Assembly: GCA_965261595.1 (NCBI GenBank)
Contig: CBDHDG010000006.1
Span: 544,001 to 608,000, forward strand
Direction: 5' to 3'
Length of the DNA stretch: 64,000 nt
Source of the DNA: a bacterium
Lineage (GTDB): Bacteria > UBA8248 > JACPRG01 > G963555815
Below, one piece after another: positions 1-64,000 of this stretch (positions are counted from its first letter, which is position 1; each line of letters opens with the position of its first letter). A program made the position numbers and the translations under genes. Below the pieces are notes generated by a model. It worked only from the letters and a program-made list of their open reading frames with translations, was not told the origin of the DNA and searched no databases.

Positions 1-133
1 GGGAGCGGAGTGCCCGGATGGCCGCCCAAGCCCCGGGTCGGGCGGAATCACGGGCCGCCCTGGCGAAGATCGAAGACCCCGTTGTCCGCGAGGCCCTTGC
101 GCACCTGCTGGCCCGGGCGGGAAGGGTGGAACC

Positions 134-1990
134 TTGACCTATCGGACGATTGCTTGGGTTTGCGGACTCTTCCTGTCCCTGGGGCTGACCCCGGGATGCG
201 CGGGGATCCGTTCGCTGGACGAAAACCCGGCCTGGCCCGCCGGGTCCGTTCCGGATCGCCGGCCCCTTCGCCAAGTCCAGTCCGGGAAAAAGGACGCCGG
301 CGGCGACCTGCGCGCGTCCGCGCGGGATCCCGCGCGGGATCCGGCGAAATCGCCCGATTCGAAGTCTCGGCGCTCCCCCGGCACGCCCGGGGATGATTAC
401 GCTCTGTTTATCCGGGGATACTCGGCGGACCTGGAAAGCGACCTTCCGGCGGCCGAACAGGCTTACCGGAAAGCGGTCCGCCTCGCCCCGCGCAAGGCTT
501 ACCTCCGGTACATCCTGGCCTCCGTGCTCCTGCGGCTCGGCCGGGTGGAAGACGCGACAAAAGAGGCGCGGGCGGGCGTTCGCCTGGCGCCCGGCCGGAT
601 AAGGCTCAGGCTCCTGCTGGCCGATCTCGAGACCGCTTCGGGCCGCCGAAAGAAGGCCATCGCCCAATTCCGGGCCGTCCTGAAGATGCGGCCGAACCGC
701 CAGGAGGCCCACCTGTATCTGGGGGCGCTGCTCACGGAGACGGGCGAGTACGACGAGGCCGCGCGGAACCTGAATCAGTTGTTGAAGCTGAACCGCCGGT
801 CGGCTTTCGCCCATTACTATCTGGGGCAGATCCACCTCCGGACGAAGGAATATGGGAAGGCCTTGAAGAGTCTGCGGTCCACCCTTCGCTCGTTGCCGCG
901 TTTCCGGGACGCGCTGATCAGCGTCGGAAGGGTCCTGGAGCTCCAGGCCAAGATCCCGGAGGCCGTCAAGGCGTACCGCCGGGTCCTTCACCTCGCGCCC
1001 GGGAAGAAGGCCGTCCGGGAGCGGCTGAAACAGTTGACGCACATGAAGGACGGTCTTCCGCCGCCGAAGGCCGAATTCGCGAAGTGGCTTCAGCGCTCCA
1101 CCGCCGCCCTACTCGCCCAACGGGTCGTGGGGCTCGTCCTGTTCGAGCAGCGCCGTTACGTCCGGGCGCTGGAGAAGTTTCGTCTGGTCCTTCACAGCCG
1201 CCCCCAAGACGGCAGAATCCGGCGATACATCGCGGGCATCCTCGAGAACCAAGGGCGGTTGGCCGAGGCGCACAAGGAGTTGGAGATCGTGCTTCGCGAT
1301 CATCCCAAGTCCGTGGACGGCCGGATTCAGGTGAGCCGCGTGCTCATGGAGCTCAAACGCGGGGAGGAGGCGCTGAAACCCCTCGAAGAGGTCCGGACCC
1401 TCGCCCCCAAAGACCCCCGGGCCCCGTTCATGCTGGGCCTTTTCAATGCCCGCCTGAAGAAATTCAGACCCGCCATCCCCCACTACCGCCGCGCCATCGC
1501 GCTGGCGCCGAAGAACGAACGGTATCTGTTCAACCTGGGCGTGGCCCACTATGAGCTGAAGGAATACCCCGAAGTCGCCCGGGTGATGAAGGCCGTTCTG
1601 AAGATCAATCCGCGCAATTCCAATGCCAACAACCTGTTGGGTTACATGTGGTCCGAGCAGGGCATCCGCCTGGACGAGGCCGTTGCGGCCGTGGAAAAGG
1701 CCTTGTCCCTCGAACCCGACAACGGGGCGTTCATGGATAGCCTGGGCTGGGTCTATTACAAGAAGGGATGGCTCAAAAAGGCGCTGAAGAAGCTGGAGCT
1801 GGCGACCTCTCTTCTCCCGGACGACCCGGTGATTCTGGATCATCTGGGCGATGTGTACTTTGGTCTGAAACGGTGGAAGGCGGCCAGGCGCGCCTGGCGG
1901 AGATCTCTCAAGATCGATTCCAAGAACAAAAAAGTCCGATCCAAATTCGAGCGCGTGCAAAAGGAGCTGCAACGGGCGGAACGGAGGTGA
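134..1990 (+). CDS. Tetratricopeptide-repeat protein, probable lipoprotein
   Basis: Many TPR-like helical repeats; C-terminal NxLGY...DSLGWVYY...DHLGD pattern; signal peptide ending in PGC; usual position upstream of lolB/ispE. Confidence 0.85.
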   Translation: MTYRTIAWVCGLFLSLGLTPGCAGIRSLDENPAWPAGSVPDRRPLRQVQSGKKDAGGDLRASARDPARDPAKSPDSKSRRSPGTPGDDYALFIRGYSADLESDLPAAEQAYRKAVRLAPRKAYLRYILASVLLRLGRVEDATKEARAGVRLAPGRIRLRLLLADLETASGRRKKAIAQFRAVLKMRPNRQEAHLYLGALLTETGEYDEAARNLNQLLKLNRRSAFAHYYLGQIHLRTKEYGKALKSLRSTLRSLPRFRDALISVGRVLELQAKIPEAVKAYRRVLHLAPGKKAVRERLKQLTHMKDGLPPPKAEFAKWLQRSTAALLAQRVVGLVLFEQRRYVRALEKFRLVLHSRPQDGRIRRYIAGILENQGRLAEAHKELEIVLRDHPKSVDGRIQVSRVLMELKRGEEALKPLEEVRTLAPKDPRAPFMLGLFNARLKKFRPAIPHYRRAIALAPKNERYLFNLGVAHYELKEYPEVARVMKAVLKINPRNSNANNLLGYMWSEQGIRLDEAVAAVEKALSLEPDNGAFMDSLGWVYYKKGWLKKALKKLELATSLLPDDPVILDHLGDVYFGLKRWKAARRAWRRSLKIDSKNKKVRSKFERVQKELQRAERR

Positions 1991-2796
1991 AGCCTCTCCG
2001 GATCGCGGCGGCGGGGTGGATTCTGGCCGCCGCGGCGGGCTGCGCCTCCATCGCCGTCCCTCCCCCCCCGGAAGCCGGCCGGTTTCTGAGCCGCCCCGGA
2101 TCGCTCCTGGAACGGGTTCGGCGGGCGCGAAATCGTGTGCGCGACCTGCGGGGACTGGTGGAAATCACCCTGGATTCCGAACAAGAGCGTTACGTCGGAA
2201 AGGCGGTCCTGATTCTTCAGGCCGGGGGGTCGATCCGGCTTGAGCCGCTCAACTTCTTCGGCCGCCCGCTGATCTACATCATCGCGCACAAGGGCCGTTT
2301 GCAGGCCTACCAACCCGGCGGCCGCAAGCACTTCCGCGGACCCGCCACCCCTGGGAACCTGCGTAAGTGGATCGGAATTCCGCTTTCCCCCAAGGAAGTG
2401 GTGGATGTTCTCTTGGCGGAAGTCGCGGCGCCCGGAGAAGGGGCTCAAATCCGGGCCGCGTGGGACGGCTCGGGCGGCGGCCCGGGGGCCTACCGCCTGG
2501 AAATCCTCATGAACGGGGGGGCGGCGCACCGCTGGTGGGTCGACGCCCGGACCTTCCTGCCCATCCGGTTTCAGGCGCTCGACCCCGGGGGAGAGGCCAT
2601 ATTGACCGTCCGGTACGACGCCTATCGCAAGGAAGCGGACACCCTGATCCCAACGGATGTCTCGGTCGAAGTGGGGCCGGAGAAGCGAATCCTCGAGGTC
2701 CATTACGGCCGGGTGTCAGTGAACCGGGGCCTCGCGCCGCCGGCCTTCCGCCTCCCGGTTCCAGCGAATGTCCCCGTGATCCCCATGGGCCGTTGA
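1987..2796 (+). CDS. LolB-like/DUF4292 outer-membrane lipoprotein
   Basis: GTG start overlaps upstream TGA (GTGA); lipobox AAGC; LolA/LolB-like beta-rich pattern; lies between TPR gene and ispE. Confidence 0.65.
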   Translation: MKPLRIAAAGWILAAAAGCASIAVPPPPEAGRFLSRPGSLLERVRRARNRVRDLRGLVEITLDSEQERYVGKAVLILQAGGSIRLEPLNFFGRPLIYIIAHKGRLQAYQPGGRKHFRGPATPGNLRKWIGIPLSPKEVVDVLLAEVAAPGEGAQIRAAWDGSGGGPGAYRLEILMNGGAAHRWWVDARTFLPIRFQALDPGGEAILTVRYDAYRKEADTLIPTDVSVEVGPEKRILEVHYGRVSVNRGLAPPAFRLPVPANVPVIPMGR

Positions 2797-2801
2797 CAAC
2801 G

Positions 2802-3680
2802 ATGACCCCGCGGACCCTGAAGCTTTACCCCCCGGCGAAAATCAACCTGGGCCTGGCCGTCCAGGGCAAGCGGCCGGACGGATATCACGAGGTCCGGACG
2901 GTCCTTCAAAAAGTGGACCTGCGTGACCGCGTGACCTTGACGCGCCGGCCCCGGGGGCTGCGCGTCTGGTGCTCGCATCCCGAAGTTCCCGATGGAGCGC
3001 TCAATCTCGCCCATCGTGCGGCCCGACTCTTGCTGGAGCAGAAGCGCTCCACGGCCGGATGTTCGGTATACATCGAAAAGAAGATCCCCGCCGCGGCGGG
3101 GCTGGGCGGAGGGAGCGCCGATGCGGCGGCGGTTCTGTTCGGCCTGAACACCCTGTTGGAGCTTGGCCTTTCGATGGAAGACCTGTCGGCCCTGGCGGGG
3201 GAGCTCGGGGCGGATGTTCCGTTTTTCCTGGGCGGATCGTGCGCCTTGGGTGAAGGAAAAGGGGACCGCCTGACCGAGATCACGCCCGGTCCGGTCCGTC
3301 CGGTGGTTCTGGTCAAACCACCCCTTTCGGTGTCGACCGCGTGGGCGTACGGGGCGTTGAAATCCGGGTTGACACTCCCTGCCGGCAAACCTAAGATGAG
3401 GTACGAAAAACCCGTGATCCCCCGGCTGCCGCCGGAGTGGGACACGGGGCGGAATGACTTGGAGGGGCCGGTGATTACGGCCCACCCCATCGTCGGGGAG
3501 TTGAAATCCCGGCTGTCGCAAATGGGCGCGGAGCCTGCGCTCATGAGCGGGAGCGGACCGACGGTCTTCGGATGGTTTCGTGACGCTCGGCGGGCGGAGC
3601 GGGTCGCCCGAAGCATCGCGCGCGATGGGTTCTATTCTCGCTTGACCCGGACTCTGGGAGTGGAAGACCACATGTTCTAA
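2802..3680 (+). CDS. ispE: 4-diphosphocytidyl-2-C-methyl-D-erythritol kinase
   Basis: PAKINLGL, KKIPAAAGLGGGSADAA, LGADVPFF, MSGSGPTVF motifs; start trimmed to ATG 2802. Confidence 0.95.
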   Translation: MTPRTLKLYPPAKINLGLAVQGKRPDGYHEVRTVLQKVDLRDRVTLTRRPRGLRVWCSHPEVPDGALNLAHRAARLLLEQKRSTAGCSVYIEKKIPAAAGLGGGSADAAAVLFGLNTLLELGLSMEDLSALAGELGADVPFFLGGSCALGEGKGDRLTEITPGPVRPVVLVKPPLSVSTAWAYGALKSGLTLPAGKPKMRYEKPVIPRLPPEWDTGRNDLEGPVITAHPIVGELKSRLSQMGAEPALMSGSGPTVFGWFRDARRAERVARSIARDGFYSRLTRTLGVEDHMF

Positions 3681-3728
3681 CGTATTCCGAAGGATCCCAA
3701 GGGCCCCGACAGGGGGGGTGGTGGCGAA

Positions 3729-4073
3729 ATGGAGATCACCGAGGTCCGCGTATACCCCGTTGACGAAGACAAGCTGAAGGCCTATGTCACCATCACGTTC
3801 GATCAATGTTTCGTCGTCAGAGACTTGAAGATTATCCAAGGGACCAACGGATTGTTCGTGGCCATGCCGAGTCGAAAGTGCAAGGACGGCTCGTTCAAGG
3901 ACACCGCTCACCCCCTGAACAGCGAAACCCGTCGGATGATTGAAGACCGGATCCTGGGCCGATACGAAGAGATTCTGCGCCAGCGTCAGGAGCCCCGCCA
4001 AACGGGGGCGCCGAACGAGGGCGAGGGGTCGACTGGCGAGCCGCCTCTTCCCCAACCCGAGGATACGTTCTAA
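3729..4073 (+). CDS. spoVG: SpoVG family nucleic-acid-binding protein
   Basis: MEITEVRV...[10 protein letters not shown]...[10 protein letters not shown]...DTAHPLN signature. Confidence 0.95.
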
Positions 4074-4094
4074 GAAAGTGGATTTGCCCCTTTT

Positions 4095-4169
4095 TGGGGC
4101 GTCGCCAAGCGGTAAGGCACTGGGTTTTGGACCCAGCATTCGGAGGTTCGAATCCTCCCGCCCCAGCCA
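4095..4169 (+). tRNA. tRNA-Gln(TTG)
   Basis: Acceptor TGGGGCG/CGCCCCA, anticodon stem CTGGG/CCCAG with loop TT-TTG-GA, GGTTCGAATCC T-arm, encoded CCA; ispE-tRNA-Gln-prs synteny. Confidence 0.97.
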
Positions 4170-4206
4170 GTGTACAGTTCTTGACCCATCGGGGACATCA
4201 GCATTG

Positions 4207-5148
<942 letters not shown>

Positions 5149-5161
5149 TGAGAGGAAGGTC

Positions 5162-5851
5162 ATGGAAGAGTTGGTGTTGAACGCCCAGCCCCGTGAAGGC
5201 CGGGGAAAAGGCCCCGCCCGCCGCGTTCGCCAAAAGGGAGGCATCCCGGCGGTGATGTACGGGGAAGGAGAGAACCTCTCCCTACTCCTCGACCCGCGGG
5301 AGATCCAGACGCTCTTGAACACAGAGGCGGGGGCCAACGCCCTCATGACCCTCAAGGTCGAGGGAGACACGGACGTCAGCCGTGTGGTCATGGTCCGGGA
5401 CCTCCAGAGCGACCCCGTCCGGGGCGCGGTCCTGCACGCCGACCTGCTTCGGATCTCCATGGATCGGGAGGTCGAGGTCGAGGTCCGCATCAACCTGGAG
5501 GGCATACCCCTCGGGGTGTCCCAGGACGACGGCTATCTCGGCCAGTTGCTCTCGACCCTGACCCTGCGCTGTCTGCCGATGGCCATCCCGGACGCCATCC
5601 ATGCCGACGTGAGCGAGCTCATGATCGGACAGGTCCTCCACGTGGGAGACCTGGAACTGCCCGAGGGCGTCACCGTCCTGGCCGAATCCGAAGAGGCGGT
5701 CGCCAGCGTGACCATCGTCACGGTCGAGGAAGAAGCCCCGGCCGAGGCGGCGGAAGGCGAAGAGGTCGAGGCGGCGGAAGGCGAGGACGAGGCGAAGGGA
5801 GAGGATTCCGAATCGGCCGGAGAGGCCAAAGAAGAGCCCGCCAAGGGTTGA
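5162..5851 (+). CDS. rplY: 50S ribosomal protein L25 / general stress protein Ctc
   Basis: RGKGPARRVR..IPAVMYG, QSDPV..LHADL, TL5-like C-terminal domain; prs-rplY-pth order. Confidence 0.95.
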   Translation: MEELVLNAQPREGRGKGPARRVRQKGGIPAVMYGEGENLSLLLDPREIQTLLNTEAGANALMTLKVEGDTDVSRVVMVRDLQSDPVRGAVLHADLLRISMDREVEVEVRINLEGIPLGVSQDDGYLGQLLSTLTLRCLPMAIPDAIHADVSELMIGQVLHVGDLELPEGVTVLAESEEAVASVTIVTVEEEAPAEAAEGEEVEAAEGEDEAKGEDSESAGEAKEEPAKG

Positions 5852-6468
5852 GGCTTTTCAAGCCCCGCCCCAGGCCGGAACCGGGTGAAATCGTTCTGGT
5901 CATCGGGCTGGGAAATCCGGGGGCCGAGTACGAAGAGACCCGCCACAACGTCGGGTTTCTCGTGGTGGATGAAATGGCCGCCCGGCTGGGCGTCGCGTTC
6001 AAGGATGCGGGCCATTGTTCGCTTGCGGATAATGGCTCTCTTTATGACCGCCGCGTCATCCTGGCCAAGCCGCGGACCTACATGAACCGTTCCGGCGGGG
6101 CGGTTCGGGGGCTGCTGAAAGCGCACGGCCTGGGGCCCGCGGACCTGCTGGTGGTCCACGATGACCTGGACATCGAGTTCGGGAAGGTCCGCCTCAAGCG
6201 CACGGGCGGAGACGGCGGGCAGCGCGGAATCCGTTCCATCATTGCCAGCCTGGGCGGAGGGGAGGGGGGGGGGGATTTTTCCCGCATCCGGGTGGGGATC
6301 GGCCGCGGGACCGAACGGGGAAACGAGGCCGATTACGTCCTGAGCCCGTTCACCCGCCATGAGCGCGAAGAGTTGAATGCGGTGATCGACACAGCCGTCG
6401 ATCTCGTTTTTGAATTGATTCGAATTTGGGACCGGAATCGGATCCCAGAGGGTCGGAAGGGAGATTAA
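5848..6468 (+). CDS. pth: Peptidyl-tRNA hydrolase
   Basis: [38 protein letters not shown]. Confidence 0.95.
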
Positions 6469-6473
6469 GCTCG

Positions 6474-8441
<1,968 letters not shown>

Positions 8442-8531
8442 CAACCGCGGGTTGCCGATCCGGCCGATGCCGACTAGATAGGGGGAAAAGCGATTGTGTT
8501 CAGAGGTGCCCCTGTGATAGGGCGCCCGCAT

Positions 8532-8609
8532 TTCTCCTTGCTCGCAGGCTTCCGGCGCTCCATTGCGGGGGCCGGTCTCGACTTGTGGGCTGCCAACCCG
8601 AGGGGAGAA
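8532..8609 (+). promoter_or_regulatory. Putative S6:S18 ribosomal leader RNA
   Basis: TTCTCCTT can pair with SD-containing GGGGAGAA; inner stems CTCGCAGG/CTTGTGGG and CCGGC/GCCGG; CCC in the loop before the SD; directly upstream of rpsF. Confidence 0.6.
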
Positions 8610-8613
8610 CCGA

Positions 8614-9153
8614 ATGACCCACTACGAAACCATACTGATCTTCCATCCCGACCTGTCCGATGAAGAGCTCGACACCCATGCCGAGGCCGTCCGGGATCGC
8701 CTGACGGCGGGCGGCGCCGAGATCAAGGACATGGAGCGTTGGGGGAAGAGACGCCTCGCGTACAACGTTCGCCGGCAGCGGTACGGCCACTACGTCCTCT
8801 ATCGCTACACCGCTCCCGCCAAGGTGATCCGGGAAACGGAGAGTCACCTGACAATCTCCGAGTTCGTGCTGAAATACCTCACCGTCCGTTGCGGGTCCGA
8901 TGAAAAGACCCCGCCCGATTTCCTGCGCGGCGAGCGCGGGCGCGCGGAGGAAGGCGAACCCGCCGACGAGGAAACGTCGCGCCGCTCTCCGGAGCGGACG
9001 CATCCGCCGTCTGAATCATCCGATTCAAAAAAGCCCCCCCCGGCGCCGAAAAAAGCCGATGAGCCGGCAGTAACGGAAGCCGAGACGCCCGCAGTGGAAG
9101 CAAAGCCGGCTACAGCGGAAGCCGAGACGCCCGACGTGAAACCCGAGGCGTAA
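8614..9153 (+). CDS. rpsF: 30S ribosomal protein S6 with long C-terminal extension
   Basis: MTHYETILIFHPDL...ERWGKRRLAYNV...GHYVLY; SD upstream of ATG 8614. Confidence 0.95.
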   Translation: MTHYETILIFHPDLSDEELDTHAEAVRDRLTAGGAEIKDMERWGKRRLAYNVRRQRYGHYVLYRYTAPAKVIRETESHLTISEFVLKYLTVRCGSDEKTPPDFLRGERGRAEEGEPADEETSRRSPERTHPPSESSDSKKPPPAPKKADEPAVTEAETPAVEAKPATAEAETPDVKPEA

Positions 9154-9186
9154 CCCCGCGCCAGAGGGTCAGGAGGAAGAGGCGAG

Positions 9187-9639
9187 ATGGCCAACTACAA
9201 CCGAGTGATCCTGTTGGGAAACCTCACCCGCGATCCGGAAGTCCGCTACACGCCCCAAGGCACGCCCGTGGCCAACTTCGGCCTCGCCATCAATCATCGG
9301 TACCGTCAAGGCGAAGAGCAGCGGGAGGAAACCTGCTTCGTGGACATCGTGGCTTTCGGGCGGCAGGCCGAACTGGTGGGCGAATACCTCTCCAAAGGGC
9401 GGTCCGCGCTGATCGAAGGGCGGCTCCAATACCGCACCTGGGAATCGCAGGACGGCGCCAAGCGGAGCAAGCACGAGGTGGTCGCCCAGAGCGTGCAATT
9501 CATGCCCCAATCGGGCCAGGGCGGCCAGGCGGGCCAAGCCGGCCAGGCGGGAGACGGCGGCCGGAGGCCCCAGGCGCAAGACCCGGATGAGGGCGAGTCC
9601 CCCCCCTCCCCTTCCGTCGATGACGACATTCCCTTTTAG
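9187..9639 (+). CDS. ssb: Single-stranded DNA-binding protein
   Basis: NRVILLGNLTRDPEVRYT, C-terminal DDDIPF. Confidence 0.97.
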   Translation: MANYNRVILLGNLTRDPEVRYTPQGTPVANFGLAINHRYRQGEEQREETCFVDIVAFGRQAELVGEYLSKGRSALIEGRLQYRTWESQDGAKRSKHEVVAQSVQFMPQSGQGGQAGQAGQAGDGGRRPQAQDPDEGESPPSPSVDDDIPF

Positions 9640-9651
9640 GAGACATTTCCT

Positions 9652-9906
9652 TTGGCACTCAGGAAACCGGTCAGAAAAAAGAAGAAACGCTACGTGCCCA
9701 AGAAGGTCTGCCGCTTCTGTGTGGACAAGGTGGAATACGTCGATTACAAGGACCTTCGGCGCATCCGGAACTTGATGACCGAGAGGGGGAAGATCATCTC
9801 TCGGAGAATTTCGGGCAACTGCGCGCGTCACCAAAGACAACTCACCACGGCCATCAAGCGGGCTCGGAACATCGCCCTGTTGCCCTTCGCCGTCGATCGG
9901 CAATGA
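9652..9906 (+). CDS. rpsR: 30S ribosomal protein S18 (Zn-binding form)
   Basis: [32 protein letters not shown]. Confidence 0.97.
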
Positions 9907-9999
9907 CCGGCGGCGGAAACGCCCCGGGCAAGCCGGTTTCGGCGGTCCGGGCGCCTCTCGGCTGAGCCGGCGGGAAGCAGACTGCGCGAGGTTTCGGAC

Positions 10000-11076
10000 A
10001 TGGACATGGACACATCCCGACCAGCTGAAGACGGGGGCGCGGCTCCCCGCCCGGACGCCGCGCCCGACCTGACCGCCCACGGCGGGGACTCCCCGGAGCG
10101 GCAGGACCTTCCGAAGCCCGGGGGGATTCTCCTGTCCGACGCGGCCCGGATTCTGGGCTTGGGAAGCGCGACGTTTCTGCTCTATCTGGCCCTGGAGCGA
10201 TTGCCGCTGATGGGCGGCGTCATCGGCGTTCTCGGCGCGATCGTGGGGCTGTTCTCCCCCGCGCCCGCCATTCAGGTTTTCCTTCGCTGGGGGACGGGGG
10301 CCGGGTCGGCCGTGATCCTCGGCGTGGCCGTCGTCTTGGCCTGGGCCGAAGGCTGGGAAATCTCTCTCCAGTTCCTGGCGTCCATCGGCGTGATCAGTTG
10401 GCTGCTGGCCGCGTCCATCTCCGCCGGGCGCCCCATCGAGCGGGCCGTGGGTATCAGCATCCTGGGCGCGGCAATCGGTCTGGGGGTGTTGTATGCGGTG
10501 TTGATCGCGGGGGGAAGCGGCGACGGGCTCAGCGTCTTTCTCGGGCCGGAGGGGGAAAAGGTGCTGCGCCGGTTGCCCGGGGGCGCCACCGGAGCGCAAC
10601 AGGAGGAGGTCAGCCGTCTGCTCCGGATCATGGGACATTTGATACCCGCGTTCGCCGTCATGCAGGCGACACTGACCTCGCTGCTGAATTACATGTTGTT
10701 GCGGCATATCTGGACCCTGCGCGGGGCGGGAGGTCTCTTTCCAACGCGGGATCTGGGCCGGTGGTCGATGGCGGAGCCGGCGGTCTGGGCGCTGATCGTC
10801 AGCACCGGGTTGCTCTACTTCCTGAGGGGGACCTCGCTGGCCTGGGTGATGGGCAACGTCCTTCTGATCCTCCTCTTCGGCTATTTTTTGCAGGGGATTG
10901 CGGTGACCCATTTTCTGCTACGGAAGACGGGCGTCGTCGTGATGTATCGGATTCCGCTTTACTTTTTCGTGCTGACTTTCAGTTATGTCGTGGCCGCGCT
11001 CGGCTTGTTCGATCTGTGGTTTGACTTCCGCAGGATCCGGACCGCCGCCCCTTCCGCGGACAACGAAGACGGCTGA
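10000..11076 (+). CDS. DUF2232/YybS family membrane protein
   Basis: Multi-TM; YFLQGIAV and LGLFDLWFDFRR motifs; located between rpsR and rplI; start uncertain. Confidence 0.85.
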   Translation: MDMDTSRPAEDGGAAPRPDAAPDLTAHGGDSPERQDLPKPGGILLSDAARILGLGSATFLLYLALERLPLMGGVIGVLGAIVGLFSPAPAIQVFLRWGTGAGSAVILGVAVVLAWAEGWEISLQFLASIGVISWLLAASISAGRPIERAVGISILGAAIGLGVLYAVLIAGGSGDGLSVFLGPEGEKVLRRLPGGATGAQQEEVSRLLRIMGHLIPAFAVMQATLTSLLNYMLLRHIWTLRGAGGLFPTRDLGRWSMAEPAVWALIVSTGLLYFLRGTSLAWVMGNVLLILLFGYFLQGIAVTHFLLRKTGVVVMYRIPLYFFVLTFSYVVAALGLFDLWFDFRRIRTAAPSADNEDG

Positions 11077-11091
11077 GGAGGATGTGACAAC

Positions 11092-11691
11092 ATGAAAGTG
11101 ATCCTTCGGGAGGAGGTCGAGAACCTCGGCGATCTGGGAGACCTGGTCGAGGTGGCGAACGGTTATGGACGCAATTACCTGATCCCCCAGGGTCTGGCGG
11201 TTCAGGCCTCGACTCGCAACGTCAAGGCGATGGAGCACGAAAAACGCCTTCAGGCCCAGCGCCTCCACAAACTCAAGGGCGCGGCCGAAGAGTTCGCCGC
11301 CCGGCTGGAGAAGCTGTCCCTGCGTCTCAAGAAAAAGGTCGGAGAAGGCGACCGTTTGTACGGATCGGTGACCTCGCAGGAGATCGCCGAGGCCGTCCTG
11401 GCGGCCGGAGAGAAGGTGGACCGCCGGAAAATCCAGCTCGAGGCCCCCATCAAAGCCCTGGGGGTGTTCAAGGTGCCCGTCAAGGTCCACCCGGACGTCA
11501 CGGCCGAGCTGAGCGTCACGGTGGAGGGCGAAAAGGTCCAGGCCGACGAGACCGCCCCGGCCGATCCGGCTGAGACCTCCGCGGAGAAGGCGCCCGCGGC
11601 GGAAGCAGAAGCGGACTCCGCGGGCGAAGCCGAAGCCGGGGAAGACCCCTCGGAAACCGGCGACGCGGAGCCGGCGGAGGAGAACGAGTAG
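11092..11691 (+). CDS. rplI: 50S ribosomal protein L9 with acidic tail
   Basis: MKVILREEVENLG..V.VANGYGRNYLIPQG, LYGSVT, IKALG. Confidence 0.97.
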   Translation: MKVILREEVENLGDLGDLVEVANGYGRNYLIPQGLAVQASTRNVKAMEHEKRLQAQRLHKLKGAAEEFAARLEKLSLRLKKKVGEGDRLYGSVTSQEIAEAVLAAGEKVDRRKIQLEAPIKALGVFKVPVKVHPDVTAELSVTVEGEKVQADETAPADPAETSAEKAPAAEAEADSAGEAEAGEDPSETGDAEPAEENE

Positions 11692-11882
11692 CCGGGACCC
11701 CGGTCTGAGAGCGGAGGGGGGGCCGCCCGGAAGGCCGCCCGGATGGGAGGGCGCCCGCACCCAGCCCCCGCGCCGCTCCCGCGGTCTGTTACAATCAGTG
11801 ACCGGGCCTCCGGAAGGTCCGGGAAACCGGACCGCTTGGCCGGTTGTTGCCGCCGCGTCATACGCACGCCGAAAGACAGCTC

Positions 11883-13280
11883 ATGACACCCCCTGAAGAA
11901 GCCCTTCACAGACTTCCGCCCCAGAACATCGAGGCCGAGCAGGCCGTCCTCGGGGCCGTTCTGCTGGATAACGCCGCGATCCCCAAGGCCCTCGAAATCC
12001 TCAAAGAAAATCATTTTTACCGGGAGGCCCACCGCAAGATCTTTTCCGGGATGCGGGAGCTCTTCGAGCGCAATGAGCCCATCGATCTGTTGACCCTGAC
12101 CGACCGGCTCCGCAAGAACACCTGCCTGGAAGACGTGGGGGGGGAAGCGTACCTGGGCGCCCTGGTGGACGCGGTGCCGACCGCGGCGGGCGTCTCGCGT
12201 CACGCGGAGCTGATCAAGGAGAAGGCCATTGTCCGCGACCTCATTTCAGCGGCCACCGAGATCATTGCGCGGGGCTATGAAGAGACCGACGACGCCGAGG
12301 TTTACCTGGATCAGGCGGAACGCGTGATTTTCGAGATTTCGCAAGACCGCGTCTCGCAAAGCTTCGTCAGCATGAGCGATGTCATCAAGTCCACGTTCGG
12401 GATGATCGAGGAGCTTTACGAACGCAAGGAAATGGTGACGGGCGTCCCCACCGGTTTCCAGGATTTCGACCGGCTGACGGCCGGCCTTCAACCTTCCGAT
12501 CTGGTGATCATCGCGGGCCGGCCGAGCATGGGAAAGACCTCTTTCGCCCTGAGCATTGTCCAGAACCTGGGCGCGCGGCAAGGGGACAAGACGCCCGTCG
12601 GGATCTTCAGCTTGGAGATGTCGAAGGAGCAGTTATTGATTCGTCTCCTTTGCTCGATCGGCAGGATTGACATTCAGAAGCTGCGGACGGGCCATATGAA
12701 TTCAAAGGAATGGGTGGCCCTCACCAAAGCCGCCGGAGACCTCGAGGACGCGGAAATCTATATCGATGACAGCGCCGCGCTGACCGCCCTGGACATCCGG
12801 GCGCGCTCCAGGCGATTGAAAGCCGAGAAAGGCCTCTCCCTGATCGTCGTGGATTACCTCCAACTGATGAGAGGCCGGGCGAAGATGGAGAATCGGCAGC
12901 AGGAGATTTCAGAGATCACCCGCTCCCTGAAAGAGCTGGCCAAGGAGCTGAATGTCCCGGTCATCGCGTTGTCGCAGCTGAGCCGCCAGGTCGAGCAACG
13001 TGAAGGAAACAGACCGCAGCTCTCCGACCTTCGCGAGTCCGGCGCCATCGAGCAGGACGCCGATGTCGTGGTGTTCCTGTACAGGCCGGAGGTTTACTAT
13101 CGGGGGGACGATGAAGAGAAGCTCCTGGAAATGGAAGGAAAGGCCGAAATCATTATCGCGAAGCAGCGAAACGGCCCCATCGGCGTCGTCAAAGCCACCT
13201 TCATCAAGAACTATGCCCGGTTTGAAAGCGCCACCAGCGATGAGTATTACACACCGAGCGATGAACCCGTTCCTTTCTGA
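11883..13280 (+). CDS. dnaB: Replicative DNA helicase
   Basis: PPQNIEAEQAVLG, GRPSMGKT, FSLEMS, VDYLQLM, LSQLSR, SDLRESGAIEQDAD, KQRNGP; no intein. Confidence 0.97.
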   Translation: MTPPEEALHRLPPQNIEAEQAVLGAVLLDNAAIPKALEILKENHFYREAHRKIFSGMRELFERNEPIDLLTLTDRLRKNTCLEDVGGEAYLGALVDAVPTAAGVSRHAELIKEKAIVRDLISAATEIIARGYEETDDAEVYLDQAERVIFEISQDRVSQSFVSMSDVIKSTFGMIEELYERKEMVTGVPTGFQDFDRLTAGLQPSDLVIIAGRPSMGKTSFALSIVQNLGARQGDKTPVGIFSLEMSKEQLLIRLLCSIGRIDIQKLRTGHMNSKEWVALTKAAGDLEDAEIYIDDSAALTALDIRARSRRLKAEKGLSLIVVDYLQLMRGRAKMENRQQEISEITRSLKELAKELNVPVIALSQLSRQVEQREGNRPQLSDLRESGAIEQDADVVVFLYRPEVYYRGDDEEKLLEMEGKAEIIIAKQRNGPIGVVKATFIKNYARFESATSDEYYTPSDEPVPF

Positions 13281-13322
13281 GCGGCCTTTCGCGCCACAAA
13301 CGTTTCCGTCTCCCCCTGAGCC

Positions 13323-14633
13323 TTGGCGGATCTCCCCGGATTGAGCCTGACGATTTCGACCCAAGAGAAAGCTGTCCGGACCCTCCGGCCCACGGTCGCG
13401 CGGATCGACCTGGACGCCGTGGCCCGGAACACCGCCCGGGTGCGCTCGCTCCTCGGCCGATCCACGAAGCTCCTGGCCGTCGTCAAGGCGGACGGCTACG
13501 GCCACGGGGCCGCGGAGATCGCCGGCGCCGCCGTCGCCGCCGGGGCCGAGATGCTGGGCGTTGGGGTGGTGGAGGAGGGATGGGAGCTCCGGCGGGCCGG
13601 TGTGGCCTCGCCCATCCTGGTCCTGGCCGGCGCCCTGGCTGAGCAGGCCCCGTCCTTGGCGGCGGGCGGGTTTCACGTGGTCCTCTGCGACGCCTCCCTG
13701 GCCGAAGCCCTGTCGGCGGCGGGCCACGCGGCGGGGCGGCGGATCCCCGTCCACGTCAAGGTGGACACGGGAATGGGCAGATTGGGGGTCCAGCCGGGCG
13801 AGGCGGCCGATTTCCTGTCGTTTCTCTCGGACCTGGACGGGATCGAGGTCCGGGGGTTGATGTCCCATTTCGCCGACGCCGAGGACCCCGAAGGCGGCTC
13901 GGACCGCCAGATGGATTCTTTCCTCGGCCTGGTGGAATCCCTTCGGACCCGGGCCCTGTGGCCGGAGCCCGGAGGGGGGGGGGGGGATTCGCCGATTCTG
14001 CATTGCGCCAACAGCGCGGCGGCGCTCTCCTTGCCGGGGTCCCGGCTTGACATGGCGAGGGTGGGGATCCTGCTCCTGGGCGCGGCCCCGTGGGCCGGCC
14101 GGCCCATCGAGGGTTACTCCCCCGCGATGTCGTGGAACAGCCGCGTCGTCCACATCAACGAGGCCGAATCCGACCGGACCGTGGGTTACGGCCGGACGCA
14201 CCGGATGTCCGGCCCAAGCCGGCTGGCCATCGTCCCCATGGGCTATGCGGACGGGTATCCGCGAATTCTCAGCAACAAGGCGGACGTCCTGGTGCGCGGA
14301 CGGAGGGCCCCGGTCATCGGGGCGGTTTCCATGGACATGTTGACCGTCTCTGTCACCCACCTCCCGGACGTCTCGGTGGGCGACGAGGTCGTCCTCCTGG
14401 GCGCGCAGAGGGGGGGGGGGGAGGAGGGGGGGGGAGGCGAGCGGGTCACCGCCGAGGAGCTGGCCGAGTTGGCGGACTCCGTCCCCTATGAGATCCTCTG
14501 CGGTTTGTCCCGGCGGGTCCCCCGGGTGTATCTGGAGGGAGGCCGCGCCGTTCGCACCACCTATCCGGACGCCCTCTTTCCCGAAGGGGCGCTTCCGGAG
14601 CCGGACGCCGGTCCGGAGCGCTTGACGTTGTAG
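13323..14633 (+). CDS. alr: Alanine racemase
   Basis: AVVKADGYGHG, HVKVDTGMGRLG, SHFA, GYADGY, VSMDM; start uncertain. Confidence 0.93.
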   Translation: MADLPGLSLTISTQEKAVRTLRPTVARIDLDAVARNTARVRSLLGRSTKLLAVVKADGYGHGAAEIAGAAVAAGAEMLGVGVVEEGWELRRAGVASPILVLAGALAEQAPSLAAGGFHVVLCDASLAEALSAAGHAAGRRIPVHVKVDTGMGRLGVQPGEAADFLSFLSDLDGIEVRGLMSHFADAEDPEGGSDRQMDSFLGLVESLRTRALWPEPGGGGGDSPILHCANSAAALSLPGSRLDMARVGILLLGAAPWAGRPIEGYSPAMSWNSRVVHINEAESDRTVGYGRTHRMSGPSRLAIVPMGYADGYPRILSNKADVLVRGRRAPVIGAVSMDMLTVSVTHLPDVSVGDEVVLLGAQRGGGEEGGGGERVTAEELAELADSVPYEILCGLSRRVPRVYLEGGRAVRTTYPDALFPEGALPEPDAGPERLTL

Positions 14634-14724
14634 GCGCGGCGGCCCCCGGGTCCGTGCGCGATGAAACAGAGACCTCGGCCCGTCCGGCAGAGCGGACCCG
14701 CCGCTGGAAGAAGGGAGCGCCCTC

Positions 14725-15486
14725 ATGTCCGATGATGTCGTCATTCGCGTCCGCAACCTCCATCGCGCTTTCAACGGCCAGCAGGTGCTGGCGGGGGTGG
14801 ACTTGGACGTGCCGCACGGCGGGACGACGGTGGTCATCGGAAGGTCCGGCATCGGCAAGAGCGTTCTCCTGAAGCACATCATCGGCCTCATGAAACCCGA
14901 TGAAGGGAAAATCTGGATCGACGGCGAGGATGTCACGCCTTTGCCCATCAAAGAGATGGACCACGTCCGCCGGAAGTTCGGCATGCTGTTTCAGAACGCG
15001 GCCCTGTTCGACTCGATGAACGTTTTCGATAACGTCGCCTTCCCCCTGCGGGAGCACACCCGGTTGGACCGCGGGGAGATCGAAGATCGGGTCCGCGAAA
15101 AGCTTCGGCTGGTGGGCCTGGACGGGGCGGAGCACAAGATGCCTTCCGATCTCTCCGGCGGGATGCGCAAGCGCGTGGGCCTGGCCCGGGCGATTGCCCT
15201 GGACCCCCCCATCATCCTCTACGACGAGCCGACCACGGGGCTGGACCCCATCCTGTGCGACACGATCGACCGGCTCATCATGCGGATGCAGGAAGAGCTC
15301 GACGTGACCTCCGTGGTCATCAGCCACGACATCGAGGGGGCCTTCAAGATCGGCGACCGCATCGCCATGCTGCACGACGGCCGGATCCGGGCCTCCGGGA
15401 CGCCCGAGGAAATCAGGAACACGGAAGACCCCGTCGTCCGGCAGTTCATCACCGGAAGCGCCGACGGCCCCATCCAGGTCGTGTAA
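14725..15486 (+). CDS. ABC transporter ATP-binding protein, MlaF/Ttg2A family
   Basis: GRSGIGKS, FQNAALFDSMNVFDNVAFPLRE, LSGGMRKRVGLARA, YDEPTTGLDP, DPVVRQFITG. Confidence 0.85.
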   Translation: MSDDVVIRVRNLHRAFNGQQVLAGVDLDVPHGGTTVVIGRSGIGKSVLLKHIIGLMKPDEGKIWIDGEDVTPLPIKEMDHVRRKFGMLFQNAALFDSMNVFDNVAFPLREHTRLDRGEIEDRVREKLRLVGLDGAEHKMPSDLSGGMRKRVGLARAIALDPPIILYDEPTTGLDPILCDTIDRLIMRMQEELDVTSVVISHDIEGAFKIGDRIAMLHDGRIRASGTPEEIRNTEDPVVRQFITGSADGPIQVV

Positions 15487-16650
<1,164 letters not shown>

Positions 16651-16774
16651 GCGGAAGAAGGCGGGGGGCTGTGAGCGGCCCGTCCCGATTGACACCCGGA
16701 GGCTTGTCTGATAGTTAAGTACGGTTTCCATGAATGCCGCCGGGACGAACAGCGGCTGATGAGGAGATTGACCA

Positions 16775-17152
16775 GTGTGGGTTGATACAGCATATGCGCT
16801 CGGTGGAGGGCCCGGAGGCGGCGGGCCCGGTGGTGGCGGTTTCGGGCAGATGATCGTCGTTTTCGGCATGATCTTCGCCATCATGTATTTCCTGATGATC
16901 CGCCCGCAGCAGAAGAAACAGGCCGAACACCGGAGGATGCTGGACGGACTGGGCCCGGGCGATCAAGTGTTGACCTCCGGAGGGCTCTTCGGGATCGTCT
17001 CCAAGATCCGGGAAGACAAGGTCTGGCTCGATATCGCGGAAAACGTTCGCGTTCGCGTCCAGCGGTCCAACATCTCCTCGGTGGTCGGCAAAGGCGGCGG
17101 GCCGAAGTCCAAAGACGGCGGCGACAAGGATGAGGACAATGACGACGAGTAG
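16775..17152 (+). CDS. yajC: Preprotein translocase subunit YajC
   Basis: YFLMIRPQQKK..GDQVLTSGGLFG; tgt-yajC-secD-secF order. Confidence 0.95.
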   Translation: MWVDTAYALGGGPGGGGPGGGGFGQMIVVFGMIFAIMYFLMIRPQQKKQAEHRRMLDGLGPGDQVLTSGGLFGIVSKIREDKVWLDIAENVRVRVQRSNISSVVGKGGGPKSKDGGDKDEDNDDE

Positions 17153-17370
17153 GGCAGCGTCCTTCCCGCTCCGCCGCTAACGGGCGGGGGGGGGGGGGGG
17201 GGAGAAAACGCAGCCGCTCATTTTCCGCTCCGTCCCAGGCGAAGCGGGGGTGCCTCGCCATTCCGGGCCGGGATCCACACCGGCCCGTCCTTTTTGATGG
17301 ATTCCCCTGTTTTTCATGACTTGTCGCGCCCATCATTTTTCAGACCGATACGGAGTGTGAGGCCGGGACC

Positions 17371-18912
17371 ATGAAATCGCCGTTCGCCTGGAAGATTGGG
17401 CTCATCGTCTTGGTGCTGACCGCTTCGCTCTGGTACGCCCTGCCCCTGAACAAGACCATCAAGCTGGGACTGGACCTCCAGGGCGGGATGCACCTCGTCC
17501 TCGAGGTCGAGGCCGAAAAAGCCATCGAAGGCTCGATGGAGCGCGCCTTCGGCGAGATCCGCGGCCGCCTGAACCGAAAAGGCGTTAAATACGTAAATTT
17601 CTCGCGCGAGGGCGACGTCCTGAAGGTTACGCTGCCGGAAAAGGGGGACCTCCAGAAAGTCTCGACCGTGGTTCAGGGCTTCCCCGACCTCCGGATGAAT
17701 CGCGAAAAGGGGAACACCCACCTCATCGAGATGGCCTCCGAGGCCAAGGACCGGGTGAAGGACCTGGCCGTCCGCCAGGCGCTTGAAACCATGCGAAACC
17801 GGATTGACCAGTTCGGCGTGTCCGAGCCCAGCCTCATCCGGCAGGGGGACCGTCGGCTCGTCATCCAGCTTCCGGGCATCAAGGACCCGGAGCGGGCCAA
17901 GCGCCTCATCGGCCAAACGGCCCTGCTGGAGTTCAAGCTGGTGGACGAGCGGAACAGCGTCGAGGACGCGCTCGCGGGCCGCGTCCCGCCCGGCAGCGAG
18001 ATCCTCTACCAGCCGGTCATCAACCGGAAAACCCGCAAGGTTGAGCGCCGAACCCCCTTCCTGCTCAAGCGCCGGACCGTTTTGACAGGGAACTCCCTGG
18101 TGGACGCGCGCGTGGAATTCGGCCAGTTCAGCCAGCCGCAGGTTTCCGTCCGGTTCGACGGCCGGGGGTCGCGGATTTTCGACCGGATCACCTCCGCCAA
18201 CGTCGGCAAACGCCTCGCCATCGTCCTGGACAAGCGCATCTACTCGGCCCCCGTGATTCAGGAACGCATCAGCGGGGGGAACGCGATCATCTCCGGGAGT
18301 TTCTCCGATGAAGAGGCCCGCGACCTGGCCATCGTCCTGCGGGCGGGCGCCCTGCCGGCCCCGGTGAAGATCCTCGAGGAGCGGACGGTGGGCCCCTCGC
18401 TCGGGCGGGACTCGATCCGCGCGGGGATCATCGCGATCATTGTCGGCGGCATCGTGGTTCTCATCTTCATGGTGGTCTACTACAAGCTTGCGGGATTCCT
18501 GGCCGACCTGGCCCTGGTCCTGAACCTGGTCATCATCATGGGGGTCCTGGCGGGATTCGGCGCCACGCTGACCCTGCCCGGAATCGCCGGGCTGATCCTC
18601 ACCGTGGGCATGGCCGTGGACGCCAACGTCCTGATCTTCGAGCGCATCCGGGAGGAGCTCCGCCTGGGAAAGACGATCCGGGCGGCGGTGGACCAGGGCT
18701 ACGGCCGGGCCTTCCTCACCATTCTGGACGCTAACGTAACGACCCTGATCGCGGCGCTCGTCCTCCTTCAATTCGGGACCGGTCCGGTCCGGGGGTTCGC
18801 CGTCACGCTCGCGGTCGGAATTCTGGCCAGCATGTTCACCGCCGTCTTCGTGACCCGGGTGGTGTTCGATGGGGTCCTGAGCCGCCGCGAGGTGCGCGCG
18901 CTCAGCATTTAG
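17371..18912 (+). CDS. secD: Protein translocase subunit SecD
   Basis: LGLDLQGG, RIDQFGVSEP, LRAGALPAP, VGPSLG, GMAVDANVLIFERIREE. Confidence 0.97.
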   Translation: MKSPFAWKIGLIVLVLTASLWYALPLNKTIKLGLDLQGGMHLVLEVEAEKAIEGSMERAFGEIRGRLNRKGVKYVNFSREGDVLKVTLPEKGDLQKVSTVVQGFPDLRMNREKGNTHLIEMASEAKDRVKDLAVRQALETMRNRIDQFGVSEPSLIRQGDRRLVIQLPGIKDPERAKRLIGQTALLEFKLVDERNSVEDALAGRVPPGSEILYQPVINRKTRKVERRTPFLLKRRTVLTGNSLVDARVEFGQFSQPQVSVRFDGRGSRIFDRITSANVGKRLAIVLDKRIYSAPVIQERISGGNAIISGSFSDEEARDLAIVLRAGALPAPVKILEERTVGPSLGRDSIRAGIIAIIVGGIVVLIFMVVYYKLAGFLADLALVLNLVIIMGVLAGFGATLTLPGIAGLILTVGMAVDANVLIFERIREELRLGKTIRAAVDQGYGRAFLTILDANVTTLIAALVLLQFGTGPVRGFAVTLAVGILASMFTAVFVTRVVFDGVLSRREVRALSI

Positions 18913-18931
18913 GAGCATAGAGGAAACCGCC

Positions 18932-19864
18932 GTGCAGTTCTTCAACCCCGACTCTAGAATCAATTTCATCGGATTGCGCAAGCAGGCCCTCGTGCTTTCG
19001 AGCGTGGCGATTCTGGTGGGGGTCGCGGCGCTCCTCTTCCGAGGCGGGCCGAACTACGGGATCGATTTCCTCGGGGGAACGATGGTCCAGGTCCGGTTTG
19101 AGTCGCCCAAGCCGATCGGTCTCGTCCGGGAGGCCATGGGAAAGCTGAGCGTCGGTGAGGTCGTGGTTCAGGAGTTCGGGGATCCGCGGGAGGTTCTGAT
19201 CCGCGTCGAGAAGTCCAACGTGGAGGTGAGCGAGCTGTCGGGACTCATCCGGAAGACCCTGGCCGAGACGTTCGGCGGAAAGGACGCCTTCGAAGTGCGG
19301 CGCGTGGAATCGGTCGGCCCCACCGTGGGCGCGGACCTCAGGCGGAAAGCCCTGCTGGCCATGCTCTACGCGATGGTCGGGATCCTGATTTACATCTCGT
19401 GGCGCTTCGAGTTCCGGTTCGCCGTCGCCGCCATCGCCGCCCTGGCGCACGACATCCTGATCACCATCTCGGCCTTCGCCGTCCTGGACCTGGAATTCAC
19501 GCTTCCGGTCATCGCGGCGATCCTGACCATCATCGGCTACTCGCTGAACGACACCATCGTCGTGTTCGACCGCATCCGCGAGAACCTGAAAGGCCTCCGC
19601 AAGGAGTCCATCGGAGAGCTGATCAACATCAGCATCAACCAGACGATCAGCCGGACAATCCTCACGTCGGGAACAACGCTGTTCGTCGTCCTGGCGCTTT
19701 ATTTCTACGGGGGCGAGGTCATCCGGGGGTTCACCTTCGCGCTTCTGGTCGGCATCCTCGCCGGGACGTATTCCTCGATCTACATCGCCGCGCCCATCAT
19801 CCTCGCCTGGACGCCGGCCTCTGCCACCGCCACGTCCCTCCGGAAGCGGAAAAAAGGCGCGTAA
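18932..19864 (+). CDS. secF: Protein translocase subunit SecF
   Basis: GIDFLGG, VGPTVG, HD, GYSLNDTIVVFDRIRE, GTYSSIYIA. Confidence 0.97.
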   Translation: MQFFNPDSRINFIGLRKQALVLSSVAILVGVAALLFRGGPNYGIDFLGGTMVQVRFESPKPIGLVREAMGKLSVGEVVVQEFGDPREVLIRVEKSNVEVSELSGLIRKTLAETFGGKDAFEVRRVESVGPTVGADLRRKALLAMLYAMVGILIYISWRFEFRFAVAAIAALAHDILITISAFAVLDLEFTLPVIAAILTIIGYSLNDTIVVFDRIRENLKGLRKESIGELINISINQTISRTILTSGTTLFVVLALYFYGGEVIRGFTFALLVGILAGTYSSIYIAAPIILAWTPASATATSLRKRKKGA

Positions 19865-19946
19865 TCCGCGCGGGATATAAAGCTTTCGAGGGAGAGCGGG
19901 GCGACAGACCCAAGCGGGCCGCGTCTCAAAACGTCGCCAAGAAAAT

Positions 19947-21167
19947 TTATTCCTCTTGCGGTTTTTCACCCTCAACCGCCGCGCGCATCATCAGGCGCAG
20001 GGCGTTGAGGCGGATGAATCCCTCCGCGTGGCGCTGATCGTAGACCTCATCGGCTTCGAACGTGGCGTGCTCACCGCTGTAGAGGGAGCGGGGGGCCTTC
20101 CGGCCGACGACCGCGCACGAGCCCTTGAACAGCTTCACCCGGGCCGTCCCCGTGACGGTCTCCGCCGCCTTGTCCACCGCCGCCTGGAGCATCTCCCGCT
20201 CGGGCGCAAACCAGAAACCGTAGTAGACCTGCTCGGCGTATTTCGGCATGAGCTGATCGCGCAGGTGTAGGGCCTCCCGGTCCAGGACGATGGACTCCAG
20301 CCCCGAGCGCGCGGCGTGCAGGAGGGTCCCGCCCGGGGTCTCGTAGACCCCCCTCGACTTGATGCCGACGAAGCGGTTCTCCACCAGATCGGCCCGACCG
20401 ATTCCGTGCGCGCCCGCCAGGACGTTGAGCCGGGCCAGGAGGCTCCCCGGCGTATACGCCTCGCCGTTCACGGCCACCGGGTCGCCCCGCTCGAACTCGA
20501 TCTCGACGTACTCGGGCTTTTCGGGGGCCTTCTCGGGCGAGACCGTCAGGACGTACATGTCCTCCGGGGCCTCGGACCAGGGATCCTCCAGGATGCCGCC
20601 CTCGAAGCTGAGGTGGAGGAGATTGCGGTCCGTGCTGTAGGGCCTTGCCTTCGTGACGGGGACCGGGATGCCGTGGGACTTGGCGTAGGCGATGAGGTCC
20701 TCCCGGCCCTTGAAGTCCCATTCCCGCCAGGGGGCGATGATCCGGATCTTCGGATCGACGGCCAGGTAGGTCAGCTCGAAGCGGACCTGGTCGTTGCCTT
20801 TGCCGGTGGCCCCGTGCGCGACGGCGTCGGCCCCGACGCGGCGGGCGAGGTCCATCTGGGCCTTGGCGATGAGGGGCCGGGCGATGGATGTCCCCAGCAG
20901 GTATCCCCCCTCGTAGACGGCCCCCGCGCGGATGATGGGGAAAACGTAGTCCCGGACGAACTCCTCCCGGAGGTCCTCCACGAAACATTCCTCCGCCCCG
21001 GTCTTCAGGGCCTTTTCGCGGACGGCCTCCAGATCCTCCCCCTGGCCGACGTCCGCGACGAAGGCGACGACCGGGCATCCGTAGGTCTCCCGGAGCCACT
21101 GGATGATGACCGAAGTGTCGAGCCCGCCCGAGTAGGCCAGGACGATCTTGTTCACGTCTTTGCTCAA
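19947..21167 (-). CDS. argG: Argininosuccinate synthase
   Basis: [41 protein letters not shown]. Confidence 0.97.
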
Positions 21168-21171
21168 GGCG

Positions 21172-22119
21172 TTATCCTTCTGATTTGCTGGCCATCAACG
21201 CAACAAGAATCCCCTTCTGGACGTGGAGCCGGTTTTCCGCCTGATCGAAGACGACGCTTTGCGGCCCGTCCATGACCTCGTCGGTGATCTCCTCGCCCCG
21301 GTGGGCGGGGAGGCAATGCATGACGATGGCCTCGGGATCGGCGGCGGCGAGGAGCCCGGCGTTGACCTGAAAGCCCTCGAACTTCGACAGCCGGGCCGCG
21401 CGCTCCTTCTCGGCCCCCATGCTGACCCAGGTGTCGGTATAAATCACATGGGCCTCCCGGACAGCCTCTTCGGGGTCGTTGCCGATCTCGATCTTCGCGC
21501 CGCTGGCGGACGCCAGGTCCCGGGCGCGGCGGATGATGTCCGGATTCGCCGGGTGAGCCTCCGGCGCGGCCAGGGAGAAGCGCAGACCCAGCTTTCCCGC
21601 CGCGAGAAGCCAGGAGTTGGCCACGTTGTTGCCGTCCCCCACATAGGCGATCCCGCAATCCGTCCATTCGGGGCCCCGCCCCCCGGGGAATCTCTGCCGG
21701 ATGGTGTAGAGATCGGCCAAGACCTGGCAGGGGTGTTCCAGATCCGTGAGGCCGTTGATCACCGGAACGGTCCCGAACTCCGCCAGACCCTCGACGTCGG
21801 CCGGGTCGAAGGTGCGGATCATGATCCCGTCCACGTATCGTGAGAGGACCCGGGCGGTGTCGGCGATGGTCTCCCCCCGGCCGATCTGGATCTCGTCCTC
21901 CCGAAGGATGATCGAATCCCCGCCCAGCTCCTTCATGCCCACGTGGAAGGAGATCCGGGTCCGGGTGGAGGGTTTGCGGAAGATCATGGCGAGCGTCTTG
22001 CCCCGAAGCGGGGCGACGGTCTTCCCCGAGCACCGGGCCTCCAAAAGCTCATCGACCCGCTCGAAGAGGGCGTGGACCTCCTCCGCGCTGATGTCGTCCA
22101 GGCTGACCAGATGCTTCAC
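21172..22119 (-). CDS. argF: Ornithine carbamoyltransferase
   Basis: [32 protein letters not shown]. Confidence 0.97.
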
Positions 22120-22137
22120 GAGTTGCCTTTCCGCCGC

Positions 22138-22219
22138 GGGGGGCGCTTTTTGAAAGGCGCCCCCCCCCCCGCAAAACTTTCATTAGTGCGATGGTGTGCT
22201 TCGCACACTATCGCAAAAA
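22138..22219 (-). repeat. REP-like element, family A copy 1
   Basis: On - strand: TTGCGATAGTGTGC-GAA-GCACACCATCGCA hairpin, then AATGAAAGTTTTGCGGGGGG, then GGGGCGCC-TTTCAAAAA-GCGCCCC; same layout as at 22355 and 43884. Confidence 0.7.
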
Positions 22220-22220
22220 C

Positions 22221-22340
22221 TGGCATATTGGCCGGATGCTGCGGCCGCCGAAGACACGCAAGTGTCGTAGGCGGACGGGCATCCGGTCAACGACTGACGC
22301 CGTCGATGGGCCACAGACAAACAGTCCTGTTTACCTGACA
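22221..22340 (+). ncRNA. Candidate structured RNA/ssDNA element of unknown family
   Basis: 13-bp stem 22228-22240/22278-22290 with G-U pairs, nested CCGCC/GGCGG, GACAC-GCAA-GTGTC GNRA hairpin, further small hairpins. Confidence 0.35.
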
Positions 22341-22354
22341 CCCACCCCCAGCAA

Positions 22355-22428
22355 GGCCCGGCTTTGCCGGGCCGCAAAAAGTTTTTCGGGGGGTCCAGGG
22401 GGGCGGTTTTTCAAAAAAGCCCCCCTGG
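22355..22428 (+). repeat. REP-like element, family A copy 2
   Basis: GGCCCGGC-TTT-GCCGGGCC hairpin, AAAAAGTTTTTCGGGGGG, CCAGGGGGGC...TTTCAAAAAA-GCCCCCCTGG stem. Confidence 0.7.
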
Positions 22429-22441
22429 AAGAACCTGTCCA

Positions 22442-23653
22442 TTATTTATCGCTCCCATTAATGCTTTTCCCGGGAAGGATCTCGTCCAGGAGGGCCAGGA
22501 GGCGGTCGATGTCGGCCTGGGTGATCGTCAAGGGCGGCAGGAACCGGAGGACGTTGCCCATCGTGCAGTTGATCAGGAACCCCCGCTCCATGGCCTGAAG
22601 GACGTAGTCCGGGCCGTCGTGGTCGAGCTCGACGCCGACGAGCAGGCCCCGGCCCCGAACCTCCCGGATGCAGGGATGGCCTTCCCGGAGGGTCTCCAGG
22701 CCGGAGGCGAGATAGGCCCCCATCTCCCGGCAGTTCTCCAGAAGCCCCCCTTCCGCCAGAACGTCCATGGCCGCCACACCCGCCGCCGTCGCCAGGTAAT
22801 TCCCCCCGAACGTGCTGGCGTGCGTGCCGGGGCCGAGGGCGGAGATATAGGGCTCCTTGGCCACCAGGGCCCCGATGGCCGTCCCCCCCGCCAGGGATTT
22901 GGCGAGGGTCATGGCGTCCGGCTCAACGCCGTCATGCTCATAGGCGAACAGCGTTCCCGTCCGGCCCATCCCCGTCTGAACCTCGTCGAAGATGAGGACC
23001 AGGTCCCGCTCGTCGCACAGCCGGCGCAGGCCGGCCAGGTAACCCTCGCCCGGGACGTTGACGCCCCCTTCCCCCTGGATCGGCTCCACCAGAATGGCGC
23101 ACGTCGCGTCGGTCACGGCGACCCCGGCGGCCTCCAGGTCGTCGAAGGGGACGTGGACGAATCCGGGAGAGGGCGGATAAAAGCCCTTGCTAAATTTCTC
23201 CTGTCCCGTGGCGGCGATGGTCGCCAGCGTCCGGCCGTGAAAGGAGTCCAGCATCGTGAGGATGTCGCCCCGGCCCTCGCCGTACTTGTCGAAACTGTAC
23301 TTGCGGGCCAGCTTGATGGCCGCCTCGTTGGCCTCGCCGCCGCTGTTGCAGAAAAAAACCTTATCGCCGAAGGAGGATTCCACCAGCCGCTTCGCCAGCT
23401 CGATCTGGGGCGGGATGTGGAACAGGTTCGAGGTGTGGATCAGCGTCCCCGCCTGCTCGCGGATGGCCTCGACCACTTTGGGGTGGCAGTGTCCCAGGTT
23501 GATGACCGCCAGGCCCGCGACGAAGTCGGTGTACTCCTTGCCGTCCGCGTCCCAGAGGCGGGTGTCCTTTCCCCGGACGGGGACCATGGCGTACCGGCCG
23601 TAGGTCTTGGCGACGTATTTTTCCGCTTCGCGGATGTAATCTTCGGTTGGCAT
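22442..23653 (-). CDS. argD: Acetylornithine aminotransferase
   Basis: NSGGEANEAAIKLAR, SFHGRT, EPIQGEGG, DEVQTGMGRTG, TLAKSLAGG; in arg cluster. Confidence 0.95.
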   Translation of the reverse strand: MPTEDYIREAEKYVAKTYGRYAMVPVRGKDTRLWDADGKEYTDFVAGLAVINLGHCHPKVVEAIREQAGTLIHTSNLFHIPPQIELAKRLVESSFGDKVFFCNSGGEANEAAIKLARKYSFDKYGEGRGDILTMLDSFHGRTLATIAATGQEKFSKGFYPPSPGFVHVPFDDLEAAGVAVTDATCAILVEPIQGEGGVNVPGEGYLAGLRRLCDERDLVLIFDEVQTGMGRTGTLFAYEHDGVEPDAMTLAKSLAGGTAIGALVAKEPYISALGPGTHASTFGGNYLATAAGVAAMDVLAEGGLLENCREMGAYLASGLETLREGHPCIREVRGRGLLVGVELDHDGPDYVLQAMERGFLINCTMGNVLRFLPPLTITQADIDRLLALLDEILPGKSINGSDK

Positions 23654-23715
23654 GTCGACCCCTTCCCTCTGTCCAAAGGCAAACGCCCGAGACAGGCGTC
23701 CCCGCTTGGCGCTTC

Positions 23716-24606
23716 TTATTCCCGCCGGTCCAGGACGATCTCCGTCCCGATCCCCTGGTCGGTGAAAACCTCCAGGAGGATCGAGTGGGGGACCCGGCCG
23801 TCGATGATGTGGGCCTTTCCGACCCCGGCCTCGAGGGCCCGCAGACAGGCGTCCGCCTTGGGCAACATTCCGCCGGCGATCACGCCCCGGCTCTGAAGGG
23901 ACAGAACCGTGTCTTTGTCCAAAGAGGTCAGGAGGCCGCCGTCATCGTCCTGGATCCCCGCAACGTCCGTCAGCACTACAATCTTCTCGGCCCGCAGGGC
24001 GCCCGCGATGTGTCCGGCGGCCGTATCCGCGTTGATGTTGTAAAGCGCGCCGTCTTCGCCGACGCCCATCGGGGCGACGACGGGGATGAATCCGCTTTCG
24101 GTCAAAAGCTCCAACAGGCCGGTCCGGACTTCCCGAATCTCTCCCACCATGCCCAAATCCGGCGGCTCGCCCTCCCAGCCGTCGGGGGGGTCGATCTGGA
24201 GCTTGCGGGTCTGAAGGGTTCCCCCGTCCACGCCGGAGAGCCCGACGGCGCGCCCGCCGTGCGCGTTGATCCAGCCGACGATCTCCTTGTTCACCTTGCC
24301 GCCCAAGACCATGGAGACAATATCCATCGTCTCCTTGTCGGTGACGCGGAGGCCCATGACGAACCGGGTCTCTTTGCCCTGGCGCTCCAGCACCTCGCCG
24401 ATTTGGGGGCCGCCGCCGTGGACGATGACCGTCCGGATGCCGATGTAGCTCAGAAGCGTTACGTCCTCGGCGAAGGATTCGCGCAGGTCCGCCTGGTCCA
24501 TGGCGGCCCCGCCGTATTTCACGACGACCGTCTTGCCGTGGAAGCGGCGGATGTAAGGCAGGGCCTGGACGAGGACGTTCGTCTTGTCGCCGGGTGTCAG
24601 GTTCAT
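23716..24606 (-). CDS. argB: Acetylglutamate kinase
   Basis: ALPYIRRFHGKTVVVKYGG, VHGGGPQI, NINADTAAG, GGMLPK, EVFTDQGIGT; start trimmed to ATG 24606 (uncertain). Confidence 0.95.
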   Translation of the reverse strand: MNLTPGDKTNVLVQALPYIRRFHGKTVVVKYGGAAMDQADLRESFAEDVTLLSYIGIRTVIVHGGGPQIGEVLERQGKETRFVMGLRVTDKETMDIVSMVLGGKVNKEIVGWINAHGGRAVGLSGVDGGTLQTRKLQIDPPDGWEGEPPDLGMVGEIREVRTGLLELLTESGFIPVVAPMGVGEDGALYNINADTAAGHIAGALRAEKIVVLTDVAGIQDDDGGLLTSLDKDTVLSLQSRGVIAGGMLPKADACLRALEAGVGKAHIIDGRVPHSILLEVFTDQGIGTEIVLDRRE

Positions 24607-24726
24607 CGCGCGGATCGCTCTCGCTGGGAATGGCCGGATCGAGTTCATCATTATGGACCCGGCCCGGCGGGGTTTCAACTGAATATGAAGGAAGAATCCC
24701 GAGAGAGGAGGTGCGGAGAGACGCCT

Positions 24727-25389
24727 TCAGTCGTCCAGAAGCGGAACGATTTCAGAAAGCAGCCGGACGGTCAGGGGGTGGTCGCCGGTCTCGGAATGTG
24801 AAAGCGACGCCTCTGAGCGCTTGATGAGGATTCCCCGCCACCCGGCCGCTTCGGCGGCCAAAACATCCTTTTCCAGGTTGTCCCCGACCATCGTCAAACG
24901 CTCCGGCCCCAGACCCAGGCGGTCGGCCGTCCACTGAAAGATTCTCGGGTCCGGCTTGAGAAGGCCGCATTCGAAAGAGTAGCACGTCACGTCGAAAAGG
25001 CCGGCGAGACCCATCTCGCGAATGAAATTCAGGCCGAAGGATTGGGTGTTGGTCAAAAGGGCGAGGCGGAAACGGGGACGCAATTCTCTCAAGACCGGCA
25101 GGACGCCGTCGAACAGCCGGGTGGAGCGATCGGCGCGCCGGAAGACCTCTACAAACGGCGCGGGGCTCGTCGGGGAAAGGCCCGCGGCCTCTTCCACGCG
25201 CCGGAGGGCCTCCTCGATCCCCGGGACCGGCTCGGCCATGTAGGCCCGCTCGATGAGGTCCCCCCAGTCCGGCCGGGACAAGACGCCCAGCCGCTCCGCC
25301 ATCCAGACGACCGGGTTGGGGGAGACGTCGGCATACGCCAGGGTGTTCCACAGGTCGAAGACAACGCCCCGGTTTCGTGGGTCGGTCAT
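24727..25389 (-). CDS. HAD-superfamily hydrolase
   Basis: FDLWNTL motif I, LLTN motif II, KPDPRIF, VGDN..KD. Confidence 0.85.
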   Translation of the reverse strand: MTDPRNRGVVFDLWNTLAYADVSPNPVVWMAERLGVLSRPDWGDLIERAYMAEPVPGIEEALRRVEEAAGLSPTSPAPFVEVFRRADRSTRLFDGVLPVLRELRPRFRLALLTNTQSFGLNFIREMGLAGLFDVTCYSFECGLLKPDPRIFQWTADRLGLGPERLTMVGDNLEKDVLAAEAAGWRGILIKRSEASLSHSETGDHPLTVRLLSEIVPLLDD

Positions 25390-25429
25390 GGATTTCGCGC
25401 GTCGGGGCCGTAGAGCCGGCCCCGGCGGG

Positions 25430-26875
25430 TCACAGGATGTACCGGCTGTAGTCCTCGTCCTGGACAACGTCGGCGAGGCGTTCCTGGACGTAGGCGGCGT
25501 CGATGGCGACCTCCTTGTCTTCCATGTCGGACGCTTCGAAGGAGATCTCTTCCAGGAGGCGCTCCATGATGGTGTGCAGGCGGCGGGCGCCGATGTTCTC
25601 GGTCCGGCCGTTCACCTGGGCCGCCAGGCGGGCCACTTCCCGGATGGCCTCGGGCGCGAAATCGAGGGTCATCCCCTCGGTCGCCAGAAGCTCGGTGTAC
25701 TGCCGGATGAGGGCGTTCTCCGGCTCGGTGAGGATGCGGACGAACTCGTCCTCGCCCAGGGCCTCGAGCTCGACCCGGATGGGGAAGCGCCCCTGAAGCT
25801 CCGGGATCAGGTCCGAGGGCTTGGACATGTGAAAGGCCCCGGCCGCGATGAACAGGATGTGGTCGGTCCGGACGGGCCCGTACTTCGTGGGGACGGTGGA
25901 GCCTTCCACGATGGGCAGGATGTCGCGCTGGACCCCTTCCCGGGAAATGTCGGCCCCGTGGGCCTGGCCGCGGCTCGCCACCTTGTCCAGCTCGTCGATG
26001 AACACAATGCCCGATTCCTCGACCCGCTCGACGGCCTCCAGGACGACCTTGTCCTTGTCGACCAGCTTCGCGGTCTCCTCCTCCACGAAGAGCTTCAGGG
26101 CCTCGGGCACCTTGACCTTCTGGACCTTCTTCTTCTCCGGGAGGATATTGCCGAGCATCTCCTTGAGGTTGATGTCCAGGTCCTCGAGACCCGCGCCCGG
26201 CATGACACCGATGACCGGAGAGACCTGAAGGGTCGTCTCGATCTCGATCTGCCGGTCGTCCAGCTTGCCCGCGAAGAGCAGATCCCGGAGCTTTTCCCGC
26301 GTGTTCCGGCCGCTGGAGACGGGAGGGGGGGGAGGGGGGGGCGGCGGGTCCCGCGGGGGGGTCTCGGGACCGATGTAGTCGAACCGCTGCCCCCCGTTCC
26401 CTTCGCCGGCGAGCCGTTCGCTCTTCTCCCACCGGGCCGCCTCAAGGATTTCCCGCTCGCCGTTGGGGAGCAAGGCGTCCAACAGCCGCTCCAGCGCCAG
26501 ATCCTTCGCCCGGGTCTCGACGTCTTTGCGGTGCTCCGCCTCCACGGTGTTCATCGCGTTGGCGACCAGGTCGCGGATCATGCTCTCCACGTCCCGGCCC
26601 ACGTACCCGACCTCCGTGTACTTGGTGGCCTCGACCTTGATGAAGGGGCTCTTGGCCATCCGGGCCAGGCGCCGGGCGATCTCCGTCTTGCCCACGCCGG
26701 TGGGTCCGATCATGATGATGTTCTTCGGCGACACTTCCTCGCGGAGCTCAGGGCCGAGCCGGCGCCGGCGCCAGCGGTTCCGCAGGGCGACGGCCACGGC
26801 GCACTTGGCGTTTTTCTGGCCGATGATGTACCGGTCCAGCTCTTCGACGATCTGCCGGGGGGTCATGTCTTCCAT
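25430..26875 (-). CDS. hslU: ATP-dependent protease ATPase subunit HslU
   Basis: [44 protein letters not shown]. Confidence 0.97.
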
Positions 26876-26876
26876 A

Positions 26877-27404
26877 TCACAGGGTCTCGACGCGGATTTC
26901 CGTGTTGGTGTAAACACAGATCGCCGCCGCCTCCAGCATGGCCTCCCGGGCGATGGCCTCCGCCCCGAGGTCGGTGTGCTTGCGCAAGGCCCGGGCCGCG
27001 GCCAGGGCATAGGCCCCTCCGGAGCCGATGGCCATGATGCCGTCGTCCGGCTCGATCAGATCGCCGGTCCCGGAGATGAGGAAGGTGTTGTCCCGATCCG
27101 AGACGGCCAGGAGGGCCTCCAGCCGCCGGAGCACGCGGTCGGTCCGCCAGTCTTTGGCCAGCTCGACGGCGGCCCGGGGCAGGTTGCCGTGATACTCGTC
27201 CAGCCGGCCCTCGAATTTTTCGAACAAGGCGAGGGCGTCCGCCGCCGACCCGGCGAACCCCGCGAGGACCTGGTCCTTGTAAAGCCTGCGGATCTTCGAC
27301 GCCTGGTTCTTCATGACCTGCTTCCCCACCGTGACCTGGCCGTCGCCCGCCATGGCGACCTGGTCGTCCCGGCGAATGGAGATAATGGTCGTCGAGCGGA
27401 TCAT
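26877..27404 (-). CDS. hslV: ATP-dependent protease subunit HslV
   Basis: STTI (N-terminal Thr), [26 protein letters not shown]. Confidence 0.97.
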
Positions 27405-28402
27405 GTTTCGCCCTCATCCTCCGGTGCGGGACGCCGCGCCGGAGGCCCGCGTCTTCGGCCCCGGTCCTTCAGCGCCCGCGGGTGGGATTTATCGTACACC
27501 TCGAAAAGCCGGTCCACGGCCACGTGGGTGTATTTCTGCGTCGTCGAGAGGGAACTGTGCCCCAGCATCTCTTGGATGTCCCGCAGGTTCGCGCCCGCCT
27601 CCAGCAGATGGGTCGCCATGGAGTGGCGGAGGGTGTGCGGAGACGCCTTTCCGGGCAGCCCGAGCTCCCGCATGCGCTTCGCCAGCAGGTCGCGGACCCA
27701 CTGGCCGCTGAGCCGGCTACCCCGCCGGTTGACGAAGAGGGGGGCGTCCGCCCCCTCGTCCCGCGCGCCCAGCGACGGCCGGGCCTTCAGGTAATCTTCG
27801 AGGGCGGCCCGGGCCTTGCGCCCGACCGGGACGAGCCGCTCCTTGGACCCCTTCCCGTGGACGCGAAGCATCCCCTCTGCGAGATCCAGGGACCTGAGGT
27901 TCGCGCCGACCAGCTCGCTGACACGCACACCCGTCGAGTATAACATTTCCCACATCGCCTGGTTGCGGAGCGCGAGGGCCGGATTCGATAACGGCCGGGG
28001 CGCCGGGGAATCCATCAGCCGAAAGGTCTCGTCCACCGTGAGCGTGCGGGGGATGCGGGACTCTTTCCGGGGCATCGGGATCCCCGACACGGGGTCCGGC
28101 CCGGAAAACCCCTCCCGGCGCGCCTGGCGGAAACAGCCGCGCAGCGTGCTCAGCTTGCGGGAAACGGTGGACGCCCGGTTTCCGCGCCGGTGAAGATGCG
28201 CCAAGTAGCTCCGGATGTCCAAGCGGTCGATCTCGGCGAGCGCGGGATCGGGACGCGCGTCCGCCCGCAGGAAGATCTCGAAGTCCTTCAAGTCGCGCAG
28301 GTAATTTCTCAAGGTGTGGGGGGAGACGTTCTTTTCCAGGCGAAGATATCGCTCGAAGGAGCGAATCGCGCCGCTCAGTCGAAGGGCAGGCATTTCCGCC
28401 AT
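27401..28402 (-). CDS. xerC: Tyrosine recombinase XerC
   Basis: [53 protein letters not shown]; trmFO-xerC-hslVU synteny. Confidence 0.93.
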
Positions 28403-29709
28403 TCATTCAGCTCCTTCAACGCCCGGTCGGCGACCCGCCGCCTGCGGTCCTCTCTGGACCCTTTCTTGGGGACAGGGGGCAGAAGACCGTAATGAATGTT
28501 CACGGGCTGAAAATTCTTTTCGTCCGCTCCGGTGATGTAGGCGACCAGCGCCCCCAGGGCGGTGGCGGCCGGGGGGGGAGGGAGGGGCGATGGATCGGGA
28601 AGGCGATCGGCCCGGACCCGGGCCACGGCGTTCAGACCGGCCAACAGGCCCATGGCGGCCGACTCGAGGTATCCCTCGACGCCCGTGATCTGCCCGGCGA
28701 TGAACAACCGGGGCGCATCGCGCATCTGAAGACTCGGGAGCAGGAGCGCCGGGGCGTTCAGGAACGTGTTGCGATGGATGCTCCCGTACCGGAAGAAGAC
28801 GGCTTCCCCCATTCCCGGAAGCGAGCGGAACACCCGCCTCTGCTCGGGATAGGTCATCTTGGTTTGAAACCCGACCAGGTTGTAGGCCGAGCCGGCCGTG
28901 TTTTCGCGCCGGAGCTGCACAACGGCGTGGTAAGCGCCCTCGCGCTTCGGGTCGATCAGGCCGACGGGCCTCATCGGGCCGTACGCCAGGGTCTCCTCGC
29001 CGCGCTCCGCCAGCACCTCGATGGGCAGGCAACCCTCGAAATACTTTTTGGCCTCGAAAGCGTGGAGGGGAACCTTCTCAGCGTCCAGGAGGTTTTGGTG
29101 AAATGCGCGGTACGCCTCTCGGGATAGACCGAGGTTCAGATAGCCGTCGTCCCCGCCCTTTCCGTACCGGGAGGCGAAAAAAGCCACGTCATAATCGATG
29201 GATTCTCCATCCACGATGGGCGAGACGGCGTCGTAGAAGTAGAGGTGTTCGCGGCGGGTGATCCGGCCCAGCGCCTCGGCCAGGTCCGGCGACGTGAGGG
29301 GGCCCGTCGCGAGAATGACGGGGTCTCCGGGCGGAATGGTCCGGACCTCCTCCCGCACGACGGAGATGCGGGGATGCCCATCGATGCGCCGGGTCACTTC
29401 GCGGGCGAATTCCTCCCGGTTGACCGCCAACGCCTGGCCGGCGGGGACCCGCGTCGCGTCGGCCGCCTGAAGGATCAGCGAGTCGAAGGCGCGGAGCTCG
29501 GCCTTCAAGAGACCCGAAGCGGTGGCGAGGGAGTCGGCTTTGAGGGAGTTGCTGCAAACGGGCTCGGCGAGGTCGGGGGTCTTGTGGGCCGGGGTGTTCC
29601 GGACCGGGCGCATCTCGTACAGGGTGACGGCGACTCCCCGCTCCGCCACCTGCCAGGCGGCTTCCACTCCGGCGAAGCCCCCTCCGACAATGGTGACCGA
29701 ATCGGTCAC
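28375..29709 (-). CDS. trmFO: FAD/folate-dependent tRNA (uracil-5)-methyltransferase
   Basis: GGGFAGVEAA, VCSNS, YFYDAVSPI, YFEGCLPIE, AGQITGVEGY; GTG start overlapping topA stop. Confidence 0.95.
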   Translation of the reverse strand: MTDSVTIVGGGFAGVEAAWQVAERGVAVTLYEMRPVRNTPAHKTPDLAEPVCSNSLKADSLATASGLLKAELRAFDSLILQAADATRVPAGQALAVNREEFAREVTRRIDGHPRISVVREEVRTIPPGDPVILATGPLTSPDLAEALGRITRREHLYFYDAVSPIVDGESIDYDVAFFASRYGKGGDDGYLNLGLSREAYRAFHQNLLDAEKVPLHAFEAKKYFEGCLPIEVLAERGEETLAYGPMRPVGLIDPKREGAYHAVVQLRRENTAGSAYNLVGFQTKMTYPEQRRVFRSLPGMGEAVFFRYGSIHRNTFLNAPALLLPSLQMRDAPRLFIAGQITGVEGYLESAAMGLLAGLNAVARVRADRLPDPSPLPPPPAATALGALVAYITGADEKNFQPVNIHYGLLPPVPKKGSREDRRRRVADRALKELNEWRKCLPFD

Positions 29710-31985
29710 GTCCCTCCTTCCGGGGCGGTCTCCTCCCCGCCGGCGTGGACCGGGGGAGCGGGCGTCACCCCCACCATCTCCCAATTCTCGGGGAGCGATT
29801 CGGTGTGATCGCACTCCTTATCAGGGCAGCGAAGCTCCCGCCGCTGGACGACCAGATAGGGCGATTCGCAGACCGGACAGGCCATCGGATAGGGGCGGGA
29901 CCAGGTCACGAAGTCGCAGTCCGGATATTTCGCGCAGCCGTAGAAGCTTCGGCCCTTCTTGGAGCGCCGGGAGACGATGTCTCCGCCGCACTTGGGGCAG
30001 GAGACCCCGGTGGGGATGGGCTTGGCGTTCTTGCAGTCGGGATACGCCGAGCAGGACAGAAACGCCCCGAACCTCCCGTTCTTGATGACCATGGGCTTCC
30101 CGCATTTCTCGCACACCTGATCCGTTTCGATGACGGGCGCGGCCTCGCGGTTATTCGTGGACTCGGTGTATTTGCAGTCCGGATAGTTGGAGCACCCGAT
30201 GAACATCCCGTACCGGCTGGGTCTTTTCGCAAGCTCGCCGCCGCAATCGGGGCACTTGCGGCCGATGGGCTCGGGTTCGTTCAGGGTCTTTTCGGCCCGG
30301 TCCAGATCCTTTTCAAAGGGGTCGTAGAAATCCTTCAGGGTTTGGACCCAGTTTTCCTTCCCATCTTCGATGGAATCCAGACGGCTCTCCATTTCGGCGG
30401 TGAATCCCACGTTCATCAGGTTGGAGAAGTTCTTCACCAAAAGGTCCGAGATCATCCGCCCCAGATCGGTCGGATGCATCTGCCTTTTCTCCAGGCGAAC
30501 GTAATCCCGGTCGGTCAATGTGCCGATGATGGAGGCGTACGTGCTCGGCCGTCCGATCCCCTTTTCTTCCAGAACGCGGACCAGGCCGGCCTCGCTGAAC
30601 CGGGGCGGGGGCTGCGTGAAGTGCTGCTTGGGGACAAGCGCTTCGCAGCGCACGCCCTGGTCCTCTTGCAGGGGCGGCAGCGGGCGGTTCTCCTCCTTCG
30701 AGGCTTCGTCGGTTTGCTCCTCGTACACCCGGGTGAAACCGGGAAAAAGGAGAACGGAGCCGGTCGCGCGAAATTGGTAGGTTCCCGCCTGGATGTCCAC
30801 CGCTGTCTGGTCGTAAACCGCGGGATTCATCTGGGAGGCCAAGAACCGGTTCCAGATAAGACGGTAGAGCGCAAGCTGATCTTTGCTTAACCGGCCTTCC
30901 AGCGTAGCGGGGGCCCGCGACGCCGAGGTCGGGCGGACGGCCTCATGGGCGTCCTGCGCGCCCTTCCTCGACGCGTAGACCTGGGCCTTGCCGGGCAGGT
31001 AGTCCGGGCCGAACTCACTCGTGATGAATTCGCGCGCCTCGACCAGCGCCTCCTCGGCGATACGGGTGGAATCGGTCCGCATGTAAGTGATCAGCCCGAC
31101 CGGACCCTCCTCCCCCAGGTCCATCCCCTCATAGAGCTGCTGGGCGATGGCCATGGTCTTCCGGGCGGTGAAACGCAGACGCCGGGAGGCGTCCTGCTGG
31201 AGGGTGGAAGTGATAAACGGGGGAAAGGGCTTGCGGCGGCGCTTTTTTCGATCGACCTTGGCGACCCGATATTCCGCTCCCTCCAGCTCGGCCAGGATCT
31301 CCTGGGACCGGGCCTCGTTCGGGATTTCCGCCTTTTTCCCGTCGATCCGGTGCAGGGCCGCCTCGAACGCCGGGGGGGCGTCGGCCGCCATCCGGGCGGT
31401 GAGGGTCCAGTATTCCACCGGAACGAACTTTTCAATCTCGGCTTCGCGGTCGCAGATGATACGCAGGGCGACCGATTGGACGCGCCCGGCGCTCAGCCCC
31501 CAGTTTCGAAGGCGTCTGCCCAAGAGCGGACTCAGCTTATACCCCACCAGCCGATCCAGGACCCGGCGGGCCTGCTGGGCATCGACCTTGTTCCGGTCAA
31601 TCTCGCCGGGCCGCTCGACCGCCCGGGTCACGGCCTGTTTGGTGATCTCGTTGAAGGTGATCCGGTAGATCTTGGCCTTGGTGACAGACTTGATCTCCTG
31701 CTCGATATGCCAGGCGATGGCCTCCCCTTCCCGGTCGGGGTCCGGCGCCAGGTAGATGGCGTCGCTTTTGGCGGCGGCCGCCTTGAGCTCGGCCAGGACC
31801 TTGGTCTTCCCCTCGATGACTTCGTATTGGGGGGTGAAGCCGTTCTCGACGTCCACGCCCAGTTTTTTGGGCGGGAGATCCCTCAAATGCCCCACCGAGG
31901 CGGCGACGCGGAATCCCTTGTCCAGGAATTTCTTGAGGGTGGCGGCCTTGGCGGGAGACTCGACGATCAGTAGGGGGTCTGCCAT
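29706..31985 (-). CDS. topA: DNA topoisomerase I with three C-terminal C4 zinc ribbons
   Basis: IVESPAKA, DPDREGE, SAGRVQS, ITYMRTDS, GIGRPSTYA. Confidence 0.97.
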   Translation of the reverse strand: MADPLLIVESPAKAATLKKFLDKGFRVAASVGHLRDLPPKKLGVDVENGFTPQYEVIEGKTKVLAELKAAAAKSDAIYLAPDPDREGEAIAWHIEQEIKSVTKAKIYRITFNEITKQAVTRAVERPGEIDRNKVDAQQARRVLDRLVGYKLSPLLGRRLRNWGLSAGRVQSVALRIICDREAEIEKFVPVEYWTLTARMAADAPPAFEAALHRIDGKKAEIPNEARSQEILAELEGAEYRVAKVDRKKRRRKPFPPFITSTLQQDASRRLRFTARKTMAIAQQLYEGMDLGEEGPVGLITYMRTDSTRIAEEALVEAREFITSEFGPDYLPGKAQVYASRKGAQDAHEAVRPTSASRAPATLEGRLSKDQLALYRLIWNRFLASQMNPAVYDQTAVDIQAGTYQFRATGSVLLFPGFTRVYEEQTDEASKEENRPLPPLQEDQGVRCEALVPKQHFTQPPPRFSEAGLVRVLEEKGIGRPSTYASIIGTLTDRDYVRLEKRQMHPTDLGRMISDLLVKNFSNLMNVGFTAEMESRLDSIEDGKENWVQTLKDFYDPFEKDLDRAEKTLNEPEPIGRKCPDCGGELAKRPSRYGMFIGCSNYPDCKYTESTNNREAAPVIETDQVCEKCGKPMVIKNGRFGAFLSCSAYPDCKNAKPIPTGVSCPKCGGDIVSRRSKKGRSFYGCAKYPDCDFVTWSRPYPMACPVCESPYLVVQRRELRCPDKECDHTESLPENWEMVGVTPAPPVHAGGEETAPEGGT

Positions 31986-31987
31986 GG

Positions 31988-32461
31988 TCAGTTCAAAAAG
32001 CTCCTGTTTTCAGAATTGAGAAACCGGATGAGATCGGTCTGCCAGTGCTTCTGCGAGCGGTGAAAGGCCACGAGCAACGCCATGGCCCGAACATCATCGC
32101 GGGTGATCTCGCCCTCCACCAGGCTGAGGGCCCTTTGGATGATTTCCTCGCGCATGGAATCGTCGATCAGCCCCATCTGATGGAGCTGAAGGAGACACCC
32201 GCCGGCTTCGACCGTAAAGGCCAGATGCTCTTCGTCGCTGAACACCCGGAACGCCGCGCCGGTCCCCTCCCGTCCCTGGAACTCGTTCTCGCCCCAGGCC
32301 CCGAAATGATGAAGCCAATGGAAGGCCTCGGAAATCTCTTCGGCGTCGAAGCCGTGAGAGCGGAGCATCTCGGCCATCTCCGGCTCGTAAAACGAGACTG
32401 TGCTGTCCTTGAGAAGGTGCTCAATGATCAGGTTCACCATGTGGAACATTCGCTCACGCAT
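31988..32461 (-). CDS. smg: Smg/DUF494 family protein
   Basis: GF..EI..AF.WL, RVFSDEE, REEII.RA; dprA-smg-topA order. Confidence 0.8.
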   Translation of the reverse strand: MRERMFHMVNLIIEHLLKDSTVSFYEPEMAEMLRSHGFDAEEISEAFHWLHHFGAWGENEFQGREGTGAAFRVFSDEEHLAFTVEAGGCLLQLHQMGLIDDSMREEIIQRALSLVEGEITRDDVRAMALLVAFHRSQKHWQTDLIRFLNSENRSFLN

Positions 32462-32499
32462 CGGAATCGGCTCTCCCGCTCGGCGTCCATGCGCCCGGT

Positions 32500-33678
32500 T
32501 CAGGCCCTCGCGAACACCTTCCCCGGATACTGTCGAATCAGCCCCTTGAGCTCGAGGGCCATCAAGGCCCCGGAAACCTCCGCCGCGCCCAGGCGGCTCT
32601 CCGTGATCAACTGCTCGATCTGTTTGTCGTCTTCGGAGAGCAGACCGAAGATTTTCGCCTCGTCACCGGCCAGAAACGGCTCCGCGGCGTCCCCGCCCTC
32701 CCCTCCCCCCCCCCCGGCCCCGGGCCGGCTCAGGCGGGCGGTCCATTCAGGAGAAAGCTGCGCGATGATGTCTTCGGCGGATTCCACCAAGGCGGCGCCC
32801 TCCCGCAGGAGCCGGTGCGCGCCTTTGCTCTTGTCCGAATCGGCCCGCCCCGGAACGGCCATCACTTCGCGACCCTGCTCCGCCGCCAGGCGCCCCGTGA
32901 TCAACGCGCCGCTCCGCTCGGCGGCCTCGACCACGACCGTTCCGGCACTCAAGCCGCTGATGATGCGGTTGCGCTGCGGAAAGTGCCGGGCCAGCGGCGG
33001 GTCTTCCAGGGGCCGTTCGCTGATGACCGCACCCTTTTCGATTATGGCGTCCTGCAACGCCGTCGCCTCGGGCGGATAAACGCGGGAGAGACCGCATCCG
33101 GCCACGGCCACCGTCCGTCCGCCGCCCTCCAAGGCCCCCTCGTGGGCCGCGATGTCGATCCCCCGGGCCATTCCGCTAACAACGGTGCAACCCCTTTGCG
33201 CGAGGTCGCGGCCCAAAATCCTAGCCATCCGGCGTCCATAGCTTGTGGGCCGCCGGGCGCCGACGACGGCGACCGGGCATCCCTCCTCGGCGAGCAGCCG
33301 GCCCAACACATAGAGGACCGGGGGCGGATCGTAAATCTCCCGGAGCTGGACGGGGTACTCCCCTTCGTCCTCCACGGTCCGGATGCGGACCCCGAGCCCG
33401 TCGGCGCGCTGAAATTCAGCCTCCAAAGCGGCCTCCCAGGAAAAAGAGGCCAGCCGGGCGGCCGCTTTGGGGGAAAGCCCGCCGCGGCGCTGCAACGTTT
33501 CGGTGTCCGCCCGCATAACCTCGCGGGGATCCCCGAAGGCGTCCGAGAGGCTTCTGATCTGGGCGGAAGCAAAGCCCGGCGCCAGGTTCAGCATAATCCA
33601 GGCCGCCCGCTTCTCGGGATCCGCCAACCAGCCCTCTCCCTTTCCGGAGACCCATCGAACCGCGGGGTACCCGCCCAC
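32500..33678 (-). CDS. dprA: DNA-processing protein DprA
   Basis: YP..L.EIYDPPPVLY, VSGMARGID, FPQRNRIISGL, SGALIT, winged-helix tail; start uncertain. Confidence 0.95.
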   Translation of the reverse strand: MGGYPAVRWVSGKGEGWLADPEKRAAWIMLNLAPGFASAQIRSLSDAFGDPREVMRADTETLQRRGGLSPKAAARLASFSWEAALEAEFQRADGLGVRIRTVEDEGEYPVQLREIYDPPPVLYVLGRLLAEEGCPVAVVGARRPTSYGRRMARILGRDLAQRGCTVVSGMARGIDIAAHEGALEGGGRTVAVAGCGLSRVYPPEATALQDAIIEKGAVISERPLEDPPLARHFPQRNRIISGLSAGTVVVEAAERSGALITGRLAAEQGREVMAVPGRADSDKSKGAHRLLREGAALVESAEDIIAQLSPEWTARLSRPGAGGGGGEGGDAAEPFLAGDEAKIFGLLSEDDKQIEQLITESRLGAAEVSGALMALELKGLIRQYPGKVFARA

Positions 33679-33748
33679 TCGCTCCGCCGGGCCTTGAATC
33701 AGGCGGGTCCGCCCCGCTCAACGCGGGGCCGATGGCAATCGGCGACCA

Positions 33749-33777
33749 TATATAAGATGGGCGTTTTAGGGTGTCAA
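33749..33777 (-). promoter_or_regulatory. Putative sigma70 promoter for the dprA-smg-topA operon
   Basis: TTGACA-N17-TATATA on - strand. Confidence 0.55.
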
Positions 33778-33797
33778 GCAGGCCGGCCGTCGGGTCT

Positions 33798-35315
33798 TCA
33801 AAAGGGGAGCACCTCGAAACCTTCCTGGTGGAGACCCTTGTCCGCCTTTACGGAGACCCGGATGTCGAGATCGCGCTCGAGGCGCTCCAGGTGGGCGCTC
33901 TGATCCTCCAGCAATAGATCCACGACCGCGGGGTGGGCGTTGACCTTTAATTTCCGGGACCGCGAATCGTGGGTGTGCACCCGCCTGAGCTCCCGGAGGA
34001 TTTCATAGCAGACGGTGGTCGTGGACTTGATGATCCCCCGGCCGTCGCAATAGGCGCAGGACTGGCAGAGGGTCCGGCTGAGGCTGTCCCGAACCCTTTT
34101 TCGGGTCATCTCGACCAGCCCCATTTCTGAGATTTTCAGGATGCGGGTCCTGGATCGGTCGGACTTGAGCTCCTGAGCCAGGGTCTCGAAGACCTTTTCC
34201 TTGTTCTCCTCGCGCTCCATGTCGATGAAATCGATGATGATGATTCCGCCGATGTTCCGCAACCGGATCTGGAAGACCGCTTCCCGCACGGCTTCCATGT
34301 TGGTCTTGAGGATGGTCTCTTCCGGATCGCGTTTGCCCACAAACCGGCCGGTGTTGACGTCGATGCTGACGAGGGCCTCGGTCTGATCGATGACGATGTA
34401 GCCGCCGGACTTGAGCCAGACCCGACGGCCCAGGGCGCGCTCGATCTCGAGCTCGACGCCATAGGCGTCGAAGATGGGCTCCTGTCCGTCGTGGAGGACA
34501 ATGCGCGGGGCCAGGTGCGGGTAGTAGCTCTCGACGAACTCCAAGGTCTTGGCGTGGACCTCCGGGGCATCGATCACCATTTGCGAGATGCCTTCGCTGA
34601 ACAAGTCCCGAATCATCCGCAAAACCAAATTCAGGTCGTCATGGATGATGTTCGGGGATTTCACCGATTCACCGGTTTCCCGGGTTCGACTCCACAGCGT
34701 GGTCAGGAAGCGGATGTCGCTCTCGAACTCCGTCTCGGTGACCCCTTCGCTCACCGTGCGGACGATATACCCCCCGCCGTTTCCCTTGAGGCGGCGAACC
34801 AGCTTTTTCAGCCGTTTCCGCTCGACCTCGTCCTCAATCCGGCGGGAGACGCCGATCTGGTCCCCGGTCGGCATGAAGACGAGATAGCGGCCCGGAAGGG
34901 AAATGTAGGAGGTGATCCTGCACCCTTTGGTTCCGATGGGCTCCTTGGTGACCTGGACCATGACGTCTTCCCCGCTGCGGAGGAGGTCTTCGATGGGCTG
35001 GGAGGGGGCTCGCCGGCCCCGATCCCGGCGCTCGTATTCAATCTCCAGGTCTTCGCTCTGCTCCAGGAAGCCCTCGAGGTTGTCCCGGTCGACGTCCACG
35101 TCGGCTACGTAGAGGAAACCGGCCTTTTCAAGGCCGATGTCGACAAAGGCCGCCTGCATGCCCGGCAGAACCTTCGTGACCTTTCCTTTATAGATGTTGC
35201 CGACAATCCCCTCGTCCTGCTTGCGCTCGATGTAGAGCTCGGTGACAAGGTTGTTTTCCAGCAGGGCGACCCGGCTTTCCTGGGGTTCTACGTTGACGAT
35301 GAGTTTGGAAGGCAT
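33798..35315 (-). CDS. rng: Ribonuclease G (Rne/Rng family)
   Basis: GNIYKGKV..VLPGMQAAFVDIG S1 domain, DVNTG, LRNIGGIIIIDFIDM, CAYC; no long RNase E tail. Confidence 0.92.
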   Translation of the reverse strand: MPSKLIVNVEPQESRVALLENNLVTELYIERKQDEGIVGNIYKGKVTKVLPGMQAAFVDIGLEKAGFLYVADVDVDRDNLEGFLEQSEDLEIEYERRDRGRRAPSQPIEDLLRSGEDVMVQVTKEPIGTKGCRITSYISLPGRYLVFMPTGDQIGVSRRIEDEVERKRLKKLVRRLKGNGGGYIVRTVSEGVTETEFESDIRFLTTLWSRTRETGESVKSPNIIHDDLNLVLRMIRDLFSEGISQMVIDAPEVHAKTLEFVESYYPHLAPRIVLHDGQEPIFDAYGVELEIERALGRRVWLKSGGYIVIDQTEALVSIDVNTGRFVGKRDPEETILKTNMEAVREAVFQIRLRNIGGIIIIDFIDMEREENKEKVFETLAQELKSDRSRTRILKISEMGLVEMTRKRVRDSLSRTLCQSCAYCDGRGIIKSTTTVCYEILRELRRVHTHDSRSRKLKVNAHPAVVDLLLEDQSAHLERLERDLDIRVSVKADKGLHQEGFEVLPF

Positions 35316-35613
35316 GGCAGACAGGAAGAAAAAGGTTGGCTCGGACGTTCCCGGCCTCGCGGCGTCATCTCCGGCACGACCGTTTGGATTTGGTTTTCTG
35401 GTCTCGGAGGCCGTTTGAAAGGAGGCTCAATAGGTCGGGCCGGTCGAAAAGACCGTTGTCCCCCCCCCTCCAACCAACAACGCCCCCGGGCTGACGATCA
35501 GGCGCCGGCTCTTCGGAGCCCTGACCCTATAGATAGTTACCGCCCGCCTCCGAAATGTCAAGAAACGCCCGGGGGAACGGCCTCTCCCGCGGGACCCGGG
35601 CCATTTCCGGTTT

Positions 35614-36711
35614 TCAGAAACTGAACCGCCGCATCCGGATGTTCAGAAGCAAGCCGATCCCCAGCAGCGTCACCACACTGGACGAACCTCCATAGCTCAT
35701 CAGGGGAAGCGGGAGCCCGACGATGGGAAGCATGCCCGTCGTCATGGCGACATTGAGAACAACGTGCAGGCACAAATAGCCCACCACCCCGGCGGCCAAA
35801 ATCGACCCGAAGAAGTCCCGGGACCGGTAGGCGACGGCCAATCCCAGGACGATCAGGATCGAGAACAAACCCAACATCCACATCGAGCCGACGAACCCGA
35901 CCTCCTCCGCCAAAACCGCCAGGATGAAATCTGTGTGTTGCGCGGGAAGGAAGTGGAGCTGACTCTGCGTGCCCGCGAGCAACCCCTTTCCCAGCAGCCC
36001 GCCGGAGCCGATGGCGATTTTGGCTTGCAGGCTGTGGTAGCCGGCGCCCAAGGGGTCTCCCCCATGGATAACCGTCAAGATCCGTTCCTTCTGATAGCCC
36101 TTCAGAAAGAACCAGCCGACGGAGGTCGCGGCCACCGCGCCCACCGCCAGGATGATGCTCGTCCCGAAACGAAGACCGACAGTCGCCACCACCGTGAGAC
36201 CGATCAGGATGATGACCAGGGCCGTGCCCAGGTCCGGCTCTTTGGCCACCAGGGCGGCCGGAACCAGGATGATGGCGGCCGGGATCGCCAAGTCCCGGAG
36301 CCGCAGCAATCCCCTCTTTTCTTCGTTCGAAAAGTACCGGGCCAGCGCGATGATCACCGCCAGCTTGGCGAACTCGGAGGGTTGAACGCGGAGGGGGCCG
36401 AAGACGAGCCACCGCTGGGCCCCCCCGACGCTTCTGCCCCAAAGCGGAACCAGAATCAGGAGCACAACGGCCAGGCCGTAGAGCAGATAGGCATGGCGGT
36501 GAACGAGGCGGTAATCGGTGAAAAGCAGAATCGTGACGCCGAGCAGGCCGATCCCGAACCAGTAAAGCTGGCGAATGTAAAGACCCTCCAATCCCCCGCT
36601 CTTGGAATAGGTGGCGCTGTAAATCATGGTGACGCCCGTCGCGGCCAGGAGGAAGGTGACGAGGATGATTCCCCAATCCAGCTGGGCGAGGAGGCGGCGC
36701 TCGAACATCAC
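35614..36711 (-). CDS. rodA: Rod shape-determining protein RodA
   Basis: GAQRWL, QPSEFAK, EPDLGT, HTDFI..EE.GF, LPLMSYGGSS; follows mrdA. Confidence 0.96.
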   Translation of the reverse strand: MMFERRLLAQLDWGIILVTFLLAATGVTMIYSATYSKSGGLEGLYIRQLYWFGIGLLGVTILLFTDYRLVHRHAYLLYGLAVVLLILVPLWGRSVGGAQRWLVFGPLRVQPSEFAKLAVIIALARYFSNEEKRGLLRLRDLAIPAAIILVPAALVAKEPDLGTALVIILIGLTVVATVGLRFGTSIILAVGAVAATSVGWFFLKGYQKERILTVIHGGDPLGAGYHSLQAKIAIGSGGLLGKGLLAGTQSQLHFLPAQHTDFILAVLAEEVGFVGSMWMLGLFSILIVLGLAVAYRSRDFFGSILAAGVVGYLCLHVVLNVAMTTGMLPIVGLPLPLMSYGGSSSVVTLLGIGLLLNIRMRRFSF

Positions 36712-38642
36712 AAGGCTCCCGCACGGCGGGCCTCGGCCGCGCGCGGAGGCGCCGAAGCGGAGGCCCTCCGTCCGGCGCCGGGCGTTCCGGAGAACCGCGT
36801 GCCCGGAGGCAGTTTTTCCATCCGGATGCCGAGGTGGTAGGCGATCAGCTCCCGGGCCAGGGGGGCGTAACGGCTTCCCCCCACGCCGGCGTGTTCGGCC
36901 AGGACGACAACGGCGATGGTGGGTTCTTCATAGGGCGCAAACGCCACGAACCAGGCATGGTCCCGGAGCAAGCGGGATCCCTCTCGTTGTTCCTTCGAGT
37001 CCTTTCGGTGCTTGAGCCGGACCACCTGAGCCGTTCCGGTCTTGCCGGCGACCTGGATTCCCGGCACCTTGGCCCGGAATCCGGTGCCCCGCACATCCTG
37101 GACGACGCCCCGCAAGGCGGCCCGGATGATCTCCAGATTTTTCGGGCTGACGGGAAGGCGTCCCCGGACCTCCGGCCCGAAGGTTTCCCGGACCGTGCCG
37201 TCGTTCTCCTCGATCCGGCGGACGAGATTCGGCCGAAAGAGGGTTCCTCCGTTGGCGACGGCGGCGATGAGGACGACCATCTGTATCGGGGTCACCAGGG
37301 TATAGCCTTGCCCGATGGAAACGGAGACGGTCTCCCCGGTATACCACCGCTCGCCCAGCGCCTTCTTTTTCCAAGCGCGGGACGCAACGATGCCGCCCTT
37401 CTCCCCCCGGCTGACGATGCCCGTCGGCCGTCCCATGCCGAAGCCGGAGGCGAATCGGGCGATGCGGTCGATCCCCAGCTTCAGCCCGAGCTGATAGAAA
37501 AACACGTCGCACGATTCAACAATGGCCCGGTGCAGGTTGACGTTGCCGTGCCCGGCGGCTTTCCAGTCGCGGTAGTTCCGGTTGCCGAACCTGAACTGGC
37601 CGGGACAATACAAGGTTTCCGAAGGATCGAGGACGCCCTCCTCCAGCGCGGCGGCGGCCATGATGATCTTGAAGACCGAGCCGGGGGGATACTGGCCCCG
37701 GGTGGCGCGGTCCTGCAAGACGCGCAGGGGATTCTGGAGCAGAGAGGCCCAGGACGATGGACTCATCCCCTGGGTCAGGGTGTTGGGATCAAAACGCGGG
37801 TTGCTGGCCAGGGCGAGAATCTCGCCGTTGCGCGGGTCCATGGCGATCAGCACCCCGGGGTGGCCGGCCAACAGCGACTCGGCCTTTTTCTGAAGGTCCA
37901 GATCCAGGGTCAAGACCAGGTTCCGGCCGGGTTTGGCCGGCCGAACTCCGATCAGCTTGATTTCGCGCCCGAAGGCGTCCACCTCGACCCAACGCTTGCC
38001 GTACGCCCCTCGCAGGACCCCTTCGAACTCCCGCTCGATGCCATGCTTTCCGGTCATGTCGCCGGGCCGGTAGCCTCGTTTCTTCTTGAGTTGTGCGTCC
38101 GAGATCTCCCCGAGGTACCCCATCAAGTGTGCCGCGGTGTCCCGCTGGGGATAATCACGCTGGGGATTGATCCGGAGCAGAACGCCGGGAAGCTGCCAGC
38201 GGTGTTCCATCACCTGCCCGACCGCCTCGCGGGGAAGGTTCTTCTGGACGACGATGGGCTTGAAGGGGTTGCCCCGGTGAATCCGGGATCGGGCCCAATC
38301 GGGGTCGAGGCCGGTTTGCGCTTGCAGACGCTTGAGGGTCTTCGGCAGGTCGGGGACGGAGCGGACGATCAGGGCGAGATGAAAGGCCGCCCGGGTTCCC
38401 GCCAGCAGCCGTCCATCGCGGTCGAGAATCTTCCCCCGCAACCCGCGAACGAGTTTCGTCTCAATCCGGTTGGTCTCGGAGCGGCGGCGGAAATCCTCTC
38501 CGTGGATCACTTGCAGGTCCCAGAGCCGGATGATGAGGGCGCCGATGAAAACGAACGCAATGATCCCGATCGATATGAGACGCCGGTTCAGATTTCCCGT
38601 CTGTAGTTCGGACTGGTCCCGGCGCAGCTTTCGAAAGTTCAT
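36708..38642 (-). CDS. mrdA: Penicillin-binding protein 2
   Basis: RGKILDRDG, PGSVFK (SxxK), SCD, KTGT; start trimmed to ATG 38642. Confidence 0.95.
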   Translation of the reverse strand: MNFRKLRRDQSELQTGNLNRRLISIGIIAFVFIGALIIRLWDLQVIHGEDFRRRSETNRIETKLVRGLRGKILDRDGRLLAGTRAAFHLALIVRSVPDLPKTLKRLQAQTGLDPDWARSRIHRGNPFKPIVVQKNLPREAVGQVMEHRWQLPGVLLRINPQRDYPQRDTAAHLMGYLGEISDAQLKKKRGYRPGDMTGKHGIEREFEGVLRGAYGKRWVEVDAFGREIKLIGVRPAKPGRNLVLTLDLDLQKKAESLLAGHPGVLIAMDPRNGEILALASNPRFDPNTLTQGMSPSSWASLLQNPLRVLQDRATRGQYPPGSVFKIIMAAAALEEGVLDPSETLYCPGQFRFGNRNYRDWKAAGHGNVNLHRAIVESCDVFFYQLGLKLGIDRIARFASGFGMGRPTGIVSRGEKGGIVASRAWKKKALGERWYTGETVSVSIGQGYTLVTPIQMVVLIAAVANGGTLFRPNLVRRIEENDGTVRETFGPEVRGRLPVSPKNLEIIRAALRGVVQDVRGTGFRAKVPGIQVAGKTGTAQVVRLKHRKDSKEQREGSRLLRDHAWFVAFAPYEEPTIAVVVLAEHAGVGGSRYAPLARELIAYHLGIRMEKLPPGTRFSGTPGAGRRASASAPPRAAEARRAGAL

Positions 38643-39157
38643 CGAGACCTTCCCAGAGAGCCGTCGCCCGCCAACCGTTTCACCCGGAGCGTATAAGTCC
38701 GGACCATCCAACTCACCAGGGGGCTGACCGCGGTGTTGAGCAAAACAACGGTCCCGAGCGTGGTCCACACGGTCTTGTCCACCGAGACCCCGTACAGCAG
38801 GAAAATCGCGCCCAGGTGGATTGCCGCGTCGAACAGGGTGGCCAGGGGGACGACCAGAAGATGGGTGATCGTTGTATGATCCCCCAAGTTTCTGTGAAGC
38901 GCCCCCGCAACGTACCCGATGAGCCCTTTGGACAGGACGTTCTGGCCCAGAAGACTGCCCGAGAGGCCGTCCTGGAGCAGGCCCAACACCCAACCGTAAC
39001 CGATTCCGGCCTTCTTCCCCCGTATCAGCCCGAAACCGACGATCAGCAGGAGGATCAGGTCCGGCTTGGCGCCCGCCAAATCGGCCACAAACTCGGCCAG
39101 GGTCGTTTGTAGAACGAGAATGACAACGATCAGGCCGAGGTCATACAGAAAGATCAT
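38639..39157 (-). CDS. mreD: Rod shape-determining protein MreD
   Basis: PDLILL, GLLQD; hydrophobic; between mreC and mrdA. Confidence 0.9.
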   Translation of the reverse strand: MIFLYDLGLIVVILVLQTTLAEFVADLAGAKPDLILLLIVGFGLIRGKKAGIGYGWVLGLLQDGLSGSLLGQNVLSKGLIGYVAGALHRNLGDHTTITHLLVVPLATLFDAAIHLGAIFLLYGVSVDKTVWTTLGTVVLLNTAVSPLVSWMVRTYTLRVKRLAGDGSLGRSR

Positions 39158-39987
39158 CGGGGAGGTCGCCGGCCCACCACAACGAGGACTTCTTCAAGAC
39201 GGGAAAAATCCACGGCGGGCCGTACGTCAATGGTCTGAAACATCTCCGTGCCGCTGCGATCCACGGCCTTCACCACGCCCACCGAAACGCCTTTGGGGTA
39301 TATCCCTCCGTAACCCGAGGAGATGACCTGGTCTTCCACCCGGATGTCTTCCTCCCGGGAAACGTACCGCAGGTATCCGGTGTTGCGGCCGTTGGATGAT
39401 CCGATGAAGACCCCGCCCGTTCGGGTGCGTTGGATCAGGGCGTCCACCGCGCCGCGGGCGTCGGTGATCAGCAGAACTTGCGCGTGCTTCGAGGCGACCC
39501 GGATGATGTGGCCCACGATCCCCTGATGATTCAGAACGGGGAGTCCTTCCTTGAAACCGGACTCAGAGCCGAGGTCCAGGGTGATGGTCTTCGACCAGTT
39601 GGCGGAGTCCCGGGCGATCACCGAAGCCGTGACGGTCTGGAAGGGCATCTGCCGCTGGAAAAAAAGGAGCCGGCGCAGCCGCGCGTTCTTGAGAAGAAGC
39701 TCCCGGTACGTGGTTTCCACGGTGCGCAGACGCTGCACCTCGGCCTTCAGGGATTCGTTCACCTCCCGGAGGTTTTCCCCCGAGGAGAGGTTGACGCTCA
39801 GCCGCCGAAGGGCGCCCACCGGCTTGTGGACCAGGGATTGAATCGAACCGCCGATGGCCAGCATCAGCCGCTCAACGGGAAGGGCGAGGCTTTTGTGGCG
39901 CACCTGGAGGGTCATCAAGGTCAGCGAGAAGATAATCAGGCCGCACACCAACAGGATGTCCTGGCGTCGCTCGCCGATGGGCCTCAT
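39154..39987 (-). CDS. mreC: Rod shape-determining protein MreC
   Basis: N-terminal TM, coiled coil, N.RLR.LL, SSGYGGIYPKG.VG, VDFSRLEEVLV. Confidence 0.95.
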   Translation of the reverse strand: MRPIGERRQDILLVCGLIIFSLTLMTLQVRHKSLALPVERLMLAIGGSIQSLVHKPVGALRRLSVNLSSGENLREVNESLKAEVQRLRTVETTYRELLLKNARLRRLLFFQRQMPFQTVTASVIARDSANWSKTITLDLGSESGFKEGLPVLNHQGIVGHIIRVASKHAQVLLITDARGAVDALIQRTRTGGVFIGSSNGRNTGYLRYVSREEDIRVEDQVISSGYGGIYPKGVSVGVVKAVDRSGTEMFQTIDVRPAVDFSRLEEVLVVVGRRPPR

Positions 39988-40009
39988 GGGATCAAAAATT
40001 CTCCGAACG

Positions 40010-41062
<1,053 letters not shown>

Positions 41063-41298
41063 TTAAAGTCTGTATACCACTCGGGCCCCATGGACAAGAC
41101 AGATCCAAGCCCAAGGCGCATAACATCTTCCTTAAAGGGCAATTTAGCAATTCCATGACACGGATAGCAAGCGAAATGCGTGAATTTTAGTTTGAACCTT
41201 CATTCTCCGAGACTTACGGAGGATCTTGATTTACGGCCGGCAATGATCTAACTTGGTGGATATCTCGACAGCCCATATTGGCGCACTCGGTATCGATC

Positions 41299-41327
41299 TT
41301 GTCAAAAACGGGTGGAAAACCTATCGT
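41299..41327 (+). promoter_or_regulatory. Putative sigma70 promoter for the ppiD-like gene
   Basis: TTGTCA-N17-TATCGT in an AT-richer divergent intergenic region. Confidence 0.5.
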
Positions 41328-41390
41328 TGAACAACCAGGGATCGTAACCGGAAACTCAACGGCCCCCATGCACCGGAGGTTGATTCCCCG

Positions 41391-43283
41391 ATGTTGAAGT
41401 TCATGCGCAAGCACGCCAATTCCTGGTTCATCAAGGTCATGATGGGGATGATCGTTGTGACCTTTGTGGGTTTTTTCGGCTGGAACGCCGCCCAAGGGCC
41501 GTTCACGAGGGATGTGGTCGCAACGGTGGACGGAGAGCCCCTTTCCCTCAGCGAGTATCAGGCGGCTTACCGGCAAACGTATGAACTCGTGCGCAGGATG
41601 TACGGCGGCGCCCTGGATGAAGCGGCGCTGAACCGGCTTCAGCTCGGCAGGCAGGCGATAGAGACGATCATCCGTTCCAGGCTTCAAAGCCGGCAGGCCC
41701 GCCTGGCCGGGATCTCGATCTCCAATGAAGAGCTGGCCCGCCACATCCAGAGTCGGCCGGCGTTCCAGCGCAACGGCCGGTTTGATCGCTCCCTCTACTT
41801 GGGAATCCTGCGGCGCAACCGGGTCCCCGTCGCGGCGTACGAGGAAGAACAAAGGGAGATTCTCCTTCTCGGGAGGATGGAGTCCATCATCCGGGACAGC
41901 GTCAAGGTGACCGGGCCCGAGATCGAGGATGCCTACCGCTGGAGCCGGGAGGGGGTCAAGGTGCGATACATGATTTTCCCGCCCAACCGACTGGAGAAGG
42001 AGGTGAAGGTCAAAGAAGACGATCTGCGCGCCTTTTTCGACCGGGAAAAGGGGCGGTTCCGCGTCCCCAAGAAGGTCCGGGCCGCTTATCTCTTCGCCGA
42101 TATCCAGTCCTTTGAGCGGTCCGTGAAGGTGACGGAGGAGGCGGTCGCCCAGGCGTATGAGGCGAGGAAGGAAGAGTTCCGGGAAGTCGCGCGGCGCAAG
42201 GCGCGCCACATCCTGATGAAGGTGCGGCCCGAGACGAAGCCGGACGATGTCGCGAAGGCGAAGAACAAGGCCGAAGGACTGCTGCGCCGCCTGCGCGACG
42301 GCGAGGATTTCGCCGTGTTGGCGAAAAAGTTTTCGGACGACCCGAACGCCGCTGATGGGGGGAAACTGGGCGCCGTCGCCCGGGGCGAGTTGGACCCGGC
42401 GTTCGAGAAAGCCCTGTTTGCGATGAAGGCGGGCGAGGTGAAAGGCCCCGTCAAGACCCCGTTCGGCTTTCACATCATTCGCCTGGACGCGATTGAACCC
42501 GAGCGGCTGCGGCCGCTTTCCGAAGTGAAGGCCTCCCTCATGGACGGACTCCGCGCCGCCCGCGCGGCGGCGGACGCCCGGGACGCCATCGAGAAGTTCT
42601 GGGTCGAGGTCTCGGAGGGAAGGGCGTTCGACAGTTTCCCGGAAACGGCGGGGATCAAGCGGGGCGTTTCGAAATTCTTCTCCGCCGACGGCAAGGGGCT
42701 GCCCGTTCCGGACTCCCGGAAGGTCGCCGCGGCCGCGCTCCGGCTCGCCAAAGGTGAACTCAGCGACCCCATCGAAGGAGAGAGCGGCTGGTACATGGTT
42801 CGCGTCACGGCCGAACAGGCCTCGCGGATCCCGGACCTGAAAGAGGTCCGCAAAGAGGCCCGGAAGGCGTACGTCCGAAGGCAGAGCGAGCGCCTGGCCG
42901 AGGAGCGGTCCAAGGGTTGGGTGAAATCCCTCGATGGGGGCGGACGCCTGCGGGAGATCGCCAAAAGGGAAGGATTGAAGGTGTCCGAAACCCTCTTCTT
43001 CACCAGGATCCGGCCCCTCGCCTCGCCCCGGACGGGGGATGAATTCTACGGGAAGGTCTTCGGGTTGAAGGCGGGCCGGGCCGGCCAGGCCGCGGCGCAA
43101 GGCGGGCGGATGCTCTTCGTCGTCACCGGCCGCAAGGCGGCCGACCTGGCGGAGTTGAAGAAGGACGACGGCCGGTTCCGCGCCCAGTACCTTCAGGACA
43201 AGCAGGGCCTTATCCTGAGAAGCTGGGCGAACGCCCTGCGCCGCTCAGCCGAGGTGGAGATCCGGCCTGGGATGAATCTGTAA
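41391..43283 (+). CDS. ppiD: PpiD-like SurA N-terminal/parvulin peptidyl-prolyl isomerase
   Basis: MLKFMRK + TM anchor, FQ.NGRFD, ARHIL, F..LAKKFSDD, GG.LG, TPFGFHII. Confidence 0.85.
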   Translation: MLKFMRKHANSWFIKVMMGMIVVTFVGFFGWNAAQGPFTRDVVATVDGEPLSLSEYQAAYRQTYELVRRMYGGALDEAALNRLQLGRQAIETIIRSRLQSRQARLAGISISNEELARHIQSRPAFQRNGRFDRSLYLGILRRNRVPVAAYEEEQREILLLGRMESIIRDSVKVTGPEIEDAYRWSREGVKVRYMIFPPNRLEKEVKVKEDDLRAFFDREKGRFRVPKKVRAAYLFADIQSFERSVKVTEEAVAQAYEARKEEFREVARRKARHILMKVRPETKPDDVAKAKNKAEGLLRRLRDGEDFAVLAKKFSDDPNAADGGKLGAVARGELDPAFEKALFAMKAGEVKGPVKTPFGFHIIRLDAIEPERLRPLSEVKASLMDGLRAARAAADARDAIEKFWVEVSEGRAFDSFPETAGIKRGVSKFFSADGKGLPVPDSRKVAAAALRLAKGELSDPIEGESGWYMVRVTAEQASRIPDLKEVRKEARKAYVRRQSERLAEERSKGWVKSLDGGGRLREIAKREGLKVSETLFFTRIRPLASPRTGDEFYGKVFGLKAGRAGQAAAQGGRMLFVVTGRKAADLAELKKDDGRFRAQYLQDKQGLILRSWANALRRSAEVEIRPGMNL

Positions 43284-43392
43284 GGCGGTCTTCGAATGCG
43301 GGGGATGACGGCGAAGGCCGCGTCCCCCCCCTCCCCCCCTCCCCCCCTGAAGCGGTCCAATCACTTTCAAACCCGGGCCTGTCTGACGGTTC

Positions 43393-43797
43393 TTAACCGT
43401 GGACCGGATGAATCCGGTCCACGGTCATCTCGAATACGAGACGCTTATCTTCCTTCATGGCGGCGAGGTATTCGTCCAGGTTGTCCGTCGGCCCTCCGTT
43501 GACAGCTTGGTAGAGGGCGAGGTTCTCTCGGCCGTCGGGGTCTTCGATGAGCCGGACGGTCCCCTCCACGGAGAGGTAGGCCTCGAAGAATTTTTCGAGG
43601 ATCACGCAGAGCGACGCCCGAGGGTCCCGCCGAAGGAGTTTTGTCTTGACCCGGTCCCAGGTGCAGGAGACCCGAATCTTCCCATCCATGAGCGCGTAGA
43701 GAACGGGGGAGAGGTGTGGCGCGCCGTCCTTCCGGAGGACGCAAAAAACGCCCCGGTGGTTCTCCTCCAGAAACCTCATGGCCTCATCGCGATTCAT
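43393..43797 (-). CDS. PPOX-class (probably F420-dependent) oxidoreductase
   Basis: RKDGAPHLSPV...K.K.LRRDPRASLCV...YLSVEG split-barrel pattern. Confidence 0.75.
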   Translation of the reverse strand: MNRDEAMRFLEENHRGVFCVLRKDGAPHLSPVLYALMDGKIRVSCTWDRVKTKLLRRDPRASLCVILEKFFEAYLSVEGTVRLIEDPDGRENLALYQAVNGGPTDNLDEYLAAMKEDKRLVFEMTVDRIHPVHG

Positions 43798-43883
43798 TGA
43801 GATCTCCTTCTCGTTCTTGTGTGCGTGTGCATTGCACGCATGGGGTTTTCCTTCGGCTCCGAGTCGGCCAAGACACGACCTTC

Positions 43884-44018
43884 TTGCGATGGAGGGTTGT
43901 CCATTTCATGGACAACCCTCCATCGCCAAATGAAAGTTTTCGGGGGGTTTGGGGGACAGACCCAACCGGGTCGAGTTTTCAAAGCTTGTCCCACGCGAAG
44001 GCGGGGATGTCCCCCAAG
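43884..44018 (+). repeat. REP-like element, family A copy 3
   Basis: Perfect 19-bp hairpin GCGATGGAGGGTTGTCCAT-TTC-ATGGACAACCCTCCATCGC, then AATGAAAGTTTTCGGGGGG, then TTGGGGGACA...TTTTCAAA...TGTCCCCCAA. Confidence 0.75.
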
Positions 44019-44024
44019 GTTTTT

Positions 44025-44843
44025 TTATCCTTTCAATCCCCACATGTGGTCCAGCGGGCCGTGGCCGGCGCCGATGTCCCCGGGCGCGCTTCGGATGGCC
44101 TCGGTGATGAAGCCTTTGGCCTCCCCGACGGCCTCTTCCAGCGCCCGGCCCTTGGCCAGGTGGGCCGTGATGGCGGCCGAGAGCGTGCAGCCCGTCCCGT
44201 GCGTGTTCTTCGAGTCGATCCGCTCGGCGCGGAACATCCGGAAATCGGTCCCGTCGTAGAAGAGATCGACGGCCTCGCCCTCCAGGTGGCCGCCTTTCAC
44301 CAGGACGGTCCGGGGGCCCAGGGCCAGCATCCGTTCGGCGGCCTCCCGCATCTCCTCCAGGCTGCCGACGGGGATCCCCGCGAGAACCTCCGCCTCGCCG
44401 AGGTTCGGCGTGATGATCTCCGCCAGGGGCAGGATGTGTCGGATCAGAGATTCCCGGGCCCCCCGCGCCAAGAGGCGGTCCCCCGATTTGGCGACCATGA
44501 CCGGGTCCACGACCAGGGGACGAACGTCGTACTCCTTCACCTTGGCGGCGACGATCTCGATCAGCTCCGCGTCGGCCAGCATGCCCGTCTTGGCCGCCCC
44601 GATGCGGATGTCCGAACAGACGGAATCAAGCTGTTGGGCGACGAATTCGGACGGGAGAGCGTGGACCGCCTGGACGCCCACGGTGTTCTGGGCGGTCAGG
44701 GCCGTCAGGATGGATGCGCCGTAGACGCCCAAGACCGTGAAGGTCTTGAGGTCGGCCTGGATCCCGGCGCCCCCGCCCGAATCCGAGCCGGCGATGGTCA
44801 ACGCGGTGGGTCGTGCGGGCATGCGGGCCTTTCCTTCAGCCAT
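44025..44843 (-). CDS. thiD: Hydroxymethylpyrimidine/phosphomethylpyrimidine kinase
   Basis: [49 protein letters not shown]. Confidence 0.96.
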
Positions 44844-45025
44844 CCGGCGAGAGCGGGCGGACGCTTCCGCGCCCCGACTGATCTCGAAATCAGAGAGAGC
44901 GGAAAATCCATGTCCTACTCTACACGATTCTGAAGCGATGACGCTTTGAGTGCGGGAGGGGAGGGGGAGGGACCCGCTCTCTGAAAATCGGGGGACGCGG
45001 CGGGATTCGGCGCCGCGAGAATCGG

Positions 45026-45053
45026 TTGATTCCTTGGCCCAATGGGCTAAAAT
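45026..45053 (+). promoter_or_regulatory. Putative sigma70 promoter for the ThrC-like/Ubl cluster
   Basis: TTGATT-N16-TAAAAT. Confidence 0.45.
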
Positions 45054-45157
45054 AAACGGACCGAAACCGAATGGGACCCGCGGCCCGATAGAGGTGGCCG
45101 ACGGAGGCGGGAGCGGCGCCGGCGCGCGGCCCTCGCCGGAGAGGAGCTTGAGAGCGG

Positions 45158-46399
45158 GTGGGATACGTCCTCGGATTGAGATGCAAGGAGTGCGGGAAGG
45201 AATATCCCAAGGAGCCGAGCCACGTCTGTGACTATTGCTTCGGGCCGCTCGAGATCGTTTACGACTACGACGCCATCGGCCGGGTGATCTCCCGCGAGTC
45301 GATCCAGGCGGGGCCGCACAGCATCTGGCGGTACAAGGACCTGCTACCCATCGACGGCGAGCCGTCGGTGGGTCTCAACGTCGGGATGACCCCGCTGGTG
45401 AAGGCCGACCGGCTGGGGGCCGCGCTGGGGCTCCGCAACCTCTACGTGAAGAACGACAGCGTCTGCTGTCCCACCTTGTCGTTCAAGGACCGGGTCGTGG
45501 CGGTGGCCGCCACCAAGGCCCAGGAATTCGGATTCGACACCCTGTCGTGCGCCTCGACGGGGAACCTCGCCAATTCCGTGGCGGCGCACGCGGCGGAGGC
45601 GGGCCTGAAAAGCGTCATCTTCATCCCGGCCGACCTCGAGACGGGAAAGGTCCTCGGGACCCTCATCTACAACCCGACGCTCGTGGGAGTGGACGGGGTG
45701 TATGACGACGTCAACCGGCTCTGCGCGGAAATCGCCAGCAACTACCCGTGGGCCTTCGTGAACATCAACATCCGGCCCTTCTACGGAGACGGCTCGAAGA
45801 CCTTCGGCTACGAGGTCATGGAGCAGCTCGGCTGGCGGACGCCCGAGCACATCATCGTCCCGGTGGCCGGCAGCTCGCTGATCACGAAGATCTGGAAATC
45901 GTTCCACGAGTTCAGGGACCTCGGTCTGATCGACGAGGTCACCGCCCGGGTGTACGCCGCCCAGGCCGAGGGCTGCTCGCCCGTCACAACGGCCATCAAG
46001 AACGGGTGGGACCACTTCAAGCCGCAGCGGCCCAACACGATCGCCAAGTCCATCGCCATCGGCAATCCGGCCGACGGATACTACGGCATCCAGGTCTGCC
46101 GCAACAGCGAGGGGGGCGGCGATGACGTGACCGACGAGGAGCTCGTCGCGGCCATGCGCCTTCTGGCCGAAACGGAAGGGATCTTTACCGAAACCGCCGG
46201 CGGGGTGACGGTCGGCGTAACGAAGAAACTGGTCGAGCAGGGACGCATCGCCCCGGACGACTTGACCGTCATCTGCATCACCGGCAACGGTCTCAAAACC
46301 CAGGAGGCCATCCAGGACAGCGTCAACGCCCCGCTTCGCATCGACTCCAAGTTCAGCTCATTCCAGGAAGTGTTCGCAGAACAAATGAAGGAGGCATAA
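45158..46399 (+). CDS. Threonine-synthase-like PLP enzyme; possible sulfur-carrier-dependent homocysteine synthase
   Basis: N-terminal CxxC..CxxC, PTLSFKDR (PLP Lys), CASTGNLANS, ETAGG, ITGNGLKT; followed 5 nt later by a MoaD-like gene. Confidence 0.9.
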   Translation: MGYVLGLRCKECGKEYPKEPSHVCDYCFGPLEIVYDYDAIGRVISRESIQAGPHSIWRYKDLLPIDGEPSVGLNVGMTPLVKADRLGAALGLRNLYVKNDSVCCPTLSFKDRVVAVAATKAQEFGFDTLSCASTGNLANSVAAHAAEAGLKSVIFIPADLETGKVLGTLIYNPTLVGVDGVYDDVNRLCAEIASNYPWAFVNINIRPFYGDGSKTFGYEVMEQLGWRTPEHIIVPVAGSSLITKIWKSFHEFRDLGLIDEVTARVYAAQAEGCSPVTTAIKNGWDHFKPQRPNTIAKSIAIGNPADGYYGIQVCRNSEGGGDDVTDEELVAAMRLLAETEGIFTETAGGVTVGVTKKLVEQGRIAPDDLTVICITGNGLKTQEAIQDSVNAPLRIDSKFSSFQEVFAEQMKEA

Positions 46400-46404
46400 C
46401 CACA

Positions 46405-46692
46405 ATGCCCGTGAAAATCCGCATCCCCACGGCCCTGCAAAAGCTCACCCAAAACGAGGGCGAGGTGGAAGTGCAGGGCGGCGACGTCAACGAGATCATC
46501 GACGGCATGGATCAACGATTCCCCGGCTTCAAGGAGCGCATGTACGACGAGTCGGGCGAGATCCGCCGGTTCATCAACATCTACGTCAACGACGAGGACA
46601 TCCGATTTCTGGGCGGGTCGAAAACGGCCCTGAAGGACGGAGACGAGGTGTCCATCATCCCCGCGATCGCGGGCGGTCTCGAGGTGGAGTGA
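46405..46692 (+). CDS. MoaD/ThiS/CysO-like ubiquitin-like sulfur carrier with C-terminal extension (AGG-LEVE)
   Basis: VKIRIPTAL...RRFINIYVNDEDIRFL...LKDGDEVSIIPAIAGG beta-grasp signature. Confidence 0.93.
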   Translation: MPVKIRIPTALQKLTQNEGEVEVQGGDVNEIIDGMDQRFPGFKERMYDESGEIRRFINIYVNDEDIRFLGGSKTALKDGDEVSIIPAIAGGLEVE

Positions 46693-46747
46693 CACACCGC
46701 GCCCCCCGTCCGCCGGCGCGATCCTCCGGCCCGGACGGACCCGCGTC

Positions 46748-47173
46748 ATGAAGATCGACATCTCGACCCGCTCGCTTCGGGCCATGAAGCGTCACGCCGG
46801 CCGGGACTATCCGCATGAGTGCTGCGGGTTCCTGGTGGGCCGCAAGGCTCGGGGGGGCCGGCGGATCGCCGTCGAGGAGGCCCTGCCCGCGGAGAACCTG
46901 AACCGCGAGCGGGCGCATGACCGCTACGAAATCAGTCCCCTGGCGTACCTGAGGCTGGAGGAGTCTCTCCAAGGGACCGGGCGCGGGATCCTGGGCTACT
47001 ACCACTCCCATCCGGATCACCCGTCCCGGCCCTCGGAGACGGACCTGACGATGTTCGGCGGCTGGCCGGGCTACATTTATGTGATCGTGGGCGTTGACGG
47101 CAAGACTGCCAAATCCAAGAGGTACGCAGTGACCGCGTGGTCGCTGGAAGAGCACGAGCTCGTGTCTGTGTAA
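46748..47173 (+). CDS. JAB/JAMM (M67, Mec+-like) metallopeptidase
   Basis: YPHECCG (catalytic E), YHSHPDHPSRPSETD (HxHx7Sx2D JAMM motif). Confidence 0.93.
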   Translation: MKIDISTRSLRAMKRHAGRDYPHECCGFLVGRKARGGRRIAVEEALPAENLNRERAHDRYEISPLAYLRLEESLQGTGRGILGYYHSHPDHPSRPSETDLTMFGGWPGYIYVIVGVDGKTAKSKRYAVTAWSLEEHELVSV

Positions 47174-47205
47174 CGGGGTGAACTTTCTCGGGGGCTTTTC
47201 GGAGC

Positions 47206-47448
47206 ATGGCTAGGCAATTCGTCACCGCGTATTTTGAAGGGGAGCTCGTCAAAGAGCCGATCATCTGCGAGCTGGGACGGGAATGCGACGTGATCCCCAA
47301 CATCTTCCGCGCGGACGTTCAGGCCGAGGAGGGGTGGATCGTCCTGGAGCTCGAAGGGTCAGAGATCGCCCTTCAGGAAGCCATGGAGTACCTGAGGGTC
47401 CGGGGCGTCCGCCCGGAGCCGGCGAAGGAAGAGGACCTGCCCGCCTGA
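47206..47448 (+). CDS. Stand-alone NIL-domain protein 1
   Basis: LVKEPIICEL..DVIPNIFRADV..GWIVLELEG...A.EYL...GV pattern. Confidence 0.8.
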   Translation: MARQFVTAYFEGELVKEPIICELGRECDVIPNIFRADVQAEEGWIVLELEGSEIALQEAMEYLRVRGVRPEPAKEEDLPA

Positions 47449-47538
47449 TGGCGGCATGGGCGAAGAGCAGGCCGAGCATTTGCGTCGGGTGACCCGGCGT
47501 CCCGCCCGCCCGGCGCCTCCTTACTTGAGGAATGAAAG

Positions 47539-47781
47539 ATGGCCACCCTCCGTGCCCGGCTGACCTTTCCTGAAAACACCGTCAAGCGTCCCCACATCTA
47601 TGAGGTCGGCCAGGCGTACGACATCGTCTGGAGTGTCCGGACGGCCAACGTCACGGCGGATTTCGGCTGGGTCCACCTCGAGATGACCGGCGAGGAGGAA
47701 AACCTCCAAAAGGCCGTCGAGGCCTTCGAGTCCCGCGGCATCACGGTCGCGCCGATCGAGGGGGACGTCGTCGCGAATTAA
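47539..47781 (+). CDS. Stand-alone NIL-domain protein 2
   Basis: LTFP...VKRPHIYEV...DIVWSVRTANV..GWVHLEMTG...GITV.PIEGDVV pattern. Confidence 0.8.
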   Translation: MATLRARLTFPENTVKRPHIYEVGQAYDIVWSVRTANVTADFGWVHLEMTGEEENLQKAVEAFESRGITVAPIEGDVVAN

Positions 47782-47989
47782 AATCCGATCCGTTTTTTGA
47801 GCCCGTCCATTTTGTCCCCTGAATTTTTCCAGCCCCATTCATCGAATCGCTGTTCGTTTCCTTTCGGACGCTTCTATGAGGGTTTGCATCGGCCCCTACA
47901 TCGAAGAAACCCGGCGTGCCGGCCCTTCACCAACCGAACCCATCCGCAGACCGAATGTCTCCCGCTGGATTTGAAACCCCTCCGGAAAA

Positions 47990-48008
47990 GTTATACACAT
48001 GTCATAAC
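47990..48008. promoter_or_regulatory. Palindromic operator upstream of the antitoxin
   Basis: GTTATACACATGTCATAAC is a near-perfect inverted repeat about 20 bp upstream of the antitoxin start. Confidence 0.55.
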
Positions 48009-48029
48009 GCTCGGCAGAAGGGTTCCGCT

Positions 48030-48266
48030 GTGAAGATCTCGAAAACCAAGACAAAGGTCCGGAAGATCGGAAATTCCCTGGGGATTGTGCTTTCGAAGGA
48101 TCTGCTCGACAGGCTCAATGTCCGGGAAGGGGATGACCTCTTCTGGGTTGTCACGCCCGACGGGGCGCGCCTGACGCCGGATGACCCGGACTTCGAGGCG
48201 GTGGCGCGCTCCAACCGGAATACCATGGACCGCCACAGGAACGCCCTCGAAGATCTGGCCGAGTGA
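48030..48266 (+). CDS. AbrB/MazE/SpoVT-fold antitoxin of the type usually paired with Doc
   Basis: KVRKIGNSLGIVL.K..L..LNVREGD.L...TPDG..LTP.DPDFE...M.RHRNAL..LA. Confidence 0.85.
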   Translation: MKISKTKTKVRKIGNSLGIVLSKDLLDRLNVREGDDLFWVVTPDGARLTPDDPDFEAVARSNRNTMDRHRNALEDLAE

Positions 48267-48379
48267 GGGACCCACCCAGTGAAACGGACGAAGTGAACAT
48301 CATCCGGGGCGATGTCTCAGTCCCAACAACGGGCGGCGAGGATATCCCGCACCCGCCGCCGTCCTTGTCCATGACATAA
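48263..48379 (+). pseudogene. Probable remnant of a Doc/Fic toxin (38 codons)
   Basis: GTGA-coupled to the antitoxin; MRDP start and SETDEVNIIRG resemble Doc N- and C-terminal segments; no Fic motif. Confidence 0.35.
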
Positions 48380-48388
48380 TCAATCACC

Positions 48389-49498
48389 ATGCGCATCTCG
48401 TATCTGAAGCATCTGTCCTGCCCCGCCTCCCGGCCCAAGCGAATGGGGCGGTGCGGGGGAAAGCTGGCCGTCCTGCCGGGGGAGATCCCCTCCCGGCTGG
48501 CGGATGACGACGATGAGCTCCTGGAAGGCAACGTCGTCTGCGAGGACTGCGGGGCGTGGGTCCCCGTCCTGGGCGGGGTGCTCGTCCTCGTTCCCAAGCC
48601 CCGGCTTTATCTGGGCGGCCGGTTCGCCTCCATCATGGCGTTCGCGGGCGTGCACGCCGATCTCTCCAAAGACGCCCGCCAGTGGCTGGCCGGCCAGCAC
48701 TTCGACCTCTACGAAGTCCCCAAAAAACAGGACACTGTCGATTCCAACGCGGTCCTCCACTTCGAGCGCGTCGCCGACCTGATGGCCGAGCTCCCCCTGC
48801 CCGAGAGCTTTCGCGCCTTCCTGGAGGAATGGGACGGGAAGACGCCCTTCGACCTGTTGGCGGAGATGGGCCGGGCGCACCGGGCCGCGCCGGAAAGCAG
48901 CGTCCACCGGGAGAACAACCGGCTGGCCGTGGACGCCGGGTGCGGCGCGGGGGGGCTCGTGCACCGGCTGGCCCCCCACTACGAGACGGTGTTCGGCGTG
49001 GACCTGTCGTTCAGCTCCGTCCTGCTGGCCCGCTCGATCCTGCTCCACCAACCGCGGAAATTCGGCCGGCATTACGTCCGCACGGAGCGGGACGCCTTCA
49101 CCCCGCGTGAGCTGGATCACGCGCCCCATCCGAACGTCGAGGTGATCGTGGCCGACTGCACGAACCTGCCCTTCGGCGATGCGTCGGCCGACGCGGTGGC
49201 GAGCGCGAACATCGTGGATATCGTTCACCCGCACACGCCCCTGCGCGAGGCGGCGCGGGTCATCCGGACGGGCGGACACCTGCTCTTCACCGACCCGTTC
49301 AAGATCGCCGCGGGGATGTTCTCGACAACCTCGCGCGGCCCCCTCGAAGACGCGAAACGCTACCTGGCCTCGATGGACCTGCACCCGGTCGAGGAACACG
49401 ATTTTGTCCCGTGGATCTGGCACCGCTTCAAGCGGCAGGTGCAGATCTATTTCAATTACTGCGGGGCATTCCGGAAGGAACACAAGAAAGAAGAATAA
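48389..49498 (+). CDS. Class I SAM-dependent methyltransferase with N-terminal Trm112-like Zn domain
   Basis: LSCP...C...EG.VVCEDCG...PVLGGV; VDAGCGAGG, GVDLS, ADCTNLPF, R.IRTGG.L. Confidence 0.8.
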   Translation: MRISYLKHLSCPASRPKRMGRCGGKLAVLPGEIPSRLADDDDELLEGNVVCEDCGAWVPVLGGVLVLVPKPRLYLGGRFASIMAFAGVHADLSKDARQWLAGQHFDLYEVPKKQDTVDSNAVLHFERVADLMAELPLPESFRAFLEEWDGKTPFDLLAEMGRAHRAAPESSVHRENNRLAVDAGCGAGGLVHRLAPHYETVFGVDLSFSSVLLARSILLHQPRKFGRHYVRTERDAFTPRELDHAPHPNVEVIVADCTNLPFGDASADAVASANIVDIVHPHTPLREAARVIRTGGHLLFTDPFKIAAGMFSTTSRGPLEDAKRYLASMDLHPVEEHDFVPWIWHRFKRQVQIYFNYCGAFRKEHKKEE

Positions 49499-49505
49499 GA
49501 ACTTC

Positions 49506-49525
49506 CCAGGGGGGCTTTTTTGAAA
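49506..49525 (-). repeat. Partial family A repeat
   Basis: CCAGGGGGGCTTTTTTGAAA is the exact reverse complement of 22409-22428. Confidence 0.65.
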
Positions 49526-49894
49526 CGGAATGTCCAGAGGGGCCATGTGCGGAGTTTCCGGCCCTCACACTCCGCCCACATTTAGCAAATCTTCCAAAAC
49601 AGGCCATTCCAGGCCCCAATTCACCCGTTTTCAGGGGTTTCAGCCCCGTCCCCCCTCACAACCCTACGGGAAACCGTTGGAATGTTATCCCAATGAGCGA
49701 TATGTAAATTTTTCATTATTCAAATTCCGGACTATTGTAGCCTATGATGCCAAACATTGGACGCGTTCCAGTGAGTCAACCTTGAAGGGCCGCGATTGGA
49801 CATCGACCACCCGCCCTCCCCCGTTCATGGATGGGCGAGGCCCCCTCCCCACCCCTCTCCGGGATTCTGAAAAAATATTCAAGTGGCGCATTTG

Positions 49895-49923
49895 TTGAAA
49901 TTTCAGCCTCGGCGTATTAGATT
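49895..49923 (+). promoter_or_regulatory. Putative sigma70 promoter for ilvE
   Basis: TTGAAA-N17-TAGATT; overlaps the palindrome GTTGAAATTTCAGC. Confidence 0.45.
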
Positions 49924-49992
49924 TGGGGATTGGACTCCGGTTCGAATCGGTCAGTCAACCTCCAACCCTCTTCTGGTATAGGATTGCGGCGG

Positions 49993-50904
49993 ATGGAGGC
50001 GGTCAAAGAAATCTGGATGGATGGCGCGTTTGTAAAGTGGGAGGACGCGAAGGTCCACCTCCTGACGCACACCCTTCACTACGGCCTCGGCGTCTTCGAG
50101 GGAATCCGCTGTTACGAGACCGCGAAGGGCCCGGCGATCTTCCGGTTCGGGGAGCACATGGACCGTTTCTACAACTCAGCCCATATTGTGGGGATTCAAC
50201 CCAACATGGACAAGGAAGAAACCCACCGCTCCATCATCGAGCTCATCGGGCGCAACGGCCTGACCTCCTGCTACATCCGGCCCATCATCTATCTGGGTTA
50301 CGGAGAGATGGGGGTGAACAACCAGGCCGCTCCCGTTCATACGGCCGCGGCGACCTGGAAGTGGGGGGCCTACCTGGGAGAGGACGGCCTGAAAAACGGG
50401 ATTCGGGTGAAGATCAGCTCATTCACCAGCCATCACGTCAACAGCTACATGACCAAGTCCAAAACCTGCGCCAACTATGGCGTGTCCCAGATGGCCAAGA
50501 TGGAGGCGGTGCGGGACGGTTACGACGAAGCCATCATGCTGGACCCGGCCGGCATGGTGGCCCAGGGCTCGGGAGAGAACATCTTCCTGGTCCGCAACGG
50601 CGCCCTCAAGACACCGCCCGGCGTGGGGGTCCTGGAGGGCATCACCCGGGACACCATCCTGCAATTGGCCGATGCCCATGGAATAAAACTCTCGGAGGAG
50701 CCCTTCGCCAGAGACGAGCTCTACATCGCGGACGAAGCCTTTTTCACCGGAACAGCGGCGGAGATCACGCCCATCCGGGAAGTGGACAACCGCCGGATCG
50801 GAACCGGCCGCCCCGGCCCGGTCACACAGACCCTTCAGGATGCCTTCTTTCGCGCTGTGCGGGGGGAGGACGAAACCTACGAGAAATGGTTGACCGCCGT
50901 GTGA
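49993..50904 (+). CDS. ilvE: Branched-chain amino acid aminotransferase
   Basis: IWMDG..WEDAKVH.LTH.LHYG.GVFEGIRCY, WGAYLG, GENIF, LEGITR, TGTAAEITP. Confidence 0.96.
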   Translation: MEAVKEIWMDGAFVKWEDAKVHLLTHTLHYGLGVFEGIRCYETAKGPAIFRFGEHMDRFYNSAHIVGIQPNMDKEETHRSIIELIGRNGLTSCYIRPIIYLGYGEMGVNNQAAPVHTAAATWKWGAYLGEDGLKNGIRVKISSFTSHHVNSYMTKSKTCANYGVSQMAKMEAVRDGYDEAIMLDPAGMVAQGSGENIFLVRNGALKTPPGVGVLEGITRDTILQLADAHGIKLSEEPFARDELYIADEAFFTGTAAEITPIREVDNRRIGTGRPGPVTQTLQDAFFRAVRGEDETYEKWLTAV

Positions 50905-50988
50905 CGCGGAACCGGCCGGGTGGATCGTTTCTCCCCGGCGGGCCCGTTCCGCCCGCGGCAAGGCATGAACCGATGGAGGTCATTCAAG

Positions 50989-51342
50989 TTGCCGATCTAC
51001 GAATACGCCTGTCTTGAGTGCGGGCATGAGTTCGAAAAGATTCAGAAAATGTCGGACGCGCCGGCGCGCAAGTGCCCCTCGTGCGGCCGGTTGAAGGCCC
51101 GCCGTCAGATCTCCCGAAGCTCTTTCGTCCTGAAGGGGGGCGGCTGGTACGTCACGGATTACCCCTCGAAAGACCGAGAGGCCGCGATGAAGGCGGACTC
51201 CGACGGCAAGCCGAAGACCGACAAGGCGACCGAAACCGCCGCCCCATCTTCCAACCAGGCCGGCAACGGGACAAAAGAGTCGTCCAAGAAACCCAAGGCG
51301 TCGAAGAGCGAATCATCGAAATCCAAGGCCAAATCCGAATGA
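50989..51342 (+). CDS. FmdB family zinc-ribbon protein
   Basis: PIYEYACLECG...KCPSCG...SFVLKGGGWYVTDY; TTG start after GGAGG. Confidence 0.9.
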   Translation: MPIYEYACLECGHEFEKIQKMSDAPARKCPSCGRLKARRQISRSSFVLKGGGWYVTDYPSKDREAAMKADSDGKPKTDKATETAAPSSNQAGNGTKESSKKPKASKSESSKSKAKSE

Positions 51343-51431
51343 TCCGCCACTCCACCATCTTGTCCATCCGGAGATTTCCGGTCATAAGTCCGGATGGATC
51401 CAAATTTTTTCACACGGCGTGGATTTTCCCC

Positions 51432-51460
51432 TTGCTTTGATCAAGGGGGCTTGTTAGCAT
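51432..51460 (+). promoter_or_regulatory. Putative sigma70 promoter (extended -10)
   Basis: TTGCTT-N17-TAGCAT with TG upstream of -10; overlapped by a CCCCTTG/CAAGGGG inverted repeat. Confidence 0.45.
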
Positions 51461-51578
51461 CCATTCGCATCCCGAAATTCAATCCGCAATTCTTGGCCGT
51501 TGATGATCCCGGATGCGGGGTTTTCGCGGCCCATTTCAGTCTGACGGGTCTGGGAGCATTTTTTCCTTGAGTCCCCCC

Positions 51579-52226
51579 GTGTCCGAACGTGTCTTGGTTC
51601 TGGATCAGGATGACAGGACTTACGCGGTCCTGGAAGAGAGCGTCAAATCGCTCGACATCACCCTCCATCCGATGAGGGACGGGTTCCGGCAGGGCGATTT
51701 GCGGGGCCAGCGTTTTCTGCTCGCGTTCGCGGCTTATCCCAACGATTCATTCTTCGATGGCGATAACCACCGAATCGGGACTTACCGCCTGGTCTTGCTC
51801 GCCAACGCCTCGTCCAAGCGGAAGGCGCTGGATTTGGTGGGATCGGGGATCTTCGGAGTCCTGACCAAACCGTTCCAGCCCGAAGAGGCGAGCGCGGTCA
51901 TCCGGGGCGCCCTGGAGATGCAGCGCGTCCAGCGCGAGCTCAGCCGCCTGGGCACGATCGAGTGCCTGTCCGAATCCTTGATGGACAAGCTGCGGAATAT
52001 TGCGCGCAAGGCGGATCCGGCGAAGAAGGGAGACTTGTACGGTTTTGTGAAGCGCTCCATCGAGAAGCCGCTCTTGGAGATGGTCCTCGAGGAAACCGGC
52101 GGAAACCGGATCAAGGCCGCCAACGTCCTGGGGATCAACCGCAACACCCTCCGGACCAAACTGAAAGAGCTGGGCGTCGAAACCCTCCGCCCGGCCCGGC
52201 CGCGCCGAAAGCCGACCCGACGTTGA
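51579..52226 (+). CDS. Fis-family HTH protein with degenerate receiver-like N-terminus
   Basis: EKPLL..VLEETGGNRIKAANVLGINRNTLRTKLKELG; N-terminal VLVLDQDD and LTKPF; no AAA+ domain; start uncertain. Confidence 0.75.
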   Translation: MSERVLVLDQDDRTYAVLEESVKSLDITLHPMRDGFRQGDLRGQRFLLAFAAYPNDSFFDGDNHRIGTYRLVLLANASSKRKALDLVGSGIFGVLTKPFQPEEASAVIRGALEMQRVQRELSRLGTIECLSESLMDKLRNIARKADPAKKGDLYGFVKRSIEKPLLEMVLEETGGNRIKAANVLGINRNTLRTKLKELGVETLRPARPRRKPTRR

Positions 52227-52279
52227 CGCGCGGGGGGGTAGCCCCCCTCCCCCGGCCGAAGCCCGACCCGGGATTGTTG

Positions 52280-52309
52280 TTGCCCTCCGAACCTCACACT
52301 CCATATAAT
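52280..52309 (+). promoter_or_regulatory. Putative sigma70 promoter for the glmU-like/glmS pair
   Basis: TTGCCC-N18-TATAAT. Confidence 0.45.
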
Positions 52310-52440
52310 CAAGCGTGGCATGATTTAATTTCCGGCCCGTGATTCGAGCGCGGCGGGAAACCTCTCCTCCCGGTCTTCCCGGAAAGAAGAAAGAGGGCCG
52401 TGAAAAGATCCGACGCCCGCCGGGCTCCAGGGACTGTTTC

Positions 52441-53649
52441 ATGAAGGCAATCATCCTCGCGGGCGGCGGCGACAACCTCCCTCCTTTCACGTCTTCGCGC
52501 CCCAAGCCGATGATCCACCTGAGCGGCCGCTACCTCCTGGAGAGCGCCATCGACTATCTCCGTGCGGCCGGCGTCGTGGACCTCATCCTGGTGGTCGGCC
52601 ACGGCAAGGAGCGCATCATCACCCATTTCGGGGGCGGGGATGATTTCGGCGTCCGCATCAGCTACGTCAGCCAGGAGGAAGAGGACCTCGGGATCGGCAA
52701 CGCGCTCTTGCAGGCCGAGGATCGAATCAATCCGGGCGAGCACTTCCTTCTCGTGTACGGAGACGTGGTGACCACCGGGAACATCTACCTGGAGACCATT
52801 CAGAGCTTCAATTCCTTCAAAGCCCCGGTGGCGGCCATCTGTCTGACCCCGGCGACCGAGGCCTTCGGCAACGTCTACCTGGACAACGAGATGCGCATCA
52901 CCCGGCTGGTCGAAAAACCCGGCCAGAGCGGGTTCGGGAACTATGTGCTGGCGGGCGCCTTTGTCCTTCCCCAGAGTTTTTTCGCGACCCTGCAAAGCGC
53001 CGGCGGCGACATGAGCGGGGCCCTGGCGGCCTGGATCGGCGAAAGCGGGCTGCACTCCTGCATCTGGGAGCAGGACTGGGCCGACGTGAAAAACCCGTGG
53101 GACATCCTGCGGGCGAACCGGATGGTCATGGACACGTGGCGCCAGGCCATCGTCTCCGACACCACCGAGTTGAAAGGGTGGGTCCACTTCAATGGACCCG
53201 TCCACATCGAGGAGGGGGTCAAGATCCTGTCCGGGACGGTCGTTGAAGGCCCCTGCTATCTCGGAAAAGGCAGTTTCGTGGGGAACAACGTCCTCATCCG
53301 CCCCTACACCAGCGTCGGTCCGGGCTCGGTGATCGGCTATGGGGTCGAACTGAAAAACTGTGTCCTGTTCGGCTCGACCAAGGTGGGACGCCTGTCCTTC
53401 ATCGGGGACAGCGTCGTGGGCGAAGGGGCCAACATCGGCTCCGGCACGGTCACGGTCAACATTAACCTGGACGGCACGAACGTTCAGGCCTCCGTGAACG
53501 GCGAAATGGTCGAGACGGGGATGGCCAAGCTGGGCTCTTTCATCGGCGACGGGTCCGTGATCGGCGCGGGCAACACCCTGCTGGCGGGCACGGTCATCCG
53601 GGGCGGAAGCGCCATCCCCCATCACGGCACCGCCCCGCGGGAGGTGTAA
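52441..53649 (+). CDS. Sugar-1-phosphate nucleotidyltransferase/acetyltransferase, archaeal GlmU-like
   Basis: MKAIILAG..RPKPM, LVYGD, VEKP, PWDIL.AN, hexapeptide beta-helix with GVELKNC and KLGSFIGD. Confidence 0.85.
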   Translation: MKAIILAGGGDNLPPFTSSRPKPMIHLSGRYLLESAIDYLRAAGVVDLILVVGHGKERIITHFGGGDDFGVRISYVSQEEEDLGIGNALLQAEDRINPGEHFLLVYGDVVTTGNIYLETIQSFNSFKAPVAAICLTPATEAFGNVYLDNEMRITRLVEKPGQSGFGNYVLAGAFVLPQSFFATLQSAGGDMSGALAAWIGESGLHSCIWEQDWADVKNPWDILRANRMVMDTWRQAIVSDTTELKGWVHFNGPVHIEEGVKILSGTVVEGPCYLGKGSFVGNNVLIRPYTSVGPGSVIGYGVELKNCVLFGSTKVGRLSFIGDSVVGEGANIGSGTVTVNINLDGTNVQASVNGEMVETGMAKLGSFIGDGSVIGAGNTLLAGTVIRGGSAIPHHGTAPREV

Positions 53650-53653
53650 GCGC

Positions 53654-55474
53654 ATGTGCGGCATCTCCGGAGTCGTCGGTCACCGTCCGGTCGCGGCGGA
53701 CCTGTACCGGACCATCCGCAATCTGGAGTACCGCGGCTACGATTCCTGCGGCGTGGCGGTGATCCACGACGAACAGCTCGAAATCCGAAAAAACGTCGGC
53801 AGCGTCGAGGAGGTCAACGCCATCGAGGGGTTGACGCGGCTGAGCGGCGATGTCGGCATCGCCCACACCCGCTGGGCCACCCACGGAAAGGTCAACCGCG
53901 AGAACACCCACCCGCACACCGGCTGCCGGGGGGATCTGGCCGTCGTCCACAACGGGATCATCGCCAACTACCGCGCCCTGCGGGAGCGCCTCCAGGCGGA
54001 AGGACACAAGTTCCTCTCCGAAACCGACACCGAGGTGATCGCCCACCTCATCGAGGGGCACATGGACGCCGGGCTGAACCTGGAGGACGCCTTCCGCCGC
54101 TCGGCCCGGGAGCTCGAAGGCACATTCGCCCTGGCGGTGATCGCCCTGCGCGAGCGGGACCGGATCCTCTGCGCCAAAAAAGAAAGCCCCCTCATCCTGG
54201 GGATCGGAGAGAGCTGCAACTTCGTCGGCTCGGACTTCAACGCCTTTATCGAGTTCACCAAGCACGCCGTGGTCCTGGAGGACGGCGAGATGGCCATCGT
54301 CACCCGGGACGGGTTCACGGTGAAGGACTTCCTGACCGGGCGGACCATCCGCAAGAGCGTCATGGAGATCCAGTGGGACGCCGAGATATCCAAGCGCGGG
54401 GGCTACCCGCACTACATGCTCAAGGAAATCTACGAGCAGCCGCGCACCATCACCCACGCCCTCGAGATCGACCGTTCGACGCTGCGCGAGATCGCCCGCG
54501 CCGTCGAAGGGTCCGGGCGGACGTACCTCATCGGAACGGGGACGACCTATTACGTCAGCCTCACCGCCCAGTACCTTTTTTCCCAGCTGGCCGGCCGGTT
54601 CCTCCCGGCCGTAAGCAGCGACGAGTTTCGCGGCCTGGCCACATCGGACAGAGACACCCTGGTCCTGGCCTGCTCCCAGTCGGGGGAGACGTACGATACG
54701 CTGAGCGCGCTCCGCCACGCCAAGGCCCAGGGCGCGGCCACGGCGGTGGTGGTCAACGTCATGGGGTCATCCATCGCCCGGATGGCCGATCAGGTGATCA
54801 TCCAGGGGGCCGGTCCGGAGATCTGCGTCCTCAGCACGAAGGCGGCCATCTCCCAAATCGCCATCCTCCTGCTCATCGCCCTGGAGCTGGGGATCGAGAC
54901 GGGTCACCTCTCGGAAGGGGAGGTCGAGGTCCTGCGCGGGGAGCTCGCCCGGCTGCCGGACCTCATCGAAACGATCCTCAACGAGCGCTCGGGATTCATT
55001 CACACCATCGCCCACCGGCGGATGGACCGGAAAAACTGGCTCTACCTGGGCCGGGGGATTTACTACACCATCGCCATGGAATCGGCGCTCAAGATGAAAG
55101 AGGTCACTTACCTGCACGCCGAGGGCATGCCCGCCGGGTTCCTCAAGCACGGGACCATCTCCCTGATCGACGACCGCATGGCCTCGTTGATCCTGATCCC
55201 GCCCCCGGACGCGGGCGAGCTCTACACCCTCTCGCTGAGCAGCGTCGAGGAGATCAAGGCCCGGGGCGGCTACGTCCTTGGGTTCCACACCGAGGGGGAC
55301 AAAGACGCGCTGGCCGTGTGCGACGAATCCATCGCCCTCCCGGCCGCCCCCCTGCTGGTGACGCCCTTCCTCCACCTGATCGTCGGACAGCTCTTCGCCT
55401 ACTTCACCGCCACGGGCCTCAAGCGAAACATCGACCGACCCCGCTCCCTCGCCAAATCCGTCACGGTCGCCTGA
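53654..55474 (+). CDS. glmS: Glutamine--fructose-6-phosphate transaminase
   Basis: MCGI, LEYRGYDS, HTRWATHG, HNGII.N, SQSGET, LK.KE, PR.LAKSVTV. Confidence 0.95.
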   Translation: MCGISGVVGHRPVAADLYRTIRNLEYRGYDSCGVAVIHDEQLEIRKNVGSVEEVNAIEGLTRLSGDVGIAHTRWATHGKVNRENTHPHTGCRGDLAVVHNGIIANYRALRERLQAEGHKFLSETDTEVIAHLIEGHMDAGLNLEDAFRRSARELEGTFALAVIALRERDRILCAKKESPLILGIGESCNFVGSDFNAFIEFTKHAVVLEDGEMAIVTRDGFTVKDFLTGRTIRKSVMEIQWDAEISKRGGYPHYMLKEIYEQPRTITHALEIDRSTLREIARAVEGSGRTYLIGTGTTYYVSLTAQYLFSQLAGRFLPAVSSDEFRGLATSDRDTLVLACSQSGETYDTLSALRHAKAQGAATAVVVNVMGSSIARMADQVIIQGAGPEICVLSTKAAISQIAILLLIALELGIETGHLSEGEVEVLRGELARLPDLIETILNERSGFIHTIAHRRMDRKNWLYLGRGIYYTIAMESALKMKEVTYLHAEGMPAGFLKHGTISLIDDRMASLILIPPPDAGELYTLSLSSVEEIKARGGYVLGFHTEGDKDALAVCDESIALPAAPLLVTPFLHLIVGQLFAYFTATGLKRNIDRPRSLAKSVTVA

Positions 55475-55535
55475 GGATCCCCGGGGGGCCTTCCTCCGGC
55501 TCCAGCGCGGGTCGGTTGACCCCTGGATCGTCTGT

Positions 55536-55737
55536 GGATTCAAAGATTGAAAGAGGCAAAGACAGAGGCAAAATGCGCATCCACAGATTTCGCAGATTAC
55601 ACAGATTGGAGAAGACTAAAATCAAGGAATTCGAGGCGGGATTTATCGCTGTGCTCGGAATGACATATGAAGAGGTGTTGGCCGGGGGAGTTTCAGAAAT
55701 CCGTGCAATCTGTAGAATCTGTGGTTAAAAGCCTTTC
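55536..55737 (+). repeat. ~200-bp composite repeat, family B copy 1
   Basis: CCACAGATT-type triplet ... AATCTGTGG-type triplet (inverted), enclosing GATT.ATCGCTG.GCTCGGAATGACA; directly repeated at 57069-57262. Confidence 0.85.
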
Positions 55738-55835
55738 CGTCGTAATCCGTCAAAATCCCGGATTAAAGATCGACGCGAGGCGGGATACGCTTTCCGCGAT
55801 TGGACCCGGATTCAATCTTCAGAGAGAGGAGACCC

Positions 55836-57047
55836 ATGGAGATCAAGAACGGATTTCCGCATCTTTCCCTGGCCGAGCGGGATCGGCGGTGGGCGGCGAT
55901 TCGGCAAAAAATGGCCGAACGAGACTTGGACGCCCTCATCATCCGGGGCCATTCAGGTTTCTGGTACGGGTTCATGGCGGACATCCGGTACATTTCGGGC
56001 GTCAACGGCCATTCGGGGTACTGCGTGTTCCCGCGCGATGCCGATCCGACGGTGTTCCTGTGGTTTCCGCCGGCGGCGAAATGGTCCGTTCGCAAACAGC
56101 AGAGCTGGGTGAAAGACGTTCGCGGCGGCGGTTGGCCGTTCGGGGCGTCCATGGCCGCGGACCGGTTGAAAGAGCTGGGGTGCGGGGAGGGCCGGGTGGG
56201 AATTGTCGGACTTCCCGGCGAGCGGGAGCCCGAAGGGATCTTTCCGCACGGCGCTTATCTGGAGCTTCAAAAGGCCCTGCCGGGCGCGGGGCTGGAAAAC
56301 GCCACCGACATCATCGAAAAACTTCGATGGATCAAGAGCGCGGAGGAAATCGAGTGTCACACCCGCGCGGCCGAGATCGGGGACCTGGCGATTCAGGCGA
56401 TGGCCGACTCCGCCAAGCCGGGCGCGACCCAGGCCGAAGTCTATGCGGAAATGGTTCGCGTCATGCTGGCCAACGGCTCGGAGCCGCCGACGATGCTCCT
56501 CTGGGAGGCCGGGGCGGAGCCCGCCCACGCGGTGTACGCCCCGCCGAATCTGCCGCTGAAAAAAGGGGACACCATCGTCAACGAAATCAGCCCCAAGTAC
56601 TGCGGGTACTACGCGCACCCCCACCAGCCGGTCTGCCTGGGTAAACCCAATGATGAGCTGCGCCGGATGTACGACTCGGCGTACGCGGCCTTCGAGAACG
56701 GGCTGAAAACGCTGAAACCCGGCGTTCGGATGAGCGAGATGTGCCGGGCCCTGACGGACCCCATCCGGGAGGCGGGTTACGGGTGGTCCCGCGTTCCCCT
56801 GCACGGGATGGGACTGGCGAACATCGAGGTTCCGGTCTGGACGGACGAAGCCTATGCAGGTTTCCCCGGCTCCTCCCGTGTCGAAGCCGAGGACGCCGTC
56901 ATCCGGGAAAACATGATCCTCGTGATTCAACCGATCTGCACCTCACGAAACGGCGATCTCGGAATCCCGGTGGGCGACACCGTGTGCGTGACGAAGGACG
57001 GCGCCAGGCGGCTTTCAAAAAGGACCATTGAATACATCGAGGCATGA
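55836..57047 (+). CDS. M24/creatinase-fold hydrolase with non-canonical metal site
   Basis: SLAERDRRW.AIR..M, IKSAEEI, L.KGD, GY, HGMGL, GDTV.VT.DGARRLS. Confidence 0.85.
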   Translation: MEIKNGFPHLSLAERDRRWAAIRQKMAERDLDALIIRGHSGFWYGFMADIRYISGVNGHSGYCVFPRDADPTVFLWFPPAAKWSVRKQQSWVKDVRGGGWPFGASMAADRLKELGCGEGRVGIVGLPGEREPEGIFPHGAYLELQKALPGAGLENATDIIEKLRWIKSAEEIECHTRAAEIGDLAIQAMADSAKPGATQAEVYAEMVRVMLANGSEPPTMLLWEAGAEPAHAVYAPPNLPLKKGDTIVNEISPKYCGYYAHPHQPVCLGKPNDELRRMYDSAYAAFENGLKTLKPGVRMSEMCRALTDPIREAGYGWSRVPLHGMGLANIEVPVWTDEAYAGFPGSSRVEAEDAVIRENMILVIQPICTSRNGDLGIPVGDTVCVTKDGARRLSKRTIEYIEA

Positions 57048-57068
57048 AGGCGTCATTTTGAGATCTCC

Positions 57069-57262
57069 GGATTCCACGGATTGGAAGAGAGCCAAGACAA
57101 AGGCGCAAGGCGATCCACAGATTTTACAGATTGGAAAAGACCAAAAACAAGGGATTCGAGGCGGGATTCCTCGCTGGGCTCGGAATGACAAATGAAGAGG
57201 TGTTGGTCAGGGGAGTTTAAAAAATCTGTGCCATCTGTGTAATCTGTGGATAAAAGCCTTTC
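57069..57262 (+). repeat. ~200-bp composite repeat, family B copy 2
   Basis: Shares TTCGAGGCGGGATT, GCTCGGAATGACA, ATGAAGAGGTGTTGG, GGGGAGTTT, AATCTGTGG and TAAAAGCCTTTC with copy 1 in the same order. Confidence 0.85.
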
Positions 57263-57395
57263 GTATTATCGGTTGACTCATCGAGTCGGATGACTCATCG
57301 CTCGGAATGACCACTTGCCGCCACCGTCGTGCGGGGCCATGCGCGGCGAATTCGATATCCGCTTTCCGTAATCATCCCCCCCCCCCCTCGGCGGC

Positions 57396-58580
57396 TTACG
57401 CCTCCTCGGCGAACTGGAACCGCTTGTCCGCCCCGACGCATTCCGCCTCGGGGAGCCCCAGCTCCTTGCGGACGATGTTCGTTCCCCGGACGATGGAGAC
57501 CATCTTGAAGTAGGCAACCCGGCGGGTGAGCCCCTCGCGGCCGAAGCCGCAATCGGAGGAAATGACCAGCCGCTCCGCCGGGATGTGCTCCAGGGCCTTC
57601 CGGATGAGGGCCGCCACCTCCTCGGGCCGCTCGACCTGGAGGTTCCGGTGGTCCACCACGCCGACGGCGACCTTCTTGTCCGTAATGGCCCGCCCGATGG
57701 CGGCGAAGTCCATCCCCGAGGTGCTGCACGTCTCGAAGGTGATCACGTCCACGTCGAGTTGACTCAAGTGCTCGAGGGCCGGCTCGTAGGATTGGGGCTC
57801 GGCGAAGAGCCGCTGCTGGCCGGGATTGCCCCAACACGTGTGACACCAGACCTCCGTCTTGTCCCGGAGTCCTTTCACCGTCCGGTTGAACAGGCCGACG
57901 TAGAAGTCCACGTCGAGCGCCTCGGCGCCGACATCCTGGTGGCGTTTGATGGACATGAGGTGGATGGAGGGCTCTTCCATCTGAATGACGGCCGCGCCCG
58001 CGTCGGCCAGGACGTTCAGCTCTTCGTTGAACACGTCGCTCACGGCCTCGATCAACTCCCGCCGCGTCTTGTAGTGATCGTTCCCCACGGAAGTGGCGAC
58101 CAGCTCGGGCGTGATGGTCCCGAACTTGACGGGTCTGGCGGTCATCTGCTGGGCGGTCTTCCAGATGGGCGTGTAATCGAGCCTCCCCCGGGTGATTTCG
58201 CCGACCGCGCGGGGCATGAGGCGGGACTCCATGATCTCGAAAACGATGTCCCCCCGGCCCGCGCCCTGATAGCCCTTGGCGACCTTGTAAGGGTCGTAGC
58301 CCTCCATTCCGCCGAGCCGCCGGGCGGCGTAAACGAACCAGGACATCCCCCCCACGTCGGGGTCCAACCGGCAATCGCCGTCCGTGACGACGTCCAGACC
58401 CGCGCGCTCCTGGTCCCGGATGTAAGAGGAAACGGCGTCGAAATATTGCTCGCGGTACCGGACGTCGGACATGGCCTCGCGGAAGCTCCGGTCGCCGAGG
58501 GTGGCCGTGTACCAGTGCGGCCGGGGGATCGACCCCGTGATGGTGGTGGGCAGCATCTTGTCTTTCGTCGCGACGAGCAT
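57396..58580 (-). CDS. Cobalamin-independent methionine synthase II family protein (single barrel)
   Basis: TT.TGS.PRP, QE.AGLDVVTDG, IQ.EEP, HTCWGN (Zn H/C), FE, DCGFG (Zn C). Confidence 0.88.
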   Translation of the reverse strand: MLVATKDKMLPTTITGSIPRPHWYTATLGDRSFREAMSDVRYREQYFDAVSSYIRDQERAGLDVVTDGDCRLDPDVGGMSWFVYAARRLGGMEGYDPYKVAKGYQGAGRGDIVFEIMESRLMPRAVGEITRGRLDYTPIWKTAQQMTARPVKFGTITPELVATSVGNDHYKTRRELIEAVSDVFNEELNVLADAGAAVIQMEEPSIHLMSIKRHQDVGAEALDVDFYVGLFNRTVKGLRDKTEVWCHTCWGNPGQQRLFAEPQSYEPALEHLSQLDVDVITFETCSTSGMDFAAIGRAITDKKVAVGVVDHRNLQVERPEEVAALIRKALEHIPAERLVISSDCGFGREGLTRRVAYFKMVSIVRGTNIVRKELGLPEAECVGADKRFQFAEEA

Positions 58581-58718
58581 TCAACGTCTCCTTCCCCCCC
58601 CTCCGCCGGACGGGGATCCAGATCAGGTCCGGCTTGGGGTGTGCGGGTCGATGGGTCCGTCCCCGCTCCGGACGTTCAACGGACGGACCGCGCGAAGCGT
58701 TCGCTCATGGATTCCGCG

Positions 58719-58748
58719 AGCCTAGCCAATCGTCCGGAAGGCTGTCAA
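58719..58748 (-). promoter_or_regulatory. Putative sigma70 promoter for the MetE-family gene
   Basis: TTGACA-N18-TAGGCT on - strand. Confidence 0.55.
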
Positions 58749-58814
58749 GACGCCTTCCGTTGGAAACGCCGGATACCCGAGAGGAATGGCGGCGGCCGGC
58801 GCGCCCGTCTTTCA

Positions 58815-60470
58815 TCAATACGGACACAACAGCCTGGGATGCAACCGAATGAAACGCTTGACGCTCCGGTCGAAACGCCGCTCGCGTTTCTTCAGGCCCT
58901 GCCTGCGGGCGAGGTCCCGGCCGTCACACCAGCTTTCCAGCGCCTCCTCCGGCCGGCCGAGCTTGACGTGGATCGCGCCCAGGCTGTTCAAGACGTCGGC
59001 CATACCCGCCCAATCGCGGCGCCGGGACCTGATCGCGTACGCCCTCCCCGCCGCGTCGAGGGCCTTGGAGAAAAGGTCCATCCGAAAATAAGCGGCCGAA
59101 AGATGGTTCAGGGTGTCCGCCTCCGCGGCGCTGTCCGCCCGGTCCCGGGAAATTCGAAGCGCTTTCCGGTGCGTCTTAAGGGCCTCGGGGTAGCGCCCGG
59201 ACCGGACCCGCACGTCAGCCAGGCGGTTGAGGATTTTTATTTCGTTGCGCCAATCGTCCAAGCGGCGGAGAAGGACGAGGGACTCCCGGTAAAGCCGGAG
59301 GGACTCGTCGAACCGTTCTTCCTTAGCGTGAAGGACGGCCAGCCGGCCGAGGGTTTCGGCCGCCGCCGCCGCCATGCCGGCGCGGCGGAAGACAGCGAGA
59401 GACGCCTTGAGCCGGGCCACGGCTTCACCGGCGCGGTTCAGTTTTTCTAAAACCCGCGCGATATCACCCAGCGTCCTCGCCGCCCGAACCTCGTTTCCCA
59501 GGCGGCGATCGATCTCCAGCGACTCCCGATAAAGTCGAAGAGACCGCGGAGACGAACCGGGCCGCGTCGCGACCTGACGCTCCCGCGCTTGGGCCAGGCG
59601 CCTGAGGGCCGCCGCGACCTCGCCCCCCTCCTCGCCGCCCTTCCCCTCTCCCCCTCCCCGGGCCCGGGCCCGGAGAAGGGACAAGGCGCGCGTCAGACTT
59701 TCGGCGGCCTCTTTCAACCGCCCGGCTTCCATTTGAACGATCCCGATCCAGCCCCACGCCTCCGCGAAATCCGCGTCCGGCTTCACCGCGCGCTCCAGCC
59801 GCCCTTTCGCCTCCGTCAACCGGCCGCGGCGCCGCTCGGCCAGGCCGTCGCCGAAACGGATCAGTGTCTCGATGGACTTCGCAAAGGGTTCGTGAAGCCG
59901 GACCCGCTCCCGATCGCTCAGCGACAAAGGGGAGGATTCAATCTCGGCGGTCGAGCCGTCTTTCATGACGATCCGTTTCCCCAGGGCTTCGATGAGGGAG
60001 TCCGCCACCCGGTCCAACGCCGAGAAAAGGGCGTCGCGGGTCGAGATCGACGTCCGGAACCGGGTCTGCTGAATTTGAAAGCCGCTGGGAAGGTCCACAA
60101 ACCGGTAGTCCAGCTGCACCTCGCGTCCGAGCCGGATCAGCCTGCCCGCCATCACCAAATGTGCCCCGGCCAGCCTCCCCACGCGCTCGGCCGCCAGGGG
60201 GCCCGTCAGGTCCCCGCCCCGAAGTCCTTGCTCGCCGACGATCCGATCAATGGTCCGGCGGCCGATCAGATCGAGCGACCGGATCCCGGCGAGCTTCCAA
60301 CGCAGCGCCTCCGGTATCACGGTCGTGAGCCATGTGAACACGGGGTCTTCCGAGTCGTTCTGGAAATCCAGGATCACGACGCGCCGTTGCGCGGCATCCG
60401 CCCGGGGCGCGCGAATCAGATTGAACATCGGAATCAAAACGGCTGCGAGGAAAACGAAGCGCCGAAGCAT
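58815..60470 (-). CDS. Exported TolB-N/CsgG-like domain plus TPR protein
   Basis: Signal peptide from ATG 60470 (start uncertain); VILDFQN..W...IPEAL, VGRLAGA.LVM.G; C-terminal TPR repeats (LNxLG, Y.ESL). Confidence 0.7.
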   Translation of the reverse strand: MLRRFVFLAAVLIPMFNLIRAPRADAAQRRVVILDFQNDSEDPVFTWLTTVIPEALRWKLAGIRSLDLIGRRTIDRIVGEQGLRGGDLTGPLAAERVGRLAGAHLVMAGRLIRLGREVQLDYRFVDLPSGFQIQQTRFRTSISTRDALFSALDRVADSLIEALGKRIVMKDGSTAEIESSPLSLSDRERVRLHEPFAKSIETLIRFGDGLAERRRGRLTEAKGRLERAVKPDADFAEAWGWIGIVQMEAGRLKEAAESLTRALSLLRARARGGGEGKGGEEGGEVAAALRRLAQARERQVATRPGSSPRSLRLYRESLEIDRRLGNEVRAARTLGDIARVLEKLNRAGEAVARLKASLAVFRRAGMAAAAAETLGRLAVLHAKEERFDESLRLYRESLVLLRRLDDWRNEIKILNRLADVRVRSGRYPEALKTHRKALRISRDRADSAAEADTLNHLSAAYFRMDLFSKALDAAGRAYAIRSRRRDWAGMADVLNSLGAIHVKLGRPEEALESWCDGRDLARRQGLKKRERRFDRSVKRFIRLHPRLLCPY

Positions 60471-60721
60471 GACCGCCTGTCCCCCAAGGAGGAATAATCC
60501 CGTCCGCATAACGTTCGGCAAACGACCCACAGCCCCGCCCTCCCGCGTGCGGCGGGATTCCGTTGTGTTCCATGCCGGGTTCCCATAGAATCGATCCATT
60601 AAGTCAGACAGCGGGAATCGGGTCAAGGCATCCGAATCGGGGGCTCTGATTCCCCGATATGCACCCCCTTCCCCCCCCCCTCCCCTCTCCCCCTCCGGGC
60701 GCCGTCGGGAAGGACGAGGAA

Positions 60722-62962
60722 ATGGCTTTGGGTGAATCCCGGAATTCCTGGAAGATGGTCGGGCAGGCGGTCTCCCGGCCGGACGCCGTTGAGAAGGCCG
60801 TCGGCGGAACGCTCTTCGCGGACGACTTCAATCTGCCCGGCTGCCTCATCGGCCGGGTCGTGCGCGCCGGCGTCGCATCGGCCCGGATCCGGAAAATCGA
60901 CGTGCAGGCGGCCCGGCGGATCCCCGGCGTGCGCGCCGTCCTGACCGCCGAAGACATTCCCGGCGCCAACCACGCCCACGGCGAGGAATTTCCGGTCCTG
61001 GCCGACGGGGTCGTCCGCTCGGCGGGAGACGCCGTGGCCCTGGTGGCCGCCGATCACGAAGCCGCCGCGCGGACCGCCGTGGACGCGCTGGGCGTCGAGC
61101 TCGACCCCCGGCCGGGCGTTTACGACCCCGAGGAGGCCCTGGCCGAGGACCCCGGCGCGGAAGTCGGCCGCTACACCCTGAGCCGGGGAGACGCCGATCG
61201 GGCCTTCGAGGAAGCGGACGTCGTCGTCGAGCACACCTACACGACGCGGCAGGCCGATCACTGCTTCATCGAGCCCGAGGCGGGCGTGGCCTGGATCGAC
61301 TCGACCGGCGTCATCAACATCCGCTGGCCCACCCAGCTCATCGAGAACTACCGCGCCGTCGCCCGGATCCTCGGCGTCCCGGCGGGCCGCGTTCGCATTC
61401 AGAGCCCGATGGTCGGGGGCGGGTTCGGCGGCAAGGAGCAGCCCCTCGTGGCGGCGTGGCTGGCCCTGCTGGCTCAGGCCGCCCGGCGGCCCGTCCGCAT
61501 GACCCTTTCCCGGGAGGACACCTTCCTCGGCGGCTCCAAGAAGCACCCTTTCGTCATGAAGTGCCGCACCGCCGCCAAAAGGGACGGAACCCTCACGGCG
61601 ATGGACGTGGAAGTGCTGGCCGACGCCGGGGCCTACCGCACGAACACGGCCATTATCACGATGGGCGCGATGGTCCTGGCCCAGGGTTCGTACAACGTCG
61701 AGAACGTCCGGGTGGCCGTCCTCGGCGCGGTGACGAACCGGCCTTTCTCCGACGCCATGCGCGGGGTCGGGTGCAACCAGATCACCTTCGCCGTCGAGGG
61801 CCAGATCGAGGCCGTCGCCCGGGCGCTCGGCATGGACCCCCTCGAAGTCCGGCGGAAGAACTATCTCAAAAAGGGCGACCTCCTGCCCGTCGGCCAAACG
61901 ATCGAGAACCACGTGGACCTCGACCGCCTTACGCGCGAGGTCGACAAGGCGCTGGGGGATAAGACCCCGGCCCCGCCGGGCAAGCGCGTCGGCCGGGGAT
62001 TCGCGGCCAACATGACGGGGTACGGACGGCCCTTCAGCCGCTCGGAAGGCTTTGTGGGGATGGATGTGGACGGATCGGCCCTCATCCGCATCGGCGTGTC
62101 GGACCTGGGCGCGGGTCAGACCTCCACCGCCGCCCAGCTTGTGGCCGGGGCGCTCGGCCTCTCTCTGGAGAACGTCTCCGTCATCCACTCCGATTCCGGG
62201 ACAACGCCCCTGGTCGGCTACACGGCATCGAGCCGGCAGACGCTGATGTCCGGGAGCGCGCTCCTGGACGCGGCGGGGACCATCCGGCGCTCCCTCGTGG
62301 ACGCCGCCTCGGACCTGCTCGAAGCCCCTCGGGACGACCTGGAGCTGGGCGAGGATTCGGTCCGCATGGCCTCGGCCCCGGAGAAGCGGGTCTCGATCGC
62401 TGATGCGGTCTCCCGCGCGCAGGCGAAGGGCCTGCCCATCGCGGCCACGGGCGCCTACAAGACCCCCGACCTGGATTACGAAGGGGCGGACCGGTACGGC
62501 GGCTTTGCGGGCTGGACGGACTACACCTGGGGCGTCCACGCCGCCGAGGTCATGGTGGACGAGGCCACCGGGGAGGTCGAGCTGCTCAAGTTCGTCGCCT
62601 CCCACGACGTCGGCGCGGCCATCAACCCCACGAGCGTCGAGGGCCAGATCGAGGGCGGCGCCGTCATGGGCATCGGCTACGCCCTCACCGAAGAGATCGT
62701 CATGGAGGACGGGCGCATGGTCAACCCGGTCCTGCACGATTACCTGATCCCGACCTCGCTGGACCTGGGGGCGTGGGAGACGATCGTCACGGAGTCGGGC
62801 GAGGGGATGGGTCCCCATGGCGCGCGCGGCATCGGCGAGCCGCCCTGCAACGCCTCCCCCGCGGCCGTCACAAACGCCGTCAGCGACGCCATCGGCGCGC
62901 GGATTACCGACATCCCCATTACGCCGGAACAGGTCCTGGAAAAACTCGGGGGCAACAGATAA
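60722..62962 (+). CDS. Xanthine dehydrogenase family molybdopterin-binding subunit
   Basis: R.DA.EK..G...F.DD, GGGFGGK, AMRG.G, DLGAG, HDVG.AINP..VEGQIEGG, GARGIGEP (catalytic Glu). Confidence 0.93.
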   Translation: MALGESRNSWKMVGQAVSRPDAVEKAVGGTLFADDFNLPGCLIGRVVRAGVASARIRKIDVQAARRIPGVRAVLTAEDIPGANHAHGEEFPVLADGVVRSAGDAVALVAADHEAAARTAVDALGVELDPRPGVYDPEEALAEDPGAEVGRYTLSRGDADRAFEEADVVVEHTYTTRQADHCFIEPEAGVAWIDSTGVINIRWPTQLIENYRAVARILGVPAGRVRIQSPMVGGGFGGKEQPLVAAWLALLAQAARRPVRMTLSREDTFLGGSKKHPFVMKCRTAAKRDGTLTAMDVEVLADAGAYRTNTAIITMGAMVLAQGSYNVENVRVAVLGAVTNRPFSDAMRGVGCNQITFAVEGQIEAVARALGMDPLEVRRKNYLKKGDLLPVGQTIENHVDLDRLTREVDKALGDKTPAPPGKRVGRGFAANMTGYGRPFSRSEGFVGMDVDGSALIRIGVSDLGAGQTSTAAQLVAGALGLSLENVSVIHSDSGTTPLVGYTASSRQTLMSGSALLDAAGTIRRSLVDAASDLLEAPRDDLELGEDSVRMASAPEKRVSIADAVSRAQAKGLPIAATGAYKTPDLDYEGADRYGGFAGWTDYTWGVHAAEVMVDEATGEVELLKFVASHDVGAAINPTSVEGQIEGGAVMGIGYALTEEIVMEDGRMVNPVLHDYLIPTSLDLGAWETIVTESGEGMGPHGARGIGEPPCNASPAAVTNAVSDAIGARITDIPITPEQVLEKLGGNR

Positions 62963-63020
62963 ATATACACTTCCGTATCACTAAGATTCTTTCCTCACAG
63001 GCTTGATAAACTTCTTGGCC

Positions 63021-63154
63021 GTATCGATCGGCCGCCTGCCCGGGTTGCGATTGCCCCGGGTGTCGCACACGGCGAAGCCACTGGGTTTTGAGATCACGCC
63101 ACGGCCCCGTGGCCGCCGGAATCCATTCCGAGAAAAAAATCCCGACCCTTTTTC
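63021..63154 (+). pseudogene. Probable C-terminal remnant of a REP-associated tyrosine (IS200-like) transposase
   Basis: Translates to VSHTAKPLGFEITPRPRGRR, resembling the TA.RLGL..TLRPRGRP ends of these transposases as I recall them; followed by GACCC repeats. Confidence 0.45.
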
Positions 63155-63446
63155 GCCACTTCAAATTCCAACTGTCGAAGATGAGTCAGACCCAATTTTC
63201 CAAATGTTAGAATGTAAGAATCTGACCCCATGCCTTTTCCTGTGGGGTGTGAAGAGCCGGAAATCAAGCGGAATGAAGGGGTTTGGAGGAATCTGCGAGT
63301 ATATTGGAGGGCTGCTGGCTATCCCCTGACGTTCGACTTGGGACCCTCGTCGCCTTTGGGTGGAGTTGTCGTGGCACAAAAAGGAGTCTGACCCCATTTT
63401 CACCCGCCAATTTCACCCGGATCTGATAATTCAAGACCTGACCCCA
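63138..63446 (+). repeat. Cluster of five TC(T/A/C)GACCC-type short repeats
   Basis: AATCCCGACCC 63138, GAGTCAGACCC 63183, GAATCTGACCCCA 63218, GGAGTCTGACCCCATTTTC 63383, AAGACCTGACCCCA 63433. Confidence 0.65.
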
Positions 63447-63499
63447 ACTTCTGCTAGGGTCAAAATTCACGGTGTTCGTATTGGTTTCGATAGGGGAGG

Positions 63500-63775
63500 G
63501 TAATTAAGATTCGGCCAAAGTCGTCCGCCACGCCCGGCAAAGTATATTCCAGTTGGCCGAGGTCGCGGTGTCCAGGGAGCTCTTCGCCCGCATCTTGGAG
63601 CGAATCCACCGACTGCGTCCGCTGCCGGTCTAGCGATCCTAAGCGGATACAACTCAGATCAGGTAATCTGTGCCCAGAAACCGGTTGACAGGTCCGGTAG
63701 AGAGCGGTCTAATCGGGCTAAACAGCAACGAGGGGTCAGTGCGGGTCTGTCCGAATTTGAAAGGAGAAATTTCGG
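63500..63775 (+). mobile_element. IS1380-family remnant (transposase C-terminus plus probable right end)
   Basis: IKI/(frameshift)AKVVRHARQSIFQLAEVAVSRELFARILERIHRLRPLPV* with stop at 63631-63633; GGAGAAATTTCGG at 63763-63775 resembles a right end. Confidence 0.7.
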
Positions 63776-63798
63776 ATGGAATTGAGGGGATGTATATA

Positions 63799-64000
63799 AT
63801 GAGAAAAAATTCGTGGTTATTACTTTTCGCTCTCTTTCTTGCTGGCTGTCCCGCAACGGAGATTGTATCGATTGGTAGAGATACCTATATGATTTCTAAA
63901 CACGGATGGATTCCCGGGAGTTCTGTAGGTTCACTTACAGCCGATCTCTATAAAAAGGCAAATGCCTACTGTTCAAAACACAATAAGCATTTAATGACAG
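63799..64000 (+). CDS. Small lipoprotein, truncated by window edge
   Basis: MRKNSWLLLFALFLAGCPATEIVSIGRDTYMISK...KKANAYCSKHNK; LAGC lipobox; GAGGGG SD; AT-rich; absent from the ORF track because there is no stop in the window. Confidence 0.75.
   Translation, partial: MRKNSWLLLFALFLAGCPATEIVSIGRDTYMISKHGWIPGSSVGSLTADLYKKANAYCSKHNKHLMT

Follow-up and report, generated by a model that had tools for sequence, protein, structure and literature searches.

Sulfur carried as a protein thiocarboxylate is passed to a PLP enzyme in CysM/CysO/Mec+ of Mycobacterium tuberculosis and in HcyS/HcyD/HcyF/MetY of Wolinella succinogenes, and in both systems a JAMM protease handles the carrier. In methionine transport, the C2/NIL domain of MetN binds methionine and shuts the transporter down, and to our knowledge this methionine sensor is the only characterised member of the NIL family. 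A further thiocarboxylate system is the MetM/MetO/Mec/MoeZ route of Streptomyces albulus (Hasebe et al. 2024, Appl Environ Microbiol 90:e0124724, as cited in PMC13759103 and PMC12172450), for which GapMind 2026 gives four steps, none of them a NIL protein in the part of PMC13759103 devoted to the pathway. A NIL/ferredoxin protein is used in the DUF39 (MA1821/MA1822) homocysteine pathway, where its molecular role is left unassigned in the sections of PMC5764234 that describe it.

The locus presented here lies in a bacterial window, meaning the whole stretch of 64,000 nucleotides that was analysed. Its preliminary description had pointed to a MetM/MetO system in Streptomyces; such a system does exist and is published, as cited in PMC13759103, and the novelty of the core was overrated, MetM/MetO/Mec/MoeZ having already been reported. 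Indeed, the core system is known and the undescribed part is its NIL partner. No description of a NIL partner of MetM/MetO was found in the searchable open literature, and the terms ThrC, NIL, methionine and homocysteine do not occur in Iyer/Burroughs/Aravind 2006 (PMC1779556). We consider it highly probable that the cluster is a MetM/MetO/Mec operon whose products convert O-phosphohomoserine to homocysteine by the thiocarboxylate route. By sequence comparison, its PLP enzyme, sulfur carrier and JAB protease are related to those of the Streptomyces system at the level of orthologues.

The cluster is made of five tightly spaced, co-directional ORFs on the forward strand (45158-47781 in the ORF listing of the window), separated from 5' to 3' by gaps of 5, 55, 32 and 90 nt. 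The first gene, metM-like (45158-46399), encodes a ThrC-family PLP enzyme of 413 aa with an N-terminal four-Cys zinc ribbon, and the second, metO-like (46405-46692), encodes the pro-form of a ThiS/MoaD-fold sulfur carrier of 95 aa, both being assigned with Pfam and NCBIfam. They are followed by a mec-like gene for a JAMM/JAB metalloprotease of 141 aa (46748-47173; Prok-JAB, 2e-22) and by the genes for two NIL-domain proteins of 80 aa each, the divergent paralogue NIL1 (47206-47448; PF09383, 4e-13) and the orthodox NIL2 (47539-47781; PF09383, 2e-11). Domains and coordinates agree with the preliminary description, which had reported five closely spaced co-directional genes for a ThrC-fold enzyme, a carrier, a JAMM protease and two NIL proteins, and it was also right that the window holds no E1, the genome's two ThiF-family genes both being located elsewhere. 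This gene order recurs with all five members in six of the seven genomes of the organism's family, the seventh being interrupted by a contig end, and the gene linkage is far beyond chance; the metM/metO neighbourhood is furthermore kept in many phyla. The genome is rated 96.7% complete with a contamination of 5.6%, and the cluster is found on a 1.8-Mb contig.

Upstream of the cluster, the only promoter-like site between 44700 and 48300 is a sigma-70-like TTGATT-16-TAAAAT on the forward strand (45026-45053), at a distance of ~105 nt from metM. When the upstream regions of seven family relatives are aligned, both hexamer regions prove to be kept in every one of them, and the leader between the promoter and the metM start codon is not conserved in the same alignment. 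The Rfam search of 44500-48400 (E ≤ 1) returned no RNA element and no SAM riboswitch, only a chance miRNA match, and together with the unconserved leader in the seven relatives this argues against an upstream RNA element. The only small ORF in the metM leader has six codons and is not Met-rich. As a counterpoint, neither a SAM riboswitch nor any other recognised methionine-responsive element is seen upstream in the window. RNA-library contigs from two runs of one study span the metM/metO/JAB junctions, with 2 differences in 901 and in 1054 nt, which is proof of neither transcription nor a single transcript, and their absence of coverage over 44821-45062 is uninformative.

The association of NIL proteins with the core extends well beyond this family. 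In a first set of loci a NIL gene adjoins metM/metO in 76 of 80, and in a second set, covering many phyla, it stands directly after the carrier gene in 78 of 80, and 16 of 80 encode it as a fusion with the carrier. Phyla with a NIL beside or fused to the carrier are Chloroflexota, Thermodesulfobacteriota, Nitrospirota, Verrucomicrobiota, Planctomycetota and others, and both domains are present in all of the best 120 database relatives of a MetO::NIL fusion. NIL2 corresponds to the single NIL of other phyla, encoded after MetO or joined to it, and shares 43% identity with the NIL portion of the fusion in the comparison cluster L012. The NIL1-type paralogue, on the other hand, is confined to the organism's family; of the consensus residues, N32, R35 and R69 are kept in it, while R5 and R34 are gone, as is the C-terminal G-D-V motif. 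Neither of the two window NILs carries a second domain according to Pfam. The AF2 model of NIL2 (pLDDT 88) displays a beta-alpha-beta-beta-alpha-beta fold, and the 11 highest-ranking PDB matches are MetN C2/NIL domains without exception. Shared motif positions, namely N-I, G and E-L-x-G, which may have a role in methionine binding, are seen in the alignments with MetN C2.

Several candidate roles and architectures were considered for NIL and rejected. A persulfide carrier is excluded by the lack of any conserved cysteine among 87 aligned NILs. A substitute for the SAM riboswitch fitted the first locus set, where the riboswitch was mostly found in loci without NIL, but in the second set a pattern match to the SAM riboswitch core lies upstream of the operon in 28 of 80 loci (Rfam confirmed 13 of the 13 tested) and 27 of these 28 also have a NIL. 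Since the two often co-occur, NIL is not a simple riboswitch replacement. It is also dispensable for the chemistry, because the system operates without NIL in Streptomyces and at one Bacillota locus. Fusions of NIL to MetM were likewise discarded: a search for longer proteins with NIL2 as the only query gave none, and 4 of 12 profile matches combine PALP and NIL, but each is single-member and single-contig, and frameshift read-through is likely; in these four proteins Arg-rich linkers precede the NIL's own Met. The prediction of a complex between MetM, NIL1 and NIL2, with NIL2 as the partner, gave 0.53 compared to 0.56 when MetM was replaced, which speaks neither for nor against binding.

By analogy with MetN C2, our tentative reading is that NIL1 and NIL2 form a MetN-C2-like pair which may bind methionine or a related compound, for instance homocysteine or SAM, and thereby slow down the carrier cycle or MetM where the threonine and methionine pathways diverge. 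NIL could instead be a structural adaptor or chaperone in the manner of MoaE, docking MetO or shielding its thiocarboxylate tail and offering it to MetM, the E1 or the JAB. We find this rather unlikely, even though the MetO::NIL fusions (16 of 80 loci; at least 120 protein clusters) put NIL at the reactive GG end of the carrier and the unfused gene so regularly comes immediately after it (78 of 80 loci). Other known Ubl fusions do join a tail-receiving protein, as does MoaD-MoaE, which is cut by DRJAMM (in the part of PMC8832034 dealing with such fusions), whereas the nearest relatives of NIL with a solved structure are regulatory domains that bind ligands. An adaptor would also suit the loci where NIL and a riboswitch co-occur, regulation being already supplied there, but it is at odds with the Streptomyces MetM/MetO, which works without NIL and to which GapMind assigns four steps in the pathway section of PMC13759103. 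In the AF2 model of the fusion the two domains do not pack against each other, although with a pTM of 0.50 and a disordered GG linker it is uninformative on contact. The regulatory reading of the NIL pair can be extended to all these phyla, NIL then being a conserved third component that would couple a methionine, homocysteine or SAM signal to the Ubl sulfur carrier, with the fused forms gating the JAMM release of the GG end and with an asymmetric NIL1/NIL2 heterodimer in the present lineage. This extended form is doubtful; if true, post-translational feedback control would be exerted on a prokaryotic Ubl and not on an enzyme.

The PLP enzyme was compared with true threonine synthases. It matches PALP and the NCBIfam thrC model TIGR00260 with 282 bits for a cut-off of 167, but since Streptomyces metM is above the cut-off as well (269 bits), TIGR00260 cannot separate MetM from ThrC. 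With the riboswitch-linked Streptomyces genes the window enzyme shares 52-55% identity and a reciprocal best hit. In a tree of 57 rows, where genus-level orthologues represent the MetM of Streptomyces albulus, the 24 Ubl-adjacent enzymes all group in a single clade (SH-aLRT 100). This clade holds the window enzyme and the metM found in five genomes of Streptomyces/Kitasatospora; the thrC genes from the genomes that contribute to it lie outside. In all five Streptomyces/Kitasatospora genomes a SAM riboswitch is followed by the ThrC-like gene and then by a carrier ending in GG-C, an order which agrees with the published metM/metO description. The Ubl-linked clade is further distinguished by changes beside the PLP lysine, SFKDRVV and STGNLA being found instead of the SFKDRGM and STGNTS of ThrC, and the substrate-loop residues differ from ThrC across the whole clade. 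The window enzyme hence does not behave as a ThrC by clade, by hom/thrB context or by loop motifs. A separate thrC of the genome, which scores 330 bits and thus above the window enzyme, is located between hom and an apgM-like gene, next to a likely aspartate kinase, and two further ThrC-like paralogues are present. Cysteine-synthase models match the window enzyme weakly, the best NCBIfam score being 28 bits.

The carrier belongs to the ThiS/MoaD_arch family (PF02597; Pfam and NCBIfam) and its C-terminus, ...AIAGG-LEVE, is that of a pro-form. It is 43-48% identical to Streptomyces MetO, with a reciprocal best hit, and is the genome's only match to MetO. Among relatives the tails after GG are LEVE, F, NDG, LGVL and RPHVQRAS, and in Streptomyces a single C. 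In the translation of the JAB gene the motif E..HSHx7SxxD is read as HSHPDHPSRPSETD and is intact; the protein, 33% identical to the JAB of L012, is encoded by the only strong Prok-JAB gene of the genome. It is predicted from sequence to trim pro-MetO to its GG end, and it may possibly also release homocysteine from a MetO-homocysteine adduct. Only two ThiF-family genes exist in the genome, one on contig C7 and one at C6:1767210. The former encodes a rhodanese-bearing E1 of the MoeB/MoeZ kind (406 aa; NF006444 MoeB, 583 bits, above the cut-off), which shares 58% identity with the E1 from inside the L012 cluster. This E1 is unlinked to the cluster and, as a further counterpoint, carries its rhodanese domain at the N-terminus, whereas that of MoeZ is C-terminal.

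The gene content around homocysteine was examined across the whole genome. Both thrB (255 bits) and metH (1252 bits) are present. MetA and MetX were not found in the 96.7%-complete genome, no enzyme of the MetB/MetY family (PF01053) was detected, the best match being partial with 27 bits, and DUF39/HcyBio (PF01837) had no match. With MetA, MetX, the MetB/Y family and DUF39 all unfound, the cluster is left as the only homocysteine route recognisable in the genome by sequence. The carrier might still serve another sulfur product, namely cysteine in the CysM/CysO manner, a thio-cofactor or a secondary metabolite. Systems of Ubl-thiocarboxylate and JAB do serve several products (PMC5925218, on chuangxinmycin, and PMC1779556), a CysM-like gene lies within the cluster in 25 of 80 loci of other phyla (second set), and the additional ThrC-like paralogues could be taken in the same sense; nevertheless, we hold such a product to be quite improbable, given that the enzyme shares a clade with the riboswitch-linked Streptomyces metM, that several phyla have a SAM riboswitch in front of the operon, that the genome has metH and no other homocysteine route, and that the cysteine-synthase scores are so weak. 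The reading of the first gene as a common threonine synthase with unrelated neighbours is very improbable, as the TIGR00260 score above cut-off is undiscriminating, the better-scoring thrC adjoins hom, the tree and the substrate loop split the two clades, and the carrier linkage is kept across many phyla. Phylogeny, genome content and linkage together support the initial proposal that the gene is no plain thrC but part of a carrier-dependent homocysteine synthase system with its own protease.

For the thiocarboxylate route to homocysteine, the following sequence of events can be proposed. The JAB protease would strip LEVE and expose the GG end of the carrier, which the unlinked rhodanese-E1 of contig C7 would adenylate, leading to the carrier thiocarboxylate. 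ThrB would make O-phosphohomoserine, a substrate presumably common to true ThrC and the MetM-like enzyme. The latter would eliminate phosphate from it by its PLP chemistry, and the sulfur of the carrier would be added at the gamma carbon. Homocysteine would then be released, possibly via an S-to-N shift and JAB hydrolysis, and be methylated by MetH to give methionine.

The MetM/MetO assignment closes the apparent methionine gap of the organism. Indeed, the NCBIfam thrC model would have the metM-like gene annotated as threonine synthase, and automated reconstruction would read the organism as a methionine auxotroph with a spare thrC. Moreover, the assignment places O-phosphohomoserine at a plant-like threonine/methionine branch point.

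Compared to the MetM/MetO system of Streptomyces, the locus has the same ThrC-like zinc-ribbon enzyme adjoining a GG-tailed ThiS/MoaD carrier with a removable extension, and it shares a predicted JAMM maturation, a rhodanese-E1 encoded elsewhere and O-phosphohomoserine as the presumed substrate. It differs in that the operon itself includes the JAB gene, the carrier ends in LEVE and not in a single Cys, no SAM riboswitch is present in the window, and there are two NIL genes, which are absent from the five Streptomyces/Kitasatospora loci. With CysM/CysO/Mec+ and HcyS/HcyD it has in common a thiocarboxylate carrier, a PLP acceptor and a JAMM protease, but the acceptor is of the ThrC type, being neither a CysM nor an O-acetylhomoserine sulfhydrylase, as there is no PF01053 enzyme.

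On the side of the NIL proteins, the NIL2 model has the same fold as the MetN C2 structures (3dhw, 3tui, 3dhx, 2qsw, 2qrr and 3ced; TM 0.75-0.85, rmsd 1.1-2.5 A), and the two belong to the same Pfam family and have a link to methionine metabolism. However, the window NIL is a stand-alone protein of 80 residues and not the tail of an ABC ATPase, the identity is ~20%, and about four residues are missing from the loop that joins strands 2 and 3. As for the DUF39 pathway, the window NILs are without ferredoxin, the genome is without DUF39/HcyBio and the partner is a ubiquitin-like carrier, but in both cases a NIL domain has been recruited into a homocysteine-forming system, and a role of NIL in MetM/MetO could inform the DUF39 pathway too.

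ORF analysis together with Pfam and NCBIfam searches confirmed the five co-directional genes of the preliminary description (a ThrC-like PLP enzyme, a carrier, a JAB protease and two NIL proteins), which are spaced by 5, 55, 32 and 90 nt. The metM-like product (45158-46399, 413 aa) belongs to the PALP / thrC family (TIGR00260, 282 bits) and bears an N-terminal four-cysteine zinc ribbon, the metO-like gene (46405-46692, 95 aa) encodes a ThiS/MoaD-type carrier, the mec-like gene (46748-47173, 141 aa) a Prok-JAB protease with the motif HSHx7SxxD, and NIL1 (47206-47448) and NIL2 (47539-47781) NIL-domain proteins of 80 aa each. The carrier C-terminus is AIAGG-LEVE and therefore has to be trimmed before activation of its GG end. 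Directly 3' of NIL2 lies a MazE/doc-partner-type antitoxin-like gene (47916-48266; TIGR02609, 54 bits, slightly below cut-off), followed by a class I methyltransferase whose N-terminal part weakly resembles a Trm112-like zinc ribbon (48389-49498).

The route from O-phosphohomoserine to homocysteine that the preliminary description named for Streptomyces is indeed published. In its passages on this thiocarboxylate pathway, GapMind 2026 (PMC13759103) credits it to Hasebe et al. 2024 in Streptomyces albulus, divides it into four steps (the MetO carrier, the [MetO]-L-cysteine hydrolase Mec, the sulfur ligase MoeZ and the thiocarboxylate-dependent homocysteine synthase MetM) and describes MetM as frequently misannotated as threonine synthase; a SAM riboswitch upstream of S. 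albulus metM is mentioned in PMC12172450. The misnaming is usual because Streptomyces metM also passes the NCBIfam thrC model (269 bits). Five Streptomyces/Kitasatospora genomes, located via a 16S primer, were searched with the MetM-like protein of the window, and each gave one full-length match of 52-55% identity and a second, ThrC-like one of 37-39%. The 52-55% match has an RF00162 SAM riboswitch ahead of it in 5/5 genomes and, likewise in 5/5, a carrier gene behind it whose product terminates in AGG-C, as described for metM-metO.

A phylogeny of 57 rows, calculated with IQ-TREE in a quick run, comprised the window protein and three other paralogues of the same genome, together with 15 related loci, 14 paralogues from Streptomyces/Kitasatospora and the ThrC-family genes found in relatives; 15 near-duplicate sister-family ThrC rows (L243, L244, L247, L248, L250-L255, L257, L259, L260, L262, L263) and the two loci L268 and L269, both duplicates, were omitted. 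All 24 Ubl-adjacent enzymes, the window enzyme and Streptomyces MetM included, form a single clade (SH-aLRT 100), and thrC from these genomes falls into a separate one (support 97-99); as the Ubl-adjacent rows were mostly picked as best matches of the query, their grouping depends on selection and the informative part is the split from same-genome thrC. Residues peculiar to the clade lie around the PLP lysine and around the substrate loop (SFKDRVV and STGNLA, versus SFKDRGM and STGNTS in ThrC). Furthermore, the best match of Streptomyces MetM in the window genome is the window gene (389 bits versus 222 for the runner-up), and the single match of Streptomyces MetO is the window carrier gene.

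Two further zinc-ribbon ThrC-family paralogues lie outside the window. The third of the genome (contig C6, 1385833-1387140; L003:1252-2559) reads SLKDR, not SFKDR, around its PLP lysine and, on a long branch, forms the sister lineage of the MetM clade (SH-aLRT 92); a CysK/CysM-like gene is directly downstream, and no carrier gene was seen alongside. The fourth (contig C4, 324801-326069; L004) adjoins a creatinase/prolidase-like gene, judged by eye, and clusters in the tree with Streptomyces paralogues of unassigned role.

The preliminary description held that the enzyme is no plain thrC, and the genome (rated 96.7% complete, 5.6% contaminated) agrees with it. Indeed, a separate, better-scoring thrC (330 bits) has homoserine dehydrogenase on one side and an apgM-like gene on the other, this hom-thrC group adjoining a likely aspartate kinase (judged by eye), and thrB and metH are both present. 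The absence of E1/MoeB from the window also holds: the genome has just two ThiF-family genes, both of them elsewhere. One is a 406-aa rhodanese + ThiF E1 passing the MoeB model NF006444. The other (C6, 1766799-1768645; 490 aa), whose neighbours are a transposase-like ORF and a gene of 125 aa, may belong to a ubiquitin-like defence or mobile module and not be a sulfur-transfer E1. Searches of the window genome found no MetA and no HcyBio/DUF39, nothing above 27-bit fragments for MetX and a 27-bit fragment as best match for Cys_Met_Meta_PP; control genomes responded positively in each search. Since none of these enzymes was found, the cluster is, judging from gene content, the only recognisable homocysteine source in this genome. 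O-phosphohomoserine would be common to ThrC and MetM.

The gene linkage is conserved in relatives. Among the best 80 loci for the enzyme (4 close relatives, 1 Thermodesulfobacteriota, 1 Bacillota and 74 Chloroflexota) a carrier gene was present in 80/80 and a NIL gene in 76/80, L028, L077 and L086 being NIL-less and L010 truncated by the contig end; JAB was found within the fetched flanks of only 4/80. The order metM-metO-JAB-NIL1-NIL2 is complete in six of the seven genomes of the organism's family, the seventh contig stopping after metO, and sister-family genomes hold other ThrC paralogues without a carrier. A sigma-70-like site (45026-45053) is kept in 7/7 aligned relatives, the leader of ~100 nt after it is not conserved across them, and Rfam detected no riboswitch upstream in the window. 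Metatranscriptome-library contigs, which are proof neither of transcription nor of one shared transcript, span the metM/metO/JAB junctions (X15, 901 nt, 46304-47204, and X16, 1054 nt, 46080-47133, same study, 2 differences each), metM/metO (X17, 365 nt, another study, 7 differences) and, from a relative, NIL1/NIL2 (X19, 299 nt, 13 differences and 6 gaps).

In the Thermodesulfobacteriota cluster L012 carrier and NIL are one ORF (...AIAGG-SSKKRR-NIL), followed by rhodanese-E1, a rhodanese protein, JAB and a CysM-like gene. This fusion retrieved 2232 database relatives, the best 120 of which all have both Pfam domains. Scanning genomes with an alignment of the fusion yielded a second set of 80 loci, labelled Thermodesulfobacteriota, Nitrospirota, Verrucomicrobiota, Planctomycetia, Methylomirabilota, Omnitrophota, Acidobacteriota-like and others: 80/80 have the carrier, 78 a NIL immediately 3' of it, 72 a ThrC-like gene, 27 JAB, 26 E1 and 25 a CysM-like gene, and in 16 carrier and NIL share one stop-to-stop frame. 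A SAM-I core pattern, which in 88 loci recovered 7/7 Rfam-confirmed riboswitches and nothing else, occurs just 5' of the ThrC-like gene in 28/80 (13/13 tested confirmed by Rfam). Hence NIL and SAM riboswitch coexist, and these riboswitches link the carrier-NIL-ThrC-like module with methionine metabolism across several phyla.

In two Verrucomicrobiota loci (L290:4440-5041, L301:5684-6273) the ThrC-like gene and NIL are separated by two carrier genes in tandem. The rhodanese-E1 genes within Thermodesulfobacteriota/Syntrophaceae clusters contain, in 4/4 clusters examined, a TGA codon in frame (L012:3096-3098, L281:3337-3339, L282:7495-7497, L283:7971-7973), after which the frame continues; this codon (PS*[N/D]EAGVLGV) aligns exactly with the Cys of PSCAEAGVLGV in the window genome's E1 and is a candidate selenocysteine at the active-site cysteine. 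Four apparent MetM::NIL fusions among database proteins (P0121, P0122, P0129, P0131) most likely stem from frameshifts or read-through in high-GC metagenome contigs, being single-member, single-contig calls with an Arg-rich linker from the MetM end to a NIL with its own start Met.

Across 87 aligned NIL sequences ten positions are invariant (including P18, I20, G24, A36, G43, L47, E48, G51 and G67) and no cysteine is conserved. NIL is duplicated in the organism's family: NIL2 retains the general consensus, and in NIL1 the GDV motif at the C-terminus has disappeared along with R5 and R34, but N32, R35 and R69, all lost in NIL2, are still present. Such complementary losses suggest that the two may form a heterodimer. 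All 11 PDB matches (E<=0.001) of the NIL2 AF2 model (pLDDT 88) are MetN C2/NIL domains, ACT-type regulatory domains ranking next. We tentatively favour a sensor of a methionine-family ligand, given that the closest solved relatives are regulatory domains, that the Streptomyces chemistry proceeds without NIL and that the ThrC branch point calls for fast control. A somewhat less likely alternative, by analogy, is that NIL would be an adaptor for the carrier, to whose reactive end it is fused like MoaE to MoaD; an AF2 model of the MetO::NIL fusion and a complex prediction favoured neither adaptor nor sensor.

By orthology and the known chemistry of such systems, the carrier would be trimmed, adenylated and converted to the thiocarboxylate, with gamma-replacement, release and methylation by MetH to follow. 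The core is a new member of the system published in 2024. However, the window carrier has a LEVE tail where Streptomyces/Kitasatospora carriers have a single C, and the SAM riboswitch found 5' of metM in those genomes has no counterpart in the window. What is new in this variant comprises these two features, the JAB gene located inside the operon and, chiefly, the duplication of the NIL partner.
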